Shown here in pieces: positions 1 to 64,000 of a stretch of 64,000 nt of DNA; position 1 is the first letter of the stretch; each line of letters begins with the position of its first letter. Source of the DNA: a virus. Its lineage: Duplodnaviria; Caudoviricetes. A program made the position numbers and the translations under genes. The notes below the pieces were generated by a model, which saw nothing but the letters and a program-made list of their open reading frames with translations, was not told the DNA's origin and did not search any database. The stretch spans positions 7,693-71,692 of IMG/VR virus record IMGVR_UViG_3300002307_000048. The stretch is one strand, 5' to 3'.

Positions 1-2
1 AG

Positions 3-1001
3 ATTGATCCATTTTGCAATGCCGTAAGCAAAAAAAACTTTCCGGATACTTTCCAATATTTAGACTTATTTGATTTAAAAAACCCGCCCTATGTCGATAT
101 TATCTCAGCAGGATTCCCCTGCCAGCCTTTTTCAGTCGCCGGAAACCAACTTGCGCAAAAAGATGACCGCCACCTCTGGCCTCAGGTGTTTAGAGTCATT
201 ACAGAAGTTAGACCGCGCTTTGTTATTCTCGAAAATGTTACTGGAATCATACGTTTGGCACTCGACGAGGTGCTTGCTGACCTGGAAAGTGAAGGCTACA
301 CCTGCGAAACATTTGTATTGCCAGCTGCAAGTATCAACGCTCCCCACAGAAGGGATAGGGTTTGGGTTGTTGCCTACTCCAGATGCGAGCGACAGGCGTT
401 CGGACAAATCGCAACAGTGGGGGCTGACAAATTATGCCAACAACGGACTACTTCCAACCCCGATCGTAATGGACACCAATTGCGGGGATTTGAAAAAAAT
501 AGATCTAAGGAGAAAGAAAGCGAAAGCCAGCAAAAAAAACGGCAATGGCTTCGGTCAAACATTAGGAGAACTGGCGAACAGAAACCTGCTACCAACACCG
601 AAAACGAAATGCAAGTGCGAATCGGAGAGGAATCGCAACACTCCAAATCTGGAATCAATGGTCAAAATGAACTTAATGGCAACCCCCGTAGCACGGGATG
701 CAGCCAATTCAACATTCCCGATCTCGCAGCGAGATCGGGATTCGGTAATAGGAAACTTAATGTCAGACCCGAATTTTCCTACTGGCGAAACTTCCCGACT
801 CAATCCCCACTTTGTGGGAGAAATGATGGGGTTTCCGAAAGGTTGGTGCGATTTACCGATGGAACAATTAGCCGATATAAAGAAAAAACCCTCTCAAACT
901 TCCAAAGAACAGAAACGATCAAAGCCTACGGAAATAGCATCGTCCCACAAATAGCTTTTGAGATATTTAAGGCTATTGTGTTAATTGATAAAGAATTATA
1001 G
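3..1001 (+). CDS. dcm: C5-cytosine DNA methyltransferase (5' truncated by window edge)
   Basis: Frame is open from base 3: GFPCQPFS (motif IV), ENV (VI), HRRDRVW (VIII), AYGNSIVPQ (X). Motif I lies upstream of the window. Confidence 0.93.
   Translation: MDPFCNAVSKKNFPDTFQYLDLFDLKNPPYVDIISAGFPCQPFSVAGNQLAQKDDRHLWPQVFRVITEVRPRFVILENVTGIIRLALDEVLADLESEGYTCETFVLPAASINAPHRRDRVWVVAYSRCERQAFGQIATVGADKLCQQRTTSNPDRNGHQLRGFEKNRSKEKESESQQKKRQWLRSNIRRTGEQKPATNTENEMQVRIGEESQHSKSGINGQNELNGNPRSTGCSQFNIPDLAARSGFGNRKLNVRPEFSYWRNFPTQSPLCGRNDGVSERLVRFTDGTISRYKEKTLSNFQRTETIKAYGNSIVPQIAFEIFKAIVLIDKEL
91..954 (+). CDS. Overprinted alternative-frame ORF inside dcm; putative beta subunit carrying a motif IX-like segment
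   Basis: 287 codons open in a second frame, with four LLPTP/LMATP units and a C-terminal RLNPHFVGEMMGFPKGW. The true start is uncertain (ATG at 91 or ~162). Confidence 0.65.
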   Translation: MSILSQQDSPASLFQSPETNLRKKMTATSGLRCLESLQKLDRALLFSKMLLESYVWHSTRCLLTWKVKATPAKHLYCQLQVSTLPTEGIGFGLLPTPDASDRRSDKSQQWGLTNYANNGLLPTPIVMDTNCGDLKKIDLRRKKAKASKKNGNGFGQTLGELANRNLLPTPKTKCKCESERNRNTPNLESMVKMNLMATPVARDAANSTFPISQRDRDSVIGNLMSDPNFPTGETSRLNPHFVGEMMGFPKGWCDLPMEQLADIKKKPSQTSKEQKRSKPTEIASSHK

Positions 1002-1031
1002 TATATGTGTTGTGTACTAAAAAAGAAAGAA

Positions 1032-1169
1032 ATGGAGAATTGTAGGGTTTGTAAAATTGAATTAACCGATAATAATTGGTTCCCTTCATTAAAGAAAAAG
1101 AACTGTATTATTTGTAAAAAATGTAATTGGCTAAAAGAAATGAACCGTAGGAAAAATGAAAGAATATAA
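1032..1169 (+). CDS. Small CxxC...CxxC (zinc-ribbon-like) protein, 45 aa
   Basis: Hand translation MENCRVCK...CIICKKCNW; below the ORF-track cutoff. Confidence 0.45.
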   Translation: MENCRVCKIELTDNNWFPSLKKKNCIICKKCNWLKEMNRRKNERI

Positions 1170-1226
1170 AGTTGCCTATGAAATCTTCAAATCAATTAGA
1201 AATATTTTAGATATAAAACCAAACTT

Positions 1227-1388
1227 ATGAAACAGAAAAACTATTATCCGGAACCGGAATGGTACGAAAAGAACAAAGATGCTTTTGACAAACAAAGCAG
1301 GCGCATGACTATTGGGCTGTTTATAATCACCTGTATTGTGGTGGTTATTCTGGCTTCGGCATTCATTTTAGTAACCTTTTTAAAATAA
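1227..1388 (+). CDS. Small single-pass membrane protein, 53 aa
   Basis: Hand translation ends in a hydrophobic run IGLFIITCIVVVILASAFILVTFLK and fills the gap before the ATG at 1397. Confidence 0.55.
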   Translation: MKQKNYYPEPEWYEKNKDAFDKQSRRMTIGLFIITCIVVVILASAFILVTFLK

Positions 1389-1396
1389 TAGACTAA

Positions 1397-1921
1397 ATGA
1401 CAAAACAGGAAATAAAAGAGAAGCTTGCCTACAATAAAGGCAAGCTGGAGATATACAAAATTTTGTATGCTCACACGAATGACAATCGCCACAAGAAGCA
1501 CATGGATAATTGTGCTTCTAAGGTCGAAGAACTGGAAATAGAATTATTGTCTTTGGAAAACCCATTTGACAATATATTAACCGGTGCGATTGATTTTACC
1601 ATTAAGATAATGGAGAATGACTTCGGCATTGGAACAGAGTATATTCCAGGAAAAGCGGAGACCGTAGCAAGATATAACAACGTGCCGGCATTGATCGCCT
1701 GCGCTGACTATCTTATACAGTCCCTTAACCTGGCATTGCCAAATTTTGAAAAGGCTATCAAGTCGGATCCCAAAAATGAAACTTTGCGCCAGCGCATTGA
1801 AACAGGGATTGGATTGGTTGAGTTTCTTACGTATTGGGCTCAGTCATGGGCCAAGATAATAATCGAAATAGAACAGGCCAAAAAGCCTAAAATTATCACG
1901 GATCTAACAAAAATAAACTGA
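1397..1921 (+). CDS. Hypothetical protein
   Basis: 174-aa ORF co-oriented with its neighbours; no recognisable motif. Confidence 0.75.
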   Translation: MTKQEIKEKLAYNKGKLEIYKILYAHTNDNRHKKHMDNCASKVEELEIELLSLENPFDNILTGAIDFTIKIMENDFGIGTEYIPGKAETVARYNNVPALIACADYLIQSLNLALPNFEKAIKSDPKNETLRQRIETGIGLVEFLTYWAQSWAKIIIEIEQAKKPKIITDLTKIN

Positions 1922-2067
1922 TGGCTCAGACAAAAAGGGAATTATTTAGGTCAGGCATAAATCGCAACAATAATAGCATTAATGTAGTTGATAAGCCAAA
2001 ACACCGATTGAGGGTTCAAAATTATTTGAAGTTTTTATATCGGGAAAGGTTATCAAGATACAGATAG
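1921..2067 (+). CDS. Small basic hypothetical protein, 48 aa
   Basis: ATG overlaps the previous TGA; ends just before the terminator. Confidence 0.4.
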   Translation: MAQTKRELFRSGINRNNNSINVVDKPKHRLRVQNYLKFLYRERLSRYR

Positions 2068-2068
2068 C

Positions 2069-2106
2069 AAAAAAAAAGTCCGGTAGTTTTACCGGACTTT
2101 TTTTTT
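2069..2106. terminator. Bidirectional intrinsic terminator
   Basis: A9-GTCCGGTA-gttt-TACCGGAC-T9 between convergent transcription blocks. Confidence 0.9.
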
Positions 2107-2142
2107 GCTATCAACTGGAGGACACGAATGTCCCGCAGTCAT

Positions 2143-3249
2143 TTAAATAGGCATCTTTTTGAAGTCCTTATGGCTTACAAGCTTTGGCTCCTTAATGTAG
2201 TTAAGGCCAATCTGGAATAATCCGGTTACTTTTGGATTAGCAATAGCTTCATCCCCTGGCAGGACGGTTATAGGCTGGTTATCGTGCCCCAGGATACTTC
2301 CATTCTCAGTTGCTGTAAAAACATACTTATACGTACCAAACGTGCCTACAATAGGAGGTTTTGTGTCCGGTACAACTTCCCCTGTTTCGTGATCAACATT
2401 CCCCGGGTCTTCTTCTTCCTGTTCAGGATCTTGCTTGATATCAAGTTTCCCTTCCAGAACTTTCATGGAATTTTCACCTTTGTCAATCTGTCCCACGTCT
2501 TTTCTATCAGGGTAAACAAATTCTTCGGTATATATATCTTTAATAACGGCCTGATCCGCATTAATGGCTAATTGTATCTGTTGAGTTTCTACACTCATTG
2601 GCCCATATTTAGCCAGCAACCTTTTCATGACGGTCTTTTGAGCCATGCTGTCAAAATCAGTTTTCCAAGGGCCACTGCTATATGTTTTAGAAAAACGCTG
2701 ACCATGCGCGGTAACTTCTTCTATGCTCATGTAGTCTATTTTTTCAAACCCGCTGATGAGCTTAAGTACAGCCGCATACCCGATAACCTTTTTGCTGGAT
2801 TTATTTCTGAAATTGAACTCATATCCCATCAAAGGATCGTCAGAGATAAGCTGCCCTTCATAGACTACTGCAGTATTTATATTCTTGTACAATCCAGTTC
2901 TTTGTGCCAATTGGATTAGCCCCTTGTATCCAATTTGGAAGGTTGCCACAGGAACATTATTAGCTTTAAATGGTATGATGTAAGCATACCCTAAGTTTTG
3001 ATTTATAGGTAGCTTTAATGTAGCTGCCATCATGGCGCACATATATACGGATTCTGGGGTACACTCCTTAAGCTTTTCATTCTGATTGATTAAAGTCACA
3101 ATGGAGCTGGTAAATGCATTACCGCTTTCCCCTAATACTTTTAGGAATTGTTCCTTAACCATGGGCTGGTTAATAAACTGAGCTGGAGTCATTGGCTTTG
3201 CGGCCGGTAGCTGGTCGCCTGTTTTTTGCAAATCTGTTGTTGTGGACAT
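2143..3249 (-). CDS. recT: RecT-family single-strand annealing protein
   Basis: CTPESV...AATLKLPINQNLGYAYIIPF...FQIGYKGLIQLAQRTG and MAQKTVMKRLL motifs. Confidence 0.92.
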   Translation of the reverse strand: MSTTTDLQKTGDQLPAAKPMTPAQFINQPMVKEQFLKVLGESGNAFTSSIVTLINQNEKLKECTPESVYMCAMMAATLKLPINQNLGYAYIIPFKANNVPVATFQIGYKGLIQLAQRTGLYKNINTAVVYEGQLISDDPLMGYEFNFRNKSSKKVIGYAAVLKLISGFEKIDYMSIEEVTAHGQRFSKTYSSGPWKTDFDSMAQKTVMKRLLAKYGPMSVETQQIQLAINADQAVIKDIYTEEFVYPDRKDVGQIDKGENSMKVLEGKLDIKQDPEQEEEDPGNVDHETGEVVPDTKPPIVGTFGTYKYVFTATENGSILGHDNQPITVLPGDEAIANPKVTGLFQIGLNYIKEPKLVSHKDFKKMPI

Positions 3250-3263
3250 ATATATAATATTAT

Positions 3264-3443
3264 TTAATGGTTTAACTTTTCATATTCTGCAACTTTTGTC
3301 CGGAGCAAACTTCTTTCAATGAAGTTTACCTTGTAATCCGGATTAGAAGCAGTTGTACTGTCTAAAATTTTAGTGAGATTTTCTATTCGCTCTTTTGCCT
3401 TGATGTACTTATCGTAATCAAGAGTTTGCTCTTTTTGAGCCAT
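3264..3443 (-). CDS. Hypothetical protein, 59 aa
   Basis: Hand translation MAQKEQTLDYDKYIK...; fills the gap between the HNH gene and recT. Confidence 0.5.
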   Translation of the reverse strand: MAQKEQTLDYDKYIKAKERIENLTKILDSTTASNPDYKVNFIERSLLRTKVAEYEKLNH

Positions 3444-3921
3444 ATTGTTCTAATTTTAAGGTCTGCTTAATGGTTTCTACTTTATCGTAAATTTTCATAG
3501 CCTGTCGTTGTTCTAAGGTGCCAAAATCCAGCACTTGATGGTGAGGCTGACATAGTATAACAAAGTTACGCTTATCGTGCCGGATGCTTTTATTTCGCTT
3601 ACCTATAATATGGGCAAAAAAAGTATGCGAGAAATGAAGTAAAACGATCCCACATTCTTCGCAGCATGGTTCGCTCATTTCATTCCACCAAGATTGGTAA
3701 AATTTGGAATCCTGGGCCATGTTGGAATTCGATACCTTTTTCTTTTTGAAAGGTTCTTTTTTTATCTGCGTAAATGGAGAAATTAAAGGCTGCAACGAGA
3801 TCGGATCTATCTGGTGGATATGTTCCGAAAAAATCTTCTCTGATAAGAATTGTTGATCCGCCTCCTCTTCTTTTTGTGAGGAATAATTCAGGTAAGCCCA
3901 TTTGCTCTCTTTCTTTTTCAT
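3418..3921 (-). CDS. HNH-type nuclease-like protein
   Basis: CEECG...FAHII...RHDKRNFVILCQPHH: zinc-binding beta-beta-alpha-Me pattern. Confidence 0.7.
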   Translation of the reverse strand: MKKKESKWAYLNYSSQKEEEADQQFLSEKIFSEHIHQIDPISLQPLISPFTQIKKEPFKKKKVSNSNMAQDSKFYQSWWNEMSEPCCEECGIVLLHFSHTFFAHIIGKRNKSIRHDKRNFVILCQPHHQVLDFGTLEQRQAMKIYDKVETIKQTLKLEQYGSKRANS

Positions 3922-3930
3922 CTGGCATGG

Positions 3931-4218
3931 TTAATCCCCCAAAAAGTCCTTAAAGGCTTTATAAATGATTGGCGTAGGGAAGGATCTTTTAATAGAGGTT
4001 AAAATCATATCCTTTTCCACCTCTGTCAGCTCAATACCTGCAGGCGGGCATTTTGTTATTTTCATACCTAACGCAAACCGATCCAGAAGCTCTGGCCCTC
4101 TTGCATCCGGCAGAGGAGCTGCTATCGCCATCTTTGCAAATTGCTGTAATGTATCCCCTGGAACCCCATCAAAGTCATTGACTTTTAGGGAAAAGTCGTA
4201 AAGTTTTTGCTTTTCCAT
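3931..4218 (-). CDS. Hypothetical protein (possible tail-fibre accessory)
   Basis: Tightly packed downstream of the tail fibre gene. Confidence 0.6.
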   Translation of the reverse strand: MEKQKLYDFSLKVNDFDGVPGDTLQQFAKMAIAAPLPDARGPELLDRFALGMKITKCPPAGIELTEVEKDMILTSIKRSFPTPIIYKAFKDFLGD

Positions 4219-4219
4219 T

Positions 4220-4558
4220 TTATTGTATAATTTTTTGTCCTTCCTCCAATTCTGCTACCCCATCTGACCATTCTGGTAATTTTGTCAAAACTGCATATAA
4301 ACAACCTATATAATCATCCGTATTATTATGCCATAATACTGAAAATTCATTAAGGGGAGTATCCACATTTATAGATTTAACTGGTTTGTTGTCCAGGGAA
4401 TGTTGACGATCTAAATATAAATTTATTTTTATTGTAGCTATTCCCTTTACCGAATCACTATATTGAGCATTAGGTAAAGGGATCATTGGAGTATCTTTAT
4501 CAATTCTCCAATAATTAAATACTGCAAATCCTAAATCTGTTTGTTTATTAATAGCCAT
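4220..4558 (-). CDS. Hypothetical protein (possible tail-fibre assembly chaperone)
   Basis: Starts 3 nt after the tail fibre stop; function is inferred from position only. Confidence 0.55.
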   Translation of the reverse strand: MAINKQTDLGFAVFNYWRIDKDTPMIPLPNAQYSDSVKGIATIKINLYLDRQHSLDNKPVKSINVDTPLNEFSVLWHNNTDDYIGCLYAVLTKLPEWSDGVAELEEGQKIIQ

Positions 4559-4561
4559 ATT

Positions 4562-6709
4562 TTAAGTGTATAGAGGTATTTTATAAGTTGTAGCTCCTAT
4601 TGTTAGGGGCATCCATGCAACTGGATCTCCAAGTGCTTTGGTGTTCCCTCCGTAATACGAAGTAAAAACAGGAGTTGCAGAGGTTGAAGGAGATGTTGTA
4701 GTATTACCTACTTTTATATCTCCTGCAATTGTCAAGTTTCCAACATAATCGACAAGAAACTTCTGAACCCCATAAGTTTGCCAATTAGCAAAATCACTTG
4801 TACTGCCACTTGTTTTATTAACAGCAAACTGAGTTCCAGATGCTGACCCCGCAAAAGCATGAGTACTGCCATCAAATAGACCTCCTCCTATCATTAGACT
4901 GCCTACTTTGCTATCTGCAATAGCAGAGACGTTGATATGTAAGTACCCCAAAGGATTAATTGTATGGATTCCTACATAACCTAAATCATTAAAGATAACC
5001 ATACTATTGCCACTACTATCCAGCCAATGGCTTAAGGCTTTATTTACAAAAACATATTGACTTGAAGCAGAACCTAATCCATTTTGCACTGTAATTGATG
5101 TATTACTTGCTACTGCTGTAACGACTGAATATATACTTGGGGGAGTTGCAGTACCATTGATGCCTACCCTATCCCCAATGGTTATGTCTGTTAAGGCATT
5201 ACCTGCGCCCGATGTTGTTATTGTTGTCCCTGAAGAAGTCCATGTATTGGCTCCAGATGCCTGAAAAACAGAAACAGCATTATATATTGCAGATCCTGTG
5301 TACCTTAAGTAAGCATTATGGTTAAATGAAAAGAATGTTGATGAATTTCTCTGAAACTGGAACAGGTCGTTGGTTATATTAGTAGAAACATACTTTGCAT
5401 TAAATAATATGCTAACACCTGTTCCTGCCGCTTGTGAGGTTATGGAAATAGGCAGAGCTGCTGTGTTACCAAAATCAATACTACCACCAGCCCCACTCTG
5501 GCCTTGTATCATGTTGTTTGTGGCAGTTCCAAAATATATCGCCCCAAGCTTACTTGTGTTTCCTCTTACTGTTATAATAGAAGAACTTGTACCACTTAAG
5601 TTTAGCGAACCACTTGAATTAAGAACCATATAATTGGTTCCACCATTTAATTGTACATCAATAATATTTCCAGTAAATCCTGCTGCTACATTGACCCCAA
5701 GATAAGTACCACCGCTATTCCAATTGGTGCTGTTGGCAGTACCTGTGGGCTGTATTAGAATAACAGGAAAGTTTGTCGTGGTACTGCCTGCTACATAAGG
5801 AACAGATTTTACGTAGATACTTGATGTACTTGCTGCTGCTGTAACAGTAGAAGTTAAGGGCTTACCTAAAGCCAATCCATTTGTTGCATCCCACGTATGA
5901 TTACTATCAGAAGCTAATATACCACCTGTACCTGCATAAATAACCTGTGAGGCTGTTGGAGCATACCAAGTAGGTGTTCCTGTACCACCTGATATAAATG
6001 CTTGTCCTGTAGTTCCAGCTGCTGAAATTGCAAGAGATCTAGCAGTTGAATAATTAACACCTCCTGCAACTGCTGTTAAACTTGCATTTGTACCCCCATA
6101 AGCCATTTCTACAATACTGCCATGCCATGTTCCTGTAGCAATCGTTCCTAAAGTAGTTATAGATGATTGTCCTACATAACTTGCTGAAATATCAAATACA
6201 TTAGCACCACTTATTGTAAGCCTATTTAGTGTTCCTGTTAATGCAACTGAACCTGTAAGGCCATTAACAGAACTTACACCTGATACTATTGCACTAATAT
6301 TGCCATCAAGTTTTTGTATTGCTGACTTTATAGAATCACTTGCAGAAACAGTCCCAGCCCCCGCACTATAGCCTGTAAGTATAGATGCTATTGCCCTGGC
6401 ATTAGTATAATACAAGTTAGTACTCTCTGTTACCTGAGAGGTATTATAATCCCCTGACTGAGCTATTATTACCCCTGTCCTGCTAAATACAGAAGAAACA
6501 GGAGAACCGCCTCCGGCATTCCAGTACGCAATCTGAGCATCTGTTGGAATATTTGAAAAGTCAATAAAGTAGTTATCGGTTACTTTATTCCAGGTTTTGC
6601 CCGTAGGGAACCCAACCTGCTCATATAAAGTATTGGTACTTATATCAACATAAGACCAGGACGTATCCGTTACTAAATTATCAGGCTTATGGTTTCCTAC
6701 AGTTAGCAT
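4562..6709 (-). CDS. Tail fibre / receptor-binding protein
   Basis: G/S/T/A/N-rich; VSSVFSRTGV and VSSVNGLTGSV fibre repeats; SITTLGTIATGTW...GGT segment typical of phage fibres. Confidence 0.8.
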   Translation of the reverse strand: MLTVGNHKPDNLVTDTSWSYVDISTNTLYEQVGFPTGKTWNKVTDNYFIDFSNIPTDAQIAYWNAGGGSPVSSVFSRTGVIIAQSGDYNTSQVTESTNLYYTNARAIASILTGYSAGAGTVSASDSIKSAIQKLDGNISAIVSGVSSVNGLTGSVALTGTLNRLTISGANVFDISASYVGQSSITTLGTIATGTWHGSIVEMAYGGTNASLTAVAGGVNYSTARSLAISAAGTTGQAFISGGTGTPTWYAPTASQVIYAGTGGILASDSNHTWDATNGLALGKPLTSTVTAAASTSSIYVKSVPYVAGSTTTNFPVILIQPTGTANSTNWNSGGTYLGVNVAAGFTGNIIDVQLNGGTNYMVLNSSGSLNLSGTSSSIITVRGNTSKLGAIYFGTATNNMIQGQSGAGGSIDFGNTAALPISITSQAAGTGVSILFNAKYVSTNITNDLFQFQRNSSTFFSFNHNAYLRYTGSAIYNAVSVFQASGANTWTSSGTTITTSGAGNALTDITIGDRVGINGTATPPSIYSVVTAVASNTSITVQNGLGSASSQYVFVNKALSHWLDSSGNSMVIFNDLGYVGIHTINPLGYLHINVSAIADSKVGSLMIGGGLFDGSTHAFAGSASGTQFAVNKTSGSTSDFANWQTYGVQKFLVDYVGNLTIAGDIKVGNTTTSPSTSATPVFTSYYGGNTKALGDPVAWMPLTIGATTYKIPLYT

Positions 6710-6710
6710 A

Positions 6711-7370
6711 TTAATTTAAGACTGGAGGACGGTTTAATCCAAATGCTGGCTTTTTAGATTCAGGAAATTGATCATCCAACTTGTTTTCAAACAAATCAAG
6801 CTGGCCATCAAAAAACTTTTTACCCCCCATATATAGAAAAACTTCTTCTTCTATACTGTTGTAATCGGTTTGAAGCTCATCCATAAAGGCGTATTTATCC
6901 GAAGCGAATGGCAAGAAAGGAGCATTGATGTTTACACTGGTTTGCATATCCTCAATACAGATCTGAGCTGTAACTATAACCCCTTCTTCATCGCTACCGC
7001 CCAGGGTGGTTGTAGTTATAAATACATTTTCAACCATTTTGAAAACCTTACGATCCATGGCGCTCAATAGCTCTGGTGTCCGGTTGTACCTGAAAATTTC
7101 CTCATCATATTCGTTTGTGTCCAGGTACCCACACAGAAAAAGAACATGCAGCCTCAGATTATTTAATTTAGAGGCCAAATGCTGGTGAGGTTTATGGAAA
7201 AATTCCTGCAGGGTAGTACTTTCATCCATGCTGACAAGAGGTGCACCATTTTCATCGAATGCCGGATAAGTTGTTTTGTACTTAACAATAAGCTTATCAT
7301 CGCTGAATTTAACCTTCTTTATTTTTAGACCGCTAAAGCCTTGTGGAATGAATTTTACGTCTTTACTCAT
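6711..7370 (-). CDS. Hypothetical phage protein
   Basis: 219-aa ORF directly downstream of a TAAATTTG promoter box. Confidence 0.75.
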   Translation of the reverse strand: MSKDVKFIPQGFSGLKIKKVKFSDDKLIVKYKTTYPAFDENGAPLVSMDESTTLQEFFHKPHQHLASKLNNLRLHVLFLCGYLDTNEYDEEIFRYNRTPELLSAMDRKVFKMVENVFITTTTLGGSDEEGVIVTAQICIEDMQTSVNINAPFLPFASDKYAFMDELQTDYNSIEEEVFLYMGGKKFFDGQLDLFENKLDDQFPESKKPAFGLNRPPVLN

Positions 7371-7387
7371 GATATATTATTTTTGAA

Positions 7388-7395
7388 CAAATTTA
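7388..7395 (-). promoter_or_regulatory. Bacteroidota-type -7 box (TAAATTTG)
   Basis: Matches TAnnTTTG, 17 nt upstream of the 7370 start; no clear -33 element. Confidence 0.5.
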
Positions 7396-7520
7396 TAAAA
7401 ATACTGCCAACTTACACGTTATTAAATTTTACAAGTTTGGTTCCTGTTTTCATATAATTATTTGTTTAAAAGGTAAATGTTGCCGATTACCTTCCATCCT
7501 TTAGGTTTGTTAAAATATGC

Positions 7521-7928
7521 TTACTCCTTTTTGTTTTTATACTGTATATCCTCACGGTTTCGATCCGGCATCTTAAAATCAGTTTCGCTCATAATTGGAA
7601 AGTCAAATAATGTAGGAAATGGTTTACGCTCATCAAATAAAGGGTGAGTTCTTAAATGCAGATCCGTATCCAGTAATCCTGGAAGCAACTTGTGAGTTAT
7701 GCCAAAAGAATCCTTAAACTCCTCTCCATACTTTTTTTGACCATCATTGCTGATTATAAATTCTGCAAATTCATCATTGCCTTTTTGAATTTCATAAAAT
7801 ATTTTTTCGAAATCGTTACCAATTATATTATCCCATTTTTCTTCGGGAATGGCAGTTTCGTTTTTCAGAAACCGTTTTATTACCTCGATTTTATCATCTG
7901 TCATACTATTCTTTAAATTTAAGTGCAA
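7521..7928 (-). CDS. Hypothetical protein
   Basis: 135-aa ORF in a packed operon. Confidence 0.6.
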   Translation of the reverse strand: MHLNLKNSMTDDKIEVIKRFLKNETAIPEEKWDNIIGNDFEKIFYEIQKGNDEFAEFIISNDGQKKYGEEFKDSFGITHKLLPGLLDTDLHLRTHPLFDERKPFPTLFDFPIMSETDFKMPDRNREDIQYKNKKE

Positions 7929-8125
7929 TCATGATGAAATCCTCTCCAAACTCTTTGATAAGTTGCTCGCCTGTCTCTTTCATAAACCCAGGAATTATCT
8001 TGCCTCCTATAAAAACGGAATTCCTTCTTTTTATCTAAGAAGTTATTCACTCTGAAATTATAAAATTCGATTATTTTGTTGAAGAAATCCTCGCCTTCCT
8101 CAACCGTCTTAAATATTTGTTCCAT
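7919..8125 (-). CDS. Hypothetical protein
   Basis: 68-aa ORF in a packed operon. Confidence 0.45.
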   Translation of the reverse strand: MEQIFKTVEEGEDFFNKIIEFYNFRVNNFLDKKKEFRFYRRQDNSWVYERDRRATYQRVWRGFHHDCT

Positions 8126-8129
8126 TGTT

Positions 8130-8756
8130 CTATTTTCTATATTTAGGTTCTATCCATTTAATACCAAGAAATTCAAAAAACTGCGGTTCCGTTTCAAAGA
8201 AAGGAGGTAGAGTTGGGTTAGTAGTTTTACAGCTCCATTGCTTATTAGCTACATTTTCAATGCATTCAGACTGGCGCCTCAACCCATCGCTTGTACCTAC
8301 CCATCCTAGCTTACGCCAGCCTACGGCTAATACATTCTTTGAATAATCAGAAGGGCCTGTTCTTATTGCGAATATTCTACCAAAATCTGCAGCAACGGGC
8401 ATGAATACATCAACTTTAAGATTACAGCATATTTCCTCTCCTCCTTCCGGGTACTTAACTGAAATTAAAAGTTGTAGATAGCGGCCGGTAGTTTCTCCCT
8501 TAATCCGGTAATACTTATTTATCATGGCCCTGAAAGCCTTTGATACTTCAAGTTTAGGCTCATCAAAAAAAGACATTTGTTTTGATGGCTCTTTTTTGGG
8601 GATACAGACAAGCTCTATATCCCCTATATCTGACTTTTGTCTCCGTATGCTACCAGCAATTTGTATGTTTTCACATACGGGGTTAAAGTCTTCCATTAAA
8701 AGCATTGCTGCATCCAGCGCTTTTTTATACGGTATTCGTTCTACGTTCGTTGACAT
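8130..8756 (-). CDS. Minimal family X DNA polymerase-like nucleotidyltransferase
   Basis: AGSIRRQKSDIGDIELV, KVDVF and RTGP motifs of the Pol beta palm/thumb; no lyase or PHP domain. Confidence 0.82.
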   Translation of the reverse strand: MSTNVERIPYKKALDAAMLLMEDFNPVCENIQIAGSIRRQKSDIGDIELVCIPKKEPSKQMSFFDEPKLEVSKAFRAMINKYYRIKGETTGRYLQLLISVKYPEGGEEICCNLKVDVFMPVAADFGRIFAIRTGPSDYSKNVLAVGWRKLGWVGTSDGLRRQSECIENVANKQWSCKTTNPTLPPFFETEPQFFEFLGIKWIEPKYRK

Positions 8757-8771
8757 AGTATTGGTAATTTG

Positions 8772-9437
8772 TTATTCTTTGGGAGGAACTAATGCATTTA
8801 TTTTTTCAGTGATTTGTGTAGCCCATGGAATTTCTTTCATTACTTCTAAATATAAGGTCTTATTCCATCTAGCATCTACAAGCGCATGATGGGCATCCCC
8901 TGGATCTGGTGCAACTTCATCTTTCCATTCTGAGGTTAACCCAAAAGTTTCCATGAGCTGTTTTATATCCATGCAAAACATAGGGAATCCCTTTGGTAAT
9001 TGCATCATGGAACCAAATATCCAGCAAAATACAACCCAATCATAGTCGGCATAATATCCCCAAAACTGAGGACGATTGCGTAATGCCGAAACTGTATTAT
9101 ATGGGACAAACTCTTTACCAGTCCAACTAAATCCAACAAAATCAGCTATGTAAGATCTTATTTCATAAATTGGGGTTCCATAATCGCTAAAAATACGCCT
9201 CATTTTATGTAACGTAAATTCAGTATATTTAAGCGGATATCTAGCATTATATTCATTAAATATAGCTTTTAATACATTATCCTTTAACCATTCGTGTTCA
9301 TTCCATATTGCGGATAGATTAACATCTGAGTTTAAAAGATACAGCTCTGTCCCGTCCTCACATACTATCCCGATTGAAATCAAATCAATAGTATTCGGTT
9401 TTTCATAAAATTCGGTGTCTAAAAAATACTTGATCAT
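8772..9437 (-). CDS. DEDDh 3'-5' exo(ribo)nuclease (Rv2179c/RNase AS-like)
   Basis: YFLDTEF...LISIGIV, FWGYYADYDWVV and HHALVDARW motifs. Confidence 0.85.
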   Translation of the reverse strand: MIKYFLDTEFYEKPNTIDLISIGIVCEDGTELYLLNSDVNLSAIWNEHEWLKDNVLKAIFNEYNARYPLKYTEFTLHKMRRIFSDYGTPIYEIRSYIADFVGFSWTGKEFVPYNTVSALRNRPQFWGYYADYDWVVFCWIFGSMMQLPKGFPMFCMDIKQLMETFGLTSEWKDEVAPDPGDAHHALVDARWNKTLYLEVMKEIPWATQITEKINALVPPKE

Positions 9438-9449
9438 TGGTTTATAAAT

Positions 9450-9833
9450 TTAAGAAGTTGCTCCAGGTTGAGAAATAGGCGCACTGCCAGTATTATTATA
9501 AATAGCATCCGCTGGATCCAGAACTTTATTTAACAAGTCTGTAACCGGGCCTGCAGGCAATTGGTTTGTTATATTAGCCAAAGAAACCTTAGCATCTTGC
9601 ACTTTACGCCCAAACAATACTGTAGCCCCACTCATGGCAATTGCTACCGATAAGGAGGCTAATGTAATGTAAAGCGGTATGCGTGTGATATCCTTGATGC
9701 ATAAGCATACAATTACTATTGCTGTGAATAGCCCAAGGCCAATGACAAGGCAAAGCAGCGATCCAATTGCTGATGCTGATACTTTGCCGTCTGAGTTGCG
9801 AATCATGTCGCTCCATTTGAAATCGTTTTTCAT
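9450..9833 (-). CDS. Two-TM membrane protein (possibly holin-like)
   Basis: Two hydrophobic helices after RNSDGKVSAS, then a polar tail. Confidence 0.5.
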   Translation of the reverse strand: MKNDFKWSDMIRNSDGKVSASAIGSLLCLVIGLGLFTAIVIVCLCIKDITRIPLYITLASLSVAIAMSGATVLFGRKVQDAKVSLANITNQLPAGPVTDLLNKVLDPADAIYNNTGSAPISQPGATS

Positions 9834-9854
9834 ATAATTGTTTTAAAAAGTTTG

Positions 9855-9898
9855 AACCCGGGCCGCGAATCGAACGCGGCACTTGCTCCAAGCGGGTT
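9855..9898 (-). ncRNA. Miniature tRNA-like element (acceptor-like stem plus T-arm; no D or anticodon arm)
   Basis: Minus strand AACCCG-CTTG/GAG/CAAG-T-GCCGCG/TTCGATT/CGCGGC-C-CGGGTT; GC-rich island in an AT-rich spacer. Confidence 0.5.
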
Positions 9899-10259
9899 AG
9901 TGACCTGCAAGATCTAAAAATGGTTTTAAAGAATGAACTACCTGCCGGAACAGAAAGTCTTTGCTTTGTTGAGACACTGGTAGTTGCTCATACGGAACAA
10001 AGCAAGGGTGTTCCTTAGTTTCAGGGTTCTTTACTTCACCATACTTCCATCCTTCTTCTGCCTTTTGTTTCAGCCAGCTTTCATGCGAGGCAGATGGTTT
10101 GGCATCAGGATTATCCAAATGGAACTGTACGCCATTCACAGCGGACGATCTTTGCCATTCAGGCGCATCAGCCCATTCAGGTTGTGAATAATCTCCTATG
10201 CTCTCGCAATAGGCTTTGTTGATTTCGTGTGCTACGATAGCAATGTGTACTACATTCAT
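9897..10259 (-). CDS. RyR-domain protein
   Basis: HESWLKQKAEEGWKYGEVK...KEHPCFVPYEQLP...KD matches the RyR repeat pattern. Confidence 0.8.
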   Translation of the reverse strand: MNVVHIAIVAHEINKAYCESIGDYSQPEWADAPEWQRSSAVNGVQFHLDNPDAKPSASHESWLKQKAEEGWKYGEVKNPETKEHPCFVPYEQLPVSQQSKDFLFRQVVHSLKPFLDLAGH

Positions 10260-10326
10260 ATTGATTAATTTAATTTGTTGACTTGTTAATAGGCGAGTTC
10301 TAAGGCTCTTTGTCGGCTTTATTCAC

Positions 10327-10665
10327 TCATGATATTAATATTTTACAGTTTGGATCCTCAATACAGGCTTCTAACCAGTCTTCCAGAACTCCAATAAATA
10401 TTTCATAGTTGCCCCACCCATTTTTAGGCTCCAATGGCATATATTCTTTCTTGTTAACCTTCATATCCTCTATCATTTTTGTAAGGATAGGCTGTGCTTC
10501 TAAAGCTGTTTTACCTGTAAAGAAAGTAATTATACTTTCTACATCATAGCCGGACGCTTTAAGTGCCTTATGCCACATTTTAGAGGCGTTATATGTGCAA
10601 TTAATACACCATACTGTATGGTATTCATTGCCAGTGTCTATTGTTAAACTTATATCGAAACTCAT
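10327..10665 (-). CDS. Hypothetical phage protein
   Basis: 112-aa ORF with NCTYN and PKNGWG segments; packed in the operon. Confidence 0.7.
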   Translation of the reverse strand: MSFDISLTIDTGNEYHTVWCINCTYNASKMWHKALKASGYDVESIITFFTGKTALEAQPILTKMIEDMKVNKKEYMPLEPKNGWGNYEIFIGVLEDWLEACIEDPNCKILIS

Positions 10666-10672
10666 GGCTTAT

Positions 10673-11722
10673 TTATTTTATCACCGCTTCAAAATCCTTA
10701 CCATCTATCGTAACCTTAACAACAGTACCTGATTTTATAACTGTTTCATTTTCGGACTCTTTTTCTTCAGGTAAACCTACCTCGTTAAGTTCGCCAAAAC
10801 ACACCGTGCCATGTTCCAGTTTTCCACACGTTATTTGCGTTTCTTCTTTAGTCGGAACTTTCCATAAAGCAAGTCCGGCAAAAATTCTTAGTTTGATGTT
10901 TAGGTTGATTTTACATTCTATTCTCAAACCTGCCTCGATGCTCGAACCTGCCTTGATGCTCGAACCTGCCTTGATGCCATAACCTGCCTTGATGCTCGAA
11001 CCTGCCTTGATGCTCAAACCTGCCTCGATGCCCCAACCTGCCTCGATGCTCAAATCTGCCTCGATGCCCCAACCTGCCTCGATGCTCAAATCTGCCTCGA
11101 TGCCCCAACCTGCCTTGATGCCCCAACCTGCCTTGATGCTCAAACCTGCCTTGATGCCATAACCTGCCTCGATGCCATAACCTGCCTTGATGCTCGAACC
11201 TGCCTTGATGCCCCAACCTGCCTCGATGCTCAAACCTGCCTCGATGCCATAACCTGCCTCGATGCTCAAACCTGCCTTGATGCTCGAACCTGCCTTGATG
11301 CTCAAACCTGCCTTGATGCTCGAACCTGCCTTGATGCCCCAATCTGCCTCGATGCCCCAACCTGCCTTGATGCTCAAATCTGCCTCGATGCTCAAACCTG
11401 CCTCGATGCCATAACCTGCCTCGATGCTCGAACCTGCCTCGATGCTCGAACCTGCCTTGATGCTCGAACCTGCCTTGATGCTCAAACCTGCCTCGATGCC
11501 CCAACCTGCCTCGATGCTCAAATCTGCCTCGATGCCCCAACCTGCCTTGATGCCCGAACCTGCCTTGGCTAAAATATAGCCACTAACTTTTAGGAACTTG
11601 AATTTTACCCATCCAATTTTTTCATCTATTTCAAGATTGCCATTGAATGATAGTATTTCATCGCTTCCTAAGAAGTTGCCATCCTTGTCAAAATCTGATT
11701 TTGTTAATTTTTTCGTTTCCAT
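10673..11722 (-). CDS. Hexapeptide-repeat (predicted beta-solenoid) protein
   Basis: 36 tandem I(K/E)A(G/D)(W/L/S/Y)(G/S) units flanked by unique N- and C-terminal segments. Confidence 0.85.
   Translation of the reverse strand: METKKLTKSDFDKDGNFLGSDEILSFNGNLEIDEKIGWVKFKFLKVSGYILAKAGSGIKAGWGIEADLSIEAGWGIEAGLSIKAGSSIKAGSSIEAGSSIEAGYGIEAGLSIEADLSIKAGWGIEADWGIKAGSSIKAGLSIKAGSSIKAGLSIEAGYGIEAGLSIEAGWGIKAGSSIKAGYGIEAGYGIKAGLSIKAGWGIKAGWGIEADLSIEAGWGIEADLSIEAGWGIEAGLSIKAGSSIKAGYGIKAGSSIKAGSSIEAGLRIECKINLNIKLRIFAGLALWKVPTKEETQITCGKLEHGTVCFGELNEVGLPEEKESENETVIKSGTVVKVTIDGKDFEAVIK
10922..11569 (-). repeat. 18-bp tandem repeat array, 36 units
   Basis: Coding-strand unit ATC-RAG-GCA-GRT-(TGG/TTG/TCG/TAT)-RGC; 648 bp counted by hand. 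Confidence 0.95.
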
Positions 11723-11745
11723 GTTATATTAGTTAATTTATTTGT

Positions 11746-11895
11746 TTAAATGTCGTAATTTATTGGTTCATTCACATTCGGGTGTATTAATGTTTTTTTA
11801 ATGACCATGCCAAAAGGTAAAAACCCATATCTTTTTTTTGATTCCCTTCTTTTTTTGAGTAACCATTCATTATACAGTTTATCGTTGTTATCCAT
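11746..11895 (-). CDS. Small hypothetical protein, 49 aa
   Basis: Hand translation MDNNDKLYNEWLL...; fills the intergenic gap. Confidence 0.4.
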   Translation of the reverse strand: MDNNDKLYNEWLLKKRRESKKRYGFLPFGMVIKKTLIHPNVNEPINYDI

Positions 11896-11900
11896 AGCTG

Positions 11901-12365
11901 TTATATTTTAATAATTCCTTTAGCTGCCAAATCTTTAAGGCATTGATTGTACCCTGAATTAGTAAACCATTCTTCGGGGTTGTCGTGGACTTTAGTAATA
12001 GATGATTCTGTTTGCCACTTAATCATATCCCTGCAATCCATTGGTTCAGATGCTATATCAATGGCCTCGTTTTTGTACTTTTCTATAAATTCGTCCTGTT
12101 TAAAAGGGGTTGTATCTCCTATCAGTTCGTAGTCCTCTCCTACTTCGGGGGCTACCTGTATCGGCCTTGTCTCGTAGTTAATATTGACGCGATAACCTAC
12201 CCAATGTTTAGGGACTGGAAACCAACGGTCACCATCTTTACGCTTGCACTCATCCCCTTCTTTGAAGACACCTTGTTCCGGCTGTAATTCATTTTCAATC
12301 TTTGCTATCGTACCCTTTAAAGAGCGGATATTTTTTATCAGTTCTTCTTGATGTGATTGTATCAT
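11901..12365 (-). CDS. Hypothetical protein
   Basis: 154-aa ORF; ATGA overlap with the upstream small ORF. Confidence 0.7.
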   Translation of the reverse strand: MIQSHQEELIKNIRSLKGTIAKIENELQPEQGVFKEGDECKRKDGDRWFPVPKHWVGYRVNINYETRPIQVAPEVGEDYELIGDTTPFKQDEFIEKYKNEAIDIASEPMDCRDMIKWQTESSITKVHDNPEEWFTNSGYNQCLKDLAAKGIIKI

Positions 12366-12526
12366 TTTATATGTGATTTAATTATCTTGATAAATCGTAT
12401 TGTAGGCAGGGTTAAGGTTATGTAGTAGCATCGTATACCCTCTTTGGTTATGCCCATAGCATCAGGGGCACAGCTTCTTTTACGGACTATACGCGCTGTC
12501 CTGTCGGTAAATTCAATGTATGTCAT
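12362..12526 (-). CDS. Small hypothetical protein, 54 aa
   Basis: Hand translation MTYIEFTDRTARIVR...; ATGA-coupled to the next gene. Confidence 0.45.
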   Translation of the reverse strand: MTYIEFTDRTARIVRKRSCAPDAMGITKEGIRCYYITLTLPTIRFIKIIKSHIK

Positions 12527-12740
12527 TTATTTCTGTTTTTACGTTGTTGTGCCCTTCTTTCTCTGATAAGTCCATTATTATTTTATTAGACATAAATTCC
12601 AAATCCCCATTACCATGGAAATAAAGTAACCCATGATTACGCATCCACCTTTTAAACCGTTCGGACGGTTCGTATCCATCAAAGTTTATTTTAAGCATAA
12701 ACCCTGGCGTTTTTACTGTTTCGGGATATCTAAATGCCAT
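12513..12740 (-). CDS. Hypothetical protein
   Basis: 75-aa ORF starting just after the tRNA-like element. Confidence 0.6.
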   Translation of the reverse strand: MAFRYPETVKTPGFMLKINFDGYEPSERFKRWMRNHGLLYFHGNGDLEFMSNKIIMDLSEKEGHNNVKTEINDIH

Positions 12741-12755
12741 GTTATAAAAATTATG

Positions 12756-12833
12756 CGGGAATCGCTGGGATTGAACCAGCTCTATACTTTGATGTTATCT
12801 TTAGTATTTATGCACCATTTACACTACACTCCC
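12756..12833 (-). ncRNA. Pseudo-tRNA / tRNA-like RNA with an expanded anticodon arm
   Basis: Acceptor GGGAGTG/GATTCCC, U8A9, D-arm GTGT-AAATGGT-GCAT, T-arm GCTGG-TTCAATC-CCAGC; anticodon arm ATACT/AGTAT with a 14-nt loop. Confidence 0.6.
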
Positions 12834-12908
12834 GTGTGCCGGATTTTTCGTATCTGAAAATACCGGCTAAAAGTCCCTGGTGTGCACGGGCCCAGCACCC
12901 TTCTTTTA

Positions 12909-14276
12909 TTATTCCGTTATCGTACTGGCACCTTCACTTGTCGGGCCACTCACTGGAATATTATTGGCAGATTCGATTTCCTGTCTTTCCTGTCTTTCTT
13001 CAATAAGGATTGCCAACGTCATGAATGAAGTATAAGGAGATAATACAGACGTTTGGCCTGAATTATCCAGCTCCTCAACATGATTTACTGCCAACTCATG
13101 CAATACGGCATCCCTGAATTCTTTGTCAGGATAGCATTGTATTATGTGAGCTGCCTGCTTTTCTGTGAGAGGCTCAGCTACTTTGTTTACCAAGTCAGGG
13201 TACATTGTGCTGATCTGGTCCATGAACGCTGTAGCGGGCTCCAATTGCGGTTCTGGTGCAGGTATAACAGGAACGGTAACAGGTTCTGTTGGTGATGAAA
13301 TTGTTACTTCACCTGATGGCTGCGAACTTGTTGTTACAGGCGCATCCATAATAAGGCCACTAGTTGATTGTCCAGTTATCGTAGATCCACCTGATGAACT
13401 TGTTCCATCTGTTTGTGTAGCTGGTGACAAATTGGCTCCATCTGCGTTTGACGGTCCTATCGCTGGATTGTCTTCTGTAGTATCTGTCGGAAAAGCCGGA
13501 CTTGTAGCAGGATCGGATACGGAAGCTGGGCTCTGGCCATTCGTTGCATTCAAGTCTGGTGACAAGGTTGTATCCGGCAGCACGTTTGGGTCAATCGAAG
13601 CTCCATCCTTGATTGATTGGGCTTCTTGTTCGCCTGTCACGGAGGTGTTTCCGTTTGGGATTGCATCCTGAATAATAGGCGCATCCGTATTAGGCAATGG
13701 GATAACAGGCGTTTCAGGCGCTACTGGCGTAAGTTCTCCAACCAAAGGTAGCATCCAATCCAATGCATGATTAGCCTCAACCAAATGCTGAATAGAATTA
13801 CCCAATGCAATAAATCCTTCATCAAAGAACTGACTAGGGCATCCACCATTATTGGTTAACAAATTAACACTCGTAGTGCCTTGATGCTGGTACTGATTTT
13901 TATAGATAGCCTTCAATCCTGCGATCTCGTCTGCCAACGTACCACGGACAAACTTAATCCTAGCTACCAAATCCCATTCCGGTTCAAACATGTCTGCAGT
14001 TTGACTACCGGCATCTGTTGGCACATCTGTTGACGGCTCTACCGTCTTAACATTAGGGTCACGGCTGGTAGGATAGGGATCTGGCTGAGAAAGGTTTTTC
14101 AATACTTCACCCAACCAATTACGGCTGTTACGAAGCTTTTGCAATGCCTCTGCATGAAGCGAAGACATTTCATCGCTGTACTGATCTGTTTTTTTGTAAA
14201 CCAGCGAGCTGATCGCCAGATACAGGACAATAAAACGGGCCCTTGTTAATTTGAGTTTACTGACAATTGGATACAT
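12909..14276 (-). CDS. Helical-hairpin N-terminal region plus long P/T/S/D-rich disordered region
   Basis: N-terminal WLGEVLKNLSQPDPYPTSRDP...EPSTD; low-complexity centre. Confidence 0.75.
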   Translation of the reverse strand: MYPIVSKLKLTRARFIVLYLAISSLVYKKTDQYSDEMSSLHAEALQKLRNSRNWLGEVLKNLSQPDPYPTSRDPNVKTVEPSTDVPTDAGSQTADMFEPEWDLVARIKFVRGTLADEIAGLKAIYKNQYQHQGTTSVNLLTNNGGCPSQFFDEGFIALGNSIQHLVEANHALDWMLPLVGELTPVAPETPVIPLPNTDAPIIQDAIPNGNTSVTGEQEAQSIKDGASIDPNVLPDTTLSPDLNATNGQSPASVSDPATSPAFPTDTTEDNPAIGPSNADGANLSPATQTDGTSSSGGSTITGQSTSGLIMDAPVTTSSQPSGEVTISSPTEPVTVPVIPAPEPQLEPATAFMDQISTMYPDLVNKVAEPLTEKQAAHIIQCYPDKEFRDAVLHELAVNHVEELDNSGQTSVLSPYTSFMTLAILIEERQERQEIESANNIPVSGPTSEGASTITE

Positions 14277-14305
14277 AAAAAAGTATTTAAAAAGGTTAAA
14301 AAAAA

Positions 14306-15355
14306 TTACAATAACTTATTCACGTTAAGGGATCTATCCCCATTTTTGTTTTCTTTCCAGGTAACACAACCGCCCTCCATCCCAAAATCCAGAATGTTGC
14401 TCCCTTTCATGTAGTTTTTGATAAGGCTAGCGTAGAAATCTTTGTTTTTGGTTATAAGATTAATTTCCTGAGTGCATTGCCTATATTTCTGGCAAGTATC
14501 AAAAATTTCATCATTACCCTTTATTACTTGATCAACTACAGAAAACCGTTTATTAAGATATTTGTTTCTTGATTCGGCATCTGCAATAGTTGGTATAGGT
14601 TCATTTTCATCCAATAGTGCCTGCATATCCTCAATAAAGTTTTGATCTCCGGTTGACTGAGCAGCCCTTAACTCTCCCATGAGCATACGGCCTTTCTGGA
14701 TACGATCCCAAAAAGGTATAGCGGCATCCAGTATATTTTCAAAAATGCTCTTGCTAAATGGGAAAGGGATAATATCAAGCTTACTGCCATCTTTCAATAC
14801 AGCCAGCTCAGCATATTCCAATTCGCATATCCCTAAGTATGACATTATCTGCAGTACGTATTGTGGGGGAACTTCTGCCTCCCATTGTTTCATGGCGTAA
14901 TCACGAACTGTTTTAATCTCCAGAAGCCCTTCTGTTTCCAGAATACCGCCATCAAATATACGAACCTGATTCTTATTTATTAACCGATCGACATTCCCAA
15001 GTAATGCTGGATAAGCAGGGTTCTTTACAATGTAATTGTAGTTTCGGCATTTCCGGAAAATAAATTCTTTGCCTTTTTCAGATCGTTCTATCATGCCATC
15101 AATGGTTCCATCATAGTATTGCCAGTTCCGGGCAATCGTAGATTCATGCTGGTGTCCCCAATGCATTGCTTCATTCCCAAACTTTTGCAATGGTGCAGCG
15201 CCTATCTTTCGGTGATAAAGCTCCAGTTGGCTTTCATACGGATTTAAGCACATCAACGTACCTATTTCGGATCCGCCAATACCGTTTTGCCTTTGCTGCA
15301 ACCATTGTTGCTCAGGCATGTTCTTTGTTGAGATTAAGATTAATTTACTATTCAT
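14306..15355 (-). CDS. YqaJ-like viral recombinase / lambda-exonuclease-family nuclease
   Basis: WLQQRQNGIGGSE, AMHWGH.HE, GNVD, LEIKT and QYVLQIMSYL motifs. Confidence 0.92.
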   Translation of the reverse strand: MNSKLILISTKNMPEQQWLQQRQNGIGGSEIGTLMCLNPYESQLELYHRKIGAAPLQKFGNEAMHWGHQHESTIARNWQYYDGTIDGMIERSEKGKEFIFRKCRNYNYIVKNPAYPALLGNVDRLINKNQVRIFDGGILETEGLLEIKTVRDYAMKQWEAEVPPQYVLQIMSYLGICELEYAELAVLKDGSKLDIIPFPFSKSIFENILDAAIPFWDRIQKGRMLMGELRAAQSTGDQNFIEDMQALLDENEPIPTIADAESRNKYLNKRFSVVDQVIKGNDEIFDTCQKYRQCTQEINLITKNKDFYASLIKNYMKGSNILDFGMEGGCVTWKENKNGDRSLNVNKLL

Positions 15356-15392
15356 GTTGTTTCTGTTGTTATTGGTTTATAATTAAATATTG

Positions 15393-16883
15393 TTAAAATG
15401 GCATGTCTTCTTCATCATCTTTATACGGGAGCCTTTTTTGATAAGGAGTTGGTTCAATGGCTCTTATCAAGTGTTCGTCTAGATCTTCATCCACAAACGT
15501 AGCTAGGTAGTCAATAAATTTGACTACAATAACATCTGTAGGGCCATGTCTATTCTTAGCTAGGATAAGCTCAGTTAATCCTGGCGGCAAGGCGTTATGG
15601 TTAGCATCTTCTGTTACTCCATAGTATTCCGGACGGTGAATAAATATTACCTGGTCAGCATCTTGTTCTATCGCACCAGATTCACGTAAATCTGATAATA
15701 TAGGTCTTTTTTGCCCTCCTCGTTGTTCCGTAGCCCGGCTTAACTGCGATAATAAAATAATAGGAATACCAAGTTTTTTGGCAAGTTGCTTTATGGCTCT
15801 GGAAATAGCACTGATCTCCTGTTCCCTCATTGTTGATTTGGAGGAACTCCCGCTATTAAGTTGTAATAGCTGCAGGTAATCAATGATTATAACTTCAACC
15901 CCAAGCTTTTTCATTTTGGTAGCACTTGCTGTTAAATCCAATAGGGTTTTTACCTCATCATCAATATATATGCCCCATTCTTCCATGTGTAAACATGCAG
16001 CAAGCACAAATTCCATTTGATCATTAGTGGCTGTTTTGTTCCGGATAGTCCTAGCAGATATTTTGGCCTCCTCGCATATTATTTTGATAGCCAGTTGGTC
16101 TGCCGTCATTTCAAGCGACATAATACCAACTTTCTTTTTTTGATTTTTTGCAGATTTTTTAGCTACACTGGTAATTAAAGACGTTTTACCCATCCCTGGC
16201 CTTGCAGCAATAACACATATATCACCAGCTTGTAATCCGCCTAATGCTTCATCAAGCTTTTTATATCCAGTCAGAAACCCATGATCTTCCTCTTGTGGGT
16301 TATTGTTGGATTCTATGACACTTTTATAGATCTTGAAAATTATATCAAAAAGCTTTTGGATACGATTAGCGCTTTTTATATCAATAATACTAGCCAACAT
16401 TGTCTGAGCGGAACCTACGGTATCCCAAACCTCTATTGTTTCATCATAAGCATCCCTTTGTATTTCAGAAGTCATGCTTATAAGTTGCCTGGACATGTAC
16501 TTCTGCATTATTATTAATGCATGATGTTCAATATTGGCTGCAGAAGCAACTCTATTTGTTAACTCGCTAATATAAAAGGCCCCTCCAGAAAATTCCAACT
16601 TGCCAGTTTTTCGGAGCTCGTTTGTTACGGTAAGAAGGTCAATTGGCTCATTCCTTGTAAACAAAGAGGTCATAGCCGTAAATATTTCCTTATGTTCGTC
16701 TTTATAAAAACAATCAGAATGAAGCAGTCCGGCTATAACAGAATAAGCCTCTCTTTCCAGCATTAAAGCCCCCAATACAACTTCTTCCGTATCAACGGAT
16801 TGTGGCTGTAACTTACCCATATCCCCCATAATAGTTATAGGGTTCTTGCGCTGTATGCGGGTATTTTTAGTGGGATCTGACAT
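15393..16883 (-). CDS. dnaB: Replicative DNA helicase
   Basis: AARPGMGKT Walker A, IIIDYLQL, LSQLSR, DLRESGAIEQDAD, AKNRHGP. Confidence 0.97.
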   Translation of the reverse strand: MSDPTKNTRIQRKNPITIMGDMGKLQPQSVDTEEVVLGALMLEREAYSVIAGLLHSDCFYKDEHKEIFTAMTSLFTRNEPIDLLTVTNELRKTGKLEFSGGAFYISELTNRVASAANIEHHALIIMQKYMSRQLISMTSEIQRDAYDETIEVWDTVGSAQTMLASIIDIKSANRIQKLFDIIFKIYKSVIESNNNPQEEDHGFLTGYKKLDEALGGLQAGDICVIAARPGMGKTSLITSVAKKSAKNQKKKVGIMSLEMTADQLAIKIICEEAKISARTIRNKTATNDQMEFVLAACLHMEEWGIYIDDEVKTLLDLTASATKMKKLGVEVIIIDYLQLLQLNSGSSSKSTMREQEISAISRAIKQLAKKLGIPIILLSQLSRATEQRGGQKRPILSDLRESGAIEQDADQVIFIHRPEYYGVTEDANHNALPPGLTELILAKNRHGPTDVIVVKFIDYLATFVDEDLDEHLIRAIEPTPYQKRLPYKDDEEDMPF

Positions 16884-16922
16884 AATTATTCTTTAAATGC
16901 TGAAAACGCAACAAACATGTAT

Positions 16923-17771
16923 TTATTTTTTAGTCATTGGTTCGTACTTAGCGCCCTCCGGGGTAGTAAACTCTTTATCTCCAGAAGACCATTTTTGATT
17001 ATTTTTAACCCAGGTTTTAAAGGTATCATATACAAACTTGTTCTTCTCAATAGACTTATGGTTATTCATACCTTTAAAAATACCAGCCACCAAATGAGGA
17101 TCATATTTTTGCTGTATGGTAACACAATTTCTGTATGACAACTGGTGAGGCATTTTTGATACATACTTACAATGCTCCTCAATCCATATCTGCAAAGAAT
17201 GTTTTTTAGGCTCTGGAGAATCATCAAACATGTCTTTTTGTACATACTTACCTACCGGTGTTTTCTTAGGCGATGGAGCTTTTTTTGCAGGCTTATCCTC
17301 CGGTATTTCCACTGCTGGAATATGGCCTTTCTCAACATGGTATTTCTGCCGTTGATATTCTCGTTTATAAGCTAATCCTTTCAACAGCTCATCCACAATC
17401 GGGCTGGTAAGGGTATAATCATTCATTTTCTTTCCCTCCCCCAGGTGCTTATTGAAAATACCACACTCAGTCCCTTCGTCTATGATATCACATAGAAACT
17501 GAAAGCTTATCTTACAATCTTCGGCTAATAATTCAAGTTCCAATTTAGTAAATTGTATTAATCTATTATTTGATTGTCCAAGGTTCTCAAAAAGCATCAA
17601 TATCGTTCCGTAAATTGATACCTCTATATATTCTGGTCCCAAACGCTTTAATTTAGAATAAGCCAGCTTAAATCGCTTATCATTCCTTAAGTCACATGGA
17701 TGCGGGAACCTGGCTGCATTTAAAACCGTTTTCCGCCCGACCTTTCGCCCAGGTACAGGTATCTTACTCAA
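16923..17771 (-). CDS. Putative replication initiation protein (DUF4373/Lin1244-like N-terminus)
   Basis: RFPHPCDLRND...YGTILMLFENL N-terminus; sits directly upstream of dnaB. Confidence 0.6.
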   Translation of the reverse strand: MSKIPVPGRKVGRKTVLNAARFPHPCDLRNDKRFKLAYSKLKRLGPEYIEVSIYGTILMLFENLGQSNNRLIQFTKLELELLAEDCKISFQFLCDIIDEGTECGIFNKHLGEGKKMNDYTLTSPIVDELLKGLAYKREYQRQKYHVEKGHIPAVEIPEDKPAKKAPSPKKTPVGKYVQKDMFDDSPEPKKHSLQIWIEEHCKYVSKMPHQLSYRNCVTIQQKYDPHLVAGIFKGMNNHKSIEKNKFVYDTFKTWVKNNQKWSSGDKEFTTPEGAKYEPMTKK

Positions 17772-17774
17772 AAC

Positions 17775-18053
17775 TTATTTCTTCAATGATTCAAGAAAGT
17801 TTTCCCATTTTTCATTCAGTATAACGAGCTTTATCCCGTATTTATCTGTAGTCTCTTTTGGCCTTGTGCCTATTTTTGGTTTCTTTCGAAGTTCGTCCAT
17901 CGCATAACCGTAATCCAGCTTATCATCCTTGATAGCTATATTTATTTTACTTTCATGCGGGATATTAGCCATGGCTGCAGCCTTTGCAACTGTTACTGCA
18001 GGCAATGGTTTGTTTTCTTTATCCTTTGTATCGGTGATTATCTTTATGTACAT
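17775..18053 (-). CDS. Hypothetical basic protein
   Basis: 92-aa ORF heading the replication operon. Confidence 0.65.
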   Translation of the reverse strand: MYIKIITDTKDKENKPLPAVTVAKAAAMANIPHESKINIAIKDDKLDYGYAMDELRKKPKIGTRPKETTDKYGIKLVILNEKWENFLESLKK

Positions 18054-18130
18054 CTACTGTGAATTTGAGAGTACAATACTAAGAAAATTAAATTTGATAA
18101 ACAAATTTGTTTTTAATATTTTTTACAAAG

Positions 18131-18158
18131 AAAAAGGGGACCAACGAAATCCCCTTTC
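18131..18158 (-). terminator. Intrinsic terminator-like hairpin
   Basis: AAAGGGGA/TCCCCTTT stem followed by a T run on the minus strand. Confidence 0.55.
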
Positions 18159-18231
18159 CTTAATGCGTGATGCATTGACCAATGACCTATAAAAAATAGA
18201 ACGTAACAAAGGTAAGAAAGTTTTATAAAAT

Positions 18232-18260
18232 AAAAAGGCCCGGATTATTTTATCCGGGCC
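18232..18260 (-). terminator. Intrinsic terminator downstream of the tRNA pair
   Basis: GGCCCGGAT/ATCCGGGCC stem followed by TTTTT. Confidence 0.8.
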
Positions 18261-18304
18261 TGCTTCGAAGCAATCACTTTTATTGCATACTCGCGTTAGT
18301 GTTG

Positions 18305-18379
18305 TCTGAAAAGAAGGATTCGAACCTTCGGCCTCCTGCTCCCAAAGCAGGCGCTCTACGCGAACTGAGCTATTTCCAG
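18305..18379 (-). tRNA. tRNA-Pro (UGG), CCA not encoded
   Basis: CTGGAAA/TTTTCAG acceptor, GCTC/GAGC D-stem, CCTGC-TT TGG GA-GCAGG anticodon arm, GAAGG-TTCGAAT-CCTTC T-arm. D-loop reads GCG instead of GG. Confidence 0.92.
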
Positions 18380-18386
18380 AAATTAG

Positions 18387-18462
18387 TTGCGAGGAAGGGA
18401 TTTGAACCCTTAATTATTAGGGTATGTGAGCCTAACGTGTTACCAGTTACGTCCACCTCACG
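18387..18462 (-). tRNA. Initiator-like tRNA-Met derivative with a 9-nt anticodon loop
   Basis: C1:A72 mismatch, acceptor CGTGAGG/CCTCGCA, T-arm AAGGG-TTCAAAT-CCCTT, anticodon arm TTAGG-CTCACATAC-CCTAA. Confidence 0.7.
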
Positions 18463-18492
18463 ATATTGAAACAGCCAAATGCTATTACCGGA

Positions 18493-18522
18493 CAAAGATA
18501 TAAATTTAATTTAATAACCAAA
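18493..18522 (-). promoter_or_regulatory. Bacteroidota-type promoter for the tRNA pair
   Basis: TTTG-N18-TATCTTTG, 30 nt upstream of the first tRNA. Confidence 0.65.
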
Positions 18523-18531
18523 ATTTATTTT

Positions 18532-19476
18532 TTATGTACCGCATCCTTCACTTTCACAAGAGTAACCAGCATTAACCTCATGGATACGTTCTGCAGAAAG
18601 AGTCTCTTTATTCGCCATAATAGAATCATAGGACATTTTATTATCCAACCAAGTACCTTTACCCAACTGCTCTTGTCTAGCAAACCACCTCATTTTAGCA
18701 GGATTAATAATACATTCAGTCGCCAGGGTTTCTGGTTTTTTATGAAAACAACCCACACAATTTGAAATTGGGGGAAATTCTATTTGCCTACGTTCCTCAA
18801 ATAGATTACCTCCTAACCATCCATTATGTTTCCAGTAATCTTGTACATGACGTTTCTCTATCCTGTTCTTTATTAATGGCATGTGGCAAAAACGCCAATC
18901 AAAGGTTTCATGATGCATTTGTTTTGAACCATAAGTATTACACCATGTTGGTATTTTAAAACCTCCTTTGTTTTCCCCTCCATTAAAGAACCGTTCCATT
19001 CTATCATACTCGTCTGCCCGGAACCCAATTCTCATTTGAACCTTATCTTTTTTTGTATTACCCGTGCTTACTTGATAATACCACCATTCAAAAATTGGGA
19101 GCATTTTCATTTCTAAAGTACAATATCTCCTAGCCCAACTAGGTTACCTAGTTGGCTGACCTCCAAAAGTCCTTTTGGAGGTCAGCACATCATCAAACGA
19201 TTTTCCCCTTGTCCATATAATTTCAGAGCCTAACAACTGCTCTAGATCGCGCATGGCAATAATTGTCTTATCATCTTCGGCCGTGGCTATAAACTCTCCA
19301 TAAGTGGGTATTTGCTTTTCCAATTTATCATTAACATATTGGATTAGCTTTTTATCATCTGGCGCACACTCAGGATCATTTATGCATACAAGGCTAAAAA
19401 TATTATAATCGGCTGGATAATGAATAGCCATAAAACTGGAGGTTTCCCCTCCAGAAAGTGAATTAACTGTTTTCAT
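18532..19476 (-). pseudogene. PAPS-reductase-like (PP-loop) protein interrupted by one in-frame TAA at codon 111 (19144-19146)
   Basis: SLSGGETSS PP-loop; the two track ORFs are in the same frame and join as GGQPTR*PSWARRYCTLEMK; C-terminal CVGCF and CESEGCG cysteines. Could be a switchable gene rather than a dead one. Confidence 0.85.
19135..19155. repeat. Perfect 9-bp inverted repeat with a 3-nt spacer that is the premature stop codon
   Basis: Plus strand CCAACTAGG-TTA-CCTAGTTGG; minus (coding) strand CCAACTAGG-TAA-CCTAGTTGG. Confidence 0.95.
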
Positions 19477-19973
19477 TCCCATCCTGGTATTTGAAGTGAA
19501 AGTTGTTTACCGGCATTATCAAACCATTTCTTATCGCATACATTAAGCACTACTTTCGGAAAATACTTTGCCATGCGCTTAATCTTTGTTTTAGATTTGG
19601 CATCCAGATATCCCTTTACTTCGGAATACGAAATAGATCCATCATTAGCGATAACCTTAAAATCTATTTTGTAGGAATTGGTACCATGTTTTATCCCTTC
19701 AAACCAGAATGTTTCTGATTCATATTCCCAATCCTTAATAAGGTTTGTTCGAACCATAAAAGCCAGGTATCTGGCATAGTTCTTTTCCCATTTACTTCTC
19801 AGATAGTATCGCTTGCCGTCAATTTCAAACCATCCAGATTGATTATTAAAAACTCTCCGGGGCCGGTGAGGTAACTTAGGATTAAAGGGATTCTTTTTTT
19901 TAGCTTCTTTGACCTCTTTAGTGGCCCTTATAAGCTGTTCTTTTGGTGATTCCATTGATTTTTTCGTTGTCAT
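19473..19973 (-). CDS. PD-(D/E)xK endonuclease (T7 endonuclease I / DUF1064-like)
   Basis: YLRSKWE, WEYESETF, YKIDF and EVKGY motifs. Confidence 0.78.
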   Translation of the reverse strand: MTTKKSMESPKEQLIRATKEVKEAKKKNPFNPKLPHRPRRVFNNQSGWFEIDGKRYYLRSKWEKNYARYLAFMVRTNLIKDWEYESETFWFEGIKHGTNSYKIDFKVIANDGSISYSEVKGYLDAKSKTKIKRMAKYFPKVVLNVCDKKWFDNAGKQLSLQIPGWE

Positions 19974-19981
19974 TGGTAAAT

Positions 19982-20010
19982 AAAAAGGGGAAAACCATAT
20001 CGGCTTCCCC
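19982..20010 (-). terminator. Intrinsic terminator
   Basis: GGGGAA/TTCCCC stem followed by TTTTT on the minus strand. Confidence 0.65.
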
Positions 20011-20066
20011 CATACTAGTAGACTAAAAAAGAAAGATAGATAAGCAGGAAAATTACAGAAACCTGA

Positions 20067-20318
20067 TTATGCTGTAGTATTGATCGTGCTGATTATTGTA
20101 GCTACACTGGTAGCAGAATAATAAAGATCAGGAATGTTACCACTGGTCTGTACGGTAACAAGAGTTGCGCAACCCGCAACGGACGTATCCGGCTGGATTG
20201 ATAAAATTTTACTTACCGGGACACCAATGGTAACAGCAGATGATAATGGGTTACCATTATCATCGCCTGCGTTTTTCTTTAGGTATGCCAGTGATAGGGT
20301 TTGGATTGTTGATCCCAT
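20067..20318 (-). CDS. Hypothetical protein
   Basis: 83-aa ORF with its own promoter box and terminator. Confidence 0.7.
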   Translation of the reverse strand: MGSTIQTLSLAYLKKNAGDDNGNPLSSAVTIGVPVSKILSIQPDTSVAGCATLVTVQTSGNIPDLYYSATSVATIISTINTTA

Positions 20319-20355
20319 TTTCTTAAATATTTAAGGTTTAAACAAATTTGTATAT

Positions 20356-20363
20356 CAAAGGTA
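20356..20363 (-). promoter_or_regulatory. Bacteroidota-type -7 box (TACCTTTG)
   Basis: TAnnTTTG match upstream of the 20318 start. Confidence 0.5.
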
Positions 20364-20372
20364 AAACTTTTT

Positions 20373-20999
20373 TTAATACCACGTCCACCATAAAAATTTA
20401 TGGGAAGACTTAATATCAATGAAGTCAATACCAACTATTTTAGTATTTGGGTTTTTAGATACTGCAGTACCGGTTACATGAGCTTTGCCTAGAAACCAGG
20501 ATCTTTTAATAGCGCCTACGAACTGGAGTGAATCTTCGGATTGGATCTTTAAATCCCATGTTGAATCGCCCTCCTCTCTATACCCGTGAATATGGAACCA
20601 TTTAGAATCATAATTTATGGCCTCAACATGCACTGTATCATAAATTGTACTATCCTTACCTTTAGTATATATATGGTTATTGGTTACAGTATTTGTACCA
20701 ACATAACTACGTGCATCCTTCTGGTTTAATTTCAATTCCTTTATAGCTGATTTTATTTCATCCAGCTCCGGAAGTTTCATATTCTTAAGTTGCTCCATAG
20801 TATAGGCTTGTTGCTCAACCTGAGCTGCCATAAGTCCCGATTTTGTTTTATAGTGGGTAAGACTATCCCTGGAAGTGTTTATGCTGGCAGATAGGGTTTG
20901 TTTTTCTTCTTTTAGATTTATATACCCATCAAGCAGAAAGCCTGAAGTAACAAATAGTATAACTACAATTAAACTCAGGATTAAAGTAAGTCTGTTCAT
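20373..20999 (-). CDS. N-terminally anchored membrane protein, putative spanin
   Basis: N-terminal TM helix, coiled-coil, then a beta-rich C-terminus; coupled to the holin gene. Confidence 0.55.
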   Translation of the reverse strand: MNRLTLILSLIVVILFVTSGFLLDGYINLKEEKQTLSASINTSRDSLTHYKTKSGLMAAQVEQQAYTMEQLKNMKLPELDEIKSAIKELKLNQKDARSYVGTNTVTNNHIYTKGKDSTIYDTVHVEAINYDSKWFHIHGYREEGDSTWDLKIQSEDSLQFVGAIKRSWFLGKAHVTGTAVSKNPNTKIVGIDFIDIKSSHKFLWWTWY

Positions 21000-21640
21000 T
21001 TCGTTGCTTTTTTATGGTTATTAGCCGCTGGAGTCATTTTAGCTTCATCAGTATCGGTTACCGGTGATTTAGATCTCCTATTCTTTTTTACCTCATTATC
21101 AATATTCCCAGTTTCAGTAAACTTTTTTAACCTGGATATAATAAATACTGGAGGAAAGTGGTCATGCCCTAATTGTGCCATACTCTCAAAAATAGAAAGT
21201 ATGATCGCCACAAACATTGTACTTTGAACAATTATATTCAGGTAATCAAATCCAGCGCCAATGACGCTTGAGTTATTCAATACAATAAAATGCCCAAAAA
21301 TATTCATTACAAATAATGTGGTACCATATTTTACAATCTTATCAAAGAATAGGTGAAAGCAGTCATACGATAATTTTTTCTGGCGCCATTGTACATAGGC
21401 CCGGATGAATAGATCTACACATAAGGCAATAAGAACCATTGTGGCTGTTTCCCAATTTGAGAAAAGGTATTTGTTTATAAAAAAAACAACAGGCTGTACA
21501 AATACGCTTAGCATGGTGGCAGAAAGGATTCTACTTACAGCGTTTCCGCCATGGTAAGCTACAAAGGCAGTTGTGAATACTATTTTCATTTCTCTAATTA
21601 GGGTATATTTAAGATCAACTTTAGTATGTAATGTGTTCAT
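20996..21640 (-). CDS. Putative holin (Phage_holin_4_1-like)
   Basis: Multiple TM segments; VDLFIRAY...KIVKY...SIFESMAQLG pattern. Start moved to ATG 21640 because the track's TTG start overlaps the promoter box. Confidence 0.65.
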   Translation of the reverse strand: MNTLHTKVDLKYTLIREMKIVFTTAFVAYHGGNAVSRILSATMLSVFVQPVVFFINKYLFSNWETATMVLIALCVDLFIRAYVQWRQKKLSYDCFHLFFDKIVKYGTTLFVMNIFGHFIVLNNSSVIGAGFDYLNIIVQSTMFVAIILSIFESMAQLGHDHFPPVFIISRLKKFTETGNIDNEVKKNRRSKSPVTDTDEAKMTPAANNHKKATK

Positions 21641-21667
21641 TTTATATATTATATATGTAAAACATGT

Positions 21668-21675
21668 CAAAGATA
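21668..21675 (-). promoter_or_regulatory. Bacteroidota-type -7 box (TATCTTTG) for holin-spanin
   Basis: TAnnTTTG match 27 nt upstream of ATG 21640, just after a terminator. Confidence 0.55.
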
Positions 21676-21687
21676 AAAATTATTGAT

Positions 21688-21720
21688 AAAAAAAGGGAGA
21701 TATTTTGTTATACCTCCCTT
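21688..21720 (-). terminator. Intrinsic terminator ending the structural operon
   Basis: AAGGGAGG/TCTCCCTT stem followed by a T run. Confidence 0.7.
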
Positions 21721-21745
21721 CTCTTAGCCAGGATAAATAAAAGCT

Positions 21746-21799
21746 TTAGCAGCCTTTACCGCCTTTCGGCTTTTTTTTCGCGAATCGGATTCCGTACAT
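21746..21799 (-). CDS. Possible 17-aa micro-ORF MYGIRFAKKKPKGGKGC
   Basis: ATG to TAA in the gap before the terminator; length alone cannot establish coding. Confidence 0.3.
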   Translation of the reverse strand: MYGIRFAKKKPKGGKGC

Positions 21800-21837
21800 A
21801 ACGCAAAATTATTAAATGGTTAAAAAAAAGTGACTTA

Positions 21838-22704
21838 TTAAGTGTACCAATATTCCACATCAATAGTGGTTCCGCTTCCATCAATAGTCATGGGAATTAG
21901 GCCATAATCATTTTCATATTCCTTCTTCTCTCCGGCTAAAAATGTAGATAACCCATCAACTACGGCTGTGCTAGATCCAGTATTGGTTAATATTATTTTA
22001 TGAGCAACATGGTTTTTTACCCGATATAATGGTGCCCCAGCCTTAAAGTCAAGAACTCCTGGTTCCATATCAAGACGCTGAGAGACATTATCGGCTATTG
22101 CCGGCAGGCTGTAGTTAGCCATAATCCGGACAACTTGGTTACTATTTGAATCATAAATATAATCATCATCATTTAGTAATGTAAAATCAGTGCCGGTTCC
22201 TATTAGCACATCTCTATTGTAAGTAGGATCTACACCTGCAGTATGTGTCGATACTGTAAATGTACCATTTGTTCCGGGAGCAGAAGCAACGCCCAAAACT
22301 GTATTTGTTATTTCTACCCTATGAAGCGCAACATTGTTATTAGGGGTAAATATAGCATGTGTAGGGTCAAATGAATTTATAGCGTTTACTATTTTAGAGG
22401 CAATAGTCGTAGCGCTATCATTATTTGCATAAACGACGTGTATCCCAACGCCACCTAAAGCTGGATCTATACTCGAACCATTATCTAACCATGCGTAATA
22501 TGTAGTAGTAGGTGAATGGAATGCAATGTAAGTAGTAGATAAATTGCCTGACACGTCTGCGGTGGTTACAAAATATACAACTTGTGCTATCCCAGGAGTA
22601 ACCTGTTCGGAGGAAATAGTCCCTGACATAAGTTCAGCATCCGGGATACACATAGTAGTAGATGTGGATAGATGCTTTTTTAATCCTGAATGATGTATTG
22701 GCAT
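21838..22704 (-). CDS. Putative virion structural protein
   Basis: 288 aa, T/S/N/G-rich and beta-like; last large gene of the structural operon. Confidence 0.6.
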   Translation of the reverse strand: MPIHHSGLKKHLSTSTTMCIPDAELMSGTISSEQVTPGIAQVVYFVTTADVSGNLSTTYIAFHSPTTTYYAWLDNGSSIDPALGGVGIHVVYANNDSATTIASKIVNAINSFDPTHAIFTPNNNVALHRVEITNTVLGVASAPGTNGTFTVSTHTAGVDPTYNRDVLIGTGTDFTLLNDDDYIYDSNSNQVVRIMANYSLPAIADNVSQRLDMEPGVLDFKAGAPLYRVKNHVAHKIILTNTGSSTAVVDGLSTFLAGEKKEYENDYGLIPMTIDGSGTTIDVEYWYT

Positions 22705-22740
22705 AGCTTTATCTTATTTAAGTGTAAAATTATGTAAAAA

Positions 22741-25700
22741 TTATTTATCTGTTCTCTTTATCAAATTATTAAGTTGATCCTCAGTTGGCAATGGCTGATT
22801 CTTATCAATGCGCTGCATTAATTGGTTAACAATGTCAGTCATGTAATAATCTAGCTGTATCCCTTTTTCTTTGTCGTCCGGGTTATCGCTTTTCTTTAAA
22901 TGATTTGCTGTTGTTGCATATACAGATAAATCGTTAGAATACTTTTTAATCAAATCATCCTGATCTAATATATAGTTATGGACAAAATCATCTTTCGATA
23001 AATCGTTAATATCATCCAATACTTTATTGGCCTCAGTTTCATTTTTATCAGAAACAAGTTCAGTATATTTATCGTGTAAGGCTTTAAAATGATTTTCTTT
23101 TTGATGTAGATCTTTCAAAAAGGCTTTAAAATCCTGCCCTGATTTACTTTGGCTAGCCAAATAAGATATTGCTGCATCAAATTGTTGAGGAAGTAATAAA
23201 TTACCCAAATCGCTAGTAATGCTTGTGCTGTTATCGCTTATTTCTCCAGTTGTGATCTGGCTTAAAGCTTTGGCAGTAAACTTGGCAGCTCCAGCCGCAT
23301 ACCCCTCGCATAATTTTTGCAACATTATAGGTGATCTGTTAAGGCGTTTACCCAACTCCTTATATACATTTGGTGTCCATGGATAGTATTGGTCTGCCGG
23401 TATTTTACTGAGCATCCAGGCTGGGACTTCATCTTTTTGGCTAAAGAAAGAATATCCTCCTTCGCCAGTATTATATTCTACCAGTGGCCTTAATGCAGAA
23501 GGAATAGACATGCCTACAGATCCTTTCCCATCAAGTGGATTCAAATATGAATATTGGGATGCTACACTATTCGCCAATTCAGAAACGGTATGACGGTTCA
23601 TTGATTGATTGGCCTCCAGGGAATGCCTTAATAAGCCCCCGAACAAGATCTGGAAAAACCCTTTTGGTACCCATTGAAACTTCCCTGTACCGATTGGTAT
23701 CTCATACCCCAAATCTCTTTTCCATGATGGCAATTCATAGTATGCCAGCCTATGTTTTTTCTTTTCTTCCTCATCATCAGTCCATGGTACTTCATTATTT
23801 AGATACCAGGCTAATAAATCTACAACCATCCATATAGCGGCAATTTTAGCAAAGTTCTTAATAGGCTGTTTTTCGCCTCTTAATATTTTACCCATTATCT
23901 CCCGGTTAAGTCTGGTCCAGGCAATATTGGCCGTTAAGAAATAGAAGAACTTATTTAAGAATCCAGCCCACGAGCCTTTGATGGAAAAGTCTACAGTTCT
24001 ATTTCTCTCTTGGTAAACAGCTTCAAAAACATTACCAGTGAGTTTATAAGCACTTTTAAAGGCTACCATTCTATTACTAAGCTCTGAGAATTGCCCCATT
24101 TTATAAAGGAAATGCTTATCGCTGAAAACATTACCAATAGTGTTAATATAGTGCAATACACTATTTTTTACGCCTGTTTTTAATTTGTCATGATTCTCCT
24201 GACGCTCATCCCGTAGATTATATAGGCCCATCATATCCCCGCCTGCGGCCAGGGATAACCATTCATCAATACTTTTATTGCCGGTCATTATAGATTTTGC
24301 CAAAGATGGTATTACCTTTCCGAAATCTATAATTGAATGCCCATATTCCCCGGCATTAAAAGAAGCGCCTCCAAAGTCACGAGCCATGTTGTTTAAAATC
24401 CATGTAGGATTAAGGTTTACAGCTCCATTTCTTAACCCTTGGTTTAATGCATTAAGGAAGGGGGCAATGGCGGTAGCGTTAAAAGCTGCCGTTACTCCTT
24501 TTAATTTATCCTTATAGGTAAGATAATCATAAAGGTCTTTCGGGATCTGATAATACTGAGGAATCATTTTTTGAAAAAAACCATCCTCAACAGTTTGGTA
24601 TGGCCGGGTTGGATCATCTTCAATATGAAGTTCTTTCATGCCGCCTCCTTTAACGATTTCGCCATGTATATCGTAAGCATCAGGCCCATAAACTTTAAGG
24701 ACACACATGCCGTCTAGAGACGGATCTTTTGACTTCATTCTAAAAATAGGATCCCCAAACTCGTCATATCCCGATATAGCAACAGTATTTTCTGGAATGC
24801 GCTGAATTGTCTGGAATCCAATTTCATGGAAGAATTTTACAAGGCTCCAAATATGCCTATTATCATTAGCTGCTTTCATTAAGGAAAAAGTATTCTCAAT
24901 CAATGCATCTAATGATTTATGCATATTGTTGATATCCTTTAAATCCAAAATGCTGATTGGCCTTACCGGATCTGCTGCACTAAGGCTATCAACTCCATTT
25001 CTGGATATTATTTCGCCTTTCCCTTCGTCTGCGCTTATATCTGATAGCATTGGTACATATATAGGATGAGTGCCAACTATTGCGTTATACTCGTCCTCTG
25101 TATACCTGCCAGCATCTTTAATATACTTAATAAGCGCCTGATTATATGCAGCCAGGTCAGCGATTACCTTTTCTACCCGGGCTGAACCCAAATCTTTTGT
25201 GATTTTGGCAACAGCCTCTTCATATACCTTAACACTTTCTCCGGTTGCGGGAGAACCCCTATCATATAGTTTCCCTAATTCATGATAATGAAGTATCCTT
25301 TTTGCGAATAATAAAGTTTCAAGATCATTTACAATACCTTCATCAATAAAAGGTTTTTCAATAGATAACAATGATGGCGCATTGCTCCATTCTATTCGAG
25401 CACCGTCTTCACTTAACAATCCGTTTGGTCCCGGAACAATACTAAATGGAGCATGCTCAACAAAAGCTTTAACCTGGCCTCCAATCCCATAAAGCATGTT
25501 AATGCTATAATTTATATTATCCTGTAATTGACCAAGCTTCTCTTTCTCGTCTGCAGTCAATAGTCCTTTCTTATCGTAGAAGTAAGCATTCATTAAATTA
25601 TGTTCTACATACCTATCATCAAAAATAGCCAGTTCATATTTTGTTCTACCTTTCCGAACTGCCTTATTGATATACTGCCTAGGGTTAAGCATAAAATTAC

Positions 25701-28700
25701 GGGTGAATGATCCCAAATCCGATGGATCTCCTGCAGCCATTAATGACATTACCTTTGCTTTGCTGTCCTGCATTTCATAGGTAGCCCAATCATTTCTGGC
25801 AGTTTTTAAAGCTATGCCAATTTGATAGTTCCCTTGATTATTAGCATCGGATATGATATTATCAAAGAAGTCATAAAACGTAGGGCAGTCTTTTAAAACG
25901 CCTCCTGGATCCATTATGTATCTCCGGATAAACTCTGCTATACCTTCTTGAACCCTTACTTTCTCGCTGGCATTCTCATATTTCTTAATACCAGTAATCC
26001 TTGGTAAATCAGCACTCAAAATTTCATGCTTCATTACTATTTGTTCATTGGTAGGATTCTTTACATTAAGGGTATCAGATAACCCCATTTCTCCGATATC
26101 AAGAGCATGCGCCATTTCATGCGCAAACACTTCAAAATCAGAAAGGCTATATTTTATACGGACAATACCATTTGTAGGCATGTAAAAACCTTGCAATGAT
26201 CTTGATCTCTGCATACGAGCCCCTTTAAATCCAGCTCGTATTTCACTACCTAGCCCTGCATTAAGGTTATTGATCATATTGTTGGAAATATCTGAGGTGG
26301 ATATAAATTTCTTTTTACCCCTTAGTTTTATTTCCTTTCCGGTAGGTGGAACCATTCCTGGAGCTGGAGGAACCGTTGGTCTCTTTGCGAATATTGAAAA
26401 TAGGTCTCCTTGTTTCCCTGGCTGTCCCCTTGATGGTTGTGGAGGTGGTACACCATCTGGAGCATCAGTCATTATAATAGGTGGTTCTGGATCGTCTTCT
26501 GGATACATTTCAGGCATAGAGTCAATTTCACCAGCCTCGTATTTATCAACATTAGCAACAAATTCATCAAATACCGCAGGTCTTTTCTTTTCTGGTACAG
26601 TTGGTAATATATCTTCAACAAGGGTACGGCTAGCCCCATTTATAAGCTCTCTCTTTTTTTGGAATTGATCGAAAATAGGTGCATTATCCTGAATTCTGGC
26701 AACAATATTTTCTATTTTACCTTTTATATTACCTTCTCCATTTATATTGTAATCGGCATTTTGTAATGTCCTCTGGTAATCATCAGAATTCATGGTCTCC
26801 TGCAGGTTACGCCTTTCGTCAGAATATTTTTCAACATTGTTTTCTGAATTTTGAATAACCCTATTAAGAATATTACGTACATCGTTTAAAGTATAATGAC
26901 TAAGCTTATCAATATCAGTCATTGCATTGTAATTGCTAGAGGTAGTTAATTTTTTAATCCGATTCTTAGGCATTACTTTGGTACCATTAATCACCTCCTG
27001 TGTATATGCATGAAATGTTATTCCAATCCCTTCCAGAAGTCCAGTTATATTAAAGAATGTCTGGGTCATGTTCCAAAAAGTATGGCTATGTCCTTCTAAT
27101 AACTGCTTAATAATATCTATTTTGTATTGCATTGGCAGTTCATCAACATACTCCCTAATCGGATACCAGCGTTTGTCCTTACGCAAATCTTCAATATCCC
27201 GCCTCTGCAATTCTGCCAGATTTGAAAGTCTATCGTTAAGCTCCTCGGATTTCTTTTCTGTATCCGGAGCTGGTTCATCCATTATTTTTTTACGGAACTC
27301 ATTGTACCTCTCTATAATTTTAGACCGATCCTTAATAAAGGCTTCATTATTATCAATGTTTTTATAAGCTTCTGCAAACTGTTTATCGAATTCATCTTGC
27401 TTATCAATCAAAGAGATAATATGCTGTACATATTCTTGCGATTTTAACTTATCGGCTAATGCTCTAAAGTTATTAATATCATCCGCCAGGGAATCCAACT
27501 GAGATTCGTTTGATGAATTTTTAGCTAATACAGTTCTATAAAGACCCATTCTATTAAGCAAACCATCCCGTTCCTTTAATGTATCGGTATATTCTCTTAT
27601 GCGAGGATCCTTTGTATTTGCCGTCATTTGCTCAAATTGCTGGAGGAGGATACTATTTTCATCCATATCTCCAGTTTCCATTGTCAAATTCGTATCATCG
27701 CTAAAATTGTCCAGCTTATCAAGGTTGAATAACTGTCCTATGAATTTTTGTTTTGTACTTAAGAACTGGAGCATTAATACCTCTGATCCCCCTTCTGATG
27801 TCCAGTTATGAGGTGATGAAATAAAATTAAGATTACCCTGCCTAACATGGCGACCAATTCTTTGTATATATTCAGATGGTTTAAACGGCAAATCAATATG
27901 GTGAGAAGCTGTAGTAGTATACTGCAGGTTCATAGCGTTACCCATGCTTTTGGTAGATCCAAATAAAAAACGTACTTCGCCATCATTATATAGATACTGA
28001 GCTAAGTCTCTATAATTAGGCTTACCGGCTGGCTTAACTATTTCTTGCATGATAGGTTCACCGTCTTCATCAAGTTTCATTTCCTGTGCACCAGTTTCAG
28101 GATTAAGCTCATAAATTGGCTCTTCGGTTCTTTCTTCGGCAAGATTATCGAATGCCGCAATAGCCTTTTCTCTTTTTTCAGGGCTATTGCCATAATATAA
28201 ATCAAGGATTTCATTAAGCTTTTTAGGATTGACAAGATCCCCTGCGGTTTTGTCAATCTTCATAAAAAGTTTATCATTGTTTTTAGAAGGAGGAAGCAAC
28301 GCTTTTATTTCCTTGATATATTCATCCTGGGCATTGAACCCTGGCAAGTCAGATCTTTGAGCAACATCACTAAAGAATAATTGGCCATTTTTAACGGAAC
28401 GCAATTGCCTTTGTCCATTATCGGAAACCCCTAAATTATAATATTCAACCCCTCCAATATCAACCTTTTCAAGATTTTTACCCTCTTCAAATAAGAAACT
28501 TTTTACGGCTTCTCTCGCAACTGATTTTATTTTAGAATCATATCTATGACTATCGTCAATTAGAGGATTAAATAGCTTAGTATGAACGATACCAGATTTT
28601 ACGGCAGTGAAAAGAGTAATACCAGATTCACCCAATAATCTAATCTGGGCATTCATACGTTTTAAGGTCTCTTTATAAACTGCTATTTTATTCCGGTCTT

Positions 28701-31700
28701 CTAAGGTAACTCCAGTCTTTTCTAGGGCTTTTATAGCTGACTTTAACTGTGTGGCCTGTATATTTAACCGTTTACGATCATCTGAACGCTGTTTTGATCC
28801 TGCTTTGTCTTTTGCCAACTCGGCTATCTCCATTGCTTTGTATGCAGCATAGAACCCCATAACCCTTTTTTCTGGGGTTGCAGGTAATATATGGTTTATT
28901 GGCTCATTTATCGGAATAGGTCTGCCAGCTTCTCTAAATATACCATCCATCTTTTCTTGTAAAAGGATATAAAATACATTATTAATAATCCTTTTAAGCT
29001 GATTTGGGTTTGTAAGACCGACAAACGTGTCTTTAGCCTTTATTTCACCACTGGCTCTGAATGTTTCAATAGGTCTGATTTCACCATGAGCTGAAACAAA
29101 ATCATTGAAAGTATTAATTCCCGCATCCTCCAGGATCTTTGGGTTTATTGATTTTATGGTTTGATAAATTTCGGTAGCACTATTCGTTACTGGTGTACCA
29201 GTAAAGTAAAACACGTTACGTCCATTATTGTTTTCTTGGATATATTGGGTAAAATTCCTCATTATGGCAGCTTGATCGGAAGCTGCTGCACTTATACCAG
29301 ATACGTTTTCATATCCAGACATTGCAGTTTGGATATTTTTATACATATCAGCCTCGTCCACCATTAATGCATCAAATCCTAACCTATCTCCAGATATATT
29401 ATTGGAATCTGTTAATCTCCTATATCTTAATTCTTCGGCCTTTTTTACTTGTTTATCAACGATTTTAAGGACTCCTTTTAAATCGCTTTCAAGCTTTTCC
29501 TTCTGGGCCTTAGTCTCAGCACGGTCAATTTGGTTCAATAAGTTGTCCCTTAAATTATAGAACGGCTTTAAGTCCTTTTCAAGGTTTTCAATTTGTTTGG
29601 ATGCTGATAGCTGCATTGTGTCATTAAATGTGCTATGAGCTATTAGCACAATAGGATAATTATTTACAGCTACATCGGCTATATCATCATGTTTCGTTTC
29701 AGTGGTTATCGTTTTATATTTTAATCCTGGGAATACAAGTTTTATATGTTCTTCCCACTGTTTCATGGCTTTATTTGGCACAACAATAAGTATTTTATTA
29801 GCCGATTTATTTTTGGTTATCAATGCAGCAATTACAATATGTGTTATTGTTTTACCAGAACCAACGGCCATATTATTATATCCATACATTTGGTCAACAG
29901 ACTTATGAACAGCTTCATTCTGCCATGGATCCAATACTAAAGGTTTACCCCTGAATGTTTCAGCCATTCCGTCAACATGAACTTTTTCAAGGTTTACCTC
30001 TTTATTATAAATAGCGTATTGGTCATTATAACGCATGTGTAGACTATTTGCCACGTCTGCAGGAAGCTCGTTCTTAAAAAATGTATTCATCTTACCTGAT
30101 AGATAATCATTCCTCTCATTTGTCAATTCCAAATCCGGAATCATGATAGGTTTATTATCCTCATTTAACACTGGATTCCCCAACATATCCCTTTTAGGAG
30201 ACATTTCGAATTCCTTATTTATCCATCTTACGATCATCCCCTGGGTTACAGCCTGATTTGAAAGAGTGTGCCCTTCTATATTAAGACCGTTTTTAAGGGT
30301 ATCAAACCTATAAGCCCCCTGCGCATCATTGGCAAGCGGATCAAAATAATATGCATTTGGGGAAACTGGAGAACCCAATAATGATTCCACAAAAGGGATA
30401 ACATTTTCCACAAACTTTACAGCCTTTTGGTTTGGCTGGAAAACAATAGATTCTATAGGTATTTGTGGAATTGTCCTTTTCAGTTCCCTCAGCTTTTCAA
30501 TAGCTATATTTGAATTGTGCCATGGCGTATCATTATTCTCTATATGCTGCTCTATTGCATTTATATTAGTGGTTATATTCCCAATAGCATAATCTTCTAT
30601 CTTGATCAATTTAAGTTCATCTGGGTGCATGTAATCAACCATATACACGCCTCCCTGAGTAACTGAATTGACGAAATCCTGCAATGGTGATTCTGAATTT
30701 ACTAACCCTTTTAAATCATCCGATAAGTCAGGTATTTTAGAAAGATCATTTTCATTATCCTTTAAGTAATTAATAAAATGCTCTACGTTTATGGAACGGC
30801 TGAAATCAGACTTAACAGACGACATAATATTAATAAGATCTTCTGGAGTGGTAACCTCCCTACGAGTGGTAAAGTTTACATTCTCTTTAAAAATACCTTT
30901 CCATCTATCTTGTGGCAATCGTTTACCAGAATAGTTAGTCATTAAGTTATCTAGTGCAGTCAATACATAATACCTGCTATCTGAATTATTATTCCGGGAT
31001 CCTTTCAGATATTTTGAAACCACAAAATCATCCCCAAATTTTTCAAGGTTGTTTTTTATCAGAAACTTTTCAACCATATCTCTCAATATGGCCCGGTTCT
31101 TATCCTGATCAACTGGATTGTGTACAGCATGGTTAGCCTGAACAATAGCATCATATTGTTTTATCCTATCCAGAACCAATTGGAAATCATCTGATTTTTT
31201 TATAACTGGTGAAATATCCTGGTAAAGAGAACTTTTAGATAAATTATATACATCAGACATTACCTTCATGAATTGTGGTATCTTGTCTACGGGTACAGAA
31301 GCGGTTGCTAATGCTAGATATTGCTTCTGTAATTCATATGGGATATTAATTGATTCTCTGGTAGCTCTTTTCTGCTTAGAGTTCTTTATTTCAGATTCGG
31401 CATATAAGGATCTAAGGGTAAAACCACTATTGAAAGAAGCGGCTTTATTGGCAGATTTCTCGCCAAATTCTTCTTTTATCTTTTCAAGCGCTATTTCTTC
31501 CAGGATCTTTTCTGATAGGTTATTCTTACGATAAACCATATCATTGATTATTACCAAAGAGCCATTTGGGTTCCCGTCAGGTGGAAAGAAAGCCTTGTCT
31601 CCGATTCTTGTAATAACTGATACGGCTTTATTTTTAGAAACTGGCCTATCGCTTAAGGAATCAATTAGCTCCTTTTGTGCATCATTAAAATTGCCCCCTT

Positions 31701-34700
31701 TAATAACAGCTTTTGGACCCCATCTGGTATATTGTACATCAATATTATTGATATCTGTACCTTTATATAAGTAATCATTTATAGGAGCTATTATTCTAGC
31801 CTTTATAGAACTACCATCATTTGTATTTATGACTGCCTTTAAGTTCTCAGACCATGATGGTAATAATTGACCGTTTTCATTGAACATTAAAGAGAATAAT
31901 GGATTACCAGCAATAACATTTTCCATTGGGAATGAATCAGTTATTTTACTACGCATATCATCCTCAATAACCGGAAATATATGACGTTTCATGTCATAAC
32001 TATACCCGCCACCTATATGGGATGATGGGGCTATTTGGTTGATAGTATCACTATACAGTTTTTTTATAACTGGATCCTCAATGCCTTCCCAAAGAGTTCT
32101 TATTTTGGTTTGAGCTGATTTAAGATAATTTTTTCCTTCTGGAGTATTACCAATTTGTATGCTTCTGTCATAAGATTTAAGGAATTGTTCGTTTTTGTCT
32201 GCAGATAACATGCTTGATTTAGCATAGTTAATGGCAGTTTTAAAATCAATGCCCAACTGATCGGCCAACTTCCGTATATTATCGCTTAACGTCTTATTCC
32301 CTAAAAGGGCAGATACCTGGTCAACGGTTTGTTCACTATTAACTACGAAATTTTTAATAGTTGACTGAGCTGGTCCAGTCCAGTTTCTTGTCGCACTTTG
32401 GATAATAAAATCTTCATCAGTCCTTTTTCGGAGGATAATTAAATCGGTAGCAACATTCGTTCCAGCTATCTTTTTGAAAGTTCCGGGATCCAATCTTATA
32501 CAATCTAAGAAATCAGATGATTCCAGCATACTTTTACGTGCTGCATTATCTTTTTTATCCATGGTTCCTGTAGAAGTGATCCCCACAAAGACGCCCCCTG
32601 GCTGCAAGTTCTTTAAATTCTCCAGAATAAATCCATCATGAAGTAAATGCCCGTTCATTACGGAACCAGCATCAAAAGGAACATTTGTTACAATAAGGTC
32701 ATGTTTTGGGATACCTCTTTGGCTTTCGGTATATCCTTTGATACCTGGAGTTGTAATTCCCTTGAATGTATCTACATGGTGAGTAAAGAATGAAACCTGC
32801 GGATAAAGAACCTTTGCGATCCTGATAGCTATTGATTCTGGTAGATCTACACCAGTTACTTTGAATTCACCGGTAGAAATTTTATCAATAATTGATTGTG
32901 GCAATATCCCGATAAGGTTCCCAATACCTACTGCAGATTCTAGCATATTTGTAGAATTGGATAATATGCCCGCATTATCAAGCATTTTATAAATACTGTC
33001 ACCGGTAGTTGGTGGCGTAAAATGTTCGTAGTCTTTTGCCTTTTCTCCATAATTGTCAGGCAAGTTCCCCCGGCCAGAATACTGAGCCAATGTTTGTAGA
33101 TCTTCTGTTGTAAGGGCAGTTCGTTCACCTGATTCTATCTGTTTTAAAAGATTCTCTGCTTCGGCATTCGCCTCAACCCTGCCAGTACCCATTTCTACAT
33201 TAATACTGTAGTTGAAAAGCTTATCAAGACCTCTCATAGGTTCTGATAAGTTTGGTTCTGATACACCAGCATGTAGCGCCTTAAACGCTTCCTTTAAAGC
33301 TGTTTTCGCAGCGGCTGGAGTTTCTTCTACTGGCGCTGGTTCTATTGGGGTTTCATCAACTGGAGTAACTTCTTTTCTAAGCCTTGCCGCTAGATCAGAT
33401 AATGTAGGTCTTTCAGGATCTAAAGATCTTGCAACACGAGTTTTCCAGGCATCCTCCAGATATGGTTTTATTTCATCCCCAAAATCTTCAATTAAAGATT
33501 TTGCCCAATCCCCAAAATCATGGAGCCCTTCTTTTACAAGTTCATATCCATACTCAACGGCAGCAATTAAAACACCAGGATCTAATCCAACATTCATATT
33601 TCCTCTGGCTCTACGTAGTTCATCTTGAAGTTTTTTAAACCGTTGCTGTTTTGCGGTTAAAGGAGGCTCTTCTTCTTGTGGTTCTTGAATAGGCTCATCT
33701 TTTGGAGGATTATTGCTTGTCGTTTCTTTTGGTTCAGCCTCTGGCCTTGTAAAGTTTGGTTCATTTTCAACATGCCTATACGCCAAAAAGTCAGCTAATG
33801 GGAATTCCCTATTTGGCATACCTTCTGAATCCTGAATACCTCTAATAATCGCCACATTGTCTCGAGTGCCAATAAGCCTATATTTTTCTAATGCAGGATT
33901 ACCGCTATTATGAACATATACTTTCCCGATCTCATAATTAAGTTTAGGCTTTTTGACTGGATAAGGACTATTTTTAGGATCTGATATTTTTTTAGGCTTA
34001 GGTTCTTTTTTAGGTGCCAGCCTATCAGTTTCGTATTTATCAAATTTTGATTTAACACTTTCATAGATCGGCTCAGTAATAGAATTCTTTTGACCATTGA
34101 TATAGTCCTCTGAATAATCTGCCTCGTCTCCTGTTATAACGCCTTTATCAACCAATTCCTTAATAGTATCAGGCGTCAGTTCCCGTCTGCCTGGTATTGG
34201 TCCTCGCTGCTCGGCCCCTCCGGTATTTGCCCCAACATCTTGTGAGCTGCTATCGCCCTGGCTTTCGACCTTATCTCCGTTTCCCCCATCGGTTTCCCGT
34301 ATATCTGCCGGTATATCCTTTTCAGTCTGGCTGTCACTTTGAACGGCCCTGTCTTCAATTGCTGTGTCTTGTTCATATTTTATTGCGTCATTTGGTGTAA
34401 TTGTAATTCCTAACCCTTCTTTTTGAAATTCTTCAAAATACTTAGCATCTTCTTTGGATAAAGGCTGTGCAAACAAATCCCCCTGAGCTTTACCCGCCTG
34501 GTGAACTAACCCTTTTTCTTGTTGTAGTTTTAATAACTCTTTATTTAAAGTTGCCAGAAGGTCTTTATATTGCTGTGTTTTCTCCTCCAGTTCAGCGCCA
34601 GTTATGCCATTCTTTATAAAAAGATTCGTTTTGTTGGCTAATTGGTCTTTCGCAGCTTTTATCTCAGCGTTTAGATCGCTTATACTTTTCTCGTATTCCT

Positions 34701-37700
34701 TTTCTGCAGCAGTTCTATAAATAAACCTTTCAAGGTTCAATGGCTGAGCTGGATCAAAGAATACGTCACCGGTAACATTCTGAACCTTCTTTTGAAAATC
34801 AGTCATGTTGGTAAAACTACCTCCATGTTTAAGCAGATACTTAAACATTTCTTCTTCATGGTTATTGGTAAGCCTAGGCTCTTTGGAGCGCATATTGCCA
34901 ATCCATTCCGCTATTTTTTGAGTATTTTTCCTTGAATCAGCATTTTCAGCCTTTTGAAGAGTTTTTAATGCCGTTATAGCTGTTCCTTCTGGATTTAGGT
35001 ATGAGTAATTCCAGACTTCACCGAAATTATTATTTTCAGCCTTTCTGGCAAGTTTTTTTAGTTCTGCTGGATCAATGCCTCCGGCTACTCTTTTATCGTA
35101 ATAAAGCTTTGCCCTATCGGTTAAATCCTCTGGAGTACCCGCATTATTGGAATTCTTAGCAAAATCAATAGCTTCTGCTTCGGTGCCATTAAAAAATACA
35201 GAAGGAATAGCATTTTTATTTGATCTTTTATATCCTTCCAGCCTAGAGTGCCCTGCCAGAACATAGGTTTTACCATCTTTAGGATCTTTCCATAACATTA
35301 TTGGATTTTGAGCCATTAATGCCGGGTTGAAGTTTTCAGCTACGTTTTTAGCTGTTTCTTCGGCAAAGTCCTGAGATCTATTCTGGAACCGGCCTTTATC
35401 AATATTTATATCCTTAATTGGAAAGTTTACTGCAGCGTTTTCAACTAATTCCGGTTTTGATTCCTCTTTAGCTGGGACATATTTACTTTTAGTTATTTTA
35501 CGTTCACCACTTAAAGTTGTATATGCATGTTCAAAAAAGCCACTAGCGTTTTTAATACCATATTCTTGAATATCTCCTGCTCTATCTCCTTCTGGAGTAT
35601 CCATTAAATATTTACGCCTCGACATAAAAGTTATACCTTGTGGATTATAATCTTTTTTGCCGTTTTCGTCAATTTCAAAAGGCATTAATTCTATTTCATC
35701 AAGCGAATATTTGCCATTTGATGATAGTCTATTATTTTTTTTAAGTGTTACTTCATAATGTGTTCCAGATTCATTGGTAATTATATCCCCAATTTTAGCA
35801 TGATCCATTAAAAAATCATGCATAGGTTTTGCATTACCTATTTTTTTAGATTTTAATCCCGCATTCTGAAAGTTTTCATCAGTATTTTGACCTTCACTAC
35901 TAGCACTAATAGTACCTGGCTCAAATATTGGCTTACGAGCATCTTCTATTGGAGGTACAGGAGTAATATTCCCAGAAGGCGTACTTTCAGTTTTCGCAGC
36001 GGATAACCTTTTGTTTACTTCATCGGCTATTTCCGTTGCTGCATTAAAACCTTTTTTAAACTTTCGCTGGATATCTTTAACCTCAACTTTATCTAACCCA
36101 TTTTTGGTAGCATCATCAAAGGCATCTTTGATATCATCTTCGGTATACGGCATAACAACTTTTGGCTTGCCATTTTCATCAGTTGCACCACTCGATATTG
36201 GGACTACAGGAACTTTCTTTTCTGGTTCTACGGGTTCTAATTTAGATACAGATCCACCAGCCAATATTTCTCCATTACCCACAGGTATATTGTCGGACGA
36301 TTCGGCCTCTTTATTTTTACCCGATACTTTCGCTGTACCAGTTTCATCTGGTGTATTTTGGTTATCGGTTTTAGGTTCATTTTTTTTGAGAATTATTCTA
36401 GTATAAGGATCTTCTCCAGTTGGCCTTGATCCCCTCGAAATCTCTTCTATTTTTTCATTTTCACCAGTCAACGGGTTTTTAATTAAATCCCCCTCTTTTA
36501 TATCATTACCAACATTTTGGTGAATTATAAATTCTTGAGTATCCCCAACAGGGCCATTAGGGACTAATTTATCCGTTATACCGGGTATATTTATGGGTTC
36601 TGTACTTGTGGATCCAGTTGGCAAAACCTTACCCGTATTTTGGGTTTCTGGTTGCTCTGCCTCAGTGCCTGTTGCCTCCGGTTTCTTTTTGGCATAATCT
36701 TTCCACTTATTGAAAAATTCCGCAGACGCATCCGGATCATATTCAGCAAATTTTTGCCATAAAGGATCTGTTTTAATAAAGTTTTCAGGATCACCTATTA
36801 TCCCATTCCTAAAATGATCCTCAACCTTATCTAAAAAGTTAAATTGATCTTCTGTTATATTTCTTAAAGGAGTTTCAGCAACGCCCTTCTTATGGACAAC
36901 ATGCATGGCCAGCATAATTTCTCCCAGATCGCCCAGCTCTGCCAGGCTATTTACCCAGGATGGAGCCTTACCACGGCCTTTGCTGTTATCTTCTGGATAA
37001 TAGTAATCCTTTATTGCTGTACCGATTTGGGTTAAGTCTTTTATTGACTTTTTTATCAATAAATTACCTACCCTACCATCGTCTTGGTTCTCTGGAATTT
37101 TATCAACGGCCTCGTTAAATGCAGCGGTACCCAAATTAAAGGCACTCATTTCAGGCGTAACGGCTCCAAATGCACTGAAATAAGATTTGGCTATACCTGC
37201 AGTAACGCTTATCAGCCCCTTCAGGTCTCCATGGCTTAAATCATTAATTCCTCCGGATACCTGTTCTCCACCCTGCTTAATCCCAGATCCGGTTGTACTG
37301 GCAATATATCCAATAGGATTAATCAAAAATCCCATTACGCCAGCTTTCTCCGGATGATCCCAAAATTCAGAATCGCTTAATAAAGCGGCATCATGCGCCC
37401 GCTCTTTAGCGGTTAACGCATCATTAAAACCACCTCCCTGATTTTGATTTCTTTCATCCGAATCTTTATTCACCTGAGCCCATTGGCTTTTCAAATCATA
37501 TTCCCTGGCCTTATCATCATTCCCTAATTTGGCCTGCATGTATGAAATATTCCTGAGAATATCTGGATTGGCTCCATGCGTGTCGTCAGCATTAGCCGCT
37601 AATTCAAAATGCTTTAAGGCTGCTTTTTGTAAAGCATCCATATCAGCATTATTCTTGAAGTAATCAGGTGATTCAGATAATTTAGCAAGCGCATATCCAG

Positions 37701-38580
37701 CGCCATAATTACCTAAATAACTTTGCGGATCTTGTGCCAGTATTTTTTGGTAATAAGGGAGAGCCTGATCTGGAGCATTTTCAACCAGTTCATTGCCCAA
37801 CCCATAATTGGCCTCCATGTCGTCCGGATTAAGCTGCAAGCGAGCTTTAAATGCACCAGCCTTAGTATTAGTGCCGGTGCTTAAATTATAGTTCCGGATA
37901 GCTTCTTTTCTGGCATGTAACTGATCTTCTTTTGTTACAAACTGTTTTGGAGGAGTATATTCAATGCCATTTGAGGCATCTTTATCAATTTGAGTTAAGC
38001 GCTGGTTTATTTCATCATCGCTTAAATGTGCAAATTCTGGATATGACTGTACCCAATATTCTTTTGGATGCTGAGGTGTTACGAAATTAGTATCAAGCGG
38101 ATCTGTTGTAGGTATTGGCGTTCCTCCAGTAATTGGGTGAGGCAAATTCATATCCTGAACGGTTTTCAAGACATGACCCATAAACTTATTACCTGGAACC
38201 GGATTTGAAATACCAAAAGGATTTCCCCCTTGATTTACTTTTTGCTCATCTTGGGAGGAAATTACATTTGGATCTACCGTTTGTACCGGAACAGTCTGGC
38301 TAGATTCTGACTGATCCGCTGAGCCAAGTTGTGAAAGTTCTGTACCAACTTTTTTTTTTACAGGTGAAAACTGATATTTATCAACAAAAGAGTTAAAATC
38401 CTTTGTGTAATATTTGTCTTCATGAACTTGATTATAAAGGGCTTTTTGATTTTCAGGATCACTCATCATGTCTTGAAAATCATTATAATCATCAGGGATA
38501 TCTGAGTATTTTGTTCTCAGAAAATCATGTAATGTTTTTTGCGGTGGAGAAACCGGTTCGGTGTCTGTGAATTCTGCCAT
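22741..38580 (-). CDS. Giant polyvalent virion/ejection protein: TPR, ParB-like, DarB-like N6-adenine MTase, SNF2 helicase, HExxH zincin-like, LPD38-like C-terminus
   Basis: TPR ~37.6-37.8 kb; VLAGHSRLEG ~35.25 kb; LAQYSGRG, HFTP, ESAVGIGN and TNVPF ~33.1-32.4 kb; AVGSGKT, VDEAD, TGTPVTN and QRIGRHVRQGN ~29.9-27.8 kb; AHEMAH ~26.1 kb; YYELPSWKRD...IPIG...VPKG ~23.7 kb. Confidence 0.88.
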   Translation of the reverse strand: MAEFTDTEPVSPPQKTLHDFLRTKYSDIPDDYNDFQDMMSDPENQKALYNQVHEDKYYTKDFNSFVDKYQFSPVKKKVGTELSQLGSADQSESSQTVPVQTVDPNVISSQDEQKVNQGGNPFGISNPVPGNKFMGHVLKTVQDMNLPHPITGGTPIPTTDPLDTNFVTPQHPKEYWVQSYPEFAHLSDDEINQRLTQIDKDASNGIEYTPPKQFVTKEDQLHARKEAIRNYNLSTGTNTKAGAFKARLQLNPDDMEANYGLGNELVENAPDQALPYYQKILAQDPQSYLGNYGAGYALAKLSESPDYFKNNADMDALQKAALKHFELAANADDTHGANPDILRNISYMQAKLGNDDKAREYDLKSQWAQVNKDSDERNQNQGGGFNDALTAKERAHDAALLSDSEFWDHPEKAGVMGFLINPIGYIASTTGSGIKQGGEQVSGGINDLSHGDLKGLISVTAGIAKSYFSAFGAVTPEMSAFNLGTAAFNEAVDKIPENQDDGRVGNLLIKKSIKDLTQIGTAIKDYYYPEDNSKGRGKAPSWVNSLAELGDLGEIMLAMHVVHKKGVAETPLRNITEDQFNFLDKVEDHFRNGIIGDPENFIKTDPLWQKFAEYDPDASAEFFNKWKDYAKKKPEATGTEAEQPETQNTGKVLPTGSTSTEPINIPGITDKLVPNGPVGDTQEFIIHQNVGNDIKEGDLIKNPLTGENEKIEEISRGSRPTGEDPYTRIILKKNEPKTDNQNTPDETGTAKVSGKNKEAESSDNIPVGNGEILAGGSVSKLEPVEPEKKVPVVPISSGATDENGKPKVVMPYTEDDIKDAFDDATKNGLDKVEVKDIQRKFKKGFNAATEIADEVNKRLSAAKTESTPSGNITPVPPIEDARKPIFEPGTISASSEGQNTDENFQNAGLKSKKIGNAKPMHDFLMDHAKIGDIITNESGTHYEVTLKKNNRLSSNGKYSLDEIELMPFEIDENGKKDYNPQGITFMSRRKYLMDTPEGDRAGDIQEYGIKNASGFFEHAYTTLSGERKITKSKYVPAKEESKPELVENAAVNFPIKDINIDKGRFQNRSQDFAEETAKNVAENFNPALMAQNPIMLWKDPKDGKTYVLAGHSRLEGYKRSNKNAIPSVFFNGTEAEAIDFAKNSNNAGTPEDLTDRAKLYYDKRVAGGIDPAELKKLARKAENNNFGEVWNYSYLNPEGTAITALKTLQKAENADSRKNTQKIAEWIGNMRSKEPRLTNNHEEEMFKYLLKHGGSFTNMTDFQKKVQNVTGDVFFDPAQPLNLERFIYRTAAEKEYEKSISDLNAEIKAAKDQLANKTNLFIKNGITGAELEEKTQQYKDLLATLNKELLKLQQEKGLVHQAGKAQGDLFAQPLSKEDAKYFEEFQKEGLGITITPNDAIKYEQDTAIEDRAVQSDSQTEKDIPADIRETDGGNGDKVESQGDSSSQDVGANTGGAEQRGPIPGRRELTPDTIKELVDKGVITGDEADYSEDYINGQKNSITEPIYESVKSKFDKYETDRLAPKKEPKPKKISDPKNSPYPVKKPKLNYEIGKVYVHNSGNPALEKYRLIGTRDNVAIIRGIQDSEGMPNREFPLADFLAYRHVENEPNFTRPEAEPKETTSNNPPKDEPIQEPQEEEPPLTAKQQRFKKLQDELRRARGNMNVGLDPGVLIAAVEYGYELVKEGLHDFGDWAKSLIEDFGDEIKPYLEDAWKTRVARSLDPERPTLSDLAARLRKEVTPVDETPIEPAPVEETPAAAKTALKEAFKALHAGVSEPNLSEPMRGLDKLFNYSINVEMGTGRVEANAEAENLLKQIESGERTALTTEDLQTLAQYSGRGNLPDNYGEKAKDYEHFTPPTTGDSIYKMLDNAGILSNSTNMLESAVGIGNLIGILPQSIIDKISTGEFKVTGVDLPESIAIRIAKVLYPQVSFFTHHVDTFKGITTPGIKGYTESQRGIPKHDLIVTNVPFDAGSVMNGHLLHDGFILENLKNLQPGGVFVGITSTGTMDKKDNAARKSMLESSDFLDCIRLDPGTFKKIAGTNVATDLIILRKRTDEDFIIQSATRNWTGPAQSTIKNFVVNSEQTVDQVSALLGNKTLSDNIRKLADQLGIDFKTAINYAKSSMLSADKNEQFLKSYDRSIQIGNTPEGKNYLKSAQTKIRTLWEGIEDPVIKKLYSDTINQIAPSSHIGGGYSYDMKRHIFPVIEDDMRSKITDSFPMENVIAGNPLFSLMFNENGQLLPSWSENLKAVINTNDGSSIKARIIAPINDYLYKGTDINNIDVQYTRWGPKAVIKGGNFNDAQKELIDSLSDRPVSKNKAVSVITRIGDKAFFPPDGNPNGSLVIINDMVYRKNNLSEKILEEIALEKIKEEFGEKSANKAASFNSGFTLRSLYAESEIKNSKQKRATRESINIPYELQKQYLALATASVPVDKIPQFMKVMSDVYNLSKSSLYQDISPVIKKSDDFQLVLDRIKQYDAIVQANHAVHNPVDQDKNRAILRDMVEKFLIKNNLEKFGDDFVVSKYLKGSRNNNSDSRYYVLTALDNLMTNYSGKRLPQDRWKGIFKENVNFTTRREVTTPEDLINIMSSVKSDFSRSINVEHFINYLKDNENDLSKIPDLSDDLKGLVNSESPLQDFVNSVTQGGVYMVDYMHPDELKLIKIEDYAIGNITTNINAIEQHIENNDTPWHNSNIAIEKLRELKRTIPQIPIESIVFQPNQKAVKFVENVIPFVESLLGSPVSPNAYYFDPLANDAQGAYRFDTLKNGLNIEGHTLSNQAVTQGMIVRWINKEFEMSPKRDMLGNPVLNEDNKPIMIPDLELTNERNDYLSGKMNTFFKNELPADVANSLHMRYNDQYAIYNKEVNLEKVHVDGMAETFRGKPLVLDPWQNEAVHKSVDQMYGYNNMAVGSGKTITHIVIAALITKNKSANKILIVVPNKAMKQWEEHIKLVFPGLKYKTITTETKHDDIADVAVNNYPIVLIAHSTFNDTMQLSASKQIENLEKDLKPFYNLRDNLLNQIDRAETKAQKEKLESDLKGVLKIVDKQVKKAEELRYRRLTDSNNISGDRLGFDALMVDEADMYKNIQTAMSGYENVSGISAAASDQAAIMRNFTQYIQENNNGRNVFYFTGTPVTNSATEIYQTIKSINPKILEDAGINTFNDFVSAHGEIRPIETFRASGEIKAKDTFVGLTNPNQLKRIINNVFYILLQEKMDGIFREAGRPIPINEPINHILPATPEKRVMGFYAAYKAMEIAELAKDKAGSKQRSDDRKRLNIQATQLKSAIKALEKTGVTLEDRNKIAVYKETLKRMNAQIRLLGESGITLFTAVKSGIVHTKLFNPLIDDSHRYDSKIKSVAREAVKSFLFEEGKNLEKVDIGGVEYYNLGVSDNGQRQLRSVKNGQLFFSDVAQRSDLPGFNAQDEYIKEIKALLPPSKNNDKLFMKIDKTAGDLVNPKKLNEILDLYYGNSPEKREKAIAAFDNLAEERTEEPIYELNPETGAQEMKLDEDGEPIMQEIVKPAGKPNYRDLAQYLYNDGEVRFLFGSTKSMGNAMNLQYTTTASHHIDLPFKPSEYIQRIGRHVRQGNLNFISSPHNWTSEGGSEVLMLQFLSTKQKFIGQLFNLDKLDNFSDDTNLTMETGDMDENSILLQQFEQMTANTKDPRIREYTDTLKERDGLLNRMGLYRTVLAKNSSNESQLDSLADDINNFRALADKLKSQEYVQHIISLIDKQDEFDKQFAEAYKNIDNNEAFIKDRSKIIERYNEFRKKIMDEPAPDTEKKSEELNDRLSNLAELQRRDIEDLRKDKRWYPIREYVDELPMQYKIDIIKQLLEGHSHTFWNMTQTFFNITGLLEGIGITFHAYTQEVINGTKVMPKNRIKKLTTSSNYNAMTDIDKLSHYTLNDVRNILNRVIQNSENNVEKYSDERRNLQETMNSDDYQRTLQNADYNINGEGNIKGKIENIVARIQDNAPIFDQFQKKRELINGASRTLVEDILPTVPEKKRPAVFDEFVANVDKYEAGEIDSMPEMYPEDDPEPPIIMTDAPDGVPPPQPSRGQPGKQGDLFSIFAKRPTVPPAPGMVPPTGKEIKLRGKKKFISTSDISNNMINNLNAGLGSEIRAGFKGARMQRSRSLQGFYMPTNGIVRIKYSLSDFEVFAHEMAHALDIGEMGLSDTLNVKNPTNEQIVMKHEILSADLPRITGIKKYENASEKVRVQEGIAEFIRRYIMDPGGVLKDCPTFYDFFDNIISDANNQGNYQIGIALKTARNDWATYEMQDSKAKVMSLMAAGDPSDLGSFTRNFMLNPRQYINKAVRKGRTKYELAIFDDRYVEHNLMNAYFYDKKGLLTADEKEKLGQLQDNINYSINMLYGIGGQVKAFVEHAPFSIVPGPNGLLSEDGARIEWSNAPSLLSIEKPFIDEGIVNDLETLLFAKRILHYHELGKLYDRGSPATGESVKVYEEAVAKITKDLGSARVEKVIADLAAYNQALIKYIKDAGRYTEDEYNAIVGTHPIYVPMLSDISADEGKGEIISRNGVDSLSAADPVRPISILDLKDINNMHKSLDALIENTFSLMKAANDNRHIWSLVKFFHEIGFQTIQRIPENTVAISGYDEFGDPIFRMKSKDPSLDGMCVLKVYGPDAYDIHGEIVKGGGMKELHIEDDPTRPYQTVEDGFFQKMIPQYYQIPKDLYDYLTYKDKLKGVTAAFNATAIAPFLNALNQGLRNGAVNLNPTWILNNMARDFGGASFNAGEYGHSIIDFGKVIPSLAKSIMTGNKSIDEWLSLAAGGDMMGLYNLRDERQENHDKLKTGVKNSVLHYINTIGNVFSDKHFLYKMGQFSELSNRMVAFKSAYKLTGNVFEAVYQERNRTVDFSIKGSWAGFLNKFFYFLTANIAWTRLNREIMGKILRGEKQPIKNFAKIAAIWMVVDLLAWYLNNEVPWTDDEEEKKKHRLAYYELPSWKRDLGYEIPIGTGKFQWVPKGFFQILFGGLLRHSLEANQSMNRHTVSELANSVASQYSYLNPLDGKGSVGMSIPSALRPLVEYNTGEGGYSFFSQKDEVPAWMLSKIPADQYYPWTPNVYKELGKRLNRSPIMLQKLCEGYAAGAAKFTAKALSQITTGEISDNSTSITSDLGNLLLPQQFDAAISYLASQSKSGQDFKAFLKDLHQKENHFKALHDKYTELVSDKNETEANKVLDDINDLSKDDFVHNYILDQDDLIKKYSNDLSVYATTANHLKKSDNPDDKEKGIQLDYYMTDIVNQLMQRIDKNQPLPTEDQLNNLIKRTDK

Positions 38581-40430
38581 TAGTCAAGTGCTCCCACTTC
38601 TTTTTTCGTTGTATTACTTTTTAGTCCTATTTTCTTTTTGCCCAAATAATCATTGGCTGATTTTGTATCTAGCGATCCTGCTTTCAGGTCTAAGCCTTTT
38701 TTTGCAGCGATCTCAACTGTTTTTTCCCAAATCTTTTCACCATTTGGTTGATTTATAATTACTGGTCTCATAACATCAGCAACAAAATCTTTAATTGGAA
38801 CCCCATTAGGATATTTTTTAGGGAACATTTCAGATTCGGAAGTCTGTATATAAAAAGTCCCATCAATTTTTTTGATACCCTTTATTAAGTTGGGCTGAGT
38901 CTCAGTTTTATCAGGTTCCCCGCCTTTCCCTGATGATTTATCGGGAGGATTACCAGGGACTTGATAAGAGAAATTACCAATAGGTCTATTCATATATCCC
39001 GCAAAGTCTGCCTCTGTTGGCTCATAATGTACTGGTTGTCCTCCACGATCAATATCTATTGAACCACCATCTTTAATACTTGTTATTTTTGGATGGCCGG
39101 TAAGGACTTTTGCCCCTAAATCCAAATCATATTCCGCTTTGCTTTGAGCATCTTTTTCACCCTGTATTTCACTGTAAGAAGGGCCTCCGCTTAATCCTTT
39201 GGTTTTTTCTACCGCATCAGATTTTACAATCTTATCTTTCAAATAATCACGGGCATTGATATATTTCTTTTGTTGATCAAGCGGCATACCAGCCCAGGCA
39301 ACTTTATCCGCCTCGTCTTGTTGCTTAACTTGCTGATCGGTCATTGCTTTTTGGAACTTAGGATAGCTTAATCCATACGCCCCTTTATCAGCCATTGACA
39401 TATTATCCCATTTTTCAGCTAATGAGTTACCACTTATTGGGGTAGTTGGTTGCTGTTGGCCGTTATATGCTTGTGGCAAAAGAGAAAATAATGGATCTGT
39501 CTTTTCGCCAGGACTTATTGTTGGAGTAAAATTATTATTTGGCGCAAATGTTGAAGATTGCTGAGGAGTTGTATTATCATTTTGCGGGACAATAGCCGGT
39601 TTGTAATCTGCAGAATTCTTATAGTTATTATAAGCATCTGGCAAAAACTGATAAATACCCTCATGTGGCTCATTGGCAAGCATTTTAAGAACTTGCTTCT
39701 TTATTTGAGGCTGGTTTATTAAATTATCTGCAGCCTGATTATGTTGATCTTCGGTATGATATGTTGTGGTACCAGTACTTACGCTACCATCATTTGGGTT
39801 TTTATACGCGTATGCATCTTGTTGTTTAGGCAGACTCTTTAAAGTCTCTGAAATGCCTTTTTGAAGATCGTAGCTTTGTATTGGGGTTGGAGCTGGAGTT
39901 ACAGCACGTTTTTCTACTGGCAAAGCCCGCCATTTAGCCAGGGCATCTGCACTAGCTTCCTGATCATACTTATCGGCATTAGCCCCGCCTAGCTCAGCAA
40001 GATTTTTTTGATACTCTGAATTATGTTGAATTGACTGTTGAACCATTTGTTCAATAGCATTTTTCTCTTGATGAGCTTGGATATATGCTGGAGAATTTGG
40101 ATCCTCTGGATGCATATTTTTAGATTGCATTTCGCCATAATGTTGCAAATACTTATGTACGGCAGGCGTAATTTGATTCTGGATATCAATATCAAAGGCC
40201 CCTTTGGTGTTTGGCATTTCCAAATCCTTCCCTTGTGCTGCTTGCTGTTTTTGCTTTATGGCTAGTTCTGTAGCCTGTTTACGCAATGCATTAGCATCAA
40301 TACGGCCTTGAGCTTCATGCCATATCTGTATTGGATCATAAGGAGATCCAGGTAATACCGCAGCGGCACCAGAATTATCATGGCCTTCTGCTACATCAGC
40401 ATATCCGTCACCATTAGTATTGAATTCCAT
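38580..40430 (-). CDS. Putative ejection (internal virion) protein 2
   Basis: 616 aa, Q/A/K-rich helical; lies between the small ejection-like gene and the giant gene. Confidence 0.6.
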   Translation of the reverse strand: MEFNTNGDGYADVAEGHDNSGAAAVLPGSPYDPIQIWHEAQGRIDANALRKQATELAIKQKQQAAQGKDLEMPNTKGAFDIDIQNQITPAVHKYLQHYGEMQSKNMHPEDPNSPAYIQAHQEKNAIEQMVQQSIQHNSEYQKNLAELGGANADKYDQEASADALAKWRALPVEKRAVTPAPTPIQSYDLQKGISETLKSLPKQQDAYAYKNPNDGSVSTGTTTYHTEDQHNQAADNLINQPQIKKQVLKMLANEPHEGIYQFLPDAYNNYKNSADYKPAIVPQNDNTTPQQSSTFAPNNNFTPTISPGEKTDPLFSLLPQAYNGQQQPTTPISGNSLAEKWDNMSMADKGAYGLSYPKFQKAMTDQQVKQQDEADKVAWAGMPLDQQKKYINARDYLKDKIVKSDAVEKTKGLSGGPSYSEIQGEKDAQSKAEYDLDLGAKVLTGHPKITSIKDGGSIDIDRGGQPVHYEPTEADFAGYMNRPIGNFSYQVPGNPPDKSSGKGGEPDKTETQPNLIKGIKKIDGTFYIQTSESEMFPKKYPNGVPIKDFVADVMRPVIINQPNGEKIWEKTVEIAAKKGLDLKAGSLDTKSANDYLGKKKIGLKSNTTKKEVGALD

Positions 40431-41116
40431 TATAATTTACCTGCATTACGTAATGATTGTAACTGTTGCAATGTTAAGCCATGAGCATTCATCAAATCCT
40501 GATCGGATTGAGAGAATCCAGTAGGGCTTGTGCCTGAAACACCTCCATTAGTTGGGCTTATTGCGCTTGATGCAGCCTGAGCGCCTACAGCGCCCAATCC
40601 TGTTATACCATTTTGCTCATTAAGGATAGAAGCATTTTTAAGCGCACTGGCAGCTCTAGCATTTGCAATGTAAGGTTCCATTTCATTAACTTGGAATTGC
40701 TTATCCTGATAAGCTGCTGTTTGGCCTAGTTGGTTATTAAGCTTATCCATGTTGCCTTCCTGAAACTGTGCAGCCTGACCATTTAAAGAGTTTTGAGCAT
40801 TATTAGCGTTACCTTGCATTGCTGATATGGTAGCTAATGTATCTGCCGGATTACCTTTTTGGGTTGCTGCCGCAGCGGCATTTGAAAAGGTGCTACCAAT
40901 TTTATCTTCCATGGTAGATTGACCTGGAAGATTTTTATTGTAAGCTTGGTTACGGGCATTAACGGTAGCCTCTTGTTGGGCTCCTGGTATATTATAAACC
41001 GGACGTTTGCTATTTGCTGTTAATGCGTCTGCTTCTTTTGCCTGACGAGCTGCCGTTATGAGCTTCATTACCTGCGGAATTGCTGAAGCTACACCCATTG
41101 CTATTTCCGGAATCAT
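40430..41116 (-). CDS. Putative ejection (internal virion) protein 1
   Basis: 228 aa, A/Q/N-rich, with glycine-rich amphipathic segments at the N-terminus and near the C-terminus; position analogous to T7 gp14. Confidence 0.62.
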   Translation of the reverse strand: MIPEIAMGVASAIPQVMKLITAARQAKEADALTANSKRPVYNIPGAQQEATVNARNQAYNKNLPGQSTMEDKIGSTFSNAAAAATQKGNPADTLATISAMQGNANNAQNSLNGQAAQFQEGNMDKLNNQLGQTAAYQDKQFQVNEMEPYIANARAASALKNASILNEQNGITGLGAVGAQAASSAISPTNGGVSGTSPTGFSQSDQDLMNAHGLTLQQLQSLRNAGKL

Positions 41117-41135
41117 AATGTGAATATTTGAATTT

Positions 41136-41167
41136 CAAAAGTAAACAAAATTAATTGTTTACCCAAA
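41136..41167 (-). promoter_or_regulatory. Bacteroidota-type promoter for the ejection-protein genes
   Basis: TTTG-N20-TACTTTTG, full consensus match. Confidence 0.75.
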
Positions 41168-44100
41168 CTGAATTTCCTGTATTCACATTGACCAGATATA
41201 AAACCGTCTGAGAAGTATTGCTATTAACCAGTCTTAATATAATCGCATATCCCCGTAATGTTTCCCCATTAGCCAAAGCCTCATATTGATCTGTGAAATT
41301 TGGCGTATCCATGTTCTGGAAAAAAGAAGCATCATAAACACCTTCTTTTATCTCAAAATCAGTTTCCATCAATTCACTACGCTGGCCTATTTGGTTTTCA
41401 TCATTTGGAGGAGTTGTAATATATGCTCTCCAGGCATTATTAGTATGTAAAGAAAGGCTCTTATAAAATTTGATCATTTTAGGTAATTCCCCAAAAATCA
41501 ATGTTACTATTTGATCATAGTTTGTGCCATAAAATGACCCATAAATAGGGTTTTGCTCATGTTCCCACATTTGGCCTAACAGGAATCCAGTAATATTATT
41601 TTTGTTTTGGCTATAAACCGTTGGGCCAAAACTATACCTAGTTGTAAATCCGCTTATTTCTTTTTCAGGTTCATCATAAAAAGATATAGTCTTGAAATCG
41701 GTATAGGAATCAATTTCTGATCCATTTATATCAAATTCTGTAACGGTATAATGAACAGTAAGAATAGCCTCATTATGTCTCCGGTCAAATACTGATGCTG
41801 CATAAATTCCAGAAACAGTATAAGAGGATACAGGAGAAATAACAGGCCCTTTCCCATTTAAGAAAAGCTTAAAATCCTGAAAGAACTTAATTGCGTTATA
41901 GGTTTCACATAATATGGTAATACCATTATTTGAGTAACGATTATATGTGCCTTTATACCGGTTCCAGAAATATACACGGCCTTTTGATTTTATAATGCTC
42001 CCTTTATCCTGGCATCCCTGCTCTTTGAGCAATGGTGTTTTGTTATTTACCACTTTGTCGGATATTGAAATAATCTGTTCCTGCCCTTGGGATTCATAGG
42101 TTAATTGATTTTCGATATACATACTTGTAACCTCAAACTGCTGGATGGCAAGCATCACATAATTTAACATTACAAGGCCTGTAATATTACCATCATCATG
42201 CCCCAATGTCTCAACATCAAGCTGGTGGAATGCAGATAACCCATTTACGTTTGTCCCCAATGAAATCTTATCTGAGAACCGAAACTCATTATATCGTAAA
42301 ACCTTCTTGAAATCCTTGTTTATAATATTAGCCCGGCCAATATCAGAACAAAAACTATCAAAAAAGTCACTTATAGATGGATCTTCGATATATACATTAT
42401 ATCTATGAGCTGATAAGTCATGCGTAGAAATTGTTGGCATATTCCTTTTTCTGAAATATGTATCACCCCTCAATAAAGAACCTTTTGCCGGCAACCCTAA
42501 TGATAATACCTGATCCTGCTCTGGCCCTGAATGATAATTTATACCATTTGAATCAGTTAGTATGGGATACACTTCTCCAATTTCGTAGAAAATCTTTTGC
42601 TGAGCATCATGTTTTGGCGTATAGAGTTGTACCAGCATACCTTCTATAATTTGAGGTAGATCTATACGATAATCAATTATTACATAATTTTTATACTGTC
42701 CCTTAATTGGTAGATCATAAACTTTTGGAATAATTTTATCATTTCCGGATGAATAATCTGATACAAGCAAGATACGATCTCCGGGATTAAAAACATAAGA
42801 AATATAAGGGCTATTGCCCAATGTGTCTTTTGGTACATAAGCGCCACTATTTTCTTGAGTAAAATACAAAAGAGAGGAAATATCAATATAAATAGCAGTT
42901 GCCTCACCACTATTCCATGTTGTAGTTGCATGTAGAGGATTAGTATTGCTAATATCAAAATACAGTATGTATAGTGCCCCGCAAATGATTGTCTGGATAT
43001 ATCTGTTTATAAACTGATCCTGCGTTCTTACAAGCGCATAATGGGTATATCCTGATGGAGCTGGATTATTTATTGACCAATGAACAATCGGTTGACCGGC
43101 CTTTTGCGTTCCAGGTGCATATCTTGTTGGGTTAAACTTACTAAGATCTTCTGGCTGAGAAGGAATATATAAAATAGTTGCCTGATTGGCGCATACTGCT
43201 GTTTTCCTATCCCCATTATCAAAATAAACAATGCCAATTTGATAAGAACCACCTCTTTTCAACCCGGATACCAATAGATCTGGCAATGATGCAGTAAATG
43301 GGTTTTGGTTTATATCGGATGCTGAATTACCAGTATAAGGCCCACTTGTAATAAAAACGCCAAAACTTGCATAAAATGGATGAGTTGAATCAAAAATTAT
43401 CGTTTCTGTATGTGGGTTTGCAGAAAAAGAAACAATAAATGGTATAAAAGTAACGGATGATTGTATGTATAATTTATCAGTCCTTCGACCAATGGTTGCC
43501 CCATAAGCTGGCTCAAAAACAGGTAGCTTAAAATTACCATCTATATCTGTTTGCCCGAACTGCCCTCTTTCCAGGGCAATTGTCGCATAAGAATATCCTC
43601 CACCATATTGATCATTTACCTTACCTTCAATATAGGTTAATAATTGTTCAACGGTAGGCGCATGTGAAATTGTTTGAGAATATGATATGGTTTGAACTGT
43701 TGTATCGTTAGGCGTTACTGCAGGAAAACCGGTTCCCCCTGTTCCACCAATTACAGTAGAGAGAGTTAATAAAGCTGGATCCGAAAATATCCCCCCAACA
43801 AAGAACTGTATATCCCCATTTTTTATATTTATAGCGTCTTTACCAACAAAAGCAAAAGAAATATAAGCAGGTACCCGTGTATGCCCTTGGCCAAATCCGG
43901 TTATGCTGCTACAATATGAAGTAGCCATAAAGTAAAACCCATTATGGTCTGTCCATGATGAAGCAATATCTCTACCATAAGAAGTATCATCATTTCGGAT
44001 ATCTACTAATAAGCTTTGACCCTCCATTCGTAATCCACCAGCCATGTTTGAGGCTGCATTTATATTGGAAAGGTCATGTACCAAATATCCAATTACCGCA

Positions 44101-46142
44101 GCGGCAGACAATGTATAATCACCGGTAATTATATTATGGTTATATTGATACCAGGATAAGTCATAAATTACAGAATACCCCTTATGGTTATAAGTAATCC
44201 CATGCGCATACTCGTTTGGATAATTGTTACCGTATGGATCCACGTTTGTATTAACCCCTGTAGGATCTGTTAAATCATAAGTACTTCCGCCAGATACGGG
44301 AGCTGGCAGCGTTAATGTCAATTCATAAGATCCAGTTGATGGCAAAATACCAAAACACTCCTTCATAGGCATGCTTGTACGTTGCCATTCTAATTGAGGA
44401 TTGCTAGTATTATATTCCCGACCAAACTTATCAGTAGGCCCACAAAAGTTGGAAGCCCATCTTAATATATACGTTCCTGCAGGAACACCAGTTATTTCGA
44501 ACTTTTGAACCTGACTGGCGCCAAATGGATTTCCCGGTACTCCACCAGGATCATTTATTTGGTGAGTTGTGGCAAAATAAGGCGTACCGGCAAGATATAC
44601 TGTAAATCCGGTTGTTCCTAAGTATTGTTGCATTCTCTTTGCCTGTGAAACGCGATCGGAATTAGCACCATGGAAGGTATCACACCCATAATATGCATCA
44701 TTCTGACCATCCGTTGGACCGCCTCCAGTAGGCCAAAAAACACTATCATACCCGTTTCGCATGTTGTTGTAAATAACCGCATACCCGATAATAGTCCATG
44801 TATCACTATTTGGTGCATCTTTTATCTCCAAATCAAATGATAGATCTATTGGAACCTCATCTTTACCCTCAACCATATTACCATAATAAAGACGGTCTTT
44901 CGCAATTACCTGAGCGCCCACAATTTCTGGTACCGCATGATATGGTTCATTTGCTTCTGCATCTGTAACTACCGGGCCATCCCCATCATTATAAAAAGTA
45001 TAGGAACCGGTTAATTCATACTGTTCTAGGGTAATAAAGTTTTTCCATGCTGCAGTATTTCCAATCCTATATGCAAGGTTTACCTTTTTTATAGCATTAC
45101 GGTATGGTTTTGTAAGCAAATCGCCATTATCCGAATAATCCAGATCAATGCAATTATTTTTAGACCGTAGCATATCTACCTGAGCCTCTTTAGAGTCAAG
45201 AGCTATAAAGGATATGCTAGACCATACTGAAATTTCATTATCCGTATAAATGTACTGATATCTGAATTGGAGTGGTAAACCTTGTATATTATTGCCATTT
45301 CTAGCTAAATCAAGCCTTGAATTAGTTTTAATCGGGTAATGAGGTGGATACTTTATAACGTCTATATGAATTTCATTAAACGTATCCGCGTATGAGTTTT
45401 GAATAACAATCCATTCAACACCAGAAGAACTTAATGCATCTATACTATTAAATATCCCAACTACCGTTACCGATATGAAACTACCATTTGATTTTACTTG
45501 CCAGGCTGGGAAATTGGCTTTTAAATTTGCCGCATAAGCATTAACACTTTCTGAAAATGAACTTACTCCATCACTGAAATATAATAAAGGGAAACTGAAT
45601 GATCCAGCATTTGTAGTATATGATAAACCCCACGTATCACCAGATTTTGAAAATACATTTGTTTTGCCACTACCGAAGTAAATATTAAACTGCGTATTCT
45701 TATTTGTATCATCCGCCATTACTACATTAATTCGTCTTGGAGGATTTATATCGTCATGGTAATACAAAATATCTCCAATCAAGTCCATATCATACACATT
45801 ATGACCTACTTGAAAGTTAAACCTTGGATCTTGTTTTACTAGGTGCCAGGTACTCGTGTCTGGGTAATACCGATAAATAGCATGATCCCCATTTGAATTA
45901 GAATTACAAGTTATTATGGTTGAGTTTTTTTGATCCTCATAAGCACCAACAGTTGTATTTGTACCTGCAGGTAACAATGTGTTTACAACTTCAATTGTGC
46001 CTAATACATTTTCAATAGCAGACTTATTTTGCCCTACGGATGAATTTAACCGGGTATTCCAGTTTTCGCCAGTTGTACCTGGCAACCTATGACGGTTTTC
46101 ATGGTCATAATCCATGAACTTGAAATCATCCTGATCTGGCAT
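41151..46142 (-). CDS. Tail stabilisation / muzzle protein (P22 gp10-like, crAss-like)
   Basis: 1663 aa after three ring-like genes; LYYHDDINPPRRIN, QFRYQYIY.D, RLYYGN, YQIGIVYFD.G.R and GRVYF.NR segments. Confidence 0.75.
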   Translation of the reverse strand: MPDQDDFKFMDYDHENRHRLPGTTGENWNTRLNSSVGQNKSAIENVLGTIEVVNTLLPAGTNTTVGAYEDQKNSTIITCNSNSNGDHAIYRYYPDTSTWHLVKQDPRFNFQVGHNVYDMDLIGDILYYHDDINPPRRINVVMADDTNKNTQFNIYFGSGKTNVFSKSGDTWGLSYTTNAGSFSFPLLYFSDGVSSFSESVNAYAANLKANFPAWQVKSNGSFISVTVVGIFNSIDALSSSGVEWIVIQNSYADTFNEIHIDVIKYPPHYPIKTNSRLDLARNGNNIQGLPLQFRYQYIYTDNEISVWSSISFIALDSKEAQVDMLRSKNNCIDLDYSDNGDLLTKPYRNAIKKVNLAYRIGNTAAWKNFITLEQYELTGSYTFYNDGDGPVVTDAEANEPYHAVPEIVGAQVIAKDRLYYGNMVEGKDEVPIDLSFDLEIKDAPNSDTWTIIGYAVIYNNMRNGYDSVFWPTGGGPTDGQNDAYYGCDTFHGANSDRVSQAKRMQQYLGTTGFTVYLAGTPYFATTHQINDPGGVPGNPFGASQVQKFEITGVPAGTYILRWASNFCGPTDKFGREYNTSNPQLEWQRTSMPMKECFGILPSTGSYELTLTLPAPVSGGSTYDLTDPTGVNTNVDPYGNNYPNEYAHGITYNHKGYSVIYDLSWYQYNHNIITGDYTLSAAAVIGYLVHDLSNINAASNMAGGLRMEGQSLLVDIRNDDTSYGRDIASSWTDHNGFYFMATSYCSSITGFGQGHTRVPAYISFAFVGKDAINIKNGDIQFFVGGIFSDPALLTLSTVIGGTGGTGFPAVTPNDTTVQTISYSQTISHAPTVEQLLTYIEGKVNDQYGGGYSYATIALERGQFGQTDIDGNFKLPVFEPAYGATIGRRTDKLYIQSSVTFIPFIVSFSANPHTETIIFDSTHPFYASFGVFITSGPYTGNSASDINQNPFTASLPDLLVSGLKRGGSYQIGIVYFDNGDRKTAVCANQATILYIPSQPEDLSKFNPTRYAPGTQKAGQPIVHWSINNPAPSGYTHYALVRTQDQFINRYIQTIICGALYILYFDISNTNPLHATTTWNSGEATAIYIDISSLLYFTQENSGAYVPKDTLGNSPYISYVFNPGDRILLVSDYSSGNDKIIPKVYDLPIKGQYKNYVIIDYRIDLPQIIEGMLVQLYTPKHDAQQKIFYEIGEVYPILTDSNGINYHSGPEQDQVLSLGLPAKGSLLRGDTYFRKRNMPTISTHDLSAHRYNVYIEDPSISDFFDSFCSDIGRANIINKDFKKVLRYNEFRFSDKISLGTNVNGLSAFHQLDVETLGHDDGNITGLVMLNYVMLAIQQFEVTSMYIENQLTYESQGQEQIISISDKVVNNKTPLLKEQGCQDKGSIIKSKGRVYFWNRYKGTYNRYSNNGITILCETYNAIKFFQDFKLFLNGKGPVISPVSSYTVSGIYAASVFDRRHNEAILTVHYTVTEFDINGSEIDSYTDFKTISFYDEPEKEISGFTTRYSFGPTVYSQNKNNITGFLLGQMWEHEQNPIYGSFYGTNYDQIVTLIFGELPKMIKFYKSLSLHTNNAWRAYITTPPNDENQIGQRSELMETDFEIKEGVYDASFFQNMDTPNFTDQYEALANGETLRGYAIILRLVNSNTSQTVLYLVNVNTGNSVWVNN

Positions 46143-46146
46143 AATA

Positions 46147-46923
46147 TTAGTTCTTTATAGATAAATGGAAACTTTTCCTTGTAGCAGCCTTTAATTCTTC
46201 AATACCGAATGCGAATAGGGATCGTTTCATTAAATCAAGTTCTGAGAAAAACCTCTTTTCTGAATTTAATTTCTCACCTAGGCTAACACTTTTTTTACTT
46301 TCGTCTCTTTTCCATTTTATGAAATATAAAAGAGATTCATAGCCAAATTCATTTATAGAAGTCAGCCCACCTTCGCTATTAATACCGTTTGGCGTATATT
46401 CCAAAACAATATGGGAAGACTGTATATTAGAACTCAACTGAATATTCCATGCCATTTCATCAATATTTGGCCTATAAGCACCTAGTTTATTATGCGCCCC
46501 GCCATGGCCAAATAATGCACCTATATTCCTACCATTCCGGTAAAAATTATGGAAATAGTATGGAGCCCCTATACCTTCTGGAGAACGAGTATCAGCAAGT
46601 ATCAAGGAGGCTTCCCCTTCTCCACATGAATCCTGTTCAGCATTTGGGTACATTTTAGGATTTAGATCCAAAACAGCAATATTCCCATTTCGCATAAGTA
46701 ACCCGATCTTATGATAATCAACATAGTCTTTGGGTAAATCAACTGTATTATTCCTCAATATTGGGAGCATACAACTTTTTGTACCTAGGGGAATACCATA
46801 CTTAATTGTTATTTCCCGAACCCCTCTCAGTCCATATCGCAAATAATCAGAATATAAATGCAAGGTATCACCATCGTCTGCGCATGCTTCCCTTACAACT
46901 TCATCAACGGTTACATAAGCCAT
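46147..46923 (-). CDS. Putative tail ring / adaptor protein
   Basis: 258 aa; VDLPKDYV segment; synteny with the head-tail module. Confidence 0.6.
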   Translation of the reverse strand: MAYVTVDEVVREACADDGDTLHLYSDYLRYGLRGVREITIKYGIPLGTKSCMLPILRNNTVDLPKDYVDYHKIGLLMRNGNIAVLDLNPKMYPNAEQDSCGEGEASLILADTRSPEGIGAPYYFHNFYRNGRNIGALFGHGGAHNKLGAYRPNIDEMAWNIQLSSNIQSSHIVLEYTPNGINSEGGLTSINEFGYESLLYFIKWKRDESKKSVSLGEKLNSEKRFFSELDLMKRSLFAFGIEELKAATRKSFHLSIKN

Positions 46924-46925
46924 AA

Positions 46926-47561
46926 TTAATCTGCTTTACGGTCATTTAAAGTATCTGGCCTTGATTCTGGATCTTTCAGCCATTGTGCGGCCATGTTTGC
47001 TATTTCCCAAATATAATCATCCGGGATTGGCATAATATCATCATCATTTATGGTTTTAAGGCTACCTATCATCTTAACAAGTAAAACCTGCACTTTATCA
47101 GCATATCTTTCAAAATTAACAATAAGATAAGCCTTTAGCCCTTCCAGCATTACCCCAATATTCCCTTCCAGATTACGTGCCGGACTTCTTTTTGACATTG
47201 CGCTCCAGCCTGGCGGCAGTGGCACAAAAGAACATTCCTCGTCAATCATAAAACTTATTTCGTATGTAGATAAGCCTCTTGTTAAAGCAATGGGAGTAGC
47301 TGGCATATCGAAATAATACTTTTCCCGTGATTTATCGTATAAGATTGGGACATTCGGGAAAGTCTGAATAAATAATGGATCCACCGATCTTCTACCTTCC
47401 ATCTGCATTTGCTGATATAGGTTAGATCTGATCATATAATTTGCCGCATTGCAGATTACATAATTCAAATCCTCAGATTGTAATCGGTTATCATTTGGGA
47501 TATTACCACCATAGTACCGGCGAAGGATTTGTTCAGTTAATTCCCCATAGGTCATACTCAT
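46926..47561 (-). CDS. Putative tail ring / adaptor protein
   Basis: 211 aa; synteny with the head-tail module. Confidence 0.6.
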   Translation of the reverse strand: MSMTYGELTEQILRRYYGGNIPNDNRLQSEDLNYVICNAANYMIRSNLYQQMQMEGRRSVDPLFIQTFPNVPILYDKSREKYYFDMPATPIALTRGLSTYEISFMIDEECSFVPLPPGWSAMSKRSPARNLEGNIGVMLEGLKAYLIVNFERYADKVQVLLVKMIGSLKTINDDDIMPIPDDYIWEIANMAAQWLKDPESRPDTLNDRKAD

Positions 47562-47563
47562 AA

Positions 47564-48253
47564 TTATACGCCCTCCTGTTTCTGTTTATCAATATTATTA
47601 ATAAGCTGGTCTTCTCTCAGGTTTATACCCATTATTCCTAATGCTTTTAATATAAGCATATTATGAGTTATTACAGGCCATTCTGTTTCGGTAGAGTTTG
47701 CTGGATCATATACCGGCCTGTTATTTACCATCGTAGTTGCATAAATGATCTTAACCGGCTCTTTGATATATGTGAATTTAACTACCTGAATATTTTTGGG
47801 CCAGAACTGGATATAGTTATTATACATCGTACAATAAGGCTTTGACAATTTTGGACCAACAATTCGGCTGGTTAAAATATTGCCAATAGCATCATCATCA
47901 AGAACATTTATTGGGTGTTCTCTCCTCAATGGTTTTGGTAAATTTTCATTATAGGTTAATACTTTCCGGATAGAAGAGCACATTACATAATCTGGAGGAT
48001 ATATAGCTTTCCCATCATCATCAACAAATAAATCAATCGGGTCAGATTTAAACGGGTAAATATCGTCTGTTATTTTCTGAGTCTCTTCGTAAGCATTTTT
48101 CGTATTCCTCTTATCTCTAGGCGGAAGATAGTCATTAAGCAATGCCCTGGATGCCATATTCATGATATCCTGAAACCGATTAGGAGGCAAGTTGCCTCCC
48201 TGGGTTTTATTGCTGATATATCTCAGCAAATCATTCATTTCGCCTAAGTTCAT
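47564..48253 (-). CDS. Putative tail ring / head-tail connector protein
   Basis: 229 aa; SNKTQGGNLPP.RF and YIKEP...YDP..S...EWP segments typical of connector proteins. Confidence 0.65.
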   Translation of the reverse strand: MNLGEMNDLLRYISNKTQGGNLPPNRFQDIMNMASRALLNDYLPPRDKRNTKNAYEETQKITDDIYPFKSDPIDLFVDDDGKAIYPPDYVMCSSIRKVLTYNENLPKPLRREHPINVLDDDAIGNILTSRIVGPKLSKPYCTMYNNYIQFWPKNIQVVKFTYIKEPVKIIYATTMVNNRPVYDPANSTETEWPVITHNMLILKALGIMGINLREDQLINNIDKQKQEGV

Positions 48254-48254
48254 A

Positions 48255-50162
48255 TTATCCTCTTGTATAGTAAATGAAAACTTCTACGCGACCACCATGG
48301 GTTGTTTTTGCGGTATCAAATTCTATTGTACCGATTGGCGGGATATTGGCTACCAGCAATGGACCGGATACGGTTATTGTGGTACCAACTACACTACCTG
48401 CAGGTATAGATATAGGAACTGATGTTACTGAAACTCCACCCGGGTTTACTTTAATTGTCAATGAACCATTGTTAGAAGCTTCAATTTGCTTTGTAACGAC
48501 TATTGTAATTGCAACTCCAGTAACAGGAAATATCATTCCTGCTGGAGAAGCATCAATTGGAAATGCAATATTCCCAATTTCATTATCCTCGAATGATGCT
48601 GCACAATGGAAGGTTGACCAGGTTAATGTTGAATCAAGCAATGCTGTATTTATTGCCTGATTAGCAATTTTTGATCTTGTTACACTGTTGTTAATAAGTT
48701 CTGGGGTTCCAACTGATCCCGCAGCCATATTTGTTTCTGTAATTGCACCTGCGGCTATTTTATTGCCCGTTACAGCACTATTCGCAATCTGGGTAGTGCC
48801 TACGCTATTTGCAGCCATTTCCATAGCTGTAATGGTTGCTGCAGCTATTTGCAGGTTAGTAATAGTATGGTTTGCTATCCGATCTGCCGTTATCGCCAAT
48901 AAAGCAATTTTAGCCGTAGTAATGCTCAGGTCTTCATATTTGGCAGTAGCAATACTATTATCTGGTATATTGGTAGTCTGCTCAACATGCAAATCATAAG
49001 TCCTTATATATCCAGACGTATTTGGAACAATAGTTACTGAGTTATCAACTGATGTCAATACTGTATTATACAGGTTATCAATTTTATCTTTGTACGCACT
49101 GGCTAGGGAAACTGTATAGGTCATGGTTCCGCCACTAAGTACCCCCACAACCAATATACCGGATCCGTTTTGGACAACAATAGTTGCACCCCCTATAACA
49201 TTATAAAGAGGAACTATTAATTTGGGGATATCACTATCCGCACAGCCACAATCTGCGTCAAATCCGCCAACAATAAATATTTCTTTCAAATACATATCGG
49301 CATTTGATCCCTGACCACATTTTTGAGCATTCCCAAAAAGGTTCATAAGCTGGGTTATTCTGTTCAGCTTATAAAAAAGTAGATCTTTATCCTGGCGACC
49401 ATTAGTAACTGAATCTAGATAACGATCGTTTAATTTTTCAAGGCCACAAAGTATTCCGCAAAGATTCTCATCACAGTTTACAAGTATTTCTTTGCTACCG
49501 GTAAGTAAATCAATTATCGTGAAATTATTTGCAAAAGTATATGTAGCTATTGTTGAAATAGTGGTTGTCCAGGTCTGATCATAAATTGGCGTTAAGCTTA
49601 TCTGAGGTCCGGTAACTTCCTGCGGAGATAAATTTAAACCTTGTGGGTAATATAACTTATGCGATCTATCCAATGAAAGAGTAAATGCTCCTTCAGCGCC
49701 AGCATAATTTGTTGTATCGTTTGATACAATTGAAGATGCAAAACAATCAACCACTTGTTGAATTTCTACACTTTGAATTGTATGTTGGTATAGGAATGTT
49801 TTTGTAATGGTTACAGGCAATCCTGCATTATCCTCCACTTTGTAAATAATGGTATAAGTGCCTTGTAGGACATTACCGTTTACGTCAAGTGGTAAACTTT
49901 TTGAAACAACAGGATTATACGATCCATCGCTTGTCTGCCAGTTGTAAGTATCAAAACCGGTGAAAACATTTGTATCAAATCCAGCGTTCTTATAGAAAGT
50001 AATCCCATCAGGCCCTATAAGTTGATAGATACCTCGGGATACATGAGCACCAAAGCTAACACCAGCATAATCGGTAAGATCTGTCAGCCTTAATTTGGCA
50101 GGGGATATATCATTTCTGAAATCTCCTTGAAAGTTTACATTCGAAGTTGTGATGTTAGCCAT
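48255..50162 (-). CDS. Structural protein with fibre-type 10-residue repeats (tail hub/fibre)
   Basis: About nine ITTAKIA/VTGNKIAAGA-like decad repeats in the C-terminal third. Confidence 0.65.
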   Translation of the reverse strand: MANITTSNVNFQGDFRNDISPAKLRLTDLTDYAGVSFGAHVSRGIYQLIGPDGITFYKNAGFDTNVFTGFDTYNWQTSDGSYNPVVSKSLPLDVNGNVLQGTYTIIYKVEDNAGLPVTITKTFLYQHTIQSVEIQQVVDCFASSIVSNDTTNYAGAEGAFTLSLDRSHKLYYPQGLNLSPQEVTGPQISLTPIYDQTWTTTISTIATYTFANNFTIIDLLTGSKEILVNCDENLCGILCGLEKLNDRYLDSVTNGRQDKDLLFYKLNRITQLMNLFGNAQKCGQGSNADMYLKEIFIVGGFDADCGCADSDIPKLIVPLYNVIGGATIVVQNGSGILVVGVLSGGTMTYTVSLASAYKDKIDNLYNTVLTSVDNSVTIVPNTSGYIRTYDLHVEQTTNIPDNSIATAKYEDLSITTAKIALLAITADRIANHTITNLQIAAATITAMEMAANSVGTTQIANSAVTGNKIAAGAITETNMAAGSVGTPELINNSVTRSKIANQAINTALLDSTLTWSTFHCAASFEDNEIGNIAFPIDASPAGMIFPVTGVAITIVVTKQIEASNNGSLTIKVNPGGVSVTSVPISIPAGSVVGTTITVSGPLLVANIPPIGTIEFDTAKTTHGGRVEVFIYYTRG

Positions 50163-50175
50163 TTATTTTTAGTTT

Positions 50176-50204
50176 AAAAGGGAGAGCCTTTTAAGCTCTC
50201 CCTT
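50176..50204 (-). terminator. Terminator-like hairpin
   Basis: AAGGGAGAGC/GCTCTCCCTT 10-bp stem with a short T tail. Confidence 0.6.
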
Positions 50205-50212
50205 ATTTGGTT

Positions 50213-51337
50213 TTATTTTTGATCAGTATATGTGTTTCCCTTTGCAGGTCTGCCATTTTTCTTTGCAGAAAGTATATCAGAAGCAGACGGCTGTTTAATC
50301 CCTTCTGGAATATGTCTGTAAGATCTAGCCGGTTCTTCAGGAGCTTCATCGCTTAACAATTTCTCGTTAAGCTTTATAAGCCTTTCTGCATCCGAAACCT
50401 TTATGGTGTCTTCTGCCTGGAACTTAGGAATAAAGTTTTCTTCCTCCTCTTCCTCAATTTTACCGCCTCTTTCTTTTACAAGTTTTGACAAGGCCATAAA
50501 GGTCCCTGTTTCATCCTGTTTCAGCCATTGTGTGAAATATGATTTATAATCGCTGGTTCCCATTGGTATTTGAACAATACGGGTAAATGTATTATTCAAA
50601 TTGTACCCAATTTCATTACCACTAGGCTTTTTAGCAATAATATTCATATCAAATGCCTGGTAAACGATTGCCATAAGCAACATATCCGGAGAATCAAGCA
50701 ATTCGATCAATCCCGGATCACTTTTCAGTTTTATCAAGCAGTCATACTTGATACTGGCTATTTCCTGATTTACATCAACCTTAATTGCCTTTGCAAAAAG
50801 GACAATTTTGGTGACGTTCTTAAGATTCCGGAAAATAGTTTCAGCATCATACTGTTTTTGGTATTCCCTAAATTTTTCGCCTTTGTCAACATCAGTATCA
50901 ACCAGATAAAAAGTAGGCGTTACATTTTCATAGATGCCTGAATTCCTTTTATTTTCAGGATGCCTCATCATGAACTCATACTTTTTCTTTTCAAATTTAG
51001 AAACAACACATGCCCCGGTACCAAATTCAATTTCGGTATAGGCATTAATGTTTCCAGTTCCTTTTGGATCAGGTATTTGATGAGAAACGAAGTGATATCT
51101 TACTAAATCACCATTCTTCAATATAATATTTGTGCTTGCTGGCAGATTCCATATCCTAGGCGCCATTATGCGCCCTTTATTATGGGGTTCTGGGTCAATA
51201 TGTGAGCTTAGCAGCATAAATACCACAAAATCTTTTTTTCCCATTGATGGCACATCTGGTAAAAACTTTTCCAGCTCTAATTGCCTCTCTGCAGCGGTTC
51301 CAACTAATGGCTCATTGTTTCCGATAATAGTATCCAT
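50213..51337 (-). CDS. Conserved hypothetical virion protein downstream of the major capsid gene
   Basis: 374 aa; positional inference only. Confidence 0.6.
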   Translation of the reverse strand: MDTIIGNNEPLVGTAAERQLELEKFLPDVPSMGKKDFVVFMLLSSHIDPEPHNKGRIMAPRIWNLPASTNIILKNGDLVRYHFVSHQIPDPKGTGNINAYTEIEFGTGACVVSKFEKKKYEFMMRHPENKRNSGIYENVTPTFYLVDTDVDKGEKFREYQKQYDAETIFRNLKNVTKIVLFAKAIKVDVNQEIASIKYDCLIKLKSDPGLIELLDSPDMLLMAIVYQAFDMNIIAKKPSGNEIGYNLNNTFTRIVQIPMGTSDYKSYFTQWLKQDETGTFMALSKLVKERGGKIEEEEEENFIPKFQAEDTIKVSDAERLIKLNEKLLSDEAPEEPARSYRHIPEGIKQPSASDILSAKKNGRPAKGNTYTDQK

Positions 51338-51366
51338 TTTATATTATAAATTTAATGATATGTTAT

Positions 51367-51403
51367 AAAAACAAGGGAACCGGCATATAACCGGTTCCCT
51401 TGT
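51367..51403 (-). terminator. Strong intrinsic terminator after the major capsid gene
   Basis: 13-bp stem ACAAGGGAACCGG/CCGGTTCCCTTGT followed by a T run. Confidence 0.88.
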
Positions 51404-51411
51404 AAAAAAAA

Positions 51412-52770
51412 TTATGGCCTGATAATCGCGCATTTATTGGCTGCGGCAATCCTGATAGATCTATGAGCTCTCAAGTGAGATAGCAAATGATCACTATCAT
51501 CTGTTCTTTCGTTTGGCGGAAGAACAGCTCCACCAGTTTGCCAGCTTTCATATCTACGGCTATATCCTTCGGCACCTTTGTAACACAAAGTAATAACCGG
51601 AACAGATTTACCAGTAGCTACGTCTTTGGTCATTTCATTCGGCATTACAATACCTGTCCATCCGTAGTCTCCACCTGGGGCACCAAGTAATTTAGGATGA
51701 TCAAACATATCGTACTGTTTGAAGTGAAAAGTATAACCGCTTCTATGGAAAGATGAGAAACCGAAACTCAATGCAATTTCCTGTTTACCATTAAAGGCGC
51801 CATAAGAAATAGCTCCATTTGGGGTAAGGTTTTGCAAGAAGTTATCAGTATCCTGGCGCAATGGTAGCCCCATCCATACTGTATTTTCTTTTGCGCCAAA
51901 GTTTTTATTCAGTTTCCTAATCATGGAATCAAATTGTGGCAAAGAGAACATACCTGGTCCACCAGTACGTTGAACTACGCCTCCGTTAGCTTCCACGAAT
52001 GGCATATAACCTTGCATGGTTTGAATACCTATATTGGTCAATGCAGTATTGGTAACAGTATCACCGATAAGCATAGCCAACTCCAGGTCAACATCAAATT
52101 TTGTAGCAGTATCCAGCAAACCATTCAAATACCACAGATAACCAGTTTTACCTTTAGGGCCTTTCACCTCAAACCAAGTCCTATTGGTGCTTTCATCGCC
52201 AGAAACATTATATGTTCTTTTGATTTTCTGCATGTAGAACGTGAATTTAAGAGTAGAGCTGTCTTCTGATAATGGCTGTCCAGTATCTTCCGCATAGGCA
52301 TTTGAATAAATTATGATAACATCAGAAGCGGCTAGCGCCCCAATATTGTCAGTAGCTTTCAATGGAGCAATGGTTACTGTATGTGCGCTAGGAGTGCTTG
52401 TATCTTTAGCAGTAATAAAGCATTTTACTTTATTCTTCATGATCATAACAAGCTGGTTTGGTTGTCCAATAGACAATGTACCAGTATTCCTATAATCAGT
52501 AGAAGCAATAGTAAACGTGCTTGAATTACCTGCACCTGGATCAGCTACCGTAGTGGAAACAGTCAGATATTCATGAATCAAGTCTTTCTCGTAATGGCTA
52601 AATGAAGCCTGAGAGATTTGTTCTTCTTTCCCTGTAGAAGCAAAGAAGTCAAGAAGGTTTTTGCCGGCATAACGATCAACCAATTGATCAGCTATTTCCG
52701 GTTTGTGTATATCCAGGATATTGACGTAATTCTCTTTCGTCGCAACCTGGACCGAAGATGGTCTTGCCAT
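51412..52770 (-). CDS. Major capsid protein
   Basis: 452 aa after the scaffold-like gene and followed by a strong terminator; LDIHKPE...RY...LLDF N-terminus resembles crAss-like capsid proteins. Confidence 0.85.
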   Translation of the reverse strand: MARPSSVQVATKENYVNILDIHKPEIADQLVDRYAGKNLLDFFASTGKEEQISQASFSHYEKDLIHEYLTVSTTVADPGAGNSSTFTIASTDYRNTGTLSIGQPNQLVMIMKNKVKCFITAKDTSTPSAHTVTIAPLKATDNIGALAASDVIIIYSNAYAEDTGQPLSEDSSTLKFTFYMQKIKRTYNVSGDESTNRTWFEVKGPKGKTGYLWYLNGLLDTATKFDVDLELAMLIGDTVTNTALTNIGIQTMQGYMPFVEANGGVVQRTGGPGMFSLPQFDSMIRKLNKNFGAKENTVWMGLPLRQDTDNFLQNLTPNGAISYGAFNGKQEIALSFGFSSFHRSGYTFHFKQYDMFDHPKLLGAPGGDYGWTGIVMPNEMTKDVATGKSVPVITLCYKGAEGYSRRYESWQTGGAVLPPNERTDDSDHLLSHLRAHRSIRIAAANKCAIIRP

Positions 52771-52819
52771 GGTAGTTTTTAATTTAGAGGTTTAACAAAT
52801 AAACTACCAGATAGGACTA

Positions 52820-53959
52820 TTATTGACCGTTAAAGTGTCTCACCATTGCGGATTCAACAGATTCCCATCCGGTTTTCACCCCTTCATTATTTGCATTACC
52901 CTTACCCGGTTCGGCCGTATTCTTAATAGTTTCAGCAACTTCTCCAATTCCCCTTGCTTTCCCTTCTCTGCCATAAGCGGAAACCACTTTTTGCAGGTTT
53001 GTAGGATTTGCCAGATAAATGCTTCGGAATAATTGAGAAAGAGAAAATTTACCATCAGTGCCAATAGCAAGCTTGTTAGCCAGTTTACTAGCCGTAATCA
53101 TTTCTTTTGCCAATTCTTCCAATTCTGGGATATCCTCTTTTGGTATATCAAAGACAAATGGTTTATCAGATTCCGGTATTTCAAGTTCAATCTTATTAAA
53201 CTTTGATATTTCTGCAGAAACTGTTTGGTTCCATTCGTTAATAGCAAGTTTCGCTTTTTCTTCTGCCGCAATTTGATCTTTTGCTGATTGTGGGATTCTT
53301 AAATCCGCTATTTTAGAACTAAGGTTTTGACGAGCTTGTGTAGCATCTAATTTCAGTAGTGCTTTTCCGGCATTAATATCTGATTCTTCATAACGAGACT
53401 CATTTTGAGTGTATTTTCTGTCAAGTATTGCCTCAATCTCCTCTGGGAGAAGATCAGGGTTTGATACGGCTATTTCTTTCCGAACGGCATCCAAATCAGA
53501 TAACTGAGCGGGATCACCAATTTGGCGAATAGCTAGGTAACTATCCAGGGTTCCACGTCCCTCAAAATGATCGTACATCTTTTCCAAATCAGGAAATTTT
53601 GCCAGATCTTTTTTGGATAATATTGCTTCAAGATCTGCCTTTGTTTTAATTTTACCTCCAGTCTCATTGGCTAGAATTTCATCAAAATTGGGTTTCTCTA
53701 TTGGAACATTAGCCGGTGTGACAGTAGTTTCAGCAGGTTTTACAGGATCAGGAGTTGGTTTGGGATCAGGTTCGTCTCCAGTGGTAGTTGAAGATGCTGC
53801 ATTAGCATTTTCATTTTCCGCTGGCTCGTCTTCGTCCTCTTCTTCTTCATCAGGCTCATCGATTCCCCATTCAACCTGAGAAGCCATTGCACCATTTATG
53901 AAGTCTTTTTCCTTGTCGCCTGTAATAGTTACTGTTGTACTACCGTTTTCGTTTTCCAT
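52820..53959 (-). CDS. Putative capsid scaffolding protein
   Basis: Very acidic, helical, 379 aa, between portal and capsid genes. Confidence 0.65.
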   Translation of the reverse strand: MENENGSTTVTITGDKEKDFINGAMASQVEWGIDEPDEEEEDEDEPAENENANAASSTTTGDEPDPKPTPDPVKPAETTVTPANVPIEKPNFDEILANETGGKIKTKADLEAILSKKDLAKFPDLEKMYDHFEGRGTLDSYLAIRQIGDPAQLSDLDAVRKEIAVSNPDLLPEEIEAILDRKYTQNESRYEESDINAGKALLKLDATQARQNLSSKIADLRIPQSAKDQIAAEEKAKLAINEWNQTVSAEISKFNKIELEIPESDKPFVFDIPKEDIPELEELAKEMITASKLANKLAIGTDGKFSLSQLFRSIYLANPTNLQKVVSAYGREGKARGIGEVAETIKNTAEPGKGNANNEGVKTGWESVESAMVRHFNGQ

Positions 53960-53978
53960 GATAATATATAATAAAGTT

Positions 53979-54012
53979 CAAATATAAAATTAATTTGCAA
54001 AAGTTATCCAAA
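53979..54012 (-). promoter_or_regulatory. Bacteroidota-type promoter for scaffold-capsid
   Basis: TTTG-N22-TATATTTG, 19 nt upstream of ATG 53959. Confidence 0.6.
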
Positions 54013-54016
54013 AAAT

Positions 54017-56422
54017 TTAGGATACCGGATCCGCTGCGGCATTAGCATTATCAGCTTCAATCTGGTTCCCTTGCAATGCTTCTTGATGATCATGGGTTAA
54101 TAAAGTATTTACCAGGTCTATACCTGCCTTGCCTTTTATTAAATCCCCCTGGCCTTTTAACCTAAGATCCCAGGTGACATAATCCCAAGTACCTTTAAGA
54201 TGAATCTTATCCAAGTCATACTGTTGTTGTTGCTCCATTTCTTTCATTTTAAGACTATTTGCAGTCATTAAACTTTGATTTTGAGCAGCAGTATTGTTCT
54301 GGGTGTTTTGTGCAGCTATTTTTGCATCCATCATTTCACGCCTTTTCCGGCAAACCGTTAAATATCTGGCAGCAAGCTTCACATTATTTATTTCGCGGAT
54401 ACGAATAGCATCTTCCAGCTCAATACCTCCAGTATTATTCTGAGTACGCTGATTTTGAGCAGTTGTTATTTGCTGATCTAACCATGCCCGATCTTCATCG
54501 GTAGGGAGATCATCAACCATTATCCCAAATTCAGAAAATGCAGTATCAGCGCCAAGCTCAATAACTTTCATAGTTCCTTCTCCAAATACAGAAGTAAAGC
54601 TTTTCAAATTTTTCTTATATCGAACTAAAACCTGAATTTTATCAATAAGGCTTCTGGCTGTACCTAGCTTTATTGACTTATAACCATCTGTTATTGTAGC
54701 AAGAGAATTATTTGCACCAGCTAACGCCAATTTCGCTGTATATACTGGTTGATTTGGATTTGGAGTACTAGCGTCAGCATTTTCATTTATGCCGGTAACA
54801 CTACGGATCATTTCTATATTGAAATTGATATCAGCTACCCACTCATTCATTTGGGCTCCAATACCATTTTCCATTTCTTCCATGGGTTTGTAATTAGTCA
54901 AGTCCCCACGGATATTCTTTTTGCTCCATGGTAATACCCCTGTTTGCCTTTGCATTTTAATAATTTCAAGTGGCGTAATCACAGCGCCTTTTGCACCTGC
55001 AGGTACGTCCATCAAACCACTAATTTCAATGGCATATCCTTTTGGGGCCGCACTTGCCTTTAATGCCTGCATCTTTAACCATGAAATTTGAATAGCATTA
55101 CCAAAAGGAATCATTCTTTCAGTTTTTGAAATGATCATTCCATTAAGCATATCCGGAGCATAAATATTAAACTCTCTGAAACATTTATACATGTTGGTAG
55201 GATCCCTAGGTACATTATGGTTCGCACCCCATCCTATAACGTATTCTGTATCTACAATCCAGCATCCAGAATATAACATTTCATACTCAATACTTTCTTT
55301 AGATACAGTATTGCCAGATTTTGACTTTTTATCTTTTTCTGGATTATAGTCAAAATCAGTTTTAAACATTCTGGTATTACCGGTTGGGCTTACTGTCTTT
55401 TTATAATGGGTAGAATCAATAGTAGCTACCTCAAATTCCATTACAGGAATAGAAATAGTATCATAAGCATTCCCCACAATACCATTACGGCCCTTAATAT
55501 ACCAGCGATCATCATCCCATAATAAGTTATTTCCGCCTCTATTACAAAACTTCCTGGCTAAGGCCTTATATTGTTCATCAGTCAATGAATCACCGGCAAG
55601 CTTTCTCAGCTCAACCAATGTATATGGTCTTATTTCTCCCATGTGAGGAACGCTGGAGAAATCACAATCTTTGCTAAATGGTAAAACCATGTTCATAGCA
55701 TCAATATTTCTTACTCTCGGGAAACCGTTTGCAAGAAAAGTTGTTTTGGTACCACCGATACCATCAACCAAAAGATCCCTTTTTATTCTTTTTTCTATTT
55801 CCCTCCAATTATTCATATAGAAAACGCCTTGAAGTGCCAGTTCATAAGCTATTTCAGTATTGGTTTTGAAGGTTCCCATTGTTGAATATACATCTAGCTC
55901 CTCTATAGTTTGTGGCTCATCCCCATCGCTGGAAGTATTCATTACTTTATTACCAGCCATGGACTCAATTTTATCAAGCCATTCTTTGTTCTTTATTTGA
56001 GCAAACTTCTTCCAATACATTTGCCTTTTTTGATCCTGAGTAAGTTGATCAAGAGCTGTCAATGTAATGGGATTGTCGTATTGGATCATTTTACCAAGGG
56101 TTGCATCAATGAACCTGGCAGGAACAGAAATAACACGCCAGTCAATATTCAAATAACTTTCCTCATTATCATCATCAGTAACACGTCTTTTAAACTCGTC
56201 AGAATCTTGTGCCCCCCTGGCAATATCCCGGTTTTCCTGCATCTGATCTCTGTATTCATAGAATACACGACCTCGGCCGTTCCGGTGATCAGCATACATG
56301 GCCTTTGCGTATTGAAGCCCCCAAGCTTTGTCTTTTTTTACTGCCGGGTTTACAGAATCCTCCGGATACACAACATCGGTACCGAATTTTAAATCTTTTG
56401 ATTGAACTTCCTGATAATTCAT
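54017..56422 (-). CDS. Portal protein
   Basis: 801 aa directly after terminase; ESYLNIDW...PARF.D...G and TGINENAD segments; helical C-terminal tail. Confidence 0.85.
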   Translation of the reverse strand: MNYQEVQSKDLKFGTDVVYPEDSVNPAVKKDKAWGLQYAKAMYADHRNGRGRVFYEYRDQMQENRDIARGAQDSDEFKRRVTDDDNEESYLNIDWRVISVPARFIDATLGKMIQYDNPITLTALDQLTQDQKRQMYWKKFAQIKNKEWLDKIESMAGNKVMNTSSDGDEPQTIEELDVYSTMGTFKTNTEIAYELALQGVFYMNNWREIEKRIKRDLLVDGIGGTKTTFLANGFPRVRNIDAMNMVLPFSKDCDFSSVPHMGEIRPYTLVELRKLAGDSLTDEQYKALARKFCNRGGNNLLWDDDRWYIKGRNGIVGNAYDTISIPVMEFEVATIDSTHYKKTVSPTGNTRMFKTDFDYNPEKDKKSKSGNTVSKESIEYEMLYSGCWIVDTEYVIGWGANHNVPRDPTNMYKCFREFNIYAPDMLNGMIISKTERMIPFGNAIQISWLKMQALKASAAPKGYAIEISGLMDVPAGAKGAVITPLEIIKMQRQTGVLPWSKKNIRGDLTNYKPMEEMENGIGAQMNEWVADINFNIEMIRSVTGINENADASTPNPNQPVYTAKLALAGANNSLATITDGYKSIKLGTARSLIDKIQVLVRYKKNLKSFTSVFGEGTMKVIELGADTAFSEFGIMVDDLPTDEDRAWLDQQITTAQNQRTQNNTGGIELEDAIRIREINNVKLAARYLTVCRKRREMMDAKIAAQNTQNNTAAQNQSLMTANSLKMKEMEQQQQYDLDKIHLKGTWDYVTWDLRLKGQGDLIKGKAGIDLVNTLLTHDHQEALQGNQIEADNANAAADPVS

Positions 56423-56424
56423 GA

Positions 56425-58599
56425 TTAGGCTTTCTTAATTACGTGACCGGACTTATTATATCTGTTGAACAATACAAAATTACTGTCAAATTGTCTATCA
56501 AATCTAACTTTTTTTCTTGCTAAAAGCAAAGTAAGACCAAACGCTACAGTTAAGTCATATTTTGTAAGTTTCAAAATCTGAGCTGCTAATAAATCTTGAA
56601 GTAATATAGGATCATCCATTAATTCATAATAAGTCTCAATATATTGATCAATTGCCTCAAATTCCGCATTTTTCATTAATGTAGAACCTGCTACCCCTTG
56701 TTCATTACTATCCTGAGTACTTTTTGTCGCGCCCCAGGTACTTTCTGGCCTATTGGCAACAAATAACTCATACCCTCTTTGCATAAAATAGTTATAGCAT
56801 CCAATTTTATTTGTCTCAATAAGGGTTTCAGATCCCAACAAAAAGTGCAGCATGATCATATCTTCATAAAACACATTTGGTCCACCTGTTGGTCTTTCAC
56901 AATATCTGATAACCTGTTTATTGGTTTCCCATAAATAAAGTGGCTTATTAAGTGGATCCACATTAACATCATGCTTATACAATACCGTACATGCACCTTT
57001 AGAAGGCTTTTTACCTTTTACAACTACGTGATCATAACTATCAATGCCAGATGCAAAAACATGGTTATTAACTGGTTCCATTAAACCATCATAGGTTTTC
57101 TTAGTTTTATTGAACAATGGGTTATGAGCATCATACCATTTCGCATGAAAATAAAATCGGCCATTAGAAGATGGTACAAAAACAACATAGGTGTCTTTTG
57201 TCCGGGTTTCTCCGGTCATTGGGTTATACATTGGAACCCATTCCAGATTACCTCTTAACCATAGGTTTGCTTTATGCTCTGTTTCTTCAATACGGATAGT
57301 TATTTTTTCCTTATTGAAAGAACAATCCTCCCCTGATGCCCGAAAACCTTCTTTAACTGAGAAAGGGTTCATTCTTTTTTCAGCGGCCAGCTCTTCCCAT
57401 TTGCCCTCTTTTTTTAATGATTCCCTTATGTTTTCAAGAAAAGCCTTAGCCCCTTCTCCTTCTTTATATGGGAATTTTGGATAGGTTTTACGCAAATAAG
57501 CAAGTTGCTCTTTATCTGGAGCATCAATTATTGAGTATCCATATCTATCAACAAATCCTTCAAAACCATCAAAGGCCGGGCAGAAGTAATTTATTAATCC
57601 AGAAGTTGTAGTACCATTTACCATGGTATCCATATCTGATTCCTCCCATTGCCTGGCAAAGTTCTCTCCCCCCTCCCGTTCCATTTCAGCGACAGTTGAG
57701 GTATGCAATGAATTACCTACTTTAAAAATACCTTTTACAAGACATTTTTTTGCGTAATCCTTCCATCTGGAGTAAATATTAAATTTGACTGTTTTGCCAC
57801 ACTCATCATTATGATAGAAATTAAGCTCTGTTGAGTCATAAGCGGATTCCCCGCCATCCTCCCAATCAATCCAGGATCCCAACGCTTCGGTTTCTTTACC
57901 TCTATGAGTATTTTTTGCTGTAACTCTTTCTGCAGGGTCATTGAATATTAAAGCCTCTTTTGGATTTGTGGTACCATCCCATATTGGCCTAAAAAACTCA
58001 GGCAACATTTTCCATGGCTTTACTAAATGCTGGAGGAAAACCTTTTTAGCATCATCCCCTGTTTTTGATTGAATACCACCATGCAAATTTTCACCTTGAA
58101 TAATTGTATGATAGTTGGTGCATTGCGCCCGAGAAGTTGCGCCCTCACGTCTATGCTTCATGTAGTTCATTCCAAGGATAGTCTGGCTCCGACAAACTTG
58201 ATATTCCCAGAAGTAAAAATAGTTTCTATCTCGTATCCTTAACTGAGGATAACCGGTTCCAATCGCACCTATGTTCCACCATTGAAGATAAAAATAATGT
58301 AGTGGAGTAAGATATTCAAGCCTGCCATTGTTTAAAAACCAGTAACCTGTTTCAAAAGATCGTTCTATTTCCTGATCTTCAAATTTATCAGCCTCGTAGT
58401 TTGAAAGGGTTTTCATCCATGATCTACGTTCTTTTAGATCTGGTATTTGCCACATTTGTTCATCTTTAGGTAAATGAACATTCCCAACTTTATCCAAATT
58501 GGGAGGATCGGGTAATATTATGGATACAGGCGTAAGATCTTCATCCCAATCACAAAGTATTATTTCCTGTTGGAAATCACGATATTTCGGTATATACAT
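56425..58599 (-). CDS. terL: Terminase large subunit
   Basis: KHRREGATS Walker A-like, YHNDECGK Walker B-like, SGIDSY nuclease Asp, ETNKIG and C-terminal KYDLTVAFG. Confidence 0.88.
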   Translation of the reverse strand: MYIPKYRDFQQEIILCDWDEDLTPVSIILPDPPNLDKVGNVHLPKDEQMWQIPDLKERRSWMKTLSNYEADKFEDQEIERSFETGYWFLNNGRLEYLTPLHYFYLQWWNIGAIGTGYPQLRIRDRNYFYFWEYQVCRSQTILGMNYMKHRREGATSRAQCTNYHTIIQGENLHGGIQSKTGDDAKKVFLQHLVKPWKMLPEFFRPIWDGTTNPKEALIFNDPAERVTAKNTHRGKETEALGSWIDWEDGGESAYDSTELNFYHNDECGKTVKFNIYSRWKDYAKKCLVKGIFKVGNSLHTSTVAEMEREGGENFARQWEESDMDTMVNGTTTSGLINYFCPAFDGFEGFVDRYGYSIIDAPDKEQLAYLRKTYPKFPYKEGEGAKAFLENIRESLKKEGKWEELAAEKRMNPFSVKEGFRASGEDCSFNKEKITIRIEETEHKANLWLRGNLEWVPMYNPMTGETRTKDTYVVFVPSSNGRFYFHAKWYDAHNPLFNKTKKTYDGLMEPVNNHVFASGIDSYDHVVVKGKKPSKGACTVLYKHDVNVDPLNKPLYLWETNKQVIRYCERPTGGPNVFYEDMIMLHFLLGSETLIETNKIGCYNYFMQRGYELFVANRPESTWGATKSTQDSNEQGVAGSTLMKNAEFEAIDQYIETYYELMDDPILLQDLLAAQILKLTKYDLTVAFGLTLLLARKKVRFDRQFDSNFVLFNRYNKSGHVIKKA

Positions 58600-58608
58600 A
58601 ACAAAGTA

Positions 58609-59274
58609 TTACTTTTTTAAAGCTCTTTGTTCTATTTTCCCTTTTTTGCCATTGGTAGTATCCGATTGTGCCATTATTTTCTGCAGATCTTCGTTGCCCG
58701 CAAATAATACTTTTTCAATTTTAGTCAATTCATCATTTAATGCTATTGCATCCTTATAGTTTTGACTTTTATTACGATATGTAACCGCCATTTTTTCTGG
58801 TGTAAGGTCTTCTGGAGCTATTGCTTCCCGAACCTGAGCTGTAAGATCTGAGAAAAACTCATTACCTGTTTGCCAAAGCTCATAAAGGCGATCGTTAATT
58901 ATTTTAAAAAAACATTTCAGGATATCATTAGCCTCCTGGCAGAATCCTTGCTTTATTCCATCCAACCCATTTACCAACTGGATATTTGCTTTTTGGAAAG
59001 CTTTATTTTTACGTTCGTTAATGTTTCTTATTTGCTGGAATGGGGATTGTGGATCATAAGCATATAATATATAACGGCAAACCCAATCTCTTTTTAAAGT
59101 AAATTGGGTTTCTTCAAAGTTATAAACCACATCGTTTGTAGAATTAAACTCCGGATATGTTTTAAGCTCAGGGAAAAAGTCAATAATCCTTTTTTCAATA
59201 GGAACCGTATTAATATTGAACTTCATTTTTAAGAAGTCCTCGTCTTTTATTTTTATTTCGAAGTTATCAGCCAT
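58609..59274 (-). CDS. Hypothetical protein (possible terminase small subunit)
   Basis: Helical, 221 aa, immediately upstream of terL; positional inference only. Confidence 0.45.
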   Translation of the reverse strand: MADNFEIKIKDEDFLKMKFNINTVPIEKRIIDFFPELKTYPEFNSTNDVVYNFEETQFTLKRDWVCRYILYAYDPQSPFQQIRNINERKNKAFQKANIQLVNGLDGIKQGFCQEANDILKCFFKIINDRLYELWQTGNEFFSDLTAQVREAIAPEDLTPEKMAVTYRNKSQNYKDAIALNDELTKIEKVLFAGNEDLQKIMAQSDTTNGKKGKIEQRALKK

Positions 59275-59275
59275 A

Positions 59276-60049
59276 TTATTTCACAACTAATCCCATTACT
59301 TCTTTGAATTCCTGCTTGTAATACTTTTCTCCCTCGATAACAAGCTCAAACTCGCAATCCTGTTCGAAAATTATTTGATCCCCAGGCTTAATTTCTGGTA
59401 TCTTCCCATCATGTAACCCACAATGGGTAACAATACCATGCTGAGCAATTTTATCGGGATTAAGCTTTACTTGTAGGCCATGTTGAGAATACATATTGCT
59501 TTTATCCTCCTCAATAGGTTTCACTAAAATATGGTTTGAAAGCATTTCTATCTCTCCAGGGTATCGTACATAGCAATACAATGATGCTACATGGATACCC
59601 AGATATAAATACCCATTTTCATCCTCAACGCCATACCCAGCCTCCTGTGCTCCATCAAGAGAATTGAAGTGAAAGTAAACCCTATCCCCAACCTGAACCT
59701 TATCAAGCATATCGCTTCTCCACTCTTTTCCATTGCTTACTCGGGTAGGCATAGCTACAATACGTCCAGAAATTGAATTATGCTCTTTTGAATATGAAGT
59801 TTCAACCTCAATATCAATAGTGGATCCATCAGGGCCATGCATCCTATAAAAATTACGGCAAGGATCTGGATCTATCAAAACATAATCATACCGCATCTGT
59901 ACGTTTTTGATTATTTCTGACTTATAAAGATTTTCGAGCCATTGTTCGCGCATTATATCAGCCGGGCGGCTTAATATAAAATATTTTGGTTTTACATTTT
60001 CTCCATACTTTATGGAATCAATTTCAGAAACATGATCTTCCCAACTCAT
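59276..60049 (-). CDS. Tandem GroES-like domain protein
   Basis: Two units: DYVLIDP...GRIVAMP...VQVGDRVYF and HILVKP...GIVTHCG...IKPGDQIIF...IEGEKY. Confidence 0.7.
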   Translation of the reverse strand: MSWEDHVSEIDSIKYGENVKPKYFILSRPADIMREQWLENLYKSEIIKNVQMRYDYVLIDPDPCRNFYRMHGPDGSTIDIEVETSYSKEHNSISGRIVAMPTRVSNGKEWRSDMLDKVQVGDRVYFHFNSLDGAQEAGYGVEDENGYLYLGIHVASLYCYVRYPGEIEMLSNHILVKPIEEDKSNMYSQHGLQVKLNPDKIAQHGIVTHCGLHDGKIPEIKPGDQIIFEQDCEFELVIEGEKYYKQEFKEVMGLVVK

Positions 60050-60486
60050 AATTCAATATCCTCCAAAAATTCTACAACCATATAATTTTTACAATAACAT
60101 AAATCCAGGGGTTTCTGAGAAGAAACTTTTCCATCATCCTGAAAGGTTTGAGCAAAGCATCCAGGGACATCACCTTTTTTATGAAGTTTTGTAACATACC
60201 GTAACCAGCCATATCCTTTTTTGGATCCAGTTGCAGCCATAACAAAATCCCCTTGTTGGATATCCCGACCTAAAACTCGTATTTTTTTACCATTAAGGAA
60301 CCGGTTATTACTTTTTGAAACCTTAACAACTTCTACAGAATTATTAAATTCTAGCATTTTAACCGCATCAATAAAGAACCCTGGTGTTTTGGTTACGCAT
60401 TGTTGGGTAATGGGATTATCAATCTGGATACTTCCAGAAGGGAATACTCTTATTGTGTAATCTCCAATTTGTATTACCTGTATCAT
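60046..60486 (-). CDS. Hypothetical protein
   Basis: 146 aa; ATGA-coupled to neighbours. Confidence 0.65.
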   Translation of the reverse strand: MIQVIQIGDYTIRVFPSGSIQIDNPITQQCVTKTPGFFIDAVKMLEFNNSVEVVKVSKSNNRFLNGKKIRVLGRDIQQGDFVMAATGSKKGYGWLRYVTKLHKKGDVPGCFAQTFQDDGKVSSQKPLDLCYCKNYMVVEFLEDIEL

Positions 60487-60905
60487 AATAATCCTTTTCG
60501 TTCTAATAAATCACGCATTATATCCCAATCTACGCATGGTCTATCAAATCCATAATCAAATTTTAAAGGACAACCAATAGCAGAATCATCAATCATAAAA
60601 TGTCCATAAGCTTTTGGGCTATTTGTCCATTCATGTTGTGTAGGATTCTTTTGAATGCCAAATAGTGGTATTTCATTCTTTTCAAACCATTTTATAGCAT
60701 CAGTTAGATATGTACCGGCTTCCGCTATAATTTCAGGCAAAGTACTTATGGGTTTATAGTCATGATCACACCTCATTGTAAAAAGTATAAGATTATGCCC
60801 CTTATTAACCAGATCTTTTAAAACAGGAATAGCGCCTATATCTTCTCCAACTTTTGGGAATTCATGTCTTACACAAGTACCATCAAAATCAATCAATATA
60901 TCCAT
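60483..60905 (-). CDS. HAD-superfamily phosphatase-like protein
   Basis: IDFDGT motif I, LFTMR, IDD motif; ATG at 60905 preferred as the start. Confidence 0.8.
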   Translation of the reverse strand: MDILIDFDGTCVRHEFPKVGEDIGAIPVLKDLVNKGHNLILFTMRCDHDYKPISTLPEIIAEAGTYLTDAIKWFEKNEIPLFGIQKNPTQHEWTNSPKAYGHFMIDDSAIGCPLKFDYGFDRPCVDWDIMRDLLERKGLL

Positions 60906-60906
60906 A

Positions 60907-61167
60907 CTAATATTTTTTAAGAATTGCAATAATATCTCCTTCCTTCATTACAACATGATCCTGATCCTTATATTCAACCATAGTACCCATCCAGGTACTA
61001 TACAGAACATAATCCCCTACATGTAATGTATCAATATCAGGCCCAACCATAATTATTGTTCCCTTATTGTTTTTTTTAATAATGGTATCTGGTACAATTA
61101 TACCACTATCCCGCTTATAGCTATCAGGATCCGGTAATACCATGATGTTATTTTCGGTCATTCTCAT
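60907..61167 (-). CDS. groES: Co-chaperonin GroES homolog
   Basis: SGIIVP mobile loop, GTIIMVGP, VGDYVLY, VMKEGDIIAIL. Confidence 0.88.
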   Translation of the reverse strand: MRMTENNIMVLPDPDSYKRDSGIIVPDTIIKKNNKGTIIMVGPDIDTLHVGDYVLYSTWMGTMVEYKDQDHVVMKEGDIIAILKKY

Positions 61168-61475
61168 ATAACCTCCTTTTTTTCACCGGTGAAAAAATCA
61201 TCATCATATTCAACGATCATTGGAACATTGTAAAACTTTTTCCAGCAATATGCTTCGCCATTGGAATTTTTACGCCACAAATAGTAAACCATATCACCTT
61301 TTTCAAGAAAAGCTTCCTTGTCCTGAGTAATCAATGAAATAATCTCTTTACCTGTGCTCTTATCAATCTGAGGAGAGGCATAATACATTTCAGAGGTTTT
61401 CAAAGGAATTATAATCCTTCTGATTGGCCTATCAATGAAAATTCTACCTTCTTCGGTTATTGTGATTTCTTCCAT
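61164..61475 (-). CDS. Hypothetical protein
   Basis: 103-aa ORF in a packed operon. Confidence 0.55.
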   Translation of the reverse strand: MEEITITEEGRIFIDRPIRRIIIPLKTSEMYYASPQIDKSTGKEIISLITQDKEAFLEKGDMVYYLWRKNSNGEAYCWKKFYNVPMIVEYDDDFFTGEKKEVI

Positions 61476-61918
61476 AAAAGATTTTTTGATGAAAATGATC
61501 TGTAAATGTCCTGGATCTTAAAAAAGTATTGGATCCTACCTAACGGCATGATGCTATCAACCTCATCTGGTTGATCTGGCTTAGATAAATATACAAATAC
61601 GCTATATTTACCATCCATGCCTAATACCGGCCTTAAAACAAGGCTTAAAGTACCTCTCATGACAATAGAATATTCCGGAATAGAATCTTCCTTTTTTGAA
61701 AAACCAAATTCCAATAATAAATTTTCAGAAATTTGAGAAGGAAAAGCTTCTTCCAGTACAGCATTAACTTCATCAGGAACCCCTATAACAACTTTATTTT
61801 TACCATCATAACAAGTTACTCCAGCAACCTCAAGTTGTATCATACTGCCATCATCAAAACGGCAATCCGCCAAACTCCCTATTGAAAGCAATGGCGCAAA
61901 ATCATGAATACTTTGCAT
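61457..61918 (-). CDS. Hypothetical phage protein
   Basis: 153 aa with ISENLLLEFGF segment. Confidence 0.65.
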   Translation of the reverse strand: MQSIHDFAPLLSIGSLADCRFDDGSMIQLEVAGVTCYDGKNKVVIGVPDEVNAVLEEAFPSQISENLLLEFGFSKKEDSIPEYSIVMRGTLSLVLRPVLGMDGKYSVFVYLSKPDQPDEVDSIMPLGRIQYFFKIQDIYRSFSSKNLLWKKSQ

Positions 61919-61919
61919 C

Positions 61920-62585
61920 TCAAAGTACTTTTATATCATATTTTTCAACCCATTCCGAAGCATTTAAACCCTCTTTAGTTTCACCCATAACGGTCAACGC
62001 CAGTAATTGTTCAGGTGTGCCCATAAATAAATCTCCATCCAATACCATACCAGACTCTTTGGTCTTATCGGTATATTGCCAGAATGTAGCTCTATCCCAT
62101 CCATTATATGGAACTGCAGGGTTATTTTGATAACAAGCATCCCATAACAAATATCGGCTCATGTTAATACCTGGCTGGTTCTTCTTTAAGAAAAACTTGT
62201 TGGTATAAATAATCGGAGCATGACCAGATAAGTGTTCCAACTGTGTAAGGAAACTTGAAACCGACTCAGCAAGATTTAATGGAGATAACATACAGTTAGG
62301 ATCTTCCAAATCCAATACTGGTGGCAAGGAATATTCATCCATGTACGGATTTATGGTATCCCAGAAGTGTTGAGCTTGTGTTATTGGATTTGCTGCAGCA
62401 ACAAAATAATGATAAAAACCCACTAATAAATGGGTTTTAGGGACATTTGTTCCATGCTCATCCAACTTAGGGTCAACTCCATTAGCCCCCTGTGTGGCCT
62501 TGATAAAACAAAATCCCAAACTCGATTTTTCAAGTAAAGAATAATCTACCGTCTGGTAGTGAGATACGTCAATTCCTTTGATCAT
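61920..62585 (-). CDS. GH25 lysozyme (endolysin)
   Basis: GIDVSHYQ, FIKATQG, GFYHYF and PPVLDLE catalytic motifs. Confidence 0.93.
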   Translation of the reverse strand: MIKGIDVSHYQTVDYSLLEKSSLGFCFIKATQGANGVDPKLDEHGTNVPKTHLLVGFYHYFVAAANPITQAQHFWDTINPYMDEYSLPPVLDLEDPNCMLSPLNLAESVSSFLTQLEHLSGHAPIIYTNKFFLKKNQPGINMSRYLLWDACYQNNPAVPYNGWDRATFWQYTDKTKESGMVLDGDLFMGTPEQLLALTVMGETKEGLNASEWVEKYDIKVL

Positions 62586-62607
62586 GTGATATTATATAAT
62601 TAAAATT

Positions 62608-63096
62608 TTACCGTTTCTTCTTTGCCCTGAAACCATTTTTTGCCATAAACTTATCATTGCTCATACCTCTGGTAAGTTTCTTTGCCTGTTCTCTGGCCGC
62701 TGCTGACTTCCCAACCTTATTGCACTCATAAACCTCCCCATCTATCTCAATAGTTGTCCTATACCTATCCCTGACTGGCGTAAGCTGCAACTTTCGCTGG
62801 TGCTTATCCATAAAGTCCCATATTTCCAACTTCTCCAGGTACGTCATTCTGATCTTTCCCATTGACTTCCCATTACCGTTAAACTCCTCATGCAAGATAT
62901 ATTCATCATCTGCCGGTATAGGATTATCAATATCTTCCTGAATTAACCGCTTACGAAGCTCTACAGACGATTTAAATACTATACCTGCACATTCTATTGC
63001 CCCGTAGTCTAAATCGGCGCTTAAAACGATTTTACTACCTGAAATTTCTACTGATCGTTGTAATGAGATTGTTCCTATTTTCGTTTCCTCAGACAT
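62608..63096 (-). CDS. Hypothetical protein
   Basis: ATG at 63096 (MSEETKIG) lies just downstream of minus-strand promoter boxes; the track start is probably too long. Confidence 0.65.
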   Translation of the reverse strand: MSEETKIGTISLQRSVEISGSKIVLSADLDYGAIECAGIVFKSSVELRKRLIQEDIDNPIPADDEYILHEEFNGNGKSMGKIRMTYLEKLEIWDFMDKHQRKLQLTPVRDRYRTTIEIDGEVYECNKVGKSAAAREQAKKLTRGMSNDKFMAKNGFRAKKKR

Positions 63097-63102
63097 TGGC
63101 CT

Positions 63103-63159
63103 TATCTTTGAACTGCAAACATAAACAAATTTAATACAAATCAATGGAATCCTCACAAA
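63103..63159. promoter_or_regulatory. Overlapping divergent Bacteroidota-type promoters
   Basis: Plus-strand TATCTTTG at 63103-63110; minus-strand TATGTTTG at 63116-63123 and TAAATTTG at 63126-63133, with TTTG at 63156-63159. Confidence 0.6.
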
Positions 63160-63362
63160 AAATGTCTCAGAACCAGATAAAAGATTTCTGGCTCAATCGC
63201 GCCAAAGACATGGGGCTATCTCAACAAGATATCCTAAGCGATACTCCTGACATGATTCGCATGCTAACCGCAGCACAGGAATCTTACGGATCCTCTTTCT
63301 GGTCCAATAATAACCAAATCGAAGATGTCATAAATGAGTGTTTACTCCGAAAACAGAAGTAA
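63144..63362 (+). CDS. Hypothetical protein
   Basis: 72 aa; first plus-strand ORF after the divergent promoter. Confidence 0.55.
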   Translation: MESSQKMSQNQIKDFWLNRAKDMGLSQQDILSDTPDMIRMLTAAQESYGSSFWSNNNQIEDVINECLLRKQK

Positions 63363-63402
63363 AACATTAATAATCAACTACTTAAACACGTTAATTTCTG
63401 CG

Positions 63403-63646
63403 AGTTTCGGAATCCGAAATTGACGAAACTTTATTATTTAATTCTTTTTCAATTACTTATAGAGGTCTTGTTTTTTTAGTGTTTTTTTTAGGATTTGGAT
63501 ATATATATATTATATATTAATATAACAATAAGGTATAACTTTTAAAAATCGAAAAAATTTAACTCAGTAAAAACACCATTACGACTCCATAACTACCAAT
63601 AAATAACATACTTACGAACTTTCTTCTAATTTCGGATTCCGAAACT
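63403..63646. repeat. 19-bp perfect inverted repeat pair flanking an AT-rich core
   Basis: AGTTTCGGAATCCGAAATT at 63403-63421 and its reverse complement at 63628-63646. Confidence 0.9.
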
Positions 63647-64000
63647 AACGAAAAATGCACTTTTTTACAACTATATTACCGTTTACCTAACAACTATAAT
63701 TATAACAAACAAAAAAAGTTGAATTATAAACCAAACATATCCAAATCCAAAAAAAAAAAATCCAAAAAAAAAATTATGCCCCGAAATATAAGCCATCACG
63801 GAAATAGACGTGGAGTGTTATCCTATATACCAGGGGGGAGCCTTCCGGAATGGAAAACCGATTTTGGCATACCGGGTACCTTGCCGGTAACCATCCCATG
63901 CGACAATGGGTATCCGACAAATCCTGTGACCTATGCCATGGTATTTGTGAACTTGACTTAACATGACATTGTGTCTAAATCTTGAATAAGTACAAATTAT

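Follow-up and report, generated by a model that had tools for sequence, protein, structure and literature searches.

Inverted repeats that flank an invertible stretch of DNA are a shared feature of several recombinase switches, among them fimS/FimBE, Hin, phage Mu Gin and P1 Cin. Such segments span hundreds of bases, depend on an invertase of their own, are conserved among relatives and exist in populations in either orientation. Template switching during replication has also been established as a mutational process acting on inverted repeats. In yeast coding DNA, it homogenises the arms of inverted repeats and inverts spacers of 2–5 nt when the arms exceed 9 bp, with spacer inversion constituting the intermolecular form of the process (PMC8604942). 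The yeast spacer flips are reversible, going back and forth among strains, and arm homogenisation and inversion have been detected together in one gene, in a survey which left out genes with premature stops (PMC8604942). Template switching has been reported to make perfect stems and keep them so, with changes that look compensatory (PMC8794818), and perfect inverted repeats conserved by this process have been described in proteobacteria (PMC5941160). A third point of comparison is the translational bypass in phage T4 gene 60, in which the codon immediately before a hairpin-borne stop is repeated further downstream.

The locus described here is found in a 64-kb stretch of DNA (the window) within a 71,692-bp IMG/VR virus record rated complete. 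According to the original prediction, a PAPS-reductase-like gene in this phage is interrupted by a single TAA, which forms the spacer of a perfect inverted repeat and could flip to the Leu codon TTA, providing a recombinase-free, reversible phase-variation switch. The site resembles the recombinase switches in having inverted repeats on either side of a segment that would set the product through its orientation, but none of their hallmarks (length, invertase, conservation, both orientations) has been seen for it. The site also resembles template-switch cases (Ripley model; PMC8604942, PMC8794818, PMC5941160): perfect arms of 9–10 bp or more surround a spacer of 1–3 nt inside an ORF, the derived centre is the reverse complement of the presumed ancestral spacer with no recombinase needed, and a neighbouring stem is held perfect by a compensatory pair. 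The phage differs from these cases in the stop codon outcome, in the single-base change and in having no available sister lineage with ancestral arms. The stop is probably a recent one-off loss-of-function allele, plausibly originating from a replication template switch, and the predicted micro-inversion corresponds to a mutational process already documented in coding DNA (PMC8604942), while its role as a switch is unsupported.

The interrupted gene and its family

Nearly all genes of the window are carried on the minus strand, including a PAPS-reductase-like PP-loop ATPase gene of 316 codons (18532–19482) that ends in TAA and has one further, internal TAA at codon 113. The gene starts at 19482, or at a second ATG at 19476, and ends at 18532. 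The internal stop (19144–19146, minus strand; the plus strand reads tta) is preceded by a translated N-terminal fragment of 112 codons (19147–19482, minus strand) containing the SGGETSS PP-loop, which has been called from the second ATG on four contigs as a protein of 110 aa (P0123). The C-terminal part, comprising 203 codons with a RYCTxxMK motif and CxxC and CxSxGC cysteines (18535–19143, minus strand), is predicted to be untranslated.

Assignment of the protein draws on profile and fold comparisons. PHROG 424 (“phosphoadenosine phosphosulfate reductase”) matches the read-through protein with an E value of 1e-18 and the C-terminal part alone with an E value of 1.9e-11, and sequence searches of Pfam (including PAPS_reduct), NCBIfam and the PDB gave no match. 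A search of 5.8 billion proteins yielded 2955 homologues, mostly intact and of approximately 300 aa, which belong to Bacteroidota phages, prophages and MAGs. The PP-loop motif, SLSGGETSS, spans residues 8–16, where S8, S10, G12 and S15 are invariant and G11 and T14 are at least 90% conserved. An AlphaFold (AF2) model, made for the nearest intact homologue and not for the truncated protein (pLDDT 82.5), finds its best matches in APS/PAPS reductases (2goy_A, Z 9.4; 7rge_A, Z 8.9), followed by TilS, GMP synthetase, LarE, NcsA, MnmA and QueC, with Z values of 8–9.4 for APS/PAPS reductase, TilS, LarE and NcsA, and with weak Foldseek E values of 0.01–0.1. The N-terminal SGGxTSS loop, the predicted fold and the PHROG 424 annotation link the phage protein to APS/PAPS reductase, TilS, LarE, NcsA/TtuA, QueC and other PP-loop enzymes, while the phage protein stands apart from these in having no sequence match in the three databases. 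Taking into account the SGGETSS loop, PHROG 424 and the fold matches, the gene is a PP-loop ATPase. Since neither Pfam PAPS_reduct nor NCBIfam matches, it is filed at the level of the PAPS-reductase-like superfamily only and is not a PAPS reductase proper; at that level the label originally given to it is confirmed.

TAA is the ordinary terminator of this phage, ending 26 of the 29 genes in the window, and the long ORFs, one of them reaching 5,279 codons, are unbroken under table 11, which rules out reassignment of the codon. The residue that the stop replaces is a Leu which is essentially invariant across more than 100 homologues (at least 90% in the alignment column), with the surrounding motif reading TRLPSWARRYCT in 30 close homologues; the expectation of Leu at this position within a family motif was thus correct. 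Leu codons are found at 75 of 80 distinct homologous DNA sites (TTA 25, TTG 18, CTT 13, CTA 12, CTC 5, CTG 2), and the commonest of them, TTA, has TAA as its reverse complement and differs from it by one base. As had been proposed, the gene is intact apart from this codon, its only lesion. The C-terminal 203 codons retain 65 of the 68 positions that are at least 90% conserved, which fits a very young lesion, although an intact C-terminal half is equally expected if the gene is still expressed part of the time. Truncation at codon 113 was detected in no other lineage, the short proteins in the database stopping elsewhere. A functional split gene was considered and rejected, given that a product restarted at Met125 or Met127 would be without R119, C121 and T122.

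The same allele has been recovered from further datasets. Over a length of 4,333 nt, a Logan contig from SRR6220867 has 100% identity to the record and includes the TAA and both of the palindromes described below, and these are also present in scaffold_543 of the ENA assembly ERZ19032877 (SAMEA9560697, a different sample accession). The ENA scaffold matches the record over 18,019 nt with five mismatches, all of them at 11026–11055, far from the gene and inside a tandem array of 18-bp repeats (approximately 10922–11569), where they represent either real reshuffling of repeat units or assembly noise. The consensus of all three assemblies (IMG/VR record, SRR6220867 and ERZ19032877) is TAA. As the sequence is the same in Logan and ENA assemblies with different sample accessions, the TAA is a genuine base and not an artefact; the three assemblies amount to about one genotype, and so they establish the base call as real but not the age or stability of the allele. 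One near-identical genotype thus appears under three dataset labels, and the phage may be very clonal or very widespread.

The PP-loop gene sits in a replication/recombination module, with two tRNA genes, a weak replication-initiator match, DnaB and a RecE-like exonuclease located downstream. A tRNA-Pro(TGG) gene (18305–18379) adjoins the second tRNA gene (18387–18462, minus strand), which was missed by ARAGORN and scores 34.9 bits with the Rfam tRNA model (gathering score 29). The 9-nt anticodon loop of the latter, CUCACAUAC, looks like a CAU loop enlarged by two bases and holds no UUA anticodon, and no suppressor tRNA was detected in the 71.7-kb genome. No invertase gene occurs among the ten neighbouring genes. 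Directly upstream, a gene resembling Holliday-junction resolvases and PD-(D/E)xK endonucleases (19473–19973, minus strand; phrog_190, E 3e-12) shares 10 nt with the start of the PP-loop gene. Enzymes of this kind cut cruciforms, and the location of a resolvase-like gene next to the two palindromes could be either meaningful or accidental.

Two abutting palindromes

The stop codon lies at the centre of a perfect 21-nt palindrome at 19135–19155, which reads CCAACTAGG-TAA-CCTAGTTGG on the sense strand, covers the codons PTR-stop-PSW and occurs in this phage only. The presence and position of the repeat are as first described, while its form is not that of a 9-bp repeat with a TAA spacer: the outer bases of the TAA, T and A, pair too, giving an arrangement of 10+1+10 and not 9+3+9. 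Base 19145 is the sole unpaired base of the palindrome, and a 3-nt spacer inversion is consequently indistinguishable from a single A/T transversion. Each arm occurs once in the genome, and the flanks of the 21-mer are asymmetric (C at 19134 and C at 19156).

The chance of such a repeat had been put at 4^-9, a figure that proved too small because PTR-L-PSW is conserved and its codons are natural reverse complements of each other (CCA/TGG, ACT/AGT and AGG/CCT). Given the peptide and the codon usage of the phage, the probability of a perfect 9+3+9 repeat is 2.8e-3, approximately 700 times likelier. None of the 80 distinct homologous sites has perfect arms, the best reaching 7/9 and the PSW-type homologues ranging from 5/9 to 7/9. 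The perfect repeat at the stop is unusual, though far less so than first claimed.

The nearest relative is P0002 (loci L003 and L004), with 70% identity, and family-alignment scans of IMG/VR and GTDB genomes gave no other relative closer than 58%. At the stop site, this relative has the quasi-palindrome CCCACAAGG-CTA-CCATCTTGG, with 6/9 arm matches; at 70% identity it is too distant for the arm and centre changes to be assigned to one event. Overall identity between the L003 gene and the window gene is 71%, falling to 54% at third codon positions. The Ser codon AGT, which is TCT in the nearest relative, was considered as a mark of a multi-base event and dropped, AGT being the Ser codon that homologues most often use here.

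A second perfect palindrome, absent from the original prediction, abuts the 21-mer. It comprises 32 nt (15+2+15; 19155–19186), with base 19155 common to both palindromes, and encodes VLTSKRTFGGQP, a variable segment which forms an unstructured surface loop in the AF2 model. This palindrome is also perfect in the nearest relative (L003, 6291–6322), in spite of a protein divergence of approximately 30%. The L003 arms (GCTCACC...GGTGAGC) differ from those in the window (GCTGACC...GGTCAGC) by one compensatory pair, G4-to-C and C29-to-G, of which the CTG-to-CTC change is synonymous and the CAG-to-GAG change gives Q-to-E; the 2-nt spacer differs as well. The probability that a 15-bp stem would stay perfect at the average divergence of the gene is approximately 5e-5. 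The repeat is missing in other homologues of the same length class (L094–L097). As RNA, the palindrome folds at −37.8 kcal/mol (z −4.25), and it is either a functional hairpin, in RNA or DNA, or a stem kept perfect by arm-to-arm copying.

An IMG/VR exact-pattern scan with the core of the 32-mer gave no match, a metagenome scan with the same core found six unrelated hairpins only, none homologous to the gene, and no Rfam family matches either palindrome. A repeated mobile palindromic element was ruled out, with each arm sequence being single-copy in the genome and in L003, as was a terminator or promoter role, neither having been flagged and no U-tract following. On the scale of the window, six perfect inverted repeats with arms of at least 10 and a spacer of at most 4 are present against 0.47 expected from codon shuffles of the window, a 13-fold excess. 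Further examples are a 12+1+12 repeat at 716–740 (inside the ORF at 3–1001), an 11+4+11 repeat at 20239–20264 (inside an 83-codon ORF at 20067–20318) and two repeats located between ORFs, 10+0+10 at 61178–61197 and 23+4+23 at 2063–2112.

Origin of the stop codon

In the explanation that we consider probable, codon 113 of an accessory PP-loop gene would have changed from Leu TTA to the stop TAA, so that the product would now be a 112-residue N-terminal fragment devoid of both the RYCTxxMK motif and the cysteine cluster of the C-terminal part. The perfect palindrome would be the likely footprint of a template switch at the naturally quasi-palindromic PTR/PSW codons. One intermolecular switch, copying the reverse complement of CCT AGT TGG together with the centre, could have produced CCA ACT AGG and turned TTA into TAA; alternatively, an earlier switch may have perfected the arms, with a flip or point change at the centre coming later. 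A single template switch would explain why the sole stop in the gene coincides with the midpoint of a perfect repeat that is the only one of its kind. Template switching would account for the persistence of the neighbouring 15-bp-stem palindrome too, and that palindrome indicates that such repeats arise and stay perfect at this spot in this lineage. The same process could in principle flip the centre back. We infer both the template-switch origin of the stop and its recency as plausible; with a single-base difference and no close outgroup, the origin is not open to proof.

The main rival is a point mutation combined with coincidence, where the arms are perfect by codon choice and an unrelated T-to-A transversion occurred in the Leu codon. 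The change involves only one base, the PSW class of homologues already comes part of the way to matching arms, and a coincidence of 0.3% is bound to occur somewhere among thousands of homologues (2955 matches). Nonetheless, of 81 sites just this one has such a perfect repeat, with the stop precisely in its middle, the 21-mer abuts a second, conserved perfect palindrome, and repeats of this type are in 13-fold excess, which makes this account rather unlikely. When weighed directly against coincidence and point mutation, a template-switch origin is somewhat likelier, with rough odds, derived from the 2.8e-3 likelihood and the rarity of template switches relative to point mutations, that lie between roughly even and a few-fold in its favour.

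An evolved, recombinase-free phase-variation switch, in which the 21-mer would flip between TTA and TAA at a useful rate and toggle a nucleic-acid-modifying enzyme, is improbable. It is in keeping with such a switch that perfect arms around a short spacer are a documented substrate of reversible spacer flips (PMC8604942), that the downstream half of the gene is fully intact and that on/off variation is conceivable for an accessory gene. The inverted repeats flanking the segment are present (10+1+10, 19135–19155), but coexisting orientations were not seen in the consensus of the three assemblies, in IMG/VR or in the protein database. The assemblies hold only the OFF state (TAA) at consensus level. 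No intact (ON) allele of this phage, whole or as a fragment, was found among the 5.8 billion proteins, including by a region-restricted search, and an IMG/VR exact-pattern scan for the 21-mer with either centre gave no match. Moreover, the repeat shows no conservation beyond coding need: homologue alignment found the nearest relative to have 6/9 arm matches around CTA and no perfect repeat at any of the 80 sites, and truncated homologues elsewhere end at other codons. Since the repeat is lineage-specific and only OFF has been seen, a programmed reversible ON/OFF switch is unsupported by these sequence comparisons, contrary to the original prediction. Of the observations that would speak against that prediction, a single state in the assemblies and an unconserved repeat are largely what was found, while homologues do have Leu at the position in question. 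A working micro-switch in which ON and OFF phages would both be present at all times, with the adjacent 15-bp hairpin stalling replication and raising the flip rate, is marginally more doubtful still.

Recoding, by UAA readthrough or by a hop from AGG (codon 112) to an AGG 15 nt downstream, would give a full or near-full product, and had been offered as an alternative fate of the stop. The setting invites comparison with T4 gene 60, with a strong 15-bp hairpin immediately preceding the hairpin loop that holds the stop, matching AGG codons on either side of a 15-nt gap and a downstream frame that is open and conserved. However, the hop would delete LPSWAR, residues which are invariant or at least 90% conserved, and the gap in the phage gene differs from that of gene 60 in removing invariant residues, in having no identified nascent-peptide or landing signals and in not being conserved, as the stop and hairpin are missing from every relative (80 homologous sites). 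In addition, UAA is the standard terminator here, the genome has no suppressor tRNA, the odd tRNA loop CUCACAUAC being without a UUA anticodon, and downstream of the stop the only structure is the 3' arm. Bypass or readthrough is thus very improbable.

Inverted repeats are known to provoke systematic sequencing errors, and the 21-mers of the two states are mutual reverse complements, but a sequencing or assembly artefact at the palindrome can be dismissed almost entirely, as the same base is found in assemblies from different pipelines and sample accessions and k-mers longer than 21 take in the asymmetric flanks and are unambiguous.

Significance of coding palindromes

As a working switch the 21-mer would matter more, but the evidence points elsewhere. 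If the template-switch reading is true, the locus would represent a clean natural phage case of a gene knocked out in one step and possibly restored in one step. For annotation, it advises caution: an in-frame stop in the middle of a coding palindrome should not automatically be taken for a mistake or for a signal of recoding. The neighbouring 32-nt palindrome indicates that perfect coding palindromes can outlast a protein divergence of approximately 30% with compensatory change. Such persistence is usually taken to prove a functional RNA structure, and template switching can yield it without selection.
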